A stretch of 64,000 bases of DNA from Callorhinchus milii. Lineage: Eukaryota. The notes under the pieces were generated by a model, which was not told the DNA's origin, did no database searches, and worked only from the letters and a program-made list of their open reading frames with translations. Positions 1-64,000 of this stretch are shown here, piece after piece. The translations under genes and the position numbers were made by a program. Location: assembly GCF_018977255.1 (NCBI RefSeq), contig NW_024704742.1, positions 46,068,001 to 46,132,000 of the forward strand. Direction: 5' to 3'. Position 1 is the stretch's first letter; the number at the start of each line of letters is the position of its first letter.

Positions 1-477
1 ATTTCAATTGTTTCTAAATAAAGTGCAAACAAACAAGTACCTGTTCCAGTTCGAGCTCTTTCAAGAGGATCAAAACAAAATCAAAATAAAATGACTGAAT
101 TTAAACACTCGGTAAATAAATGCACACCACTTCATGGAGATTTTTTTGAAGTGAGATCCTGTTTCTGGGAGAATAAAAAAAGTAAAACTTCAAAGCCTAA
201 ATATTAATCCATCACAAAGTGAATGCATTTTATTTACATTCATCTATTTTCATTTGATATCTATAAGTCCCTTAATGAGAGCTTTTCACTTAATAACACA
301 GACATTAAATTTCAGTCAGAAATAGACTACTGAATTATTTGCACAATATAGTTACGTAGAACAGGAAAAGCAATCCTGTGTAATACTTGGCAAACCATAA
401 AATAATTTTGTGCAGAACAACATTCACCACTTTTACAAATTTAACTAAACTATTCTAAACTACTGTATACAAAGTAA

Positions 478-785
478 TCATCCTTCGGATGAGACTTGAA
501 TCCAAGGTTCCGTCTGTCTATTCAGATGGACTTCTGAAAAAAATCCCTTGGCACTATTTGAAAAGAGAATGAAGTTTCTCCTGCTGTCCTGGCCAACATT
601 CTTCCCCCAAAAAATTGGTCACGCAATTCATGGCTGTTTGTGGGACACTGCTGTGTGCAACTGACTTCAGGTTTCACCCCTAACATATACATTCACTTCA
701 CTTTACAGTATATCCTGTGAAGTGCTTTGAGACATCTTCCCGATGTGAAAAGCGCGATACAAATGTAATTTGTTGTTGTTGTTGA
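478..785 (+). mobile_element. Deu-domain SINE (SacSINE1/AmnSINE1-like), 5'-truncated, ending in an L2-type (TTG)n tail
   Basis: Contains CCTTCGGATGAGAC..., GGCACTATTTGAAAAGAG..., TGTCCTGGCCAACATT and GCTGTTTGTGGGACACTGCTGTG, matching the Deu domain as remembered and other copies in the window; ends AAATGTAATTTGTTGTTGTTGTTG. Confidence 0.8.
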
Positions 786-1010
786 AACACTTGCTGACTT
801 CTCAAGGAGGAATGTATCATATTGGGATTGAAATTCCATTATAGGAACACAGCTGTCATAAAGGGGTCTGGACCCTGGGATGTTTTAATGCCAAAATCTT
901 AATACACGAACACTAATTTTTGTGACCGTTAATCTTTGGAAGGTTTCAAATGTTAGATCCAAACTTCAGGGCCTGATTTACCATCCAAACAGCAATAATA
1001 ACTGCATTTA

Positions 1011-1762
1011 ATGTAAGCTGATGGTACAATCTTAAAGGGGGTGAAGGAACAGAGAGACCTGGGGGTTCATATAAGCAAATCTTTGAAGGTGGCAGGACAG
1101 GCAGATAAAGCTGTTAAAAAGCATATGGGATACAAGGCTTTATAAATAGGGGCATAGAATACAAAGGTCAGGAAGTTATGGTGAACCTTTATAAAACATT
1201 GGTTAGGCCTCAATTAGAGTACTGTGTTCAGTTTTGGGCACCACACTTTAGGAAGGATGTCAAGGCATTGGAAAGGGTGCAAAGGAGATCTACCAGGATG
1301 GTACCAGGAATGAGGGACTTCAGTTATCAGGAGAGGCTAGAGAAGCTGGGATTAATCTCCTTGAGGCAGAGAAGGTTAAGAGGAGACTTAATAGAAGTTT
1401 TCAAAATTATGAGGGGTTTGATAGCCTGAATAAGGAGAAACTATTTCCACTGGTGGGTGGGTCGGTAACCCGAGGACACCGATTTAAAATAGTCGTTAAA
1501 AGAAACGGAGGGGAGGTGAGAAGAAATGTTTTCATACAACGAGTTGTTTGGATCTGGAATGCATTGCCTGAAAGGGTGGTGGAAGCTGATTCATTAACAA
1601 ATTTTAAAAGAGAAGTAGATAATTATTTGGGAAGGAAAAGTTTGCAGGGCTATGAGGAGAGAGCCGGGGAGTGGGATTGAATTGGATAGCTTTTTTTTGA
1701 AAGAACTGGCACAGACAAAATGTGCCGAATGGCCTCCTTCTGTGCTGTACAATTCTATGATT
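1011..1762 (+). mobile_element. CR1 LINE 3' fragment (family A), degenerate ORF2 C-terminus and 3' UTR
   Basis: ORFs give LYKTLVRPQLEYCVQFWAP, LERVQRR, RRLRGDLIEVFK, TRGH and WNALP, typical of CR1 ORF2; tail GAATGGCCTCCTTCTGTGCTGTACAATTCTATG; closely similar to the copy at 56106-57486. Confidence 0.95.
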
Positions 1763-2067
1763 TATATAGTGTCCTTCACATGGGATGGTATTTCAGAGCA
1801 CTTAAATATGGATGAATGCTGGATGGGTCTGTCATCTAAATACACCTATTTCAAAGGGAAATTACATAAAATCTTCAGTCCATGTTCATTCATCCTTCCA
1901 GAAAATCCACCCTATCATCTTCCCATCACAGCATCAAACTGCTTTATAAATGAGTCCAGTGTTCTGTGGTCAACTATTCTTCACCCTGTACCCACCCCCA
2001 CCATCCCAAGGCAAAGCTTTCAATTACAAGTGATGTGGTTTTAGTTTGTTACTTTAGTTTGTTAATG

Positions 2068-2460
2068 GAATACAATAAAAAATCCTTTTACATAGCAGGT
2101 TTCAGATCAGGAGGGCATCCCAAACCATTTAACAGTACACTGGCTGGACACCTGGGTTATGGGGGGGAGCTGACTGGTGTTGGGGAAGGTGGGTAGGTGA
2201 AAGATGATCAAAAGTATGGACACAGTGGTAGGTCTTGCAACAGACCTTGAATGAGATGAGGGAGAAGACGGTTGAAGGATGGAATTCCAGAGAATGGGGT
2301 CAGATAAGCTAAAAGCCCGTCAACCGATGGTGGGGTGGGTAGGGCATGGGGACATGAAACAGCCTCACTGAGTGAAGGGAGAAGTCAGGTCAGTAGGGTT
2401 TGAGGAGGTCACAGAGATATAGGGTTAAGTGAGAATGCAAAGGAATTGAAAGGTGAGCAA
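2068..2460 (-). mobile_element. L2 LINE 3' fragment, old
   Basis: Degenerate reverse-complement L2 tail (CAGGAGGGCATCCCAA) followed by the purine-rich L2 3' region (GGAATTCCAGAG, GATGGTGGGG) shared with other L2 copies. Confidence 0.75.
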
Positions 2461-2973
2461 GGCTATGCAGGATACAGCAGTAGTACCCCAATGCATAGTC
2501 TATGTCCCCAAGCCTTGTCAACCTGTGCGTAACATTCTTCAGAATTAGTTAAGCAGGATGCATCCCTCTAGTGAGAAAGTCTGCATTCCATTGTACTTGG
2601 AAATTTCAATGCATAGGTGGCATACATGTGTGGAGTTCTCAATCCAGTGTGGACACTCTTAAGCATGATAATAGGTTTCGCTATTATCAGACAAATAATA
2701 ATAATAATAATCCTTGCATTTGATATAGCTCCTTATCACATCTTTGAGATGTTTCAAAGCGCTTCAAGGAATATACTGTAAAGTGAATTGACTATATTTT
2801 TTGGGCGAACAGCTTATCCAAACAAAATGCACACTTAGATCAGTTAATGCTGTTTACATATTAATTGGATTCAATCCGATTTTAAGTACATCACTCAGAT
2901 TCTGGAATCGCTCCAATTCCAGCGGTTTAAATGTAAATCGTGTTTTACTGCAACTGATTCCAAACAAAGTTTA

Positions 2974-3320
2974 AACAACAACAACAAGATTACCTTTGTA
3001 TAGTGCCATTCAATGAAATGTTGTACACTGTCCAGCGCCTTGGGACGTCTCCCCGACGTGAAAGACGCTATACAAATTTAATCTTGTTGTTGTTGTTCAC
3101 GTCGGAGGATGTCCCAAGGTGCTGGACAGTGTACACCATTTCAGACCCGAGCTGGGGTCAGGGGGGGAAAAGGGAGATGAAGGGAAAGGGGGTGGCCGAT
3201 GGCATGGTCAAAGAGGAGGAAGGGGGGTGGCTGATGTCATGGTCAAAGAGGAGGAAGGGGGGGTGGCTGATGGCATGGTCAAAGAGGAAGAAGGAGGGTG
3301 GTCAATGGCATGGTCAAAGA
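2974..3320 (-). mobile_element. L2 3' fragment with an inverted self-copy (3013-3095) and a terminal minisatellite
   Basis: (CAA)n tail at 2974; tail stem-loop sequence split by an opposite-strand copy flanked by TTCA; tandem units at 3188-3320. Confidence 0.85.
3188..3320. repeat. Minisatellite, about 4 copies of a ~35-bp L2-derived unit
   Basis: GGGTGGCTGATGGCATGGTCAAAGAGGAGGAAGG-like unit repeated four times, the last copy partial. Confidence 0.9.
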
Positions 3321-3763
3321 AAACTGATGGACCAATAGTTTTAGAGATCTGGATACACTCTTAGTTTTTGAGTAACATTAATAAGTTGCTGTTTTGTAAT
3401 GCTTATTGGAGTTCTGAGCAAGCTGCCAGTTGTGCCCCTGATCCCTGCACAAGAATAATTTGAAGTGAAAAGTGTAAATCTGTTTTGCTGCTCTGAATCT
3501 TCCTATTGCTGGAAGGGGTATCCCATCACATCTGTTGTGCAAAGAGGTACTGGCCTGATTCATCAGTTTGTCATGAAGTTGAAAGAAGTATCGTTAAGCA
3601 GCTACTCTATGCAGTTGGACATCAACAATCTTTGTACTTTCTTGCAATTATTTTATAGATATTCTTGTCCTCAAAAATCACATACATGAAGGAGATGGCA
3701 ATAGAGGAGGAGTATAGGTGATGGGAATATGAAGGGTGGAGCCCGTGTGAAGTACAAACATAG

Positions 3764-4296
3764 TGTTGGGTTATGCATAAGAGCATTGAGTATTGTTAGC
3801 ATAGGTGTGCAAAATTAGCATACCAACAAGGAGTTAAAATGGGTGAGAGGTCATGGTAAAATGTGGTCAGGTAACAATGGAATCACTACAAAGAAAAAGG
3901 GGGTGAATGAAACGTATGATTGGATATGTTGATGAGGGATTGTAACCTATTCACCAACCATTGAATGGCATAAGATACATAGGGTTTGTAAAGTAACGGA
4001 TTGTAAATGACTGCCAAGAGATTAGTGGAACGTTTTGAGGGAGTGGAATGAGGGTATAAAGACAGGGAGAACAAAGAACGAGAGGCAAGAAAAAGATCGG
4101 AGCAGCACGAGTGAAGACTTGATGGAAGATCAAAAGCTTGAATAACCAAACAAGACAGATTGGAACCTCGGCTGCTGAACATCTCGTCCCGTGGTAGCAT
4201 TGTTTTGTTGTAATCCCTCCATGGTGTAACTTTATAGAACTAGTCAAGTTTGACTTAACAGATTTTGTCTAAACGGACCTTTCTTGATATCTAACA
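3764..4296 (+). mobile_element. Probable solo LTR (533 bp) inserted in an old CR1 3' UTR
   Basis: Starts TGTTGG and ends CTAACA (TG...CA, imperfect terminal inverted repeat); TATAAA at 4055-4060; more CpG than the flanks; the flanks rejoin into a CR1 tail (GTGTGAAGTACAAACA...AAAATGCCCTGTTTCCGT). The target-site duplication is not clean. Confidence 0.65.
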
Positions 4297-4361
4297 CAAG
4301 ACAGTACTTGTTAGGCAAAATGCCCTGTTTCCGTATCATACTACTCTAAGTAACTTTATGT

Positions 4362-4593
4362 ACAACAACATCAATAACAACTCTTGCACTTATATAGCGC
4401 CCTCCACGTAGGGTAGCATCTCAGAGCCCCTATCAGTGGCGGAGCCTGAATTTGAGCCGGGGAGGGGAGGTGACTGTAAACACGGTCAAAAAGGAAAGTT
4501 TTCAGGCAGGACTTGAAAAAGGGGAGAGAGGGGGCAAGGCGGAGGGATTGAGGGAGATTGTTTCAGAGCTTCGGGGCCTAGTGGCTTAAAGCC
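4362..4593 (-). mobile_element. L2 3' fragment, second tail subfamily
   Basis: (CAA)n-like tail, TATATAGCGCCCTCCACG...TCTCAGAG stem-loop variant also seen at 22330-22395 and 44668-44735, then the L2 purine-rich region. Confidence 0.75.
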
Positions 4594-6384
4594 ATATGTA
4601 GTCCTTCATGTAAATCATGAAGGACAATATTTTAGAATCTTCAATTAGAACAACAAATGAAAGAAACAAAGTGAAAAGAAGCTCAATTTTTTAGACTTGA
4701 TCAATAATAATCCTTGCATTTGATATAGTGCTTTAACACGTTGAGATGTCTCAAAGCGCTTCACAGCATTTTACTGTGAAATGCAATAATTATGTATTTG
4801 CAGGTGAACCCCAAGTTCAATGAATTGCCAGATTCACACATATTCCAAAATCTGAGCTCTCTCTATTCACAGTATTCAGTACTCCAAGAGAAAAAATCCC
4901 AAAAGAGGAACATCTGCAAACTCCTCTTTCATATAAACATTCCACATGAGGGTATCACAGTTCAATTTCTCTTTCAAGTAATTTCTGTATGATATGGAAT
5001 AACAATGAGGATATCAAGATGAACTCTTCTAAATGGTTTTGACACAAAGAATTTGGAGCTTAATGATTAAATTGGCAAAATAATAGAAAAATGAGCAGAA
5101 AATGTCACCAATTATTTCCTAGAGGCTTTTTAATCGTAGTATTTCAAAATATTTTAATGACTTTCTGTGCATATCATAGGGAGAATAATTAGAGCCAATG
5201 AATGAGGACTATTCTACTTTAAAGACTCATTGTGAGTGTCAAACCCTTCCAAATGATGGAAAGCTCATTCTATTTCCACTCCAACAATAAGACTCATGCT
5301 TAACCTTTGAAGAAAATTCACCAATGGTAGAGGAAATAAACAAAATGATGAGTTTTCACGACATCAGAGGTGAATTGTTTAAATCAAGACATCTTCCATA
5401 AGGTGCTCGTCTTTTCTTTTATGAAAGACATAGGAGAGATTTATTACAGAGAAACCAGTGATTTCTTTGTACAGAAAGTACTGTACTCTCAGCATCCATT
5501 CTACTTGAATTCAAAGTGGAAACAGAACGACAAACAATGGGATAATTTGACAATATCATCCTTTATCACAAAGGATGACACCTCTATGGTGGGAATGTCA
5601 GCTAAATCCCTACCTGATTATCCACAATAGTTTAACCAGTCTAACATATTGGGGATTCTAATTTGTGGATCTTAGATGTTAGTGATGAGTTTACTGGAAG
5701 AGAAGGTGTCATAGAGAAGGTGGGGTGCGGTGTATGAAACAGTGAGGGTCCAGGCGAAAGTTTTAGTAGTTTGCAACAAAAGAAAAAGATTATTCAGAAA
5801 ATGAAGAAAAGTAGCAGAACAGGCTGGGCACCTGGAAGGTAAACAATATAATAATTTAAACCATTACCCATGAATTCATTTAAAAGATAAATGTTAAGAA
5901 AGAGGAATATTCAAGTGTATGAACAGAGCAGGAAAAAGTACAAGTACTAGGGAAGACTTGATGGGTCAAACACCCCCTTCTTTATTATCACATTGTGTTA
6001 TTCTATGTGTTGACCCAATGAATGAGGATCTGCAAGCTATTTAAATTATGGGAATCTCGCAACAGATCCAAATCTGATTCTCATCCAGAATTCAATCATG
6101 TGGTCTTTCAGGAGGAATTACTGCATGATAACCATGAATAAAATCTTTGTCCTGTCTTTGTCCTCCACAATGATAATAATAATAATAATAACCCTTGCAT
6201 TTGATGTAGCGCCTTATCACGTCTTCCAGACGTCTCATAGGGCTTCAGAGAATATACTGTAAACTGAATTGACTGTATGTTTTGTGGGTGAAATGTAACA
6301 GCCAATTGATGTTCTCATTCACACTCACAACTACATCAGCTAACTCAACCATAGATTACCTATCTGTGAGCTTCCTGATCAATA

Positions 6385-6640
6385 AATAATCGTTGCATTT
6401 CATATATAGCGTCTTTCAGGAGAACGTCTCTCAAACACCTGACAGGATTTTCTGTCAAATCAAGTGGATGTATTTTGTAAGCAAGAGCAGCAGCCAATTT
6501 GTGCAGCATTGTCCAACAAACAGACATTAAGTGATTGACTAATTTTATTTATTTTTATTTATTTAGCCACTCCCTTCTATTTTCAAATAGTACATTGGAT
6601 CTTTTCAATAGTGCACGGACACCTGAACAGAAAGACACTT
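6385..6640 (-). mobile_element. Deu-domain SINE fragment, old; further SINE tail fragments at about 2695-2815, 4703-4810, 6175-6310 and 8020-8100 (all minus)
   Basis: AATAATCCTTGCATTTGATATAG-type reverse-complement tail followed by GCAGCCAATTTGTGCAGC..., CAAACAG. Confidence 0.7.
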
Positions 6641-8799
6641 TAGGTCACTGCCAAGTATATTGCTTTTAGTACCCATAGAATCAAAGACATTGCAGCAAAG
6701 GAAGAAGCCATTTAGCCTAAAAGAGTGCTGGCTCATCCACTGGAGCAATTATTAATCCAAACTCACTGATCATTTCTTGTACACTTTTGAATTCTTCTTT
6801 TTCAATTGTTCATGTAATATTCTTTTTCAAACGGTCGTGCAATATTCTTGAAGAAAGAATACAGATAAAACTGGAAATTGGAAAAACATCAACAGCATCA
6901 GAATCTTCAGCTAAATCACAAAATGAAAGAAATGAAGCTTTGCTCTGGTATTAACAGCAGAATCTTTGTATAGCAGTGCACTGTCTTGAGTTCATATTTT
7001 TGCACCAATAATCTCATCTCTTGGCATTATGCCTTCAGAACCGCTGCTTGGATCAATTTAACAGACATCAGTGATTTCTGCCATGTTGAGTTTTAGGCTC
7101 TGCATAATATATTTACTGCTTAGTTTCTACAATATAAAGATTCATTGGCTCAATTAGTATTGCAGTTGCAGTTCTGTCATCTTAGATAGTATTATAGTGT
7201 TGACAAAAATTAACAGTTATTGCACAAAATATTCCCAGAAATTAAAGGAGGTTTTGAATAAGTTTTGGTCTCAGTATTTCTGGCTATTTGGAATAACTTG
7301 AATAGAAAATATTGCTCTGTAAAATCTAAAGTGCTATTAGTTTAATAGATTTTTTTTGTAGAAGGACGCTGAATTCAAAGTAATAAAACTAAAGTCATGT
7401 AAAATCTCTCTAGTTCAGCTGTCTACATATATAAATAAAGCCTAAGTGTATCTCATAATTATTATGCATGTTTGAACATGTAAAAGTCATTGAGAAGTAG
7501 CTTCTCTATTATGTTCTCTTGTATTTCTTAAACTGTCAGAAGGATTCCAACCTAGAACTTGTTTGCAGTCTTTGGTGATACTGAAATTTTGAGATTGTTG
7601 ATGTATCATTCTTGGATTTTTGAGTGAATTCTCCACATGATAGTTTGATTCCAGTGGGAGCTCTACTTCCTAGTTCCACGATTCCCCACATTTTAAGTTG
7701 CTTTAGCTAACTTCCATCAGAATGCTCCACACACAAAGCTAATGTATTTTATTGAGTTAAGCCCCATAGTACAACCTAGATCATGACACTGGTCAGGGAA
7801 TCTTTATAGTAAACCTATTCATGAAAGTCAAATGGTTCTCTCAGCTTTGGCAATATTTGCTGGATCTCTCTGAATGTGTGGTTTATTTTAAGAAACTTAT
7901 CTTTGATTTTAAATGTTATTAGCCAGGATAGTTTTCTGTAACATATTTGGGATGAAATTTGCAGAATTTAATAACGTGTCTGATATTACTAAGTGATGAA
8001 AATTTCAGCTCAGATGTGATAATAATAATCCTTGCATTTAATATAACACGTTATCACATTGTTGAGATGTCCAAAAACCCTTCACAGGATATACTCCAAG
8101 ATCTTTCAGGACTTTGTTGATTGAACCAGGTCTGTGTATGAAGTTGCCAATCCTTGAATCTCTCTTTATTGTCAGAATTTTTTTTGATTTGATCTCAAGA
8201 GGGCTAAAATTCCGGCTGCCAATCCTTTTAGCAAATTGACAAGGTCAGCCTGCAATGCGATTTCCCTGTTATAATCACTCATCATTAAGTGACTTCATGG
8301 AATCCTAAGTGAAGTGTCAGTCCACAGATATCTTAGTCATAGAAACAAAGAAGCAGGAGGAGGCCATTTAGCCCACTAGAAGTGGAAGTACCATTTAGAA
8401 CTACCATTTAGAACTAAAAAACTAAATGTAATACTACCATTTCTTATATATAGAATCTTAAGCAATGGGTCAAAATCCAATGAGCAGGAAAACATCACGT
8501 TCAGACTACCTAGAACATGATTAGCAAACTTTGGCAAGTAGTCCTGAAGTGTGGGGATCAAGTTCTGATGGGAGAATCCCCAGAGCTGACCAGCAATACT
8601 TTTATTCCACTTTTATCCTTTGGTTCTATTCCAGCATATCGGTGAGAATTACAATGGAATAAATCAAGATGTAATGACTAAGTGATGTTAACCTTGGATT
8701 TTAAAAGCATATGATGAGTTGCAGGAAGAAGGAACAACTAATGAGAGGTAAAGGATTCCATAGACTTGAGGTCCTTAGAAGAAATTGACGAGATGGTAC

Positions 8800-9375
8800 T
8801 GCTAGAATATGATATATGTAATGAAACGCTTTAAGGCAGGGCCGCATAAAATTGTAAACGTTAAATTGTTAATCTTGTTCATATGAATCAAAATGACGGA
8901 TATCACCATTTTGTACTCAAACCATCACTCAACGTCTGTTAATAACATAAGTTGTTTTTGTCTGGTTAAGAAGAAATGGTCAACATGAAATGTTGAAGCT
9001 AGACAACCATTGGCCTTGGGAGCATACAAAGTTGTTTTGTATTCAAAACGTCCGATTCTTGGGATAAACAGTGCGCTTGACTCTTCGCCCAGTTGCGAAA
9101 GGCCAACATGCCTGATAATTGATTAGATGAACAAAAAGGTATAAAGCTGAAAGGTTGTTGACATAAAGTTGCAGAATCGGCAGGGAACCAGAGGCAGAGG
9201 GCCAAGGCATGCTGAATGCTCCAGAACCGGGTAGTATATGTTTTATGTCACTTGTGTTAGTGCCAGGACTTTCCTACCTGCTTTGTAAAAGTTACTCTTG
9301 TTATTAAAAACTCTGTTACACCTTAATTGGATTTGTTGGGTCATTATTGGAACCTCGGGATCGGAAATTCCAACA
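8800..9375 (+). mobile_element. Solo LTR (576 bp) with a 4-bp target-site duplication GTAC
   Basis: GTAC (8796-8799) | TGCTAGAAT ... ATTCCAACA | GTAC (9376-9379); termini are a 7/9 inverted repeat with TG...CA; TATAAA at 9140-9145; ATTAAA at 9303-9308; CpG-richer than the flanks. Confidence 0.85.
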
Positions 9376-9499
9376 GTACAGAATGCCTTGAATTTAACTG
9401 AATGAAGAAACAGGAAGGAGGAAGAGCGCAAAGTAAAGTGCAGGTCGAGGTTAATATGATTAATTCATCATTTATATTTCCATTCATTCCATGTAGAAT

Positions 9500-11461
9500 G
9501 CTACCGCTATGCCCTCGCCTTCGCTAAATTGTTGTCCTACTCCAAGACAATCTTGGAGGCTAAGAACAACTCCAGGCTCCTCTTCTCCATCACAAACCGA
9601 CTTCTCCGCCCACCCTTTCACGCCTCACCCATCCTCACCTCAAATGCCAACTGCGAGGCGATGCTGGACTTACTTGAATCCCAAATCGAGGGAATCCGCT
9701 CAGCTGCCTCTGCCACAGCAACTACTACCCCCTCCCCATCTCCTCCTCCCACCTCAGCCCCTACCTATCCCTCCCTCCACATCTTTGAACCCATCTCCCC
9801 CTCGTCTCGCATCACCACCATAACCCGTATGAAACCCACTACTTGCTCCCTGGATCCCATCCCTACCCCCCCTCACCTCCCAGCTCCACCTCCTTAACCC
9901 TCTACTCACAGACATTGTTAACCTCTTCCTGTCCTCTGGTACTGTTCCCACCAATTTAAAAACCGCTGTCATCATTCCTATCCTTAAAAAACCCTCCCTG
10001 AACCCTTCTCTACTATGGGGCGAATGCCCCATCTCCAGCCTCCCCTTCCTCTCCAAGGTTCTGGAATGAGTTGTTGCTTCTCAGCTTCTTTCCCACCACT
10101 CCCTTCTCGAACCCCTCCAATCGGGCTTCCGTGGAGTCTGCAGTACAGAAACAGCCCTAGTCAAAGTGATAAATGACATTATGTCCATCTGCGACCAGGG
10201 CTCCCTCTGCCTCCTTGTCGTCCTTGACCTCTCTGCTACTTTCAACATCATCGACCACTCTATCCTCATCCACCACCTCTCCTCTCACCTCAATCTCCAC
10301 GGCGCTTTCCTTGATTTGTTCAGATCGTACCTCTCACACCGTCTGCCTTCATCTACTCAAATGGCTTCTCCTATAGCCTCCGACCATCTCGTGCGGTGTT
10401 CCTCAGAACTCTGTCCTTGGTCACCTCCTCTTCAATATCTAGATGCTCCCTCTTGGTGACATCATCCGCAGACCTGGGGTCAACTTCCATATGAATGCAG
10501 ATGACACCCAACTCTACCTCTCTGCCTCCACCCTTTACTCCAGGACCACTGCTGTGCTGACATAATGTTTGTCAGACATGAAGTCCTGGATGAGAGCTAA
10601 CTTTCTTCAGTTGAACATCAACAAGACCGAGTCTCTCCTGATTGGCTTCCGTCAGCGCCTCCTCACCTCAGGCTCTGACAGCATCACCATCCATGGTTGC
10701 ACACTGCACCTTGCTAAGCCAATCCGGAACCTTGGGGTCTTTTTCAACCCTCAACCATCCTTTCTACCCCACATTTGTGATATGACCCACTCTGCCTTCT
10801 CCCAGCTCTGCAACACTCCAACACTGTTTCACACCGCAGGCCGCCGGAACCCTATACATGCCTTCATTATTTCGAGGCTTGACTACACAAACTCACTGCT
10901 TGTCAGCTTCCCCAACTCCTCCCTCCACAGGCGGCAGATCATCCAGAACTCTGCAGTCCGTGTCCTCTCCTGCACTAGGCTCTGTGACCCTATTACCCCC
11001 ATCCTTGCCCAACTCCACTGGCTTCTCATCACACAGAGGATACAGTTTAAGACCCCGATCTTCACCTTCAAAGCCCTCCATGGTCTTGCTCCCCCCTACC
11101 TCTCCGACCTCCTAACACCCTACCCTCCTATTCGCTCCCTCCACTCAGTGGGCTCTGGCCTGCTTCATCTGCTCCGCCTTGCTCGCCGCACTATCGGCAG
11201 GTGGGTCTTCCACCACTCTGCACTCATCCTCTGGAACTCCATCCTACCATCCCTCCATCTCGTCCCCTCCCTCGCCACCTTCAAGACCCACCTCAAGACC
11301 CTTCTCTTCGATCATGCTTTCGATCTCCCTGCTTCCCCCCCTGCCCTCCAACCTCCCCACTCTAACCCTCAGCTCGGGTCCAAAACTTTGTCTATCCAGC
11401 ACCTTGGGACTTCCTCCTGACATGAAAGGCGCTATATAAATGTAATTTTGTTGTTGTTGTT
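9500..11461 (+). mobile_element. L2 LINE, 5'-truncated (~2 kb), frameshifted ORF2 reverse transcriptase
   Basis: Motifs KPTTCSLDPIP, LVVLDLSATF, M(N)ADDTQLY (near 10490-10520), WMRANFLQLNINKTE, SRLDYTNSLL, PITPILAQLHWL and FKTHLKT; tail GGCGCTATATAAATGTAATTTTGTTGTTGTTG. Confidence 0.95.
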
Positions 11462-11539
11462 TATTTGGTAAGTTATCTCATGTCACAAGATGTCATTTCT
11501 TCATAGTGAAAAATAACCATGGGAACAAGTCTGCTAACT

Positions 11540-11720
11540 AGTCACCCATTTCCAGCAGGGTTTGTGAATAACAAAGAGAAGTGGAAACCCTGACTCATTT
11601 TTCCTCCCTATCCCGATGGTTTTCTTTTCCTTGTGGTGTCTGGAGGTGCCTAATGTTGCTTCTTCTATTCAGATCTCCTTGAGTACAGGAGTCAAACGTC
11701 AAGTTAGCTAACTAGCAGTA
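11540..11720 (-). mobile_element. Ancient SINE relic, AmnSINE2-like
   Basis: Minus strand reads GGGATAGGGAGGAAAAATGAGTCAGGGTTTCC...AAACCCTGCTGGAA, resembling the AmnSINE2 body from memory; not verified by search. Confidence 0.4.
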
Positions 11721-12564
11721 TTTCAAATAAATACATTTATTTTACTTTTAGAACAAGTCTTTGTCCATGTAGCATTATTATTATGTTTGTCTCTGATAAT
11801 ACACTATATTTGAATTGTCTTTTGAACAAGTATTGCAAACCATAACCAATACAAAATAAACAATATAATACTGCATAATTCAAGTAAGATATATCAAACA
11901 CACTATTTTGATCATCCTTTAAAAATTATATAACCACATAGCATAGTAATATGGTGATTTCTAAGGTTGGTAACTGTGTCAAAAGAAAATATTTCTACCC
12001 TCAGAAAGACTCCAGTAATATAATCAGAGGGTGACATTAATGCTTCAGGAAATTAAATTCCATCAACACTCTCCAGAGTTACTGGTGACTGATCTTTCCA
12101 ATTTCCACTTTTCTGCAGAGCCGTATTTATATTAGGATCTTTGCAATAAACAAAGCTTGAACCATTGTGTAGTCTATTATTCTTGGGCCAACAGAGCCAC
12201 CTGAAGATAGAGTGAAGGTCTATTGACAAGATCTCCCCTGTAATATCAATAAATATCCTTTCAAATCATTTCCTATGACGATATCTTATAAAACAAAGGA
12301 TGAAAGTTATCTGTATAAAACCATTTTTACAGAAAGCAGATTTACTAACTTAAGGCCTCAAATTCCAATATTCTTAGGCAAGTTGGGCCATTTTGCCTTA
12401 AAACTCAAGTTTTTTGCAGAATTGTAGGCATTTCTGACAATAAGACTTAATTTGGAAGCAGATCCTCAGTTTATAAAAAAAGTCTTTTATATTTTCCACA
12501 AATCTCTGCAATTTAAAATTTTAAGAGAAAATAATAACTAGTCAATAAAAAAAATATAAATAGT

Positions 12565-12977
12565 TTAAATGGTGTCTTTTACTTCAGGAGGATATTGCAA
12601 AGAACTTCACAGGATTTCTATAAAGTATAGTAACCTATATATTTTTAGGTAAATGCAGGGCCAATTTTCACACATCTATTTCTTACAAACAGACATTAAA
12701 TTGATTTCCATTTTGTATCTAGGGGTTGTTGGTCAGGACTTCAGGAGAAATGCCCTTCTTTTTTTGAATAGTGCCAAGGGATCTTTAACATTGAATTGAA
12801 CAGGCAGATGAGTAGGGAATTTGGTTTAGTGCCTCATCTGAAGTATAGAGCTTATGACAGCCATTGCACTGGAGTGTCAGCCTGGACTATGTGAGTTAAA
12901 ATCTCTGGCATGAGGCTTGAACCCATAACTTTCTAATTTAGAGGTAAGAGTTCTACCAAATTAGCCAGGCTGACATC
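12565..12977 (-). mobile_element. Near full-length old Deu-domain SINE with tRNA-like head
   Basis: Minus strand begins GATGTCAGCCTGGCTAATTTGGTAG...GGGTTCAAGCC (A and B boxes), then AGGCTGACACTCCAGTGCA, ATCCCTTGGCACTATTC and the shared 3' region. Confidence 0.8.
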
Positions 12978-13046
12978 TAGTATTTATTGTGGTGACTTTA
13001 CTTCCTTTGGTATTAATGTATAGCTCCAGAAGAAAGTTTTAAGTTT

Positions 13047-13372
13047 GTGGAGTCCTGTAGCTCAGTGGTTAGAGCGCTCGCTTTGCAAGTGAGAGACCTG
13101 AGTTCAATTCCAGGCAGGGCGAAATCTTGGGCGAGTTTCCTTACTCCACACACCTAATAATAATCCCTCCAAAACCAAAAACAATAATAAATTGGTCATT
13201 TTCAATCCACGACTGTTTGTGGGACATTGCTGTGCGCAACTGGCTGCCGCGTTCGCCCACAAGTATACAGTCAATTCACTTTACAGTGTGTTCTGTGAAG
13301 CGCTTTGGGACGTCCTCCCGACGTGAACAGCGCTATATCAAATGCAAGGATTATTATTATTATTATTATTAT
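13047..13372 (+). mobile_element. Young tRNA(Ala)-like SINE, short variant, full length
   Basis: Head GTAGCTCAGTGGTTAGAGCG (A box), TTTGCAA loop, GAGTTCAATTCC (B box); Deu-type 3' half; tail GCGCTATATCAAATGCAAGG(ATT)n; highly similar to 15999-16329. Confidence 0.92.
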
Positions 13373-14823
13373 ATTATACTGTGATAAATATTTCAATATT
13401 TCAGCCTACGGAAATGAATACTAACTAAATCCATTTTACTCAAATTTCGCCAACTAAAATCAAATTGAACGGGGCAATATTTACACATCAAAACATAAAT
13501 ATGTATTAAAACGTCATGATGAGGGACTCATGGGATATGTTGATTTGAAAATTCCGGTAAATCTGAATGTAAAACTGACCCTAGAAGATTTGAAATTTCT
13601 TTTCATCCAAAGTTTCACTCAAAATGTTATCACTGATGATGAGGCCAGATTGTGGTGTTTCCACAAATTTGTTTGTATGCAACATTTTGTTTATGCTAAA
13701 TAGTAATCTGGGTCAATGTTGTGTATAAATTGACTGCCATGTACACTTACAAATAGTCACTACCCTCACCAGTAATTACTGTAAAGCACTTTGAGACATT
13801 TTAATATATAGTTACTATATTGAATGCAAGAATTATTATTATTAACAATAATAACCATTATTCAATTTTTATGCCACCCGAAGCCTTGTTGCACACTTAG
13901 GGATTAGACTATGTACCAGAGGTTGCATAGCACAAAATCGATTGATCTGAGAAGAATTCTTACAAGAACGTATTTTACTTGATGGGACTAGCATTAAGTA
14001 CCATACACATCTAACCTTTATGATCCTCATTTCCAACAATTGGAAAGGAAGTTTTAACTTACTTGGATGATGAAAGAAAAGGAGCACCTGAGTAAAGCAT
14101 AGGGGATTTGTCATCGATATGGGTGCAAATCAAAGAACTACAGGAACAACTGCCAGTGGAATAAATTATATCACATGTAAATACATATGCCTATAAATGT
14201 GAGACAGCAGTGAGTCAATGTTAATATTCTCCTCATAATTTGCAAGCATCTTGACAAGAACAATCCAAAAAAAACCACATATAATGCAAATAGCTTAGAA
14301 CAGTAATCATTTTAATTGTGTCAAGAGTGAAACAAAATAATGAATGTTATCATTCGACTAAAATCATTCGACACAATAATACATATATTACACCTCATGG
14401 TTCCAAATAGGCTTGTGTATAGGTTATAGATTAACAGTCAATGTCTTAGCAATATGCTGTGTAGTGCTTTGCAGTATGCAGTGCTTACTAAACTGAATCA
14501 AAAAACATCATTAAATGAACTCAGTTTCGACATATCTATACATTAATATTACTCGTCAGTATATTGTGATGGGAGGGCTGGGTATTCTGGAAAGATAAGA
14601 CCGGAAGGGGCAAAGGGCATTCTTCATCCAAATCAATCTTATCATCTTGTGACTGCTGCAGCCTTGGATAGCTCCTCCACCTTGCAGCATTGTTAGGTGA
14701 CTGGGGCTGGTGCATCTCACTAACTAGGCACCTCTCATATGCTGTGTATGATTCTGTAAGAGATGTACATATTCCCTAAAAATAATTCCCGCTTGAAGGA
14801 AGTTTTTGCAGAACATATATACC

Positions 14824-15962
14824 GCCCACGGGATTAATGGGAAAATATTAACATGGATAGAAGAGTGGCTATCGGGTAGAAAGCAGAGAGTAGTGATAAA
14901 CGGATCATTCTCGAATTGACAGGATGTAACTAGTGGAGTGCCACAAGGATCAGTGCTTGGGCCTCAGCTATTTACCATTTACATCAATGATCTGGACGAG
15001 GACATTGAATGTAATGTATCTAAATTCGCGGATGATACTAAACTAGGTAGCAGAGTGAGCTCTCAGGATGATGCAAAAAGATTGCAACAAGATATAGATA
15101 GGCGAGGGGAGTGGGCAAGTAGGTAGCAGATGGAATTCAATATTAGCAAGTATGAAATTATTCACCTAGGTAGCAAGAATAAAAGAACAGATTATTTTCT
15201 GGAAGGGGAGAAGTTAGATAGAGTTAGTATTCAAAGGGATTTGGGTGCCCTTGTACACCAGTCCCAAAACGTTAGTTTGCAGGTGCAGCAAGCAACTAAG
15301 AAGGCGAACGGCATGTTAGCGTTCATTTCGAAAGGTTTGGAATATAAGAGTAGGGAAGTCGTGCTGCAACTGTATACGGCCTTGGTAAGACCGCACCTAG
15401 AGTATTGTGTGCAGTTTTGGTCTCCTTGTTTAAAAAAGGACATACTTGCCCGAGAGGGGGTGCAGCGGAGATTCACTCGTTAGTTCCTGGGATGAGGGGA
15501 CTGACCTATGAGGATAGGCTGAATAAACTAGGGCTGTAATCTCGAGAGTACAGAAGAATTAGGGGGGATCTTATTGAAACATATAAGATTCTTAAAGGGC
15601 TGATAAAGCAGCCACTAAGGGACTGTTTCCCCTGGTAAGAGAATCTATAACCAGGGGTCACAGTCTTAAAATTAAGGGTCAGCCTCTTAGAGCAGAGTTG
15701 AGGAAACATTTCTTCACTCAAAGGGTAGTGAGCGTATGGAATTCACTACCCCAGAAGGCTGTAGATGCTCAGTCCTTGAACATTATTCAAGGCTGAGACT
15801 GATAGATTCTTGAAAAATAGAGGGATTAGGGGATATGGGGATAGGGCAGGTAATCAGAGTTATGTGAGAAGATCAGCCATGATCTTATTGAATGGCGGAG
15901 CAGGCACGAAGGGCCGAATGGCCTACTCCTGCTCCTAATTCTTATGTTCTTATGTTCTTATG
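14824..15962 (+). mobile_element. CR1 LINE (family B, HER1-type tail), 5'-truncated
   Basis: [27 protein letters not shown] and [15 protein letters not shown] with in-frame stops; tail GATCAGCCATGATCTTATTGAATGGCGGAGCAGGC...CCTACTCCTGCTCCT(TTCTTATG)n. Confidence 0.95.
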
Positions 15963-15998
15963 TCCTGGAATATTTGAGGGTACTCAACACCTGTCCCT

Positions 15999-16329
15999 GT
16001 GGAGTCCTGTAACTCAATGGTTGGAGCACTCGCCTTGCAAGCGGGATACCTGGGGTCAATTCCAGGCAGGGCGAAACTTTGGGCAAGTTTCCTTACTCCA
16101 CACGCCTAATAATAATCCCTCCAAAACAAAAAATAATAAATTAGTCATTTTCAATCCACGATTGTTTGTGGGACACTGCTGTGCGCAATTGGCTTCCGTA
16201 TTTCGCCCACAAATATACAGTCAATTCACTTTACAGTATATTTTGTGAAGCGCTTTGAGATGTCTGGAAGACATGAAAAGCGCTATATCAAATGCAAGGA
16301 TTATTATTATTATTAATATTATTATTATT
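15999..16329 (+). mobile_element. Young tRNA(Ala)-like SINE, short variant, full length
   Basis: GTGGAGTCCTGT head and same body and (ATT)n tail as 13047-13372. Confidence 0.92.
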
Positions 16330-17149
16330 TGAGTGCAAGTAAAAATCGTAAACTGATATTAACTATTTCAATGTTTGGCCTCTGGAATTCCAGGCCTCTT
16401 GAGTCACTTTAAAATATTAAAATGAAAATTTCTGTCTGAAAAATCTGGAGCCAACCTTGTGAAAGATTTTGGTTTCTAACCTCAGATCAGTGTTTATCCC
16501 CGAGCCACTGTGAATTAGAGCCAAACAAGCTTTCAATAGAGTGGGCAATATCCATAATCTAAAGCAAAGGAAAGGAATCCTGATCAGAGACTGTACTGTA
16601 TTTTCAAGAGGAACACCATGCTTTATCTAGAGACTTCATGTTTCTATCAGTCAATGGAAAATTAGAAGTGAAGCTGATACTAACTGATGAGGTCTTACAG
16701 AGCTGCTTAAACAAACCTTTCAGAGTTTTTTGCTGAACTCTTGAACAATCTTTCAGAGGTATTCATCAATATTATCATTTATCTATTATCACGCAGGTGC
16801 TCTTTTCAATTATAGCTTTGCGTTTCAAAATAATTGGGAAACTCAGTGTCAAAATGGACTCTTTAGAGAATGAAAAAAGACATGACTGAAGCAAAAATAA
16901 TTGCTGCTGCTTATTACATATGTTTTTTAATCCTATTTTTATTTTTCTTGCCAATCTTCTCCATTCCCACTCCTCACCTGAATGTATTTGACTCATTTTT
17001 TCCTTCCATAAAGGTATATTTCCATCAAGGTCTGCAGTGGCCCAATCCCTCGTCCCATCACTTAATAGTGCTGATGAAGAAGAAATGGCTCATTAAAGTA
17101 ACTTATTAAAAAATAATTCTTACAAATCTTTTTGCAAATCTCGCAATAT

Positions 17150-17330
17150 AAACTTTCCTTCCCACGCCATCCTTTCCTTTCACTTCTCTGCAGCACTGAG
17201 GCCAATTGTACCACTAGCTCCTCAGAACCAGTTGAGGTCAGCTCTTTCAGCACAGACTACAGATTGAACATGGTACCTTTACCAAACAAACGGTTAGTCA
17301 AATTCTGGAGGAGTTGTTTTAATCCCAATT
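17150..17330 (-). mobile_element. Ancient SINE relic, AmnSINE2-like
   Basis: Minus strand AGGTACCATGTTCAATCTGTAGTCTGTGCTGAAAGAGCTGACCTCAAC...TACAATTGGCCTCAGTGC resembles the AmnSINE2 B-box and body from memory. Confidence 0.45.
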
Positions 17331-18661
17331 GCAGAATTCAGCCATGTTTCCTTTTCAGCAGTTATAATTGTTTACCAGTCTGTTTCACTGGCAAGTGCAA
17401 TGTTGTGTTCCTTGTTAAACATGGATAAGCTGCACTGAGTGACTGAGGAGATAGAATGGCACACCCATAGATTACAGTGTAAAACATGACAGGATTGAAT
17501 TCTACAATCAATCTACCACTGATCCATACTAAGAATCAGTTTTATGCTGGTATTCTCAAATCTCTCTGGGTAAGGACAATGTTAATCTTTTCTTTGAATC
17601 AGTTAAGAGAAAGCAAGCTGCAGAAGGCTGAAAATATAAAACAAGTATTCATTTTTCACCATGAAAGGTTTATAAACGCAGCTAGTACTCTAAGATAATT
17701 GCTGCCTTGCATTTAGCACAAAAGAAGAAGTGGTTAAACAGATCTGCCTAAGGGTGACCTGCCAGCTAAAACGCTGGAGTGCTACAGACGTAATCTTAAC
17801 TGATATTTGCATTCACGTCATCAGAAGGTAGAGTTAATTCACTGGATTATCAGTGAGAGAGAGGGAAACCTTTGAAGTGTAGAGGTTCATGTAACATTGC
17901 ACCAGTAAGAGGAGCTGGGGTACTTCATGGTATCTGTCATCTTCCTCATCTTATCCTGACAGGAAAAGATAAGTGTGTTTGTAGCAGGGAGGGCAAAGTA
18001 GAAAAGATAATTCAATCGTATATTATATTAAAGATGAAAAANCGTAACTGAAGCCCTAGCGAATGTTATGTATTTTCCTATTTTTAGCATCAATGTGCTG
18101 ATCTGACAAGTAAGGTGGGTGGTTAGTTTAAACCAGGAGATCCAGGTTCCGAGTGACAGGAAACCAGTTCTGTGATATATGAGAGTCACCAGGTAGTGAT
18201 AGTTGGGTAAGAACCTCATTGAGCTTACCTCAATCAATTATTAAAACCTGGGTAAGACTTGGGACCTGTCAAGCAATCAATATCCGTCACAATTCTGTTG
18301 TCAACTTCCAACGGCATCATTATTTCAACTTCTCCATCCACAAAGGTAACAGGAGATTTATTACCCTGCAGCCTTAAATCATAGTTTATAAAAAGACAAA
18401 CACAGTACTGCTTTTTGTTTTGGCAAGAAGCCATAACAAGTCCTAAAAGTACAGATTTAGATGAATGTTCAACTGGGACAGATGACTCTGCTGTTTCAAA
18501 TGAAGTTATTAATAATATTGGACTTGAAACAATGAGAGATACAGTGCACATAACCTGCGCAATATCCAGGAACAGAAATGTACCACAAAGGAAAGGGAAT
18601 TGGCAATCACTACATGTGATCATTCAATGCTTTTCTAAATCTGGTGTTTTGTATGTGGCTA

Positions 18662-18960
18662 TGCGTCAGCCTGGCTGAAGTGGCACCTTTGGCCTCTGAG
18701 TGAGAAGAATGAGGTTCATGGGAGACTTGAGAATTATGAACTCATATAATCTAGGCTGACACTCCAGTGCAAGTCTGGGGGTGTGATATATTGTTGGAGG
18801 TACTGTCCTTCTGATGAAACATTAAATCAGGGTCGCATCTGCCTGTTCAAGTGAATGAATGTTAATTGCTGGAGATCCTGTGGCACGATTTTTTAAAGAG
18901 AAAGACGTTTCTTCAGATGTCTTGCCAACAGTCACTCATATACAATTGATCATTCACTGC
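18662..18960 (+). mobile_element. Old Deu-domain SINE, 5' portion
   Basis: GTCAGCCTGGCT head, CTAGGCTGACACTCCAGTGCA, TCTGCCTGTTCA, matching 12565-12977. Confidence 0.75.
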
Positions 18961-19952
18961 AAGGCTTATCATTATTATCATTATTAATTTTAACTGTTCA
19001 GTATTGTGGAATCAGAATTTACCATTCATTAATTATGTGATGTTTTAAAATAATTTAGCCTGACTGGTGAAGCAATAATAAAATGAGAAATGTTTACTGA
19101 TTATCTTGTTCGAATTCTAATAATGTGGTACAGTGATTGAACTGTCTGGCAAGGTTTCCTTCTTGTCCAAATAATATCACCTTACGTTTTAGGGCTTTGA
19201 CTTCTAGAGGTCAAATGGGAACAACAACAAAATTAGATTTATAGAGCGTCTTTCACATCGGGAGGACGTCCCAAGGTGCTGGAGAAGTAACCCCATCTCC
19301 TATGTCTGCCACTCCAAGTCCTAAAGAATTGCAAACCTGGTTGGCTCAGGAACTGGACTACTGCAACTAACACACATGGTTAACTCAATTCTGAAATTGC
19401 ATTGCCAAGCACGTCATGTTGGAGCCAGTTCAGCTCAAAGGAGAGCCCGCTTACTTACCTTCCCACCCCACTCCAGCAGGAGTAACAAACAATGTTGGGG
19501 TTTGAAATTAAAACCATTTAAATTCTTCACACACTCATGATGGTTTCTGTTGCCCCAGTAATAAATCAAAATCTTTGTCTGAACTCTTCAACTCATATCT
19601 GCCCTTAAGTAATGGATTTAATCCACTTTGTTTCACAAAGGTGATAAAAATGCTGTACAGGAATTATTTGAATCGTTTAGTTGGAATGCAGGAGCTATTT
19701 TAGTGGCTGTCATTGACAGTCGGTTTGCTGAGTTTACTCTGTGATGTAATTAATCATTGGTTTGTTATTTAACTCAACCCTAATTTGTTCTGTCATCCTT
19801 TTCACTGTCTGCTGCTCAATATGGAGTCCCATTGCCTCAGAATGATCTCAAACTACCTCACTTTGCAGTTATTAAATAACTACAAAGCAAAGACCTTCTC
19901 GGCAGCGTTCAGATATAATCACTTTGCATAGAATGGAAACAGGCCATTCGGA

Positions 19953-20342
19953 TGGTGTCAGCCTGGTATCAAGTAGTGGCACTATAACCCCTAAATCAGC
20001 AGATTGTGAGTTTAAGCCTCACATCTTCCCTTTCATCACACAATACAATTGTGGGCAAGTGTCAGAGGTGCCATCCTTTTGATGAGACGGAGATCTTGTC
20101 TACCTGTTCAGGGGGAATGTCAAAGATCCCATGGCCAGAATCCCATGGCACTTTTGAAAAGAGAAGGGAGTTTCTCCTGGTGTCCAAACCAACAATCCCC
20201 CAGATTCACTTCACTGTTGTTTGTGGGTCATTGTTATGTAGCAATATACTCCTATAAATATAGAGTAAATGATGTGAAGCATTTTGAGATATTTTGACAA
20301 TGTGATAAAGACACTGTACCAAATGCAAGGGTTATTTATTAT
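19953..20342 (+). mobile_element. Old Deu-domain SINE, near full length
   Basis: GGTGTCAGCCTGG head, GATCCCATGGC (locally duplicated), GTTTCTCCTGGTGTCC, TGTTTGTGGG and AAATGCAAGG tail. Confidence 0.8.
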
Positions 20343-20807
20343 TCACTTCTCCCTCATGTATGTTTAATGTGCTTTTTATTCAAAGCTGGTTATAAGAAGC
20401 AGAATGCTTAAGAGTTACAGGTAGTCAATAGCATTGCATAAGATGAAAATTAGATTTTGAAGTAAGATCGGAGGTATTTGAGCTCTGGTGCTGCAGATAC
20501 ATGCTGAAACTTAGTTGGAGAAGGAGAATGTCTAATAAGCAAGTCCTTAAATTGGCACAAGAAGAAAATGACCAGATTGACCAAGGTGAGAAAAATGACA
20601 TTCTCTGACCACATTATTCAAGAGACCTACAGAAAGTTGTTGGCATTGTTACTGCCTGAAAAAAACTGATAGCTATAGACCAAGAGGTAGACAAAGATCA
20701 TGATAGGTAATGTGGCAATGATGCCAGGCAGGGCTACTACAATCCATCTGTGCAAAGAAGGGAAGGTGTGGACTGCATTCTCTGGAGAGCGGAGCAGAGA
20801 AAGCACT

Positions 20808-21040
20808 TAACAACAGCAACAAATTACATTTATATAGCATTTTTCAAGTCGGGAGGACATCCCAAGGCACTGAACAGTCAGGGATTTGGATCCGAGCTGG
20901 AGGTTGAGAACACGAGAGGTGGAGGGCAGGGAGAGTAGGGGTAGGAGAGTGGCGGAAGGCGTGGTTGAAGAGGAGGGTCTTGAGACGTGCCTGAAGGAGG
21001 CAAGGGAGGGAGCGAGGCAAAGCATGGGATTGGAAAACAT
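20808..21040 (-). mobile_element. L2 3' fragment
   Basis: CAACAAATTACATTTATATAGC...GGAGGACATCCCAAGGCAC tail and purine-rich L2 3' region. Confidence 0.85.
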
Positions 21041-21237
21041 TTTACAGATGTCTTAATAGCATTTAATCGACAGCCTACAGCATGGCCTGATGTGAGAATC
21101 CTAAATTAATTTGCAATTGTTGTTTTCTCTTTTTTGTTTTCCCTCCATCTTGGTATCTAGCTGTAGCAGATAACACAAATGTGTATGTTTATTAAATCTT
21201 TATCTCTGCACAAAGAAACAGCACTACAGCCCTCCTT

Positions 21238-21420
21238 CTTCACACACATGCACACGCATACACAGACAGAAACACACATACAAACGCAGGCACTCAAATA
21301 CACACAAACACATACACAAACAAATAAACCTATCAACATACACATGTAAAAATATTCATGCATACGTACATTCACATACAAACACATACAATGCCCCCAC
21401 ACACACATATATATATAACA
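21238..21420. repeat. Degenerate (CA)n-rich low-complexity tract
   Basis: CACACACATGCACACGCATACACAGAC... directly visible. Confidence 0.9.
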
Positions 21421-22254
21421 ACAAATTACATTTGTATAGTGCCTTTAAAGTCTGGAGGATGTCCCAAGGCACTGATATACACACAAGTGCATACACCACA
21501 CACATATACCTAAATAAAAGCTATTTTCCTATTGACAAACCCATGAAAATCATGTTTAGTAAATATGTCAAGAAAGTAGTCATTTACAGAAAATAAATAA
21601 CTTGTCGGTGGCAGAGCCATAAAACCCGCTCTTTCCCTGTGATTTATTCAGCCCAAAGCAACTCAGTGGTTTATTTTCCATAAATCATCACTACACAGTG
21701 TGTACACTGCAGAGAGAGGCTGGAGACCTACTGCAAGTAGAATTTATATCACTCATATACCAATCGTCAGGGATAGAGGACTGCAAGATTTGATTTGTTT
21801 TTACTTTGGGACTAGCCAAATGGAACACAATGATCTTTTCCAGTTCTTTAAATTCCTATATTTCTGTAACAAACGGGGAGCTCTGCGTAACCTCATTGCA
21901 AACAAATACTGCAGTGAAAGGTGTGATATGTGCAAATGTTGGAAAAAGCAAGATTATGATAATGAAAACATCAACTGGTTCCAAATCTGACCAACCAGAC
22001 TGTCACCCCCACCATACTCTGATACCCTCTCCAATGGTCCTACTGGGGGATTCTTGTGCATTTGGCTTCTTGTTAACACATCACTCATTGTGCCTAGCTT
22101 GTGCCTCAAATTACAGGGGGCCGTGACATAGACAGAGGCAAAACACTGGTAGGGAAGTCGAAAACAAAGCAAGAATTCAAGATTGTGACTGGGGGAATAA
22201 TAATAATAAATAATAATCCTTGCATTTGATGTAGTGTATTATTACATCATCAAA

Positions 22255-22530
22255 TCTTACTTTCTTTTCGACTGCGCCTTTGGTCACCTTCTTCCTCCTC
22301 CCCCCAGCTCGGCTCCGCGATCTGTTACTGTGAAGCGCTCTGAGACGCCGTCCAGTGTGAAGGGTGCTATATAAATCCAAGTTGTTGTTGTTGTTATTTC
22401 TTTGACTGCACTTTCAGTCATATTTCTGCTCCCCATCCCCTCGGCTCTTTCCTCCAGATCAGGTGCACAACCAGTACTGTGAATGTCCATTTTGTTGACC
22501 TCTCAATGTGAATGGTGCTAAATAAATGTC
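22255..22530 (+). mobile_element. Two tandem L2 3'-end fragments
   Basis: Each begins near TT(C/T)GACTGC...CTTT..GTCA and ends in a GTGCTA(T/A)ATAAAT tail; the first ends in (TTG)n at about 22395. Confidence 0.7.
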
Positions 22531-23422
22531 AGGTCATCGCCAATGCCATTTCCTGCACAATATGGTAATCTGATTACCATGAAGTCGGTCACTTTGGCAT
22601 TTCCACTTGCCTGATAACATTTTACCTTTCTGTGCATTTACATGCTCAGGAAATATGGAAACACTGATCGGTGATTGTGCCCCATTATACCCTTCATTGG
22701 GATTTTATGGACCCCTCAACTACCACATTATAAGAACGACTTTCCACAGTAAAACAAATCTTAGATCTACATCTATATGAATTTGGAAGGAAAACAGTTT
22801 GCTGGATTAGAAGAACCTGGAATTCTAGCCAGAATTTTAGCAGTTTCCTTTCTGTTCAGGGTTGCAATTTCCAATTGTTTCTCAGGGTCTGATTATAACA
22901 CTGGTATATGATGTTATCAACAATATTTTCCTTTGTTACAGCTGCAAAGAAACACACATTAATTGGCATTTTCTATCATCATTGCAATCGGTCTCTTGGC
23001 ATTCATGACAGGCCAGAGTTAAAAAAGGGGAGCACGTGAAACAAAATGGATCAACCTTGATCAGCCCTTGTTACGCTAAGTCACACATTCTTAGAGTCAG
23101 TGGGATTTGAGAGAAGATCAGGGATAAAATGAGCGGTTCCATAACGCATAATAGATTGCTACGTGTTTCCTGATAGATCCTGATAGATTGGAGCTGCAAA
23201 TTCACAGGAATACACAAAGCATCTGACTGAATCACTACTCAGCATTACTAAAGTGCAGCCGCACCTTTAACATTAGGCTTGTTTCTTTTTTTCTTTCTCT
23301 CTTTCTGATGTTCTTTAGCCCGATAATTCCTTTTAGATTGGAAACACGGAAGTTATAAAAGATGGATAAGACCTTCCCCCTCCCCCAGTGTTCAACGATT
23401 TATTACACTTACATTTCCTTAC

Positions 23423-23543
23423 CTGTTCGTCCTGACGAGAGGAAGATGCATGTGTCTGAGATGTAATGTTCTTAGCAAAACCGTTGCAGCCATTTGATAC
23501 AATTTTTGGTGACATTTTAGAGAACAGACACAGTGGGCAAAAC
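23423..23543 (-). other. Candidate internal exon (121 bp) of an unidentified minus-strand transcript
   Basis: Minus strand has a branch-like ACTAAT, a T-rich tract, acceptor TTTGTTAACAG|G and donor CAG|GTAAGG; two reading frames are open; non-repetitive context. No recognisable protein. Confidence 0.35.
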
Positions 23544-23984
23544 CTGTTAACAAAGATAATTTGAAAAATTAGTTGTTAAAAAGATATTCTCTCTGGATCT
23601 TGAAGGATATGAATGGGGATGAAGACACACACAAAACAAAATGACTGCACTGATTTGGATTTTACACTTGTGAGCTTGTGACTTCCTGCAACAGAGAGAT
23701 TGTCTTCACTGTGTTCAGTCACTGCCCATTGTAAACTAGATATCTTCAATCCACAGAATTAAAAAGAAAATATATCTATATATATTTCTTGGACTGACAC
23801 AAACATTTTCTTACAGTTTTTGCTTAGAAAATGCTTCCTAATTTTGGAAGTATGGAAAAGAGGGCGAGTAAATGATTTTAGGAATGCTTATTCTCAGGAG
23901 CTTTCAGCACAGCAACATACAATTTATTACATAAATAGGCAGTTCCAAAAAGGCATTCAAGCGCAGAGGCAGGCTGGGCATGTG

Positions 23985-24250
23985 TAATATATAAGGGTGA
24001 CAAATGAAAGTTTTTTTAAACAGAGGGTCATTAGGACATGGAATGCCCTTCCAAAAAATGACTGCTGAAGCAGAATCCCTCATAGTTTTTAAAAGGGAAT
24101 TAGACCAATGTACAAAAAAGGAAATTGCAATATAAAAGGCTAATGGGGAAAACACATGAGAATGGGGCTAAGTGGATAGCTGCTTCAGGCATTTGGCAAA
24201 GTCATGATTGGCTGAATGGCCTCCATTCTGCTGTGAAATTCTATCTTTCT
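23985..24250 (+). mobile_element. Old CR1 3' fragment
   Basis: CAGAGGGTCATTAGGACATGGAATGCCCTTCC (RV..TWNALP) and tail GGCTGAATGGCCTCCATTCTGCTGTGAAATTCTAT. Confidence 0.8.
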
Positions 24251-26264
24251 AAGTATCACCACAGTGTAAAGCAGTACCCGAAAATATATAAAAAGGCGTC
24301 AACTCCAAGAAAGGTAAATGAACACTGAAAAGCATTGAAGAGACCGTAAAGGATAGGATGTACCCAGCTGCAGTCATCATGCCAACAAGAATATATGGTG
24401 GAAAGAGTTCATGGAAATGCAGCACAGATAATTCCTGGTTTTAGGTAATTAAATATGAAAGGTTTTAGTGAAGCTAAATTGGAAGGATGCAAAGGCAGAA
24501 GCTTTGGCATCACAATTCTAATTATATTTAAACACAATTTACCTAAGATCAGAGCAGCTTTCACTGAAAGCAGCTTGAAATCTGTTGATCTTTCGGTCAT
24601 CTTTCCCCTCCCCATTCCCCCTGGCTCTCACCCCCAGCTCTCCATTCATCACCGTGAAATGCTTTGAGACATCCTCCCAACGTGAAAAGTACTATATAAC
24701 TGTAACTTAATTGTAAATTATATTGCATCATAGCATCACTTGGCTGATCACCATGGCTTCCAGAATGGAGCCAGTTCTGAATGAACTACAGATATTACAT
24801 CTTCCTTTACTATTTGAAGAGAGTTTCTCCCCGTATTCTGGCCAATAATCCTTCAAATAAAATTGGTCATTCACTTCAATGGCTGCTTATGGGATATTGC
24901 TGTGTGCAAATGGACTTCTGCATTCACTCACATATACACAATCCTATGAAGTGTTTTTCTGTACCTTTAAGAGTAATTAAGAAATAGAAGAATATTTTTT
25001 AGAAATACTGCAATTTTCACCCCATATTCTAAGATTTTCACCACTCTGTGATAGGCAAAAGACAAATTCTGTACATGTACGTTCACAAAAGTGCACTCGC
25101 TTACACTTAACGGGGTTTGGGATGTTGCTGATGCTTTATGTTAGTGAAGAAATGACTGTGTTGGCGATTATTTATTCATGTGAAAACTGCAAAAGAATCT
25201 ATGAAACTGCTCTGATCTCCTTAAGATTGAACTTAAATTCATAGAGACAGTGTCACACCAGATGTAGCTATAATATGGTCAGCATAAGGCCAACACAGTG
25301 TGCATCTATTTGCTCTTCGACTTCTAAAAATATTTGCTAAAATTTATGCTGCAGCCTCATCAGTTATCTCAAGCCATGTTTATACTGCAGTTACCATAGG
25401 TTATTGTAACCATAAGAGTCTAAAATACAGGAGACGAATGGTCACAGGAGTTCCTCCTATCAAAACAAAGCCAAGAAAAAGCAACATCACAGCTAAGGAT
25501 CTGTGGCATAACTCTCCCAAAAGGAATTCAGCTAATCTTGTTTATAATAACAAAAAAAACTTGATTGACAATGAAATGACCTCTGTTTTTGCTGGCAACT
25601 ATTGTTTGTCTGGTATCTCTGAAAATGTAGGGAATTATATAAACATTATATTCTTTTAATCTTTCAATGACATCAATGTCATTGAATGAAGGAAATGTTT
25701 GAGCACTTTATAGTTCAATGCAGCATTGACACAAGTTAATCTATGTTTTTCTCCTGCCCAGCTCTTCAGGGACTTTCATTCTGTTCCCATGATCATTCTC
25801 ATTTCATGTTCTGGAGATACCAAGGTATTGATTCAAAATTGTATTTTTTCAAAGCGCGGAGTTGGGTATTTCATGCTTGACAACTGGGAAACCAAAAGAA
25901 AAGAAAACAACAAAAGAAGGATGAGAACGTTCAGTGATTTGGGCAAAAAGTACTTCTAATTTACTGGCCTTCCTTGCTATTTCGCTGGTTTCTTTCAAAT
26001 AATGAACTGAGTTGACTGCACAAAGTTAAAATTCTCACAAGTAGTTAATGATAAACACAACCGATCTAACAATGATGGTTCAGTTCAATCCCACTTCCTA
26101 ACTTTTGGAGGCAATGTGATCCGATTACTGTATATCAGTGAGCTTACATCTGAAATAGAGGTGTATTACAAGTTATACTAACAGTATTACATGTTAAGGT
26201 AGGGTTAGAAGTGCAGTGGTGGTAACTGTGATTTGATGCCATTGTTGTCTCGTTCCATGATCCC

Positions 26265-26640
26265 ACCCCAAACTACCTCTGCAAACCTCCTTCAACCACA
26301 CTGACCCCACTGCTTCCTTTACTCAGCGAACACTGGCGTGGTTCATGTCCCACACCCAATTCGCCCTATTGTCGGTGGGTGGAGTTTCAGTCATTCTGTC
26401 TACACTCTCTGGAACTCCATTCCAGAGTCCCGCCGACTCTCTCCCTCTCTCCCTCCCTCCCTCCCCTGGTTGCAGACCCATCCCAACATGTATCTCTTTG
26501 ACTGCACTTTCAGTCATTTTTCCCCTCCTCAACCTGCTCAGCTCCCACATCCATCCTGAGTGTCCAGCCAGCATTGTCAAGTTTTTTCAGACATCCTCCT
26601 GACATGAAAGATGCTAAATAAATGTAAATTGCATTATATT
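26265..26640 (+). mobile_element. Old L2 3' fragment
   Basis: CTCTGGAACTCCATTCC, TTTGACTGCACTTTC and tail CATCCTCCTGACATGAAAGATGCTAAATAAATGTAA. Confidence 0.8.
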
Positions 26641-26814
26641 GTACATCTCAGCCTATGACAAAATATTGAAAATATTAAAGTAATTTTATTCTTTTCACTG
26701 TTGTACACTTCTTCATTCATTTAGGTAATCTACATATATTTGAGAAATAAGTATGGCCAGTATTAATGCTGACTTTTAATTTATGGGTTGATTCAAAAGA
26801 CTTAATTTTCAGAA

Positions 26815-27400
26815 GGCTGTCAGCCTGGCTCAATTGGTGGCACCTTATTGGTGGTGCCATCCTTCGGATGAGATGTTAAACCAAGGTCATGATTGTCTTT
26901 TCAGGTGGATGTTAAACAACAACAACAAATTACATTTATATAGCACAATTCACACTGAGAGGACATCCCAAGGCGCTGGACAGTCAGATATTTGAACCTG
27001 AGTAGGGTGTTGGGATCAGAAGGGATGGTACCGAAGGTGCAGTCAAAGAGGAGGATGTAGAGACATGCCTTGAAAGAGGCAAGGGAGGGAGCAAGGTAAA
27101 GGGAATGTGGAACGGAGTTCCAAAGGATGGGGCACAGACTGAAGGCTTGACCGTTGTTGTTGGGGTGGGCTGGGTGGGTGACTTGAATTAGGCCGGAACC
27201 TGCCTGGTAGAGATCCCATGGCACTAGAAAAGGGTGTTCTCCTGGTGTCCTGGCCAACAATCTCCAAAGTAAAATTGGTCATTCAATTTCTCTCTGTTTG
27301 GGAACATTGCTGAGCAAATTAGCTGCTGCATTAGCCTGCAAGATACGTAGTCACTTTACTGTAAAATGGTTTGAGACTTCCTCCCAATGCATAACAAACA
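26815..27400 (+). mobile_element. Deu-domain SINE interrupted by a minus-strand L2 3' fragment (about 26917-27210)
   Basis: SINE text TCAGGTGGATGTTAAA | AGATCCCATGGCACTA rejoins once the (CAA)n-tailed L2 piece is removed. Confidence 0.85.
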
Positions 27401-28519
27401 CAATTTTTTATTATTTTTATTAGTAAATATATCACAGCCAATCTTAAATATAATAATAACAACAACAAGATTACATTTGTATAGCGCCTTTCACGTTGGG
27501 AGGACGTCCCAAGGCACTGACAATAATGTTAATAATCTTTACTTTGGTCTAGTGCCTTTCATGTCTCAAAACACTCCACAGGATACACTGTAAAGTATAG
27601 TGACTGTGTGTGTTGTGGGTGAATGCAGCAACCAATTTGCATATAACATAAAAATATATTATATAATATATACATTAAGTTTTTGAGATTCCCAAATTGG
27701 AAACCACAAATAACACATTGAATCTGGTTTGAATCAGTTATCTCAAATTGGAGCTCAGCATTCTTTGTTAACATGTAATGAAACATATTAACTTAGAAAC
27801 ATATAGTGCCTTTTGTTCAGCATAGCAAGGTATTATTAAAATAACTCCAAAAGTTGACAGCAAACCAGAAAGAGAACTAGAATTTTGGATCCCTAGTATG
27901 AGTATTCATCATTGCTTCTTAGAGTGACAAAACATATGAATCTGATTTAAAATGACCTTTTGAAAAGATAGCGATATATCTTTGTTTTTTCTATAACTGG
28001 ATTCCTCAATAAGCATCTGAGTTGTGTAGTGCATTTTACATCAGGAGGACACCTAAAGACTTGACAAAGCTAGACCTTCTAGACCAGGTGTTTGACCAAA
28101 GACCTTCTTTACTGGACTTAAAGTGAAAACTGCTTCAGTGCAATCAACTTCCAGAGCATAGTTCCCTCAAGTTTAGAGGAATTCTAATAGGATTCCTTAT
28201 TTAAAATCCTGTTAAGAAATAGTGAAAATTAAGCTTAATTCTTAATTTGTTTTATTAAGTTCCATCCAACTCTCAGTAAAATTTAAAGATTGAATTCATC
28301 TGAAATGGACCAAGTAACTCAAAGGTTATTACTGTAGTGAATTATTTTAAGATCAGCAATTCTTGTCACACTGTGGCTGCTGCTGATGGCTCTGCAATTC
28401 TTCAGTTACAAATTGCAAAAGGCTGTTTCTTCCTTTAATGGGAGTGTTCTTCTTCATCACATCAGGATTGCAGCCTGCATTTTATAATCTGTGACATGCT
28501 GCTGTGTCTTTTTAAGTAT

Positions 28520-29500
28520 AATAATAATAATAAATCGTGCATTATCTAGTGTCCTTCACGCAAGTAGTGATTTGGAGTGCTGTGGTTTGACGCAACCTCG
28601 AAAAAGAGAAGAGGTGACTGAAGGCATGATCAAAGAGAAAAATGCTCAGTGTGATATGAAGATGATCAATGAGGCGGCAAGTCAGAGGGAGTGAGGCAGG
28701 GAGTTTCAGATATTCGAGGCATAGTGGTAGCGCAGCTGCCAGTGGTGGACTGGAGAGGTACGGGGACATGCAGAAGACCTGAGCCAGCTGAGCATAGGCA
28801 GCAGGTAGTGATTTGGGGTTTGAGCAGATTGGAGAGGCAGTGAGGTGTCAGGGCATAAAATGATTTGAAAGTGATCTTGAATTTGATCAATTCTGCCGAA
28901 GGACCTAGCAAGAACTGATGGGAGTACAAAGTTTGGATGGGATTGGGGGGGTGGTGGGGGTATGGAAAGCAGTTGTGTATCATTTGAACCTTGTTATTAG
29001 TGGAGCCTCGGAGACCAGCAAGGAATGTTTTGGAAAAATCAAGGCGGGATTTGACCAAAGCATGAATTAAATTTTCAGTTGCGATTGAAGTATGATAGTG
29101 GCAAAAGTGGGTAATGTGGCGAAGGTGGAGGAAGCTGGTCCTGGGGTAAGAAGGATAAATGGGGATGAAACCTGATGCCAAGGTTGGGTACAGCTTTGGT
29201 GAGTTTGAGCGATAGGCAGGAAAGGTTAAGGTTAAGGAATTACTGATGCTATTAAGGAGAGAGGGTCGAGGAAGACGGCATGGTCCACTTTGTCAATAGT
29301 AGTGGAGAGGTCCAGGAGGACAAGATGATAGCAAGAGGCTTGAGTTGCAGGGATGTAACGTTTGTAACGTTACAGAGCCTGACTCAGTGCTGTGAGCAGG
29401 GTGGAAGTCAGATTGGAGAGGCACGAGAATGGAGTGGAGGAAAGATGTGAGTGAAGTTGCGTGACAACAACGTATTCCATGCCATTAGAAAGGAAGTGCA
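28520..29500 (-). mobile_element. Old L2 fragment
   Basis: ORF 28666-29181 gives ENLIHALVKSRLDFSKTFLAGL and IKFKI, homologous to L2 ORF2 at 10569-11420. Confidence 0.8.
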
Positions 29501-30762
29501 GGTAAACAGTACTTTAGTTTAATGATTGATCTGATGAATGGCACCTTTGATACTCAGTACAGACTGGAATGTCAAATTTGCCTATGAGCTCAAAGTCCTG
29601 AGGTGTGACTGGAATCCACAACCTTCTGTTTCAAAGGAGAGCGCTACCAACTAAATTAGGCTTAACATTTTTGTGTCTTCCAACGACAAGCAGAGGGCAC
29701 CAGGAATGGACTACTTTTCTTAACTTCCCATTGCAATCTGAATTTTCATTAGTTTTCCATAGCATCAGTAATTCAGCAGGGCTCTTTGCACCTGGAAACT
29801 GATGGAAAATTATGGATGCTATGGCAAGCAATGAGAACAACAAGTCACGGTATTAAATGGAGAATTCTTGAAACAAACTTTCAGATGTTGCTTCATTTGT
29901 GTTTTTAATTGGGAACGACAGATAATCAAAAACAGCCTAGACAAATGTACAGTTACTGTTGAAAAATATTAAATATAGTGCAGCTTCTATATAACACAGT
30001 GTTTGGGAATCTACAAAATTCCAACTTGCATTATATTGTGGCACTTTGGCAGATATAAAGTGACATTGGCAATGACCTGATACAATACGATTTATCTAGT
30101 CCCTTTCTTGTTGAGGATGTCCTCAAGCTCATTCACAGTGATGGATAGGCAGCCGAGCTAGGCGGGAGAAGCCAAGGGGCAAGGGGAGGCAGAGAGTTAA
30201 GGCAAAAAGATTCAAAAATAGCAAAAAAATGCAAAAAGATTCAAAAAAAGGAGTCCTGCTTTGTGCATGCTCAGGAAAGCAGAAAGGTATGTCAATGACA
30301 ATCTAATAAACTAGAAGTAGGGCATTTGAACGCAGAAAGCCAGCTGGTGCAGGTTAATGCAAACGAGGTCCAGAGTGCAACCACAAATGCAAAGAAGCAA
30401 ATTCACTTTATCATGAAGCATGATTTAGCAGGCTGCACTGGAATCATTTCTGAAATAAAACAAATAGTACAGCTTCTGTTCTTGCCCATTTGTTTAAATG
30501 TGCAATTCAATGACACAATGATATTTAGTATTTATTACTGGAATCTCAGCTATGTCATCAGTTTTGTAATCATCTTTTTTCTACCGATTACCGCACTGAA
30601 ATTCCAATATACATTAAATGTAGCCTCTTTGGTAACGGGTGTTTGTAATGGGGAAAAATCCCTTTAGTGGCCAACATTGCTAAAGGCACTAAACTTAGTA
30701 CCAACTAGAATTTCTGCTGACAGATTCACTAAGAGGTTTAAGTTGCTGGATTTGTAAAAGGA

Positions 30763-30945
30763 ATGTGTCATGGGATCTTCAACAGGCAGAAGGGACCTTG
30801 GTTTAACGTCTCATTCAAAGGATTGCACATCTCACAATATATCACTCCCTCAGCTCTGCAATGTGGTGTTAGGCTAGACTGTGCACTAGCAATTCTAACA
30901 TGGGGCTTGAACCCACAACCTTCTGACCCAAAGGCTACCAGTTCT
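30763..30945 (-). mobile_element. Old Deu-domain SINE, 5' half; another head at about 29530-29665
   Basis: CATGGGATCTT, AACAGGCAG, GGTTTAACGTCTCAT and GGGCTTGAACCCACAACCTTCTGAC match the reverse complement of the old SINE head. Confidence 0.75.
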
Positions 30946-31636
30946 GAGTGCATCTGAAAATGCTAGATCTTAATGAGGCTCAGGAAATACGCCAAGTCCA
31001 AAACTATTTTATTCACGCTTCATGAGGCTTTTTTGACCTGAGCCCAGAATTTTCTTACTAAGCTTTCAAGGTGACTGTTCAATGGGATGTGGGTACACTA
31101 TCAATTGCAAAAAGTGAATTCAAACAAACTAAAATGCTGCTTTTGTTGGAGAGAATAAAAAGATAATGGTCTCAAGCTGTTCCAACTCAAAGGTCAAATG
31201 CACCATTGCTTAGGTATTGTAGGAATAGATGAAGAGTCATGATTCACTGTAGGAGTTTGCTTATTCATTTTGACAACGTTTGACTGAGAGATGGCAAAGC
31301 ATCTGAGATTCAGAGAGGTGTGAGCATCAGAAAGAAGTTGATTCTAAGTTACTGTGAAAAAGGGCAAATTAGCTCTCATAAAGACCAGCATTAAAATAAA
31401 GCTAATTCAGCAACTTGTGGGTCAATATAGTGTTAAGAAGTGAATATTGCATAACATTATAACTGTCAAAACTTTCTGCAAGGTTGATACGTGACCAGTT
31501 AAAACTGAGCTGGTATAATGGAAGGTTATGAGTGGACAATTGATGAAAACAGTACGGTAACCTGTGGAACTCACTGCCTGAAGTGATAGCTGAATCAAAT
31601 AATATAGAGAAATTCAGAAGAATGCTAGAGTTTCAC

Positions 31637-32005
31637 ATAATAATAATCCTTGATTTGATATAGCGCCTTATCACGTCTTTGAAATGTCTCAAAGCACTTC
31701 ACAGAATATACTGTAAAGTGTAGTGACTGTGTATTTTGTGGGCGAATTGCAGCAGCCAATTGCACACAGCATTGGCCCACAAACTGTCATGGATTGAGTG
31801 ACCAATCATTATTTTTGTTTATTTTATTGAAGAAATTATTACCCACGGAAAGCGATCTGCCAATCGACTAATTACTGAGTTCCTACTTAATCCTAGGTAA
31901 ACAGAGGCATGTGGACTAAGAAAACTTGCCCAAAGTTTCTCCCTGCCTGGGAATTGAATCCAGGTCCTCTCGTTCGCGAGGCGAGATTTCTAAACACTAA
32001 GCTCA
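31637..32005 (-). mobile_element. tRNA(Ala)-like SINE, long variant, inserted in an old CR1 3' fragment (about 31540-32130)
   Basis: (AAT)n tail, Deu 3' half, extra ~60-nt segment and tRNA-like head; flanks read CTGTGGAACTCACTGCCTG and AAACACCAGCATGGAC...GGCCTGTTTC (CR1). Confidence 0.85.
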
Positions 32006-34049
32006 GAAAATATGACGGAAAGGGGAATGGAGGGGAATAAGGAATGGTTGGAGACTCATGTGAAGTATAAACACCAGCATGGACTGGTTGTCCAAGTGGC
32101 CTGTTTCGGTGATGTACATTCTTTGTAACCTAAAACTAAATTAGTAATTGTTCCACAGCCAGGGATTTTAATGGCTATCAACTAACATTAAATTCCATCC
32201 AAGGAGCAAAATGGATAATAATAATAATCCTTGCATTTGATATAGTGCCTTATCACATCTTCAAAATGTCTCAAAGTGCTTCACAGAATATAATGTGAAG
32301 TGAATTGACTACATATTTCATATCATATATTTAAAACCTGCTGCGTGCAATCCACATGGTTTCTTTATCTTTCCTGGTGGGGAATGGGATTAAATGAATA
32401 GCACCTTCAGAGATCCAACATAAGCATGTTGGGCTCCTTTTGTGCTGCAAATTTCTATGGTTCTTTGACACTATTGTATGCATTGGATTTGGAATTATGA
32501 TATTGACCTTATGTCCCTAGATTCCATCGCATTATTCCAGGAATTTGCTGAAAACATTGAGCCAAATTTCTGTGAAAAAACCATTTCAAGTGGAAGTCAT
32601 ACATGATTTGTACCAGAAGACCACCTTGAGGAGTTAGATTGACAGAGCATTTATTTGCAACTTAATACAAGGCATGGATAAACTTACACACTTGTGCACT
32701 TTTTTAATGGTTAATTCAGGAGACACTTTGCCTGAGGGTGTAAAACAGTAAAATAAGGCATCCACTTACATATTAGAACGCATAATCTGGGCAATGAATT
32801 AACTGCATCTAAATCCCAAAGTTAAAAATAACCATAAGGATTTATTGCTACATATTTCACTGGAGGACGTTGCTATGTAATTGCAAGAACACACGACTGT
32901 GCAGCCCTCTACACAGCTGAAGACCTTCAGTTTCAGGAATTAAAGTCAGAATGGCATTGAAGTAGCCTTCAGAAAAGAAGCAGGTGATGACTATTCTGGC
33001 AGAGGAGGCAGGCTGCAGGAAACATATCAAAATGAGTAATATATTTTCATTGGTCTGAACTGAAACTTTAGCTAAAATCAGACTCATCACAGTCCAACTT
33101 TTTAATGCAGCAATAACAGTCATTGAGGGATGACTGCACAAGGTACTAATATCCATAAGCAGATGTACCTCAGCATTTATCAATCCTGGAGGCTAAGCTC
33201 AATAAAGTCACCCTGGTGTGATGATGGTTATTGTTATTATGTTCCCCCAAAAAGTTTAGATGCCTCTTTTAATAATATATTGGCTTTAATTTAAATTAAT
33301 TTGTGTTTGCTGTGGATGGTGCAATTATGAATGGACAATTGCTTTTCATTCAATCATTTGTATTTTGGTGGTGGATGATTGCGACATGTTGCACAATTAA
33401 ACTGTCCTAAATTGCCCTTACTGCTGAGCTTCTGTTTCACCAAAGTAGCTCAAATCTGTGTTTCTCAACATTAAACAAATCATTTGAACTGATCCAAAGC
33501 ATTCCACTGTTACAGAACTGCTGCTTTCTCAGAAATCAAACATCAGTTAGGCAGTTTAAGGCTTTGTTGCCTGGGTGTCACTTTGTGAAAGAGATCCGAC
33601 TGTTTTGGTTCAATTGTCTAATGAGCATCAACGACTTTTTTAAAAAATTCACTGCTGGAGCAGATACGATTTCCTCTGCTGCAAAGATGCATGAAGTATT
33701 TATGTGATTTTTTTTCTTAAAAAGTTTGGATATGGATCCAAGGACAAGTTGAAGTAATTCTCCTGTGAAGTCTTCGCTGGTGAAATAATAATTTTTATCC
33801 CCAGCACTGCCTGTTCCTCTTTGAGTGTGCACCCTAATAGAATGGAGGCTATCATTGCTCACATATAAACAGCAGAACTATTTTCACTTAAAACACATCT
33901 AGCATGTAAGCAAACAAAATATCTTATTTCTATTATGAACCATTATGCTGGTTCCCTCCCCACAATTTAGCCTGACGTGTATCTGAGGATGTATTCAGCT
34001 GCTCTGTTTTCATCTGCATTGCCACATTTATTAACAAAGCTGCAAGGTA

Positions 34050-34380
34050 TTGCATACAATACAAAGCAAATTTACATTTAATAACCCCTTTCATGTCAGG
34101 TGGATGTCCCAAGGCACTAGACAGTACTGGCTTGGCACCCAAGCTGGGAATGAGGGCCAAGGGGTTGGGGAGGGCAAAGGGGGCCGAAGGTGCAGAAGTG
34201 GGGTCTTGGGACAGACCTTGAAAGAGGTGATGGAGGGAACAAGTTGGAGGGACACTGGGAGGAGTTCCAAAGAGTGGAGGCAAATAGATTGAAAGTCTGA
34301 CTGTCAATCATGGGGCAGGTAGTTCAGGGACATGAAGCAGACTGGTGCCTGCTGAATGAAGGAAGCAACTGGATTGGTAT
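34050..34380 (-). mobile_element. L2 3' fragment
   Basis: TTTCATGTCAGGTGGATGTCCCAAGGCAC tail and GGAGTTCCAAAG region; followed by (TA)n at 34390-34434. Confidence 0.8.
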
Positions 34381-35617
34381 TTGAATAATACATATATATA
34401 TATGTATATATATATATATTATATATATATATATTGAAGCATATCTCTTGATTTACAATGGTCTTACATTGCAAATTATATGTTTTGCTTTTATATCAAG
34501 TCACAAAACTGAAGATTTCTTAGCAGCTCCATGATTTCAATGAAACCAATACACAAATAATCTGCTTGAAGACAGTTTCACATATTTAATAATTAACTTG
34601 TATTGAACAGATTTTCAAGGTAATCAGAAATAACTTTCATGAGATGATAGAAGTTTGAAAGTGTTCTCAGTACTTACAAGTAATAGTCCTCAGTCAGGCT
34701 AAACAGATTTATCACTAAAATGGGTTCATACTTTAATGGCAAATATGATCTATGAAGGTCCTTGATAAATGTCTTACTGCATATTGCTTACTGTCAATTT
34801 TGTTCCTTCACCTGGGTTTCTGTAGAATCCAATCATCATGATTAAGAGTACCCATACCAGTCTGAGAGTCTTTATGTGTCACCTACACAAGGACATTTGT
34901 GCTTGGAATGGAGCACTCTCTCCCTAAAGGGCCATACACTGCTAACCTAAATCTGGAGAGATCAGGTGCAGGTTGTTGAGAGCAAAGGATTGGGGACATG
35001 TCTTTTGGGATACTGTTGGACTTTAACCAACTAAAACTGCATAACTTGCCAATGAAAGCACAGTTTTATGAATAATCCAGATGCCATCATCTTTGTGCAC
35101 TTTGCTTTGAACCTGCCCTGGAAATCAATAAAGCGCTATACAAATGCAAGTTGTTGTTCTTGTTGTCTCGTGAATTACTTTGGAACTTCCACTCAATGTG
35201 AAAAGCGTTACACCAAATGCAAGGATTATTATTATAATAATTGTTTTGTGAGATTCCCAGACCTCTGTCCATGATCTGAGACCTCTGGCCATTATCTTTT
35301 TTTGTTCCCACCAATTCATTCCCTTGCTCATTTCTTAAACAGTTCTTGCTTTTTTAACTCAAATTTTTGATCCTAGGAAGCCATTTCAATCAATATTAAT
35401 ACTATCACCTGTACAAACCTCACTATCTTCATATTTCACAAGTGACATATGTGTGTGCAGGTATATCCTGACCATTTTTCACCTGCAACATTGACTCCAA
35501 TATTACTGGGAGGTTTTTGTTTGGCAAAATATCATTATCCTGCCAATGATCAGTCAAAAACTATGATATGTGAGATGGAAGATTAAGGCCATGTGATTTG
35601 ACGAATGTCAACCTTCA

Positions 35618-36437
35618 GAAGAAGAACAACAAAATTACATTTGCAAAGCGCCTTTCACATCGGGAGGACGTCCCAAGGAGCTGAGCAGTTGGGGGACCAG
35701 CACCCAAGCCTGTTGGGGCAGGGTTGGGGAAGGGAGGGCAAAGGAAGCTAGCAGAAGGCATGCTTGAAGGAGGCAAGGGAGGGAGTAAGATTAATGGATT
35801 GTGGGATGGAGTTCCAGAGGATGGGGGCAGAGAGGCTGAAAGCTTGGCTGGCAATGTAGGGTGGTTCAGGCGGGAGACATGGAACAGGCCAGAGCCTCCT
35901 GAGTGGAGGGAGCGGACAGGTTGATAGGGGATCAGTGAGTCAGAGATGCAGGAGGAGGCAAGGCCATGGAGAGCCTTGAAAGTGAGGATGAGGATTTTGA
36001 ATTCTTTCCTCTGAGGGATGAGGAGCCAGTGGAACTGGGCGAGCGTGGGGTGATAGCCTGGTAGGGGAGAGGACACGAGCTGCAGAGTTCTGGATGATCT
36101 GCAGCTTGTGGAAGGAAGAGTTGGGGAGGCCGACAAGGAGCGAATTTCCGTAGTCGATCCTTGAGGTGACGAATGCATGTATGAGGGTTTCGGCGGCCTG
36201 AGGGGTGAGGCAGTGCCGGAGTCGGGCAATGTTGCAGAGGTGAAGGAAGGAAGAGTGGGTCATGGCATGGTTATAGTGAAGAACTGACAGTTGAGGGTTG
36301 AACAAGATGCCCAGGTTCCTAACTGGTTTGTTGAGGTGGAGTGTGCATCTGTGGATGCTGATGCTGCCAGTGCCTGAGGTGCAGTCGTGCTGGCGCGAGC
36401 CAATCAGGAGAGCCTCAGTCTTGCTGACATTCAGCTG
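35618..36437 (-). mobile_element. L2 LINE, 5'-truncated, with a fold-back at the truncation point
   Basis: ORF 35940-36305 gives LCNIARLR, AETLIHAFVTSRIDYGNSLLVGLP and LQIIQNSAARVL; L2 tail at 35618-35685. Confidence 0.93.
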
Positions 36438-39400
36438 TCAGCAAGACTGAGAGCAAGAAGAGCATCAGGGGGATGTCCATCTCCATTGCATGTGGGTAAT
36501 TTATATTATGGAATAATAGTGGAATCTAATTTTTAATGGTAAGTTTGACGTGTTTGGTTTACTGGAATTACAGCTTCCTGACGAAAATGCTCAACCACTT
36601 TCTTGCACCAATGGAATGGTAAGCACCAGAAAAGACTACTACATTCCTTGTGGCCAGTCTTATTTTCAAGTGCATCTCTCTCTATGTTTCCCATAACCAT
36701 ACCCCAATCCTCTTCACCATCAAAAATCTACCCTCTGTGAAAATATCCACATAATCAGTCTCTAAAACTACACTGGACAAAACTGTTCAACATGTTAGGT
36801 ATCCTCTGAGTAAAATAATTTCATCTAACCTGTCTAATATGTACCCTGCTTTTGAATTTCAAGTAATCCAAGACGTGTGTGAAGAGCACTTTATAAATGC
36901 AAGTCGTTGTTGTTTTTATATTGAATTTGAGACCATGCCTCAAATGTTGTTTATTTCATACTGGAAAGATAATACTGAAAAAAAGCTGTTGAATAATTAT
37001 TGCATCAAATTTTGTGCTCCTCAGTTGAAGTTGGATGTGCATTCTTTTGAAATGTTATGGGGCTCAAGTGCATCATTAATTGCATCAGAAATTTGAAGTA
37101 CTTATTACTGGAGGTGCATTGCCAGTGGGAGATATTTGTGTTCATGCTAATGAAATCCCACATCACAGCATTCAGACGTGAAGCTTGCTGAATTGATTTT
37201 GTTAGTGCTTCTTTCAAACCAGCCTTTTTCTCCCAATTCTTACACAAAATATAATATCAGAGCTTAAGTGCTCAGTAATTCATCATTGGCACATATTGTT
37301 GTGTTTTGTTTTCTTATCTATTTTACATAATGTGTGAAGATTCATGATTTTTTTCTGCCTAAATATAGAACACTAAATTAATCAATAACTCCTCTGGATC
37401 TTCAATATGACGGAGCATGTCCATGGCTCAATATACTTACACTTTTCCTAAGTGTTACAATACATGATGTATTTATCTAAATATTATTCCATTGGCATCT
37501 TAAATAAAGCTAGAGTGAATTCATGCCAGAATTTGAGTCAACTGGTTGATGCACAGATCGACAGCTCTAATTATAGCATTTATCACGCCTAAGCCAGAAC
37601 TGCCATCGGTGCTGAAGTTGGGAGAATGCATGGGTCCCTCCGGATGTTTCATTACATAGCATCACAGAACACCTGCCACACCGGTCAGTGCATTTGTGAG
37701 ACTTTTACAAGCAGTGTTTGTTATGCTATCTTTACAAAGAGAAGCATGAAATTACAAAGTTTTTTCTGCTGCATTAAACCTCCCCCTTCGCTTGTTCTTC
37801 TCTCAGGATGCAGAACATTTGAATGTTAGTTTAATTATACATTCTCACTCTAATGTCGTATGAGTACTCGCAATTCTTTGGTATTACTTCCAGCAAAGTT
37901 AGGATGGTGTGTTTCTCTTTTTTCAATAAGCAGCGAAACATTGTAACCTTGGGGCATAATCATATATTATACGTTATCTTAAAATAACTGCTACTCAATG
38001 CTAAATGTACCCAAAAAAATGTAATACTGCAGGGAGAGCGCAACAAAATGCAGAAATCACAGTTATTAGTTTAGGTTAATGATTTGTTCTAGTTCACTTT
38101 CACCATCTGCACAATCTGCATATGACCTTTACTTTTTATTAACAGTTTATTGGAATTTTGCATTTCAGCAAACACATTTGCAAAGGGCAATTTGCACAGT
38201 GTATTGACATTTATACAGACAGTTATAAAAGATAGATTTTTAACTGTTTGGTTATCTTAAACTATTTTTGCGACTTCCTGGAATGATCTTAACTGCTAAA
38301 AGACAGACGTTCAGCAGCTTCACACTTGTTCACTCAGACCAGCAAATGAAAATAGCAGCCACATACACTGTAAAAAGGACAAACTAGGAATTTCAGGAAA
38401 TACTTATTCCGAGTGATCTCTGCTCATAATAATCCTTGGATATGGTACTGTACCTTTAAAATCAAACCATCCTAAAGCCCTTCAAATAATTGGTGTTCAG
38501 TAGTGGGTTTAGTGTTGATAAGCAAACACCATGGCCACTTTGTAGCATCAAATTCCTGCAAACAGCCAGGAAATGAAGGAACAATTTATCTGGAACATTG
38601 TTGGCCAGTACACAGGGCATTGATTTAGTGAAGTCCATCTCCTTATATTTGATATAAATTCTTATCAAGTTAATGACACAGCCAGCCAGCCTGGTTCATC
38701 AGGAGGATTCAAAGGAGGAGACCAGTCACTGGGGCTGGGATTCCCTTTGGTTCCTGTTAACCCTGCAATCTAAAGTCCTAATGGGTAAGGTGGTCCTAGG
38801 TTGATCAATAGCGCAAAGCTTACCAGATATTGCTTTCGAAAGCAAACTAATCCAACACCCCTAACACATATTCCCCAAGCTTTGGCTCTTACTAACCTTT
38901 GCCTCAAAGGTTTCTGTAATAAGGGTGCATTCTTTCAGGTAGAGAGTGCTCATTCCATTTCACATACAGGGAAAAGTCCATGGGGAGGTGTCATTCATAT
39001 GTGGAACTCTGTCCGATGATGAGTTTCTGCTTGTGTCAGGCACTCTGTTGACCATAACTAAAAAGATATAAACTTTTACCACATTGCTAACATACCTACA
39101 TGTGCAATTCATAACCAGTGGTGGTTCTGTGAGTATCCTATGCATTAAGTTCTCTTTCTTCTTTCAAAATGCCAAGAATTCCATTGCAAGAGATGGGATG
39201 AAACATATTCTTTCTAACTCTTAATAGCTCATTGAGGTGGTTTGTCTTGAACTGGGTGCTGGCAAACTACAATAAAAAGATAATATGCTATATTTCATAT
39301 TTTAAAATATGCTATATGCAATTGCTAATGAAGTGACAGTGTGTTTTAGGATGAGTAAATCTACACCCTACTGTGTATAAAGAAGATCAAGCAAGCTTTT

Positions 39401-41104
39401 ACTCAACAACCTAATCCCTTTAATGTATAGACAGTCTGTTGACAAACTAAACTACAAAGTCCCATACAAGGTAATGAAAACACTTGGTAAAGTTAGAGAT
39501 TAATTAAGAAATTGAGTAAAATGGAAGCTAAATCTACTTTTCTCAACCTGTGCAATGCCTGACATTTTTTACTTGACTTGCTGGTATAGAATACTAACAA
39601 GTGTTTCATTAGTATAAGGAGGATCTTCACATCCCAGTGCTAGCTGGTCATCTTCACCCATGAATACAAAATTTACTCATTTCTATGCAAGTCTGTTCTT
39701 CTCATGAGGACCTAATCTTGCTTCTCACAGGGCATACAAATGTGGTGCTACTTCCTCCATCAGTGAAAACACCTCCTTCAAAGATGATGTGCTCCAGCAA
39801 CAGAAAGACTTACAGCTGCAGTTTATTTACAAGCATTAAACTGTCAATGATTCTGCCTCTAATCTCCACCCTCTGTAAATATTTTTAATGATTCCCAAAC
39901 TGCTGGAAGAGCTTCACCTGTAAAACAATTCCTTATCAGTTATCTTACCTAGTAACAGATTCCTTCCATCTTTGGGTCTTTGTGTTATCAATGTCATAAC
40001 CTTAAGATCATCGTCTTAAAATTTAAGATTGTGCAGAATTTTGAAAAAATATTTAATTCAATCCTAATTTTTATTGAATAATTGTGACAAAACAGCTTCA
40101 GGATTAATACTGGATTGAAGAATTCTCCAAATGTAGCATTATCTTAAGCATTCAGCCCAAGAACATGAAAAAAATTGGGCCACTTTACTTATACAATTCT
40201 AAATAGCTCAGCAAATGAATAACATTACAGAAACAGAATTGATGAGATTGTTGGGTCTCATTTAGGGTAAACAATAACTTACAATTCTATTCCAACCAGT
40301 ATAAAGCCGATATGGTCTGCGATTGCCTCTAGACATTTTAAAAACATGTTTTATCTGCTACATTCTTTAATTCCATTGCATTCCATTGCTCCAGACTCTC
40401 ATTAAACCTCTGTACACAGTAAAAGTGTGTACGAACTAATCAGTATACAATCAATGTACAATGACTAACGTGACAAACTCTGGTGTCCTCTTCTTGAATT
40501 GAGTAGTCCACAAATTGGAAGCTTCACAAATTGAATAAGTCAAAGCTTTAAAGAACAAATAGGCATAAGGAAGCGGAAAACCTGTCCAAAAAAAACACTT
40601 AATTGTGAGGGGAAACAACACAGAACACAGAATTCAGGCAAATGACCAGTCTGCACAGAAAGAGAGAGAGACAGAGAGAGAAGAAAGGCAACCTGTTTCA
40701 CATTGTTTTAAAGAGAGCCTGCTGCTGAAAACACATTTGAATCTACTTCATGGCCGTCTGCGGGAAATTGTTGTGTGAAAATTGCCTACGATATTCACCT
40801 AATAATCAGAAGTCACTGAGCTTTGCAGGAAATCATGTGAAGTACCTTGAAACATTTTAGTGATATGATAAGGCAATGATTTTTTGATTATTAATGATAA
40901 TTGTGTATAATTTCTTTTATTTGTGTTTATTCTGTATTTTCTTTTCTGCCTTTTGCTTGGGGGTTTACAATTTGTGCTTTGTATAAAATATTACCTTCAT
41001 TTCAGTAATTTATTAATTAAACTAGTATTATTATTAGTAGTAAGTAGGACAGTAATAATAAATTATAATTAATAATAATCATAGTAATAATTATTAGCAG
41101 TAAT

Positions 41105-41332
41105 GGGAACCCAGTTGTCTTCCAGGGATAATAATCTCTTTATAAAAAAGATAAGAATTTGACTCACTGAATCCACAACATTTTGTGGGACACTACTGCA
41201 AGTAATTGGCTGCCGCGTTTCACCCACAAAATACATAGTCAATTCACGTTACAATATGTTCTATGAAGCACTTTGAGACACCTCTAATGTGCGATAAGGT
41301 GCAATATCAAATGCAAGGATTATTATTATAAT
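41105..41332 (+). mobile_element. SINE 3' portion (long-variant type)
   Basis: GGAACCCAGTT, GGGATAATAAT, TTTGTGGGACAC, ATTGGCTGCCGCGTTT and tail ATCAAATGCAAGG(ATT)n. Confidence 0.8.
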
Positions 41333-42674
41333 TCGAAATCTTCAATTTGTTGAGATTATCGCTATTTTTGCCATCTAAATGTAGGGTCATTGAAAAAAAA
41401 TCTTGGATTGTGAATTGTCCATTCAAGGCCAGTGTCATTTGTATCTACAGAAAATGAGCAGATATTGGACAGGTTTGAGAGGAGCAAACTTTGGTGCAGG
41501 GTAAAATGGTGAAAGTAAGCCATATATAGAGGACATTGACGAAGCTGAAACCAAGCAAATGTACAAAATCATGACAGCCTCCTTGAAATGATCTGATAAC
41601 TGACCCAAAAGCCTGTTATGTCTTTGATTCTGTTGTAGGTATGTTGCATGCATTTCTCACAGTGATATGCACTATGAAATGTAATTACCCTAATGATTAT
41701 GATCCAATCCATTTTGGATTTCAAACAAACAATGACATGAAACCCACAAACCGTTGATAACTATTGCAGGTGTTAACCTAATCATTGAAATCCACGAGTG
41801 CCTACATTGTCTGGGCAATAAGAATGGACATAACTGGCTTTCAGGATGAGGAAATGAGGGATGATATACTTTGTGACACAGCACAGACTTCATCAGTTTA
41901 CTAAGATAATGGATGAAACAAGACATGAAAATGAAAATGACAGTGAAATAAGAATGTAAGGGATTGTTCTAAACTCCAGCATTTCAAGAGGCAAAACTCT
42001 ACACTTCCACTAAATGTAAAGAGTAAACAGTCCTTAACAAAAGCCCTCACTTCTTTTCATATATAAGTGTTGCAGATGTGGAAAGAACCAACCATGACAG
42101 AGTATTTGACGGCTGAATACCAAATGCTCTGTTGTGGAACAGGCACACAGAGGAAGTTATTTTTAAAGAAAGTAAGCAAGTGCATGGACATCGTTTCATG
42201 ATCTGCATGAATAAACATTACTGTGGCGAACCCTTTCAAGATCTGGTGCTGCAAGCATTAGGCTAATCCTCAAATACTGCCACCAGGTCATCGCTATTAT
42301 ACAGCAAAGTACATCAAAGGAAAAGTTTAACATGTTCAAAGCGTTGTATCAGTACCCATTATGATGCACTTCATGGATGAGAGAAAATATCTGGGATACA
42401 GAACAAACAAGTGCACAAGGAAGTAAAAAACATAAATGAAAGTGACTTACACTGTTCCAAGAAAGATTCAATTCCATCCATTTATTTCATCGCTGAACAC
42501 CAATTTATGGCATGCATGTTCAGGTATTTGGATAACTATTTAAAGTGGTTGATTAGATGGGCAGATTACAAATTCTTATCTCTCCGAATATTAGATTCTC
42601 AGATGCCTCAATGAATTCATTCAGAGTGTTCAATACAGCTATTAAGGAAATAAAGTGACCAATGATTCCACAAA

Positions 42675-43210
42675 TAAAATTGGTCAATCACCAATTGTGT
42701 TGTGGTGAATGACTAATTTGTTTGTGGTACATTCCTGTGTATAAATCAGCTGCTGCATTTAGCTACAAAATACACCGTCGCTACACTTTACAATGTATCT
42801 TGTGAAGCATTTCAAAATATCCTCCTGATGTGAAAAGTATTATATCAAATGCAAAGATTATTACTTTTTTTAAAATTTGGGATCAGTTTGCCACAGTTTC
42901 TTCAAAAAACAAATTTAAGACTAAATTTGAATTTCCATACATTCTGTCCCACAAACAGCCTTGAAGGAAATGATCAATTTATCGGGGGATTGGTGGTCAG
43001 GGCACCTCTTTCGAAATAGTGCCATGGGATTTTTAATGTCTGTCTGAACAGGAAGACGAGATCTGGGTTTATCATTTTGTCTGAAGGATGACATCTATGC
43101 AATACTCCCCAACACTGCCTTGACTATGAGCTCACAATCCCAAAGAATGATTGCAACCATAAATTTCTAACCTCAAGGCAAGAGTGAAACCAACCGATCA
43201 GGCTGACACC
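42675..43210. mobile_element. Two Deu-type SINE fragments: 3' half (+, about 42675-42866) and 5' portion (-, about 42945-43210)
   Basis: AAATTGGTCA...CAAATGCAAAGATTATT; then AATAGTGCCATGGGAT, CTGAACAGG and CAGGCTGACACC. Confidence 0.7.
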
Positions 43211-45763
43211 TATGTAATGTGAAATGTAGCATGGAAACGCTACATAAGCACATAAAAAAGAAAATTTGGAAGTTGTAGCTTTATAATGAAATCATGCATA
43301 CTTTTTATAAATTTTCCAAAATTATGATTGTGAAAAGGTGTTGTTCTGACCAAATGAAAAAAATAGTAACACACTTCACGGTCATTCACATAGAAGCTGT
43401 ATTTTGCCTAAAAGTTCCATTAGTTAATTATCTTGAATTGTATTTGAATGTGAAAAAATGCCATTACCACTAAAATATTACTAACAAACCAGCAACTGTA
43501 ATGAAAAATTATGCAAATGAATGCAAGCTACTTTTTTTGAAAATAAGTTAAATCCAGCTCTAATATTTCACATCAAATGATTGATTTTGATATAATTTCT
43601 CAATGATAGCTAACTCTGATCAAGTAGCGAGCCACCTGAAGAAGACAATTCTCAGCCAGTGTAAGGATGAGTGGGTACAAGGTGTCATTGTTATTTAGTG
43701 CTTCAAGTGGAATGGGATCAATGTTCTAATCTCCACAGCGAGGATATCATCATAAATCACAGAATGGTGTGACATCAGGTTTTACTCCAAATTCATTATT
43801 GTTAAAATGCAACGTGCTTGAGCAGAAAATAAGGTGAATTTATGTTGATATATAGAGGTATCATTATCACCTGGCTGCTTTGAGACATGCTGGTTTTAGA
43901 ACCAATTAAAAGCACATCATATCTCAGTTATTAATGCTTAATTCTTCCAGTTAACTTGCAAATGTTACAAAGGCAAAACACACAAATTATTAGATACAAG
44001 TCGAAAACAGCTGTCTTACAATACATTTTGCAAATAGGTTGAAGTATTCAATGTTGAACTTTCCCACGTTAACATCGATAATTAATGCACAATTTATTAT
44101 TGTTCTTTGATGCTCATTCTTAAAAATGTTTTACATTTATTTATAAAGAGGTCAATCTTGTTATCTTTGGAGCTAAAGGCAAAACATTCACTTTTGCAGG
44201 GGATTAATTGTCTTTTTTAATGATTAGTTGCTTTTCTTAGATATAACAACTCATGGCTGTACGCAAATCGACTGCCATGTTCACCTTCAGCAATATACAG
44301 TCTCTCCCCTTTACAGTAAAACTCTGTGAAATGTTTTGAGACATCCTCCGTTATGTAAGGGAGGAACATTAAATGTAAGGAAATAATTGTCATTAATATG
44401 CATATAAAATGGGAATAATTTGAGTTGGGGGTCATTCAGCTAAGTAATTTTTTGGCTAAAACAGTATGCTGTTGAATGCAATCTGACATATCTTTAAGTA
44501 CCACTAGATTTTAGAATATTTCCATCACCTCACACACCCACATACTTTGAAAAAATATTTGAGCTAAAAATTTCTTTGTTCCATTTGTTGTTTCTGATTG
44601 AGCTCTCAGTGCAGTTAAATAATGGATACACATCTTAAATCAATCGGTATCTGCTGAAGAGGGATTCAACAACAACAATAACAACTTGGATTTATATGGC
44701 GCACTCCACGCCAGACGGCAACTCAGAGTGCTTTTCAAATGCAGCTTACACCTCAGAATCATACTAAATCATGTTAAGAAATCATTGCTTAAACATCAAT
44801 CTAAAATTTCAACGTAAATGCCATCAGACTAAACCATTGTGCTAAACGTCGAGCGATTCTCATTTTCAAATTTGTCAAAAGTTAAGAAATTTTTAATCAT
44901 AATTTTCAGCAAAGTCAATGATAATTATGGCATTAAATTTTGCAGTTTCCATCCCATTGTTATGAATGTGTTTGCCCACAAAATACATAGTCACTATACT
45001 GTACAGTAGATCTTGTGATATTCTTGGAGCATACTTCTGTTGTGAAAAGTGCTGAATATCAAATGTAAGGATTATTATTATGAATAGCCAATCCAGAGGT
45101 TTACCATTTTCTTTTCTTTTCTGCATTGCCAAGTGTTTTTAAAGGAAACAGTATGTATGTTTTAAGACTATAAGATTTCAGAGGAGAAGCGTAAAGCTAG
45201 GTTCAGGGATACAGATTCTGCTGCATTAGTGAGCTGTGAGCACAACTACCCTAATGAATAGGATACATGTCTGTCAAAATAAATAACATGGCTGTACTAT
45301 GGATTAAAAATTGACATAGTGAATTCATAAAAGTGCTGTGTTGTAGAAAACAGTGCAATCAGGGATTCGCAGAATCAAGCAGGTGAAAAAAAAGTCTGCT
45401 TTTATTGTGTTGTCAGAAATGTGACATTCATAGTATGATAAATGCATGCAGCAAATTAATTTATATTAAAATTTTGAAAAGGCAGAAAAACAAAAAAAAG
45501 TGTTGCTGGATAAAATTTCTGATGAACCTTCAGCAAAGTTGAAGATTTCAGTTTGCTGTCACATAGAGCATGCATTTCTTCTGTACAATGTTGAACATAA
45601 CAACATAATTTAAATACTACAAAAATAAAACAATGATTTCACTCAAATGTCTGTTTATTGTCATATTTAATGCACCAGGATTTCCTGCTGAATATGAGTC
45701 AGAGCTGTGACATAGTTGTCATAAATAAATAAATCTTAATTTCTTGAGTGGATAACAAATAAA

Positions 45764-46126
45764 GGAGTCCTATATCTTAACGGTTAGAGCAGTCACCTCT
45801 CAAGCAAGAGGACCTGGGTTCCATTCCCTGGCAGGGCAAAACATTGGGTAATCTTTACTCCACATGCCTTTATTCACCTAGCTGTAAGTAGGAACCAGTT
45901 TTTAGTCGATTGTCGGATTGCTTTTCCGGGGATAATAATTCCTTCAAAATATTATTATATTTGGTCACTGAATCCATAACTGTTTGTCAGATACTGCTGT
46001 GTGCAATTGGCTGCTACTTTTCTTTCACAAAGTATACAGTCAATTCACTTTACAGTATATTCTGTGAAATGCTTTGAGATGTCTTGAAGATGTAATAAGG
46101 TGCTATACCAAATGCAAGGATTATTA
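45764..46126 (+). mobile_element. tRNA(Ala)-like SINE, long variant, full length
   Basis: GGAGTCCT head, GGTTAGAGC, CTGGGTTCCATTCC; extra segment at 45870-45930; Deu 3' half; AAATGCAAGGATTATT tail. Confidence 0.88.
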
Positions 46127-48163
46127 ACTCAATTTGCTTGGCACAGTGATAAATGCTGCAAATGGCTTGTAAAGGTTAATACATAACCACATTTAAATGC
46201 AAGTACCTAGGTTGTGTATTCCATGTCAGTCAAAAGACAATATCGAAAGACAGAACACAATGCTTATCAAAAAGGATAATTTTACAAATATTCAACTATT
46301 ACTTTCTTATGATTTCCAGGAGAACCACAGGAGAATGTTGGGGAAGTCATCAGGATAATTATTGAAAGAGAACGAGTGTTGAGAAACAGTTAATGAAACT
46401 CAAGGTGGGAAAGTCATTGGGTCCTGATGTTTGAATCTAAGAATGTGGAGCAAAGTTCGAGAAGAGAAAATTGCAGTTCTGACCATAATGGTTAAAACTT
46501 CTTCAGAAACAAATGTTACAAATATAATGGATAGAAATGTTTAACCTACAAGGAACCTGTCTGGCTTTTTTACAGGCATCAGATTCACAATTCATTTGCT
46601 GCCAATTTTGTATTCCAATATTCACAAACTAAAAGTCGCAATAGATCATGTTTTAGGAATATCATCTTTTAGATCTCTATTTTCCATGGCTAATGCTCAC
46701 TCCCATTGTGCTTTATCCTACCTTGTGGGTATATAATTGTTGTGATACAAAGTGCTTTGAGACGTCCTCCTAATGTGAAAGGTGCTAGATAAATATAAAT
46801 TGTATTGTAGCTGCGTGAGCCTTCAGCAGCACCATCATGGAAGGTAACTTCTGCAAGGAGCATGAAGGGATCAATGGTATATCCTAATGGTGGAATACTG
46901 GCATTTCCAGTGACTTGAAGAATTATTGGAATATACTTTGTGTTATTTCTTAATTTTATATCTTTCTGTGGAAAGGGGTATAAGTTTAGAGTTGTGACGG
47001 GTAATTTTAGAAAAGACAGCAAGAAGTATTTCTTCACACAGAGAGAAATGAACAGCTGGAAAAGATTAACGTAAAAGGGAGGTAGAGGCCAGGCCACTGG
47101 ACTCATTTAAGGAACAGCCTGTAATGGTAGATTTGTTATTCGGAAAGGAAAGTGTCTATGGGTTGAAAGATTTTCTTTATCAAACCTCTCTTTTGATCTT
47201 ATGACACCATCCATACCAGTTACCTTGGCAAATCTCCCAATTGTAATTTCATAGCAAGATAGATGGCTATTACAATTTGGTTAAATACACTTTCAAAACA
47301 AAATTGTTATAATCATAGCATTGAATGTCTGAGGGGAAAACATAAATATTAATGACAGAAACTCAGGATTGGGGTTAAGCTATGCTACCACATTAGTAAA
47401 ATGCCATAGCAGTTTCAGGTTGAACTATTATTGACACTGGATTCATTTAAAAAATATTGTAACTCGAAGCTGTGATGGGTGAAAACATGGAGATTGATAT
47501 TCTGGAAGAATGAGATCACATAGACCAAGAGGTTTTATAATCTAGATATTTCTTGCAATCTCTTGCAATTATTTTAATTAGTCAATTCTCTCAATTAATT
47601 CAGGAACTTTTTTTAGAGGATGTTAATGAGCCTAAGATGCTGTCAAATTGCTTTGATTTCGTGCCATCAATTTGTTCAGGAAACCAAAGGGTAAACAGAT
47701 TGATGTTGAGGTCAGATTGAATGTTGCTCTGAAGTGGTCAATTTTCAAGCAGTGTTGACAAGCAGAAGCGTCTACGGAGAAAAAAATATTAATATCTAAC
47801 AGCATTCAAGCTGTATTACTAATGACAGAAAATTGTAATGTTCCTGTTTAAAATGAGCACCAGTTTGACTACATTGGTACTGGATTGTACCAGCAGAAGC
47901 AGAATAACTGCTAATGTTGATACATTTGTAATTCCTTTGTGTCATGCTTTCTAGTGCAAGATAGTTTGCAAGTTTAAGTCCTCGCTTATTCTAAAAGTAT
48001 GGAAAATGTTAGTCTCATTCTGTGTCTGTCCCCTGCTAAAAATAAGAAGGATGTCAAAGGTAATGTTCATTTTTGCCAGTAACATGAGCCTGCACAGAAT
48101 GATTAGCTCATCATCTCAAAGGCAACCAGGGTTCAGAATACAAACTTTTCCAGTCAGCTACAT

Positions 48164-49845
48164 ACAACAACAACAAAATTATATCAGGACCCAAGCGTGG
48201 GGGTGCAGGTTTGAGATGAAGAATGGAAGAGAAGTGGGAGGGCAGCTGAAGGCATGGTCGAAAAGCAGGGTCTTGAGATGTGCCTTGAAGGAAGCAAGAG
48301 AAGATTGTGGGATGGAGTTCCAAAGGATGGGGTCAGAGAGGCTGAAAGCCTGGCTGCCGATGGTGGGGCGGGTCGGGTGGGAGACATGGAGCAGCCCAGA
48401 GCCTCCTGAATGGAGGGAGAGGACAGGTTGATAGGTGGTTAACAGGTCAGTGATGTAGGAGGGGGCAAGACCATGGAGGGCCTTGAAAGTGTGGATGAGG
48501 ATTTTAAGTTCTATCCACTGGGGGATGGGGAGCCAGTGGAGTCGGGCGATGATGGGGGTGATGGGGGCACGGAGCCTGGTGCAGGACAGGATATGAGCTG
48601 CAGAGTTCTGGATAATCTACAGTTTGTGGAGGGAAGAGTTGAGGAGGCTGATAAGGAGGGAGTTTACGTGCCATCAATTTGTTCAGGAAACCAAAGAGGA
48701 AACAGGTTGATGTTGAGGTCAGATTGAATGTTGCTCTGAAGTGGTAGACGAGCCTTGAGGTGAAGAATGGGTGTATGAGTATGTTGGCGGCCTGAGGAGT
48801 GAGGCTGTGGGGGAGTTGGACAATGTTGCAGAGATGGGGAAAGGCAGAGTGCCTCGTGGCATGGATATGGTGAAAAAAGGACAGTTGAGGGTTGAACAAG
48901 ATGCCCAGGTTCCTGACTGGCTTGGTGCGGTGGAGTGTGAATTCATGGTGATGCTGTCCGCGCCTGAGGTGTGGAAGTGCTGGCACAAGTCAATCAGTAG
49001 GATCTCGGTCTTGCTGACATTCAACTGTAGAAAGTTGGCTCTCATCCAGGACTTGATGTATGACAGACAGTCTGTCAGAACGTCAGTTGCCCTGGAATCG
49101 AGTGTGGAGGCAGAGAGGTACAGTTGGGTATCATCCGCATACATATGGAAGTTGACCCCCTGTCTGTGGATGATGTCACCAAGCGGGAGCATGTAGAGGA
49201 TGAAGATTAGGGGATTGAGGACAGAGCCCTAAGGAACACCGCTCGAGTCTGTGTGGGGACTCGAAGAGAAACCATTGGTGGAGACAAATTGGAGACGATA
49301 TGACAGATAAGGTCTGAATCATTCAAGGACAGTACCTTGAAATTTGAGGTGAGAGGAGAGACAGTGGAGGAGGATGGAGTGGTCCATGGTATTGAAGGCA
49401 GCAAAAAGGTCAAGGAGTACGAGGAGGCAGAGGGAACCCTGTTCACAAATGGACAGGATGTCGTTTGTGACTTTCGCCAGAGCATTTTCCGTGTGGTAAG
49501 CAGCACAAAAAACAGATTGGAGGGGCCCGTGAAGGGAGTGGTAGGAAAGGAAGGAGTGAAGCTGGGAAGCAATGAATCAAGAAGCAAGGACTTTGGAAAG
49601 AAGAGGCAGGTTGGAAATGGGCCAGTAGTTAGAAAGCAGGCATGGGTCCAGGAAAGGTTTTTTCAGGATGGGGATGATTATAGGGGGATGGGAATGGTGC
49701 CAAATGTTACAGAGCGATTGATGGTGTTGGAGAGCAGAGGGGTGAGGAGGTGGAGCTGGGAGGTAAGTGGAGGGGTGAGGATAGGGTCAAGGTGTGTTTC
49801 ATGCTGGATATGGTGGTGATGAGAGAGGAGGGGAGACAAAATTGG
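48164..49845 (-). mobile_element. L2 LINE, 5'-truncated (~1.7 kb), carrying a foreign 79-bp insertion
   Basis: ORF 48719-49192 gives MLPLGDIIHRQGVNFHMYADDTQLYLS and IKSWMRANFLQLNVSKTE; (CAA)n tail at 48164. Confidence 0.95.
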
Positions 49846-50084
49846 ATATTGGTGAATAAATGTTGTGTTATCTCCAGTACAGAGAAGAACAACTCAATAA
49901 CTGTTAGGAAAGATTGTGGCATTTGGCCAAAAAGATATTAGATTTTCTTCAATTTTTAACATTCATTTCCTTGGTTTAATAATCACATTCAAATATTGCA
50001 AGAAACAAATAGAAGTATTAGTAATTGTCATGAAGATAATTAGCAGAAAAACAATTAATCAAAAAAGACCTACATGACAATGTC

Positions 50085-51087
50085 AGCAACTTTAACGTCC
50101 TACAAAACCTAAAAAGTCCTGCTTGGTTCCTGTGAGTGTCTTCTTACCTCAGGTGCTGATCACATCCGGCAAACGTAGACAACTGAGACCAAGTTATGCA
50201 TAATCTGTGGAAGTCCCATGGCATCATGGATTTTCTATAAAATCAGCATGTACCTATTGTGGATGTTTTTGTTCCTTGATATAAATACACCATTGGTTTT
50301 CTCTATAGATTGGAATACACATTCCAGGAAGACTTTCCCACCTAAGGTTCTGCTGATCACATCCTAAACCTCACTATAGCTCACAGAGCTGATACAGAAT
50401 CTTAGTGTTTTGTTCGACCTCCAACTGTTCTTCAAGTGCTACACCCAGGCTCTTATTTGTTAGTTTCCAAATTGTTGCCTACCTCTACCTACCAATTTCC
50501 CTGGGCTGCCAAAACTCTCAACCACGCCTTCATTAAATCCAAGTCATTCAAATGTCGTTCTCACTGACTCCCTAACTTCTCCCTGCACAAGCTGCAAAAT
50601 CTGCAGGTGTTATCTCACACGAGGCTCTGTAAACCAATCTTCCTTACTCTCATTCAGCTCAACAGGTTCCCTATCCCCCAGCAGATCTAATCCAAGATCC
50701 TCATTTTCAAATCCTTCCATGCTCCACCCTTCTTCTGTGACCTCCTGCAACTCTATCACTGTGACTGCATGCTCCGCTCAGCAATTGCTGGCCTGCTTAA
50801 ATGCCCTCCGTCCAACCACCTCACCATTGGTGGACAAGGTTTCAACTATTCTGCTTTTGCTCTCTGTAACTTTATCCTGGAGACCATCTGCCTTGCCACT
50901 CCAACTACTTTCAACCATTTATGCCTTCTTTAAGATCTATATTTTCCACCAAATTTTCAATTACCTTCCACCCCAACCCTCCTCTACTCCCCCATGCTCT
51001 GCAGCTTGAAGTCCCAGTCAACTGTAAAGCACTTTGAGATATTCTCCCGATATGAAAAACATTATATAAATGCAATTTTTTTGTTGC
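50085..51087 (+). mobile_element. Old L2 fragment interrupted by an insertion at about 50168-50350
   Basis: Collinear by eye with L2 10610-11460 (CCTGCTTGGTTCC, ACCTCAGG, CACGCCTTCATT, CCCTGCACAAGCTGCA, CAAGATCCTCATTTT, tail). Confidence 0.75.
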
Positions 51088-52639
51088 ACCTTGCCTATTC
51101 ATGGCGATGTACTCGTCCTGAATGATAGACTTACATAGAATCATAAAGTCGTAGGGGCAGAAAGAGGCCATTCAGCCCAACTAGTCCATGCCTGTTTTTA
51201 TACTCTACATGAGCTATCATCCCTCCTGTTCAAAGAAAATTTCTTCTTCCTGCATAATTAGATTCAGAACATATGTAGATTTGAAGAAAACAATTAGAAT
51301 GGTCTATTCATATCAGTACCTGCTCCATATAAGATTTTTAAAAACAATGTCTTTTAATTAATATGTGCAGTTACTGTATAAACACAAAACCCCTCAAGAA
51401 ACAGAAGACTTAAAATCAGTTTCAGTGCATCTTTGGATCAATTTAATGCCACATAATTTTGAATGCAGACCTTGAACCATTACATTGGGTAGTTCCGTAT
51501 AATCCTTTAAACTTTTAATTAAATACTTGGTAACACTTTCATCCAGAGCATTCATATGACTGGCAACAGAATCAAAGGCAATTTCGCCTCAATCGCTTAT
51601 CTTCAGTTCTGGTGCATGTCTTCACCAGGGAGAACTACTGAATCATCAATATTTCTAACAATGCTATTCTCAGAATATAAAGCAACATGGTGCGCTATAG
51701 GTGAGCTCATGGGATTCTACACAAAAGGTTTTCTACATTTAAATTTCAGGGAAATGGTTCATGTTAAATTAACTTTGGGTGTGGCTGTAGCTATGGAAAG
51801 ATTAACATTCTAAAATTTTGTCTTCCTTGAATCTATGGGGAAAATCATTGGTGTTTTTATATCAAGGAACAAAAACATTGACAGTAGGTACATGCTGATT
51901 TTATAGAAAATGCTACCATGTCCTGGGACTTCCACAGATTGTGAAAAACTTGGTTTCAGTTGTCTGCATTTGCATGAGCTGAAACCTTGTCTTTCCATTT
52001 TCTTTGAGAGGTGTTTTGTGACAACTAGTGGACCAACTCAGTTTTCCTGTGAAAATGTATATAAATGTATATCTCTATAAATAATACAACTCATTATCAT
52101 CAAACGTTTGTGGTGAAACTATCTGGTTAGGTAGCATTATCATCCACATTGTTGTTTTTTAATAATTTCTAGAAATCTACCAAATCTATCATTGAGCAGT
52201 GCAATGATTCAAAGAAAAACATTGTCAATTAATTGTTCTGTTTTGCAGGTTTCAAGATAAATAATAATAAATAATTTCACAGCTGCACTCATAGAGTGCC
52301 CTTCACGTGGGGCAGCGTTTTCGAACGCTTAATTCTTATATTCAATATAGTAAATTTCACATTGTGAGGATGTCTCAGACTACGCCGCAGGATTGGACTT
52401 AAAGTAAAGAAAAGCAGCAGTGAATTTGCCCACAGCGATCCAGTGAATGATTAATTTAATCTGGTGGATTTTTAGCCAGGACATCGGGAGAAATGTCCTT
52501 CTCTTTTCAAATGGATCACTAATCCGATGCTTAAACAAAGGTATATACTGCACATGCTATCCAGAATTATACCACTTACTGTAACTGTTGGTTTGGTACA
52601 GTTAAAGGCATTGTTTATTATGTGAATTGGCAACAAGGA

Positions 52640-52950
52640 TGACTCTCATTTAAATAGATGAGCTGTGAAGAACAACAAGATAAGTTAGAGTTCTTCTGCC
52701 TTAAGAAGTCTTTGGAGAAGTTTTTAGAGTATACAAGTATGATGCCAAATGAGGCTGACAAAGTAAACTCAGTCAATACTTTCGACATGCAAAATTTGCA
52801 GATAAAAGACGACACAGATTCAGGGTTGATAAGGGTACTCCAAAGCATTTCTTTACACAGAGGATAATTGACCGTTGGAACAGATTACCAGAGAGGAAGG
52901 TTGAGACCTAGATGCTGGACTCATTTAAGAAGCAGCATAATGCTGCACAG
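52640..52950 (+). mobile_element. Very old CR1 3' relic
   Basis: Degenerate Y-E-E-R-L...L.LF.L.K pattern and TTCTTTACACAGAGGATAATTGACCGTTGGAACAGATTACCAG (FFTQR...WNRLP). Confidence 0.6.
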
Positions 52951-55412
52951 GAAAGGCACCAGGGTGGGTATTTTGGAAGGGTGGTCGAAAAGTCTTCTTC
53001 ATCCACACCATTCATATGATATTAGAGATATTATTATTACACTGAGATTATACTGTCCACAAACAATCAACCTGCTTAAATCGTATTATTGAAACTATTT
53101 GACTCTGGACACATTGAAGCCTGATTAACAAGGCCACAATTGTTTCGATAATAGGAGGGCACCTTTACAATGGATGTACCTTAGCTATGTACTTTAAAAG
53201 AGAAATGATCAAAGCATACATTGGTAATGAACTGTTGCACATGAACACGTCTATGGCACAGCAAGTCTGTTCTGTGTTAAAATGTAAAATTACATATAAT
53301 TGTGAAAAATTCTTAAATGGAGCTTTTATATGGAAGCCTGTTTTCTGCAGTTCTTCAAAAAAAAATTCTAATTTAGAACTTTCCTAAACAAATCTGTGTG
53401 CCTTTAAATTTTAAGACAAAATTATCTTACAGACTTCGTTAGAATAGAAGAAATTTCGAGCTTCAGATTATATGTTGTGCATCAATAGGACTGCATGCAC
53501 ATTGTAAAATTGGACCTGTGACTGAATGTAATCACAAGAGTTTTGTAGTTCAAGGCTGTGATTTTGTATCTGTTATTTAAACCTAGATACTTGAAACATA
53601 GATAACTGGGAAAGAGTTACAAGCCTCAAATAAAATGGAAGTATTTGGATACCAATATAAATCATGACAGAAATCTCAAGTGGTTTCTAAATGACATCTG
53701 AATGTTATGATTGTCACACCCTTGACAGACTTCCCAGCAATTTCTCATTTCACGTAACCTATTAATTGCCTCTCTTTTTTTTGCACTGATCTGAACTGCG
53801 AAAGAATCAAGAGTTGTTTATTGCTGTGTAAAATCATATATGTTTTTAGATAATCAATATTTGGAGGCAAACCTTGTTAACTATCACAATGCTGTCACTG
53901 CTCCTACTGTGTTGCAATAATACTGAATTGTTGTAACTGATATATTTTCACAGAATGCCTTACGGGCTTTTGTTTCTATTTCCGTGAAGTAGGATTAAGA
54001 GTAAATAATTACTATGCGAACACCATGAGCTGCAGATACAATATCACCAAATAGGACACATGTTTTACAATGGATCATACAAGTTTAAATAAGTGAAACA
54101 AAAGGTAAAATAACAAAATAAATAAGTAAAACATTGGTCCGCGAATTTGATGATCAAAGAACTGAAGTATCAATCAATAAATTGTCCTTTTCCATGTGAA
54201 CAAAACCAATTTAAATCATAAAAAATCCTGGAAGCTTTCCATGCATTTGCAGTTTGTAAAAACACTTCTGCTTTGTTTTTAAAAAATATTGGGGTACGAC
54301 TTGTGTTAATTCCTACAAGTGATAATTATGGCATTGCCGATGATTGTGGTCAAGGCATTTAGTAACTGACCCCTCTGTGTGGATGTATGGCCTGATTGCT
54401 TCACAGTGGTTGGGGCTAAAGTAAACTATGGCATCCTGTACTATGTGACAGTTTGTGTCATTTTCAGCTCAGGAACCTCTAATTAAGTGCTGTTTTATGG
54501 GATATTCACTGAACCAGGACTTTTATATTGAACTGATGTGGTATCCTGTGGACCAGCGCTCCACAGCAAGCTCTACAGGCCAAAGGTACAATGTGGTAAT
54601 CTTTAGTTGTTGATTGTCTTCACCCACTTATCAACAATGATGATTATCATTGGTAATAATTAACTTACATCACAATTTTCATTCTATTTTGCCTTCTTCT
54701 ACCTAGTTTTCAATGACACTAGCCCTTGCATTTATATAGAATCCTTCACTTAGGAAGGCATCTCTTTGCAGCGATTAGCTTTTGGGTGAAACAATTTAAA
54801 TAAGGATTGAATGTCATATTTTCTGTTACTGCAGTTATTGATTTGTACGTTACCAGCAGGGAAATGTTCCATATTGTGATGCTGCATTTTGTATGCTACA
54901 AAATCCAAGACATCCCACACAGAAGAAGGTCAGTTTGCCGATTGAGCCTATGTTACTAATAATAATAATTGCTTTTGATATAGTGCGTTTGCACATCACC
55001 ACCGGAGCTATTTACTTTAATCCCAATTCCCTGCTCTTTCCCTGTACCCTTTTACAATTGCTAATAAGTCATTCTAAGGAGTGATTTGAGTATTGTTTGT
55101 CCATGAGATTCAAGGGGGGATGTTTCCCTTGTTCTTGATTGTGTCACTTGTTACTTTGCAGTGTGGTAACACAGTTTGATCTGTCACTTTACACCAGTAT
55201 ATCAAAGGGAGTAAACACTATAATGCCAGATTTGCAACCGCTTCTCCTATATCATTCAACCACATGCTATTTGAGACTCTCTGCTTGCTTATGTAAGCCT
55301 TATAAATACTAACCTACTTCCCTCTAGCTGAAACTAAACCTTGTCAGCATTAATCTGAACATCCCACTTTCCACATTTTAACCTCTCCTTATTCAAATGA
55401 ATTTCAATATAG

Positions 55413-55612
55413 ATAATAATAATCCCTCCAAAAACAAAAACAATAATAGATTGGTCATTTTCAATCCACGACTGTTTTTGGGACACTGCTGTGCACAATT
55501 GGCTGCCATGTTTCGCCCACAACTATACAGTCAATTCTCTTTACATATTGAGACATCCAGAAGAAGTGAAAAGCGCTATATCAAATGCAAGGATTATTAT
55601 TATTATATTATT
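55413..55612 (+). mobile_element. 5'-truncated young SINE (short-variant body)
   Basis: AATAATCCCTCCAAAAAC, TTGGTCATTTTCAATCCACG and GCGCTATATCAAATGCAAGG(ATT)n, near-identical to 13160-13372. Confidence 0.9.
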
Positions 55613-57770
55613 AAGTGTGAGGTATTACATTTTGGTAGGAGGAATTAGGAGGTCACATACTGCTCAGAAAATAAGAATCTAAACGGGGTAGAGGAGCAAA
55701 GGGATCTAGGGGTACAGATACACAAATTGCTAAAAGTAGCAATGCAGGTTAATAAAGCTATATAAAAAAAGAAAAACAAGCATTGGGGTTCATTTCTAGA
55801 GGAATAGAAATGAAAAGCAGGGAAATTTATATCAAACCTTGGTTAGACCACACTTGGAGTACTGGGTACAGTTCTGGTCCTCATATTATAGAAAGGATAT
55901 AGAGGCAATTGAGAAGGTGCAAAGGAGATTTACAAGGCTTGTTCAGGAAAGGCTGAACAAGCTTGGACTCATCTCTTGAAAACAGAAGGGTGAAGGGTGA
56001 CTTAATAGAGGTCTTTAAAATGATGAAAGGTTTTGATAGGGTAAACACAAAGAAGATATTTCTACTTGTTGGGGAGACCAAAACCAGAGGCCATATGTAT
56101 GAAATCATAGAATCATAGAATTGTACAGCACAGAAGGAGGCTATTCGGCCCATCGTGTCTGTGCTGGCTCTTTGAAAAGAGCTAACCAATTCAATCAACT
56201 CCCCTGCTCTCTCTCCATAGTGCTGCAAACTTGTCCTCCCCAAATAATTATCTACTTCTCTCTTAAAAGTTGTTAATGAATTGGCTTCCACCACCCTTTC
56301 AGGCAATGCTTTCCAGATCCAAACAACTTGCTGTATGAAAACATTTCTCCTCACCTCCCCTGTTTTTTTTAACAACTATTTTAAATCGGTGTCCTCAGGT
56401 TACCGACCCACCCGCCAGTGGAAATAGTTTCTAACTTGTTCACTGTATCAAATCCCCTCATAATTTTAAAAACTTCTATTAAGTCTCCTCTTAACCTTCT
56501 CTGTTCCAAGGAGAATAATCCCAGCTTCTCTAGCCTCTCCTGATATCTGAATTCCCTCATTTCTGATACCATCCTGGTAAATCTCCTTTGCACTCTCTCC
56601 AATGCCTTGACATCCTTCCCAGAACTGAACACAGTCTCGAGCTGAGGCCTAACTAGCGTTTTATAAAGGTTCATCATAACTTCCTGACTTTTGTATTCTA
56701 TGCCCCTATTTATAAAGCCTAGTATTACGTATGCTTTTTTAACAGCTTTATCTACCTGTCCTGCCACCTTCTAAGATTTACTTATATGAAACCCCAGGTC
56801 TCTCTGTTCCTTCACCCCCTTTAAAATTGTACCATCAGCTTATATTGCCCCTCATTCTTCCTCCCAAAAATGCAACACTTTGCATTTCTCCACATTAAGC
56901 TTCATCTGCCACGTGTCTGCCCATTTTACAATTATGTCTATGTCCTCTTGTAATCTACTACTATCCGCCTGACTGTTTTCTACTTTTCCTAGCTTAGTCT
57001 CATCTGAAAACTTGGAAATTGTACTCCCTATACCCAAGTCCAGGTCAATTATATAGATCAAAAACATCAGTGGTTCTAATACTGACCCCTGGGTGACACC
57101 ACTGCACAGTTCCCTCCAGTCAGAAAAACAACCATTCACCACCACTCTCTGCTTTCTGTCTCCCAGCCAGTTCTGTATCAATGCTGCCGCTGATCCTTTA
57201 ACACATTGGGCTTCTATTTATCTTACAAGGCTCTTATATGGCACTTTAGCAAACGCCTTTTAAAATCCATATAAACTACATCAACTGCTCTACCTTCTCC
57301 GTTACTTCATCGAAAAACTCTATCAGGTTTGTTAGACATGATTTGCCTTTAACAATTCCTTGTTGGCTGTCCTTTATTAAGCCATATTTTTCTAAGTGAA
57401 AATTTATTTTGTCTCAGATTATAGTCTCTAGACGTTTCCCCACAACTAACGTTAGGCTGTAATTCACGGATTTATCCTTCGGTTTTAAATAGTCACCAAT
57501 AAATCAAGTAGGGAAGTCAGAAGAATCTTCTTTACACAGAGTTTGGTGGGAATGAGGAACTTGCTATCACAAGGAGTAGTTGAGGTGAATAGCATAAACG
57601 CATTTAAGGGGAAGCTACATAGGTACATGAGGGAGAAAGGAATAGAAGGTTATGCTGATGGTTTAGTTGAGGAAGGGCAGGAGGAGGATCAAATGGAGCA
57701 TAAGCGCTGGCATAGACCAGTTGGGCCAAAATGGCCTGTTTCTGTGCTGTATATTCTATGTAATTCTATA
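55613..57770 (+). mobile_element. CR1 (family C) host, split into 55613-56105 and 57487-57770
   Basis: [19 protein letters not shown] and ACCAGAGGCCAT (TRGH) on the left; resumes ATAGTCACCAATAAATC...TTCTTTACACAGAG and ends GGCCTGTTTCTGTGCTGTATATTCTATGTAATTCTAT. Confidence 0.9.
56106..57486 (-). mobile_element. CR1 (family A) nested in the family C copy
   Basis: WLGDRKQRVVVNG, QGSVLEP, KFSDETKL, LYKTLVRPQLE and LRGDLIEVFKIM; (ATTCTATG)n tail at 56106; AAAT present at both junctions. Confidence 0.95.
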
Positions 57771-57825
57771 TATTTTACAGTTCCCTTGTTTATTTCCTTA
57801 GTGTAGAGATAAGGAAACCACATTA

Positions 57826-58040
57826 CAACAACAACAACAAGATTCCATTTATAACGCGCCTTTCACGTCAGGAGGACGTCCCAAGGTGCTGCACAGTTGG
57901 GTCATGACCCGAGCAGGGGGGAAATGGTCAGGGGAGGGGAGGGAGCGAGGAGGGGGGAATGGTCAGGGTGAGGGGAGGGAAGGGAGGGAGCGAGGAGGGG
58001 GAAGAGAGTCGAGAGGGGAGCTGAAGGCTCGGTCAAAGAG
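57826..58040 (-). mobile_element. L2 3' fragment with an internally duplicated G-rich tract
   Basis: (CAA)n tail and intact stem-loop; AATGGTCAGGG...GGGAGGGAGCGAGGAGGGGG occurs twice at 57916-58005. Confidence 0.88.
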
Positions 58041-58348
58041 AAAAATGATCATTAATGATCATTGTTAAATGCACAGAGATCTGGGGGCATTTTAAGGGGG
58101 TGGATTCTAGCAGTGGAATACGTAGAGTAGCACAGGTGATGACAGTATTCACAGAGGCTGTTTTAAGTGTTGCATTTTCCTGTAGTAAAATTACCTTTAA
58201 CATTGCTCCTTATGTGCTGTTACCTCAGTCAGTTCCCCGCAGACACATTTTCTCACAGTCACAGTATGTGGTCAGAATGAGTGCTACCTACACAACATGA
58301 AGGTTTGGCACAACCAACTGGTTTTCTGAACTTTGTCTTTGGCAACAG

Positions 58349-58699
58349 AATAATAATAATCTTTGCATTTGATATAGCACTGTATCACGTCTTTGAGATG
58401 TCTCAAAGCACTTTTTTTATACTGTAAAGTGAATTGACTATTTATTTTAGGGTGAAATGTGACAGCCAATTGCACATAGCAGTGTCCCATAAACAGTCGT
58501 GGATTGAGTGACCAAATTATTATTTTTTAAAAACAATTTTGTAGGGATTCTTACCCCCAGAAAAGTGATCCGTCAATCAACTAAAAACTAAATTCCTACT
58601 GACTGCTAGGTAAAGAGAGGCATGTGGATTAAGGAAATTTGCCTAACATTTCACCCTGCCCGGGATTCGAACCCAGGTCCTCTCACTTCAGGACTCCAC
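58349..58699 (-). mobile_element. tRNA(Ala)-like SINE, long variant, with a deletion in the head
   Basis: Tail, Deu 3' half, extra segment and B box GGGTTCGAATCCCG present; the A-box arm is missing between TCTCACTT and CAGGACTCCAC. Confidence 0.88.
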
Positions 58700-59009
58700 A
58701 TTAGGTGATTACTAAACTATCAAAGGGACTTTGACAATTAATTATTAAGGATGAAATAAAATAAAGCATGAGTGCTTTCTGGTAGCTTTTCAAAAAATGT
58801 AGTCTCGAATAACATTGGAGTCTAACTTAAGCTGATTATTAAAAAATAACAATCATCCCATCATAAGTATATGATAGACAAGAAGGTATTTATATTTCAG
58901 CAGTTTTTGTTCTTACTATGTAAAACATAGCTTTAAGGTGCATATTTTCACAATTTTTAGCAGCATCTAAGGAAATAAGGATAATCTTATCAACTTGTGG
59001 GACACACTG

Positions 59010-59510
59010 AGATCGTACCTGCCTCTTCCAGGAAGATGTTGAGATCCAGCGATACTATTCAAAAAGAAAGGTACATTTCTTGCAATGTCCTGGTCAAGCA
59101 TCCTCCAGAAAAAAATATTCACCTTATGACTGTTTGTGGGACCTTTCTCTGTGCAAAATGGTTACAAACTTAGCAAACGATATCAGTCACTACATTGACA
59201 ATAATTACTGCAAAAAGATTTGGGACATATTGACATGAAAAGGACTTTTGCAAATGCAATGTATTTTTTTTCTCTCTCTCAACATAACACATAATAACAG
59301 TCCTTGCATACAGTGCCTTATCACATCGAGACATTTCAAAGTGTTTTAGAGGATTTATGTGTAAAGTGTAGCGAATGTATTTTGTAGGTAAATGAGGATG
59401 CAAATTCGGGCGCAACAATGTCCCACAAATAGTTGTGAAGTAAATGACCAATTTCTACCTGGGTTTGGGGGGGCAGGGGGGATGTAGTTAACCAAGACGC
59501 TGGGAGAAAC
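59010..59510. mobile_element. Two old Deu-type SINE fragments, tail to tail (+ about 59010-59265; - about 59290-59510)
   Basis: ACTATTCAAAAAG, TGTCCTGGTCAA and GACTGTTTGTGGGA on +; CCTTGCAT, ATGTCCCACAAA and ATGACCAATTT on -. Confidence 0.7.
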
Positions 59511-60124
59511 TATAAAATGTGGAGCTGATACTCTAATTAGTGCACTTTTTCGATGTTGCTTATATGTAACCCAACATACACGTGTTGGTACTACATGTAT
59601 GCCTCATGAGGCACCAACAATAATATATTGTTTTCTATATTTCCATCACAATGCTCCCCATAGACTCATAATAATGGGGAAGAATTCCACCCCAGTTGTT
59701 AGCCTATACTTGCAAATTTCACAACAACAATAAATAAACCAACTTCTTTTGCCTTTGACCCAAACTATCTGAATCTTATTGAGGCTAAGAAATAAAATTG
59801 CTATATTCTATGAAAATCAATATCATTAACTTGAGTACAATTTGTAATGGGGCAGAAATAATTATTTCATCAATTCCCTTTAAATATGCTAATCTTTAAG
59901 AAACAGTTGCCTGAAGTCCCAAATAATAGCATTCTGCACTAATGACGTAAATTGTTGAATATAACAACTGGCTATTTTTATAATGTATTTAGGACTACTG
60001 TAAGAGTGAAATAATGTTTTGATTTGTGTGTATATATTTATAAAGCTTTATTGCATTCCCGAGTGGATAATTTGTCATCCTTTGTTAAAAAATTGTTTTA
60101 TTGGAATACCAGCATAATAAGATC

Positions 60125-60787
60125 ACAACAACAACAACAAATTACATTTGTATAGCGCCTTTTACATCAGGAGGACATCCCAAGGCGCTAGACAGTTAGG
60201 GATGTGCACCCAAACTGGTGGTTGGGATCGGGAGGGGTGGAGAGCAGGGAGGGTAGGGGTAGGAAGGTGACCGAAGGCACGGTCGAAAAGGAGAGTCTTG
60301 AGATGGGGGCAAGGGAGGAGGCGAGGTGGAGGGACTGTGGAATGCAGTTCCAGAGGGAGGAGCATAGAGGCTGAAGGCCTGCCAATGGTGGGGTGAGCAA
60401 GGTGGGGGGTATGAAGCAGGCAGGAGCCCGCTGATGGAGGGAGTGGACAGGTTGGTAGCGGGTTAGGAGGTCACAATGATAGGGAGGAGCAAGGCTGCGG
60501 AGGGTCTTAAAAATGAGGACCAGGAGCTTGAACTGTAGCCTCTGAGTAATGGGGAGCCAGTGGAGCCAGGCGAGGATAGGGGTGATAGGGTCACAGAGCC
60601 TGGTGCGGAAGAGGACATGGGTGCAGAGTTCTGGATGATCTATAGCCTATGGAGGGAGGAGTTGGGGAGGCCGACAAGCAGGGAGTTTGCATAGTCGAGC
60701 CTCAAAGTAATGAAGGCATGTATGGGTGTCTAGGCAGCTTGCAGTGAGAGACAGTGGCGGAGATAGGTAATGTTGCGGAGGTGGGGA
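60125..60787 (-). mobile_element. L2 3' fragment
   Basis: (CAA)n tail, AGCGCCTT...AAGGCGCT stem, GAGCCAGTGGAGC (LHWL) and ATAGTCGAG (RLDY). Confidence 0.92.
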
Positions 60788-61357
60788 CGCCGGAGTGGGT
60801 ATACAAGAGTTAAGGGTATACATAGGAAGTCCAAATAGGAGATTCAAACCAAGTGAAGATTAAATAAACAAGCATTTGACAGTGAATCACAGGAAACTAA
60901 ATTAAAGATAAAGTGAAGATTTTGCCTTGATGGAATGTCAATTAGATGGAAAGGGGTACTTAACTTGAAACATTTTGGTCTTTCCCTATATATACCGTAT
61001 ATGTCAGATGAATGCAGCAGGGAATTTAGAAAAAAATATCTCACTGAGACTTTCTTGGCCTAATAAGCAAAGAGCTCCATATGGAGAAAATATGACAAAC
61101 CTGCTAAGCCATATGTTGCATTGTGGGCTGATGGACTGCCTGCAGAGTGTCACAGACTTGTGTAAATAAACAGATTGCTACCCATGCATGATACTTCCAG
61201 CGCAACCAAACCTGGAGAAGAGGATATTTTGAGTGTGGGAATGAAGGCTTTCTGATTAGTTCCTGAAACCTGTTCATTTGGTCCACAAACCAGAATTATG
61301 TGATCACTGGGCAGGATAGCCTTAGATGAACATTTAAAGGTGCCTGTTTCACTATTA

Positions 61358-62010
61358 ATTGTCTTGCATTTGATATAGCAGCTTTCAAGTCCGGAGGCCA
61401 CTTCAAAGTGCTTTCCAGGATTTATAGTAAAGAGTTCATGACTTGTAGATAAACATATTTTGTAGATGAATGTGGCAGCCAATTTGCACACAGCAATATC
61501 CCACAAACACCCAACCTCTCCTCGCTTCGGGCTCTGATCCATTTATACCCCTGACTGTTTTCTCAAACTCACTGAACCAGTGCACAACCTTGGCATCTGG
61601 TTCAATCCTCAGCTCTCCTTTCTCACTCAAGTTCAATCCCTGACCAAGAATCCCTGTCTTTTATACCTCTGGTACATTGCCTACCTCCGCCCTTATCTCA
61701 CAGGAAATACCACTGAAACTTTTCTCTGCGTCTTTGATTGATTTGAAGGTTCTCATCCTCACCTATGAATTCCTACATGTTCTATCAAATCCCTATCTCC
61801 CTGTATTGCTCCTACCCCACTCTTCTTGCCCCTTCTTGCATTTTCCTGCCTGTTCCCATGCCCTTTTATGTTTCACCTTTATAGATATTTATCTAATTCA
61901 CTATAAAAAGCTAACATATAATCTGCCTTACCCACAATTCCAGGTAGGGTATTACTCAACTTGACAGCGCTCTGTGTAAAAAAAAATCCTCTAACCTTTC
62001 CTTTGCTTGA
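61358..62010. mobile_element. Cluster of old fragments: SINE tail (-, 61358-61510), L2 (+, 61510-61860), CR1 (-, 61880-62010)
   Basis: TTGCATTTGATATAGC and GCAGCCAATTTGCACACAGC; AACCTTGGCATCTGGTTCAATCCTC; minus-strand FFTQSAVK...LP. Confidence 0.65.
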
Positions 62011-64000
62011 AAGGATGAAGGGCTGAGTAGAGAAAACGACTATATGAACATTCATGATGTAAAACACAAGGAAAAAAACAGAGGCTAACTGAAATAGTAT
62101 GCGTCAGGTAACAACGGGCAACTCTTTGACAGTTAATTGGATTTTTTATATTTGCTCCAGGGGATGTGAAATATTGTTCACCTAATCTGGTCAGATTTGT
62201 CCAACGCTTTATTTTACTTGAAAAAATGGGCTTTATGTTTGGATCTTTGCCCATTTAATGGAGGGTGTTTCACAAGTGTAACCAGCAGCAAAAGCATTAC
62301 CTCCATCAGTCCTATTGTCACAATTTTCCACTCATTCCCATAACATGCTGTTTCCTGCACTAAGAGCTAGTGTGCATCCTTTGTTTTAAACCCGTGACGG
62401 AAAAACACAACTAGAAGTTACACGTGCTGGCTGGTGCATGTTCCTCTTTCCTGCTATAAATAGGATATTAGCCTGTCCTAGAAAGGAGCTTCCTCACAAT
62501 TATTGGAGTAATGGGCTTTAGCAGTGCTAACTGTGAAGGAGAGCACATCATTTGAGGGTTGATGTGATGAAGTTAGTTTGATAGCCTCCTGAACTGTCCT
62601 CAGGCAATAAAAGCCAATTGAAATGTTCCGTCTTCATCATCTTGCTTTTTTTTCTCCCTCTTTGGCTGTATACTGGTACCAGGGATTCATTGAATATGAT
62701 GGCACGAGTCCTCAGATATAGTAATAACACTAATAATAATCCTTGCATATAGCAACAGTACATGTACTGGTGCCCAATTATGTGTAGCTTTCATAACAAG
62801 CTAATTCACCTGCCATAATTTGAACTGCACTGTGTTTGAAACAATACTGTACATAGTTACTTCAGTCAATTTATTTTGTTTAATTCTGCATAAAGTAAAA
62901 CCTAATAACATGCATTTTAAATGATTTTCAGCATACTATGCCTGAATATCTCTCAGTATAGCAAGTGACCTGGGCAGTGCTTATTCTTTTCTTCAATAAA
63001 GTACTTTTGCTTGTATCCACCTTCGATCAACATACTATCTCACCTCGGACTGCCCTTGACCACAGATATTGTCAAATACATATGCTATCATTGTATAGGA
63101 AATCACAGTACCATGTCGAAGGGAAAACAAGCTAAATTTAAAAGCAGACACAAACACTGACATTGAGATCTGTATGTTAATGCCTTAAGTAGCAACCATC
63201 TATCAGAAAGCTTTCTTTCTATAAATCTCTTGCCGAGTTCTGAATTGGCAAAGATAAATGAGTAAGGGCCTCGCGGGTGCTGCCAGCGAAATTGGAACAC
63301 ACATCTGTAATGATATTCCTGGCATCACATAACACCTGCACATTAATAGAATGGCAGTACTTACTGTTACAAGAATTATGTGCTTTCTCAGCAGGTGCAG
63401 AGATGGCTGCTTGGCTACTGTCAATCAACTCTGTGACATTGGGAATAGGAGCTCTGTCTGTAGTTCTCGTTTGCTATAGCAATTAAGTTGGGAAAGTTTG
63501 GCTTGCTGAGCTGAGGATATCAAGCTCTGTCTTGGATGACTATCTTAAAATCGAGGAACACAGGGCTTGACTTGAAATTATTTGAACATTATTGACATGC
63601 TGGTATCTCTACAGGGGAGGGGAATCTCAAAGGAAATAAACATAAAGGATGACCACTGCATCACGCTCACTGGTGAAAAATTCATGCAAATCGGTTAGGT
63701 CAACAGACTTCACTTAACTGGTAGGACGAGCTTACTGAATATAAATCTCTCAAAACTATGCATGTCAGACTGATCAATACACTAATATTCTCTGTAAATT
63801 CTGATGGATTCATCTCTTTCCCCAATGGGAGTGTGCCAGCACTAGTAATAACCATTTTAAAATGGGCAAATCAATCTAAAACAGCCACTATTTATATTCT
63901 GCACTTATTTATATTCCATAGCATCACTTTCAGCATTGCAGAGGGGAGCAGTAAGATTTAATAGCTTATCCCCCAAATTATCTTCTCAGTTTGTTGACTC

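What the first reader, a model, noticed from the sequence alone, without database searches (positions are those of the whole stretch)
47660..48745. 79-bp piece of neighbouring unique DNA copied into the middle of an L2
Seen: 48667-48745 matches 47660-47738 at 76/79 positions in the same orientation, about 1 kb apart. The copy interrupts the L2 motif GAGTTT(G/A)CGTAGTCGAGCC, intact in the L2s near 36145 and 60683, with essentially no loss of L2 sequence. Junctions show microhomology (CGT left, GT right). Inference: a locally templated insertion, from polymerase-theta-type end joining or from the LINE reverse transcriptase jumping onto flanking DNA during integration. The low divergence would date the event.
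Basis: partly seen in the sequence, partly recalled or inferred. Interest (0 to 1): 0.7.

Follow-up and report, generated by a model that had tools for sequence, protein, structure and literature searches.

The report
Local DNA-repair copy inside old LINE
A 79-base piece of nearby DNA really was copied into a long-dead jumping gene about 1 kb away, most likely as a scar of DNA-break repair long after that element had inserted; this is a known, ordinary kind of small duplication.

Summary
47660-47738 and 48667-48745 match at 76/79 positions, same strand, offset 1007. The copy adds a net 76 nt to an L2-type LINE with no loss of L2 sequence. Contigs of four public runs show the break pattern that two copies predict, the junctions are covered, and donor depth is at single-copy level. 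It is therefore neither a misassembly nor a small mobile element. Dating argues against the reverse-transcriptase-jump idea. The L2 has decayed neutrally by 7-12%, so a copy of the same age should differ from its donor at 10-18 sites, not 3 (P 2e-5 to 0.02). Canonical polymerase-theta insertion also fits poorly: the template is about 1 kb away and the tract is 76 nt. The case matches 'repair-mediated duplications' (Pace et al. 2009, PMC2671141), which were defined as TE-interrupting copies of a donor within 5 kb; that paper lists human examples inside L2. Microhomology is weak: 3 nt in total, unless GT was duplicated. The host is probably elephant shark. This scan noted similar copies elsewhere in the same genome (unchecked notes). 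Real, ordinary, low interest.

The parts
47660..47738 (+). Donor: 79 nt of non-repetitive DNA, template of the copy
   Evidence: 76/79 to the copy, only two copies in the window; single-copy-level depth in 4 runs; no Pfam hit in the five short ORFs that overlap or follow it; no Rfam hit in 44000-54000
48667..48745 (+). Copy (acceptor): 79 nt matching the donor, net 76 nt gained by the L2, shifting the frame of the already dead ORF2 just after the RT domain
   Evidence: junction contigs
48667..48669 (+). Left microhomology CGT, shared by the L2 and the donor start (47660-47662)
48744..48745 (+). GT at the right junction; also at 48668-48669, so either a 2-nt duplication or an alternative reading of the same 3 nt of microhomology
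48164..48669 (-). 3' part of the host L2-type LINE (end of ORF2, tail with a short simple repeat)
   Evidence: 82% to the 36-kb copy over 367 nt; tblastn 73% to a Callorhinchus milii RT protein, with 1 stop
48746..49835 (-). 5' part of the same 5'-truncated L2-type LINE (RT domain, with stops and a frameshift near 48945)
   Evidence: Pfam RVT_1 E 2.2e-9; tblastn 53-77%; same private-mutation density on both sides of the copy, 15/173 and 16/186

Best explanation
A repair-mediated duplication made in the germline long after the L2 had inserted. Shown: the L2 is one element on both sides of the copy; it is older than the copy; the copy came from DNA 1007 nt away on the same strand; no L2 sequence was lost; there is no poly(A) and no long target duplication. 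Inferred: a break or stalled fork arose inside the L2. A free 3' end paired through 1-3 nt (CGT) with the donor on the sister chromatid, the homologue or the same molecule, a polymerase copied about 76 nt in one run, and the new strand came off and rejoined the other side of the L2 with 0-2 nt (GT) of overlap. Strand invasion and re-annealing after a break (SDSA-like, the model of Pace et al.) and a double template switch at a replication fork give the same product and cannot be told apart here. The product is most likely neutral and fixed.
For: Host-private differences fall evenly over codon positions (16/142, 13/138, 11/107; non-CpG 9/127, 10/128, 12/104), whereas differences shared between subfamilies pile up at third positions (15 of 21; 17 of 25). 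The 7-12% is therefore decay after insertion. A copy of the same age should differ from its donor at 10.4-18.4 of 79 sites; 3 are seen (posterior-predictive P 0.019, 0.007 and 2e-5 under three rate choices). Relative age of the copy 0.18 of the L2's (95% range 0.04-0.51). Size, distance and junctions lie within the published class: 50 bp or more, donor within 5 kb, peak near 1.2 kb, microhomology 2-9 nt, no poly(A) (PMC2671141). Its Table S1 lists a human-specific case inside an L2 with the donor 846 bp upstream. Between-sample differences in the unique flank are 9 in 8939 letters (0.1%) against 3.8% between donor and copy, and the two-copy signature is in 4 of 4 runs.
Against: Microhomology is weak (P 0.054 for 3 nt in total). 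Dating rests on 79 sites and only three paralogous L2 copies; at the lower 95% bound of the two most cautious rates the test is not significant (P 0.06 and 0.16). Later gene conversion between donor and copy would make the copy look younger and was not excluded. 'Only two copies genome-wide' rests on contig depth at 90% likeness, not on a genome BLAST. No empty allele or outgroup was seen.
Confidence: 0.85

Rival explanations
1. Canonical polymerase-theta end joining: after long resection, one end primed on the single-stranded flank of the other end 1 kb away, copied 76 nt and rejoined through the new microhomology. This would also give a same-strand copy.
For: Same orientation, 1-3 nt microhomologies and no loss fit priming in trans; such insertions often use microhomology under 3 bp (PMC7165422, passages).
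Against: That paper defines these insertions as templated within 50 bp of the break, with first tracts rarely over 10 bp. Here the template is 930-1007 nt away and the tract is a single 76-nt run.
Confidence: 0.07
2. RNA-templated patch (class-2 templated sequence insertion): a fragment of a local transcript was reverse-transcribed and used to patch a break in the L2.
For: No poly(A), no long target duplication and short microhomology are also the class-2 features (PMC5110952, passages). The genome is rich in LINE RT sequence.
Against: That class is defined with donors from distant regions. No evidence was obtained that the donor is transcribed; no RNA run was laid.
Confidence: 0.04
3. The L2 reverse transcriptase jumped from its RNA onto flanking DNA during integration, copied 76 nt and returned in register.
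For: The copy has the polarity of first-strand cDNA of this minus-strand element (sequence). Complex L1 insertions with template switching and local changes exist (PMC11702581, passages and section 13).
Against: Timing (P 2e-5 to 0.02). The copy is internal, about 500 nt from the 3' end and about 1090 nt from the 5' end. The donor lies about 430 nt beyond the insertion site. The section read describes switches between RNA templates and changes at the target site, not an internal excursion with return in register.
Confidence: 0.03
4. Misassembly, or a small mobile element present at both places.
For: None positive; the right junction misses the tool's bridging rule by one letter and no listed contig spans the whole stretch.
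Against: Three fixed differences; two-copy contig signature in 4 of 4 runs; junction contigs; single-copy-level depth; no target duplication at the donor.
Confidence: 0.01

Closest known systems
Repair-mediated duplications, proximal class (Pace, Sen, Batzer, Feschotte 2009, PMC2671141; main text parts 1-6 of 8 and Table S1 part 1 of 15 read)
   Same: Insertion of 50 bp or more interrupting a transposable element; single donor within 5 kb (peak about 1.2 kb; here about 1 kb); short microhomology; no poly(A); empty site inferred from other copies of the element; examples inside L2; also found in zebrafish and chicken.
   Different: Shorter than their mean (162 bp) but inside their range. Loss-free, filler-free junctions are the rarer type there (microhomology only: 2 of 39). 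A 2-nt duplication is below their 4-21-nt target duplications. No cartilaginous fish was among the species they surveyed.
'Doublets' (Thomas et al. 2004; paper not held; known here from Pace et al.'s description, and from recall)
   Same: Short local two-copy duplications proposed to come from break repair. Recalled, not checked: 25-100 bp, about 1 kb spacing, mostly same strand.
   Different: Recalled definition uses exact matches; here 76/79.
Polymerase-theta templated insertions (PMC7165422, passages)
   Same: Locally templated, direct orientation possible, microhomology of 3 nt or less.
   Different: Template within 50 bp and first tract rarely over 10 bp there; about 1 kb and 76 nt here.
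Class-2 templated sequence insertion polymorphisms (PMC5110952, passages)
   Same: No target duplication of 5 bp or more, no poly(A), end-joining-type junctions, donor intact.
   Different: Donor from a distant region and an RNA route proposed there; here local, and apparently fixed rather than polymorphic.

Membership tests
Repair-mediated duplication (Pace 2009) | Insertion of 50 bp or more splitting one element; both halves same family and orientation, consensus positions within 30 bp | tested here: met
   Net 76 nt, no loss against three other copies; equal decay on both sides
Repair-mediated duplication (Pace 2009) | Donor more than 50 bp and at most 5 kb from the acceptor | tested here: met
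   Offset 1007, gap 928 nt
Repair-mediated duplication (Pace 2009) | Insert found at only one other place in the genome (reciprocal BLAST) | tested here: inconclusive
   Two copies in the window; single-copy-level contig depth in 4 runs; no genome held for BLAST
Repair-mediated duplication (Pace 2009) | Not a nested element, retrogene or transduction; no poly(A/T) of 5 nt or more | tested here: met
   Junction sequence; no Pfam or Rfam hit
Repair-mediated duplication (Pace 2009) | Junction signature: microhomology, filler or small deletion | tested here: met
   3 nt in total, or 3+2 with a 2-nt duplication; statistically weak
Repair-mediated duplication (Pace 2009) | Empty orthologous site in a relative | not testable with these tools
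   No eukaryote genomes searchable; no empty-allele joint among the 15 joints listed (383 not shown)
Polymerase-theta templated insertion | Template within 50 bp of the break | tested here: not met
   About 1 kb against the definition
Polymerase-theta templated insertion | Short first synthesis tract (rarely over 10 bp) | tested here: not met
   One 76-nt tract
Polymerase-theta templated insertion | Genetic dependence on POLQ | not testable with these tools
   Historical event
LINE integration chimera (RT template jump) | Captured piece is as old as the element | tested here: not met
   3 differences against 10-18 expected; gene conversion not excluded
Class-2 templated sequence insertion | Donor from a distant genomic region | tested here: not met
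   Donor 1 kb away
L2-clade LINE (host) | RT domain of a non-LTR element | tested here: met
   RVT_1 E 2.2e-9; 53-77% to C. milii RT proteins
L2-clade LINE (host) | Placement in the L2 clade against Repbase/Dfam references | not testable with these tools
   No repeat library on hand. The label rests on recalled C-terminal motifs and on the tail shared with the window's SINE-like repeats, which fits the L2-2_CM partner described in PMC5499810 (passages)

The most novel reading that the evidence does not exclude
The L2 reverse transcriptase left its RNA in mid-element, copied 76 nt of duplex DNA beyond the insertion site and resumed in register, and later gene conversion kept donor and copy alike. 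That would be an internal DNA excursion by a LINE RT preserved in a genome.
Probability: 0.03. Interest if true: 0.65.

Novelty: new member of a known kind. Interest (0 to 1): 0.13.

Why it matters
On its own, little. It is a clean, datable example of a germline repair scar in a lineage (probably a holocephalan) that the 2009 survey did not include; a search for the class together with shark or chimaera terms returned no such paper among the 10 listed (a weak search). No function is indicated: the donor shows no known coding or RNA family and the host was already dead. The only wider angle is statistical. Several similar copies were noted elsewhere in this genome (unchecked), so a genome-wide count could show whether a slowly evolving fish keeps these scars at primate-like density (0.52-0.65 per Mb of TE) or zebrafish-like density (0.19). 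One window cannot answer that.

Tried and rejected
Genome-wide BLAST: impossible, no genome held. Donor as exon: none of 111 longer ORFs of the window (of 131 listed; 20 left out, mostly overlapping L2 copies) or 45 short ORFs near the locus (of 112 listed) hit a convincing host-gene family; the hits were two RT fragments, a DDE fragment below cut-off and a weak RAP1 match below cut-off. This does not exclude short exons. Donor as RNA gene: no Rfam match. Donor hairpin as cause: a 12-bp imperfect stem at about 47665-47705 folds, but z = -1.0 (+) and -2.2 (-, 5 of 200 shuffles), and the copy shows nothing; not pursued. Target-site duplication of the L2: the best candidate (8 nt at 48173 and 49836) lies in tail sequence that another copy shares, so it was rejected. 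Empty allele: one X8 contig joins 48669 to 48750 with four other letters at depth 24, three times single-copy; read as a paralogous L2, not an empty allele. Two of the three mismatches lie 2 nt apart; chance 0.14, no signal of error-prone synthesis. Look-ups of earlier notes near the locus, by words and by sequence returned nothing. A search on fork-slippage terms was seen as a listing only and is not used as evidence.

Full report
Observation. Positions 47660-47738 and 48667-48745 are identical at 76 of 79 sites, without gaps, on the same strand and 1007 nt apart. A self-comparison of the window finds no third copy. The copy sits inside a 5'-truncated, minus-strand LINE at about 48164-49835 with an RT domain (Pfam RVT_1, E 2.2e-9), in-frame stops and a frameshift. 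Aligned with three other copies of the family in the window, the host has one 76-nt insertion and has lost nothing. The best protein matches for a sister copy are labelled Callorhinchus milii in UniRef, and earlier notes on this genome also say elephant shark (unchecked). The L2 label rests on recalled motifs and on the shared SINE/LINE tail described for this species (PMC5499810, passages); no repeat library was available.

Is it real? No genome is held, so I used public runs. Of 14 listed runs, the four holding over half of the sampled words (one study) were laid as contigs. Donor and copy share a perfect 39-nt stretch, which for k=31 predicts contig ends at 47729/47709 and 48736/48716. All four runs break at 47729/47709. 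One listed contig runs 48589-48736 across the left junction with no differing letter. Two start at 48716 and continue into L2, covering the right junction with 30 letters on the insert side, one short of the tool's bridging rule. The piece table was truncated, so missing rows mean nothing. Depth over most of the donor is 8.5-15.7, like unique DNA, while the other L2 bins reach 4,300-366,000; contig depth is not a copy number, but a multi-copy small element is not indicated at 90% likeness. The runs differ from the window at 9 of 8939 letters in the unique flank (0.1%), far less than donor against copy (3.8%), so the copy is probably fixed.

Junctions. The empty site has CGT between the conserved flanks. 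The donor match begins with CGT and ends with GT. If the join was blunt and loss-free, the usable microhomology totals 3 nt. The '3 left, 2 right' reading needs GT to have been duplicated, by a staggered break or by a fork that resumed two bases back. Simulated random insertions give a total of 3 nt or more in 5.4% of cases, and that plus the 2-nt ambiguity in 1.0%. Microhomology is therefore compatible with repair but weak evidence. There is no poly(A), filler or long target duplication.

Timing. The host differs from its closest sister copy by 18% (15.5% outside CpG). To separate decay after insertion from subfamily differences I counted by codon position. Host-private differences are even (16/142, 13/138, 11/107), whereas differences shared between pairs of copies are mostly at third positions (15 of 21, P 0.0004). 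A repeat with frames taken from protein alignments and CpG sites masked gave the same picture (9/127, 10/128, 12/104 against 17 of 25). The L2 has thus decayed neutrally by 7-12%, equally on both sides of the copy (16/186, 15/173). Had the copy been made at integration, donor and copy would each have decayed as long, giving 10.4-18.4 expected differences; 3 are seen. Posterior-predictive P is 0.019 with the A/T-only rate, 0.007 with first and second positions, and 2e-5 with all non-CpG sites; at the lower 95% bounds of the two cautious rates P is 0.16 and 0.06. The copy is about 0.18 times as old as the L2 (0.04-0.51). Gene conversion over 79 nt could bias this and was not excluded.

Mechanism. 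The most likely history is a break or stalled fork in an old L2, a 3' end that paired through 1-3 nt with DNA 1 kb away in the same orientation, one run of about 76 nt of synthesis, and a return to the other side without loss. The order of events and the anatomy are shown; the enzymology is inferred. Strand invasion with re-annealing and a double fork switch cannot be separated. Canonical polymerase-theta insertions use templates within 50 bp with first tracts rarely over 10 bp (PMC7165422, passages) and fit poorly. An RNA patch (PMC5110952, passages) is defined with distant donors. An RT jump fails on timing and on the internal position; the L1 study consulted describes RNA-to-RNA switches and target-site changes (PMC11702581, passages and section 13).

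Comparison with what is known. Pace et al. 2009 (PMC2671141; main text parts 1-6 of 8 and part 1 of 15 of Table S1 read) searched for exactly this pattern: elements interrupted by 50 bp or more of DNA found at one other place. They report 824 human cases with the donor within 5 kb (peak near 1.2 kb, mean length 162 bp), microhomology of 2-9 nt, no poly(A) in 39 of 39 inspected proximal cases, and 80 cases in zebrafish. The part of Table S1 that I saw includes a human-specific 158-bp case inside an L2 with the donor 846 bp upstream, so such copies do land in long-dead L2s (that human L2 is long extinct is recalled). The parts read give no tally of orientation; unread parts of the table may bear on this and on the number of L2 hosts. 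They link the class to the 'doublets' of Thomas et al. 2004, which I could not read. All criteria testable here are met, except genome-wide uniqueness, which is supported only by depth. Earlier notes of this scan describe similar copies in the same genome (e1-7931703, e1-7812733, and an at-integration case e1-7812105); I did not test them, and e1-7812733 supplied the lead to PMC5110952.

Verdict. A real, probably fixed, probably neutral repair-mediated duplication: a new member of a known kind, of low interest.

Noticed in passing
window 50169-50311 and 51830-51973: A second local two-copy duplication: inverted, 124/144 (86%), one gap, about 1.5 kb apart, only two copies in the window, single-copy-level depth. 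Probably an older event of the same general kind; neither copy visibly interrupts a repeat, so donor and copy were not told apart.
   Followed up: partly
window 47665-47705: Imperfect 12-bp inverted repeat in the donor, starting 5 nt inside its left end; marginal against shuffles.
   Followed up: partly
window 47686-47696: The donor holds a weak 5'-splice-site-like motif and two of the three differences remove its GT in the copy; no exon was shown and the clustering is within chance.
   Followed up: partly
window 47336-47669: Contig depth 38-77, four to five times the unique level, just left of the donor: some low-copy repeat not seen elsewhere in the window.
   Followed up: no
window 50168: Contigs of all four runs read A where the window has G: a private allele of the assembled individual or an assembly error.
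   Followed up: no
window 3188-3249 and 3259-3320: Near-tandem 62-nt duplication, 89% identical.
   Followed up: no
window 63222-63473 (-): Weak DDE_Tnp_4 match (E 3.8e-5, 23.8 bits, below the 24.8 cut-off): possible relic of a DNA transposon.
   Followed up: no
window 1010-1762 and 56111-56846: Two 88%-identical copies of another long repeat, next to an RT-bearing ORF at 56855-57217: a younger LINE family than the host L2.
   Followed up: no
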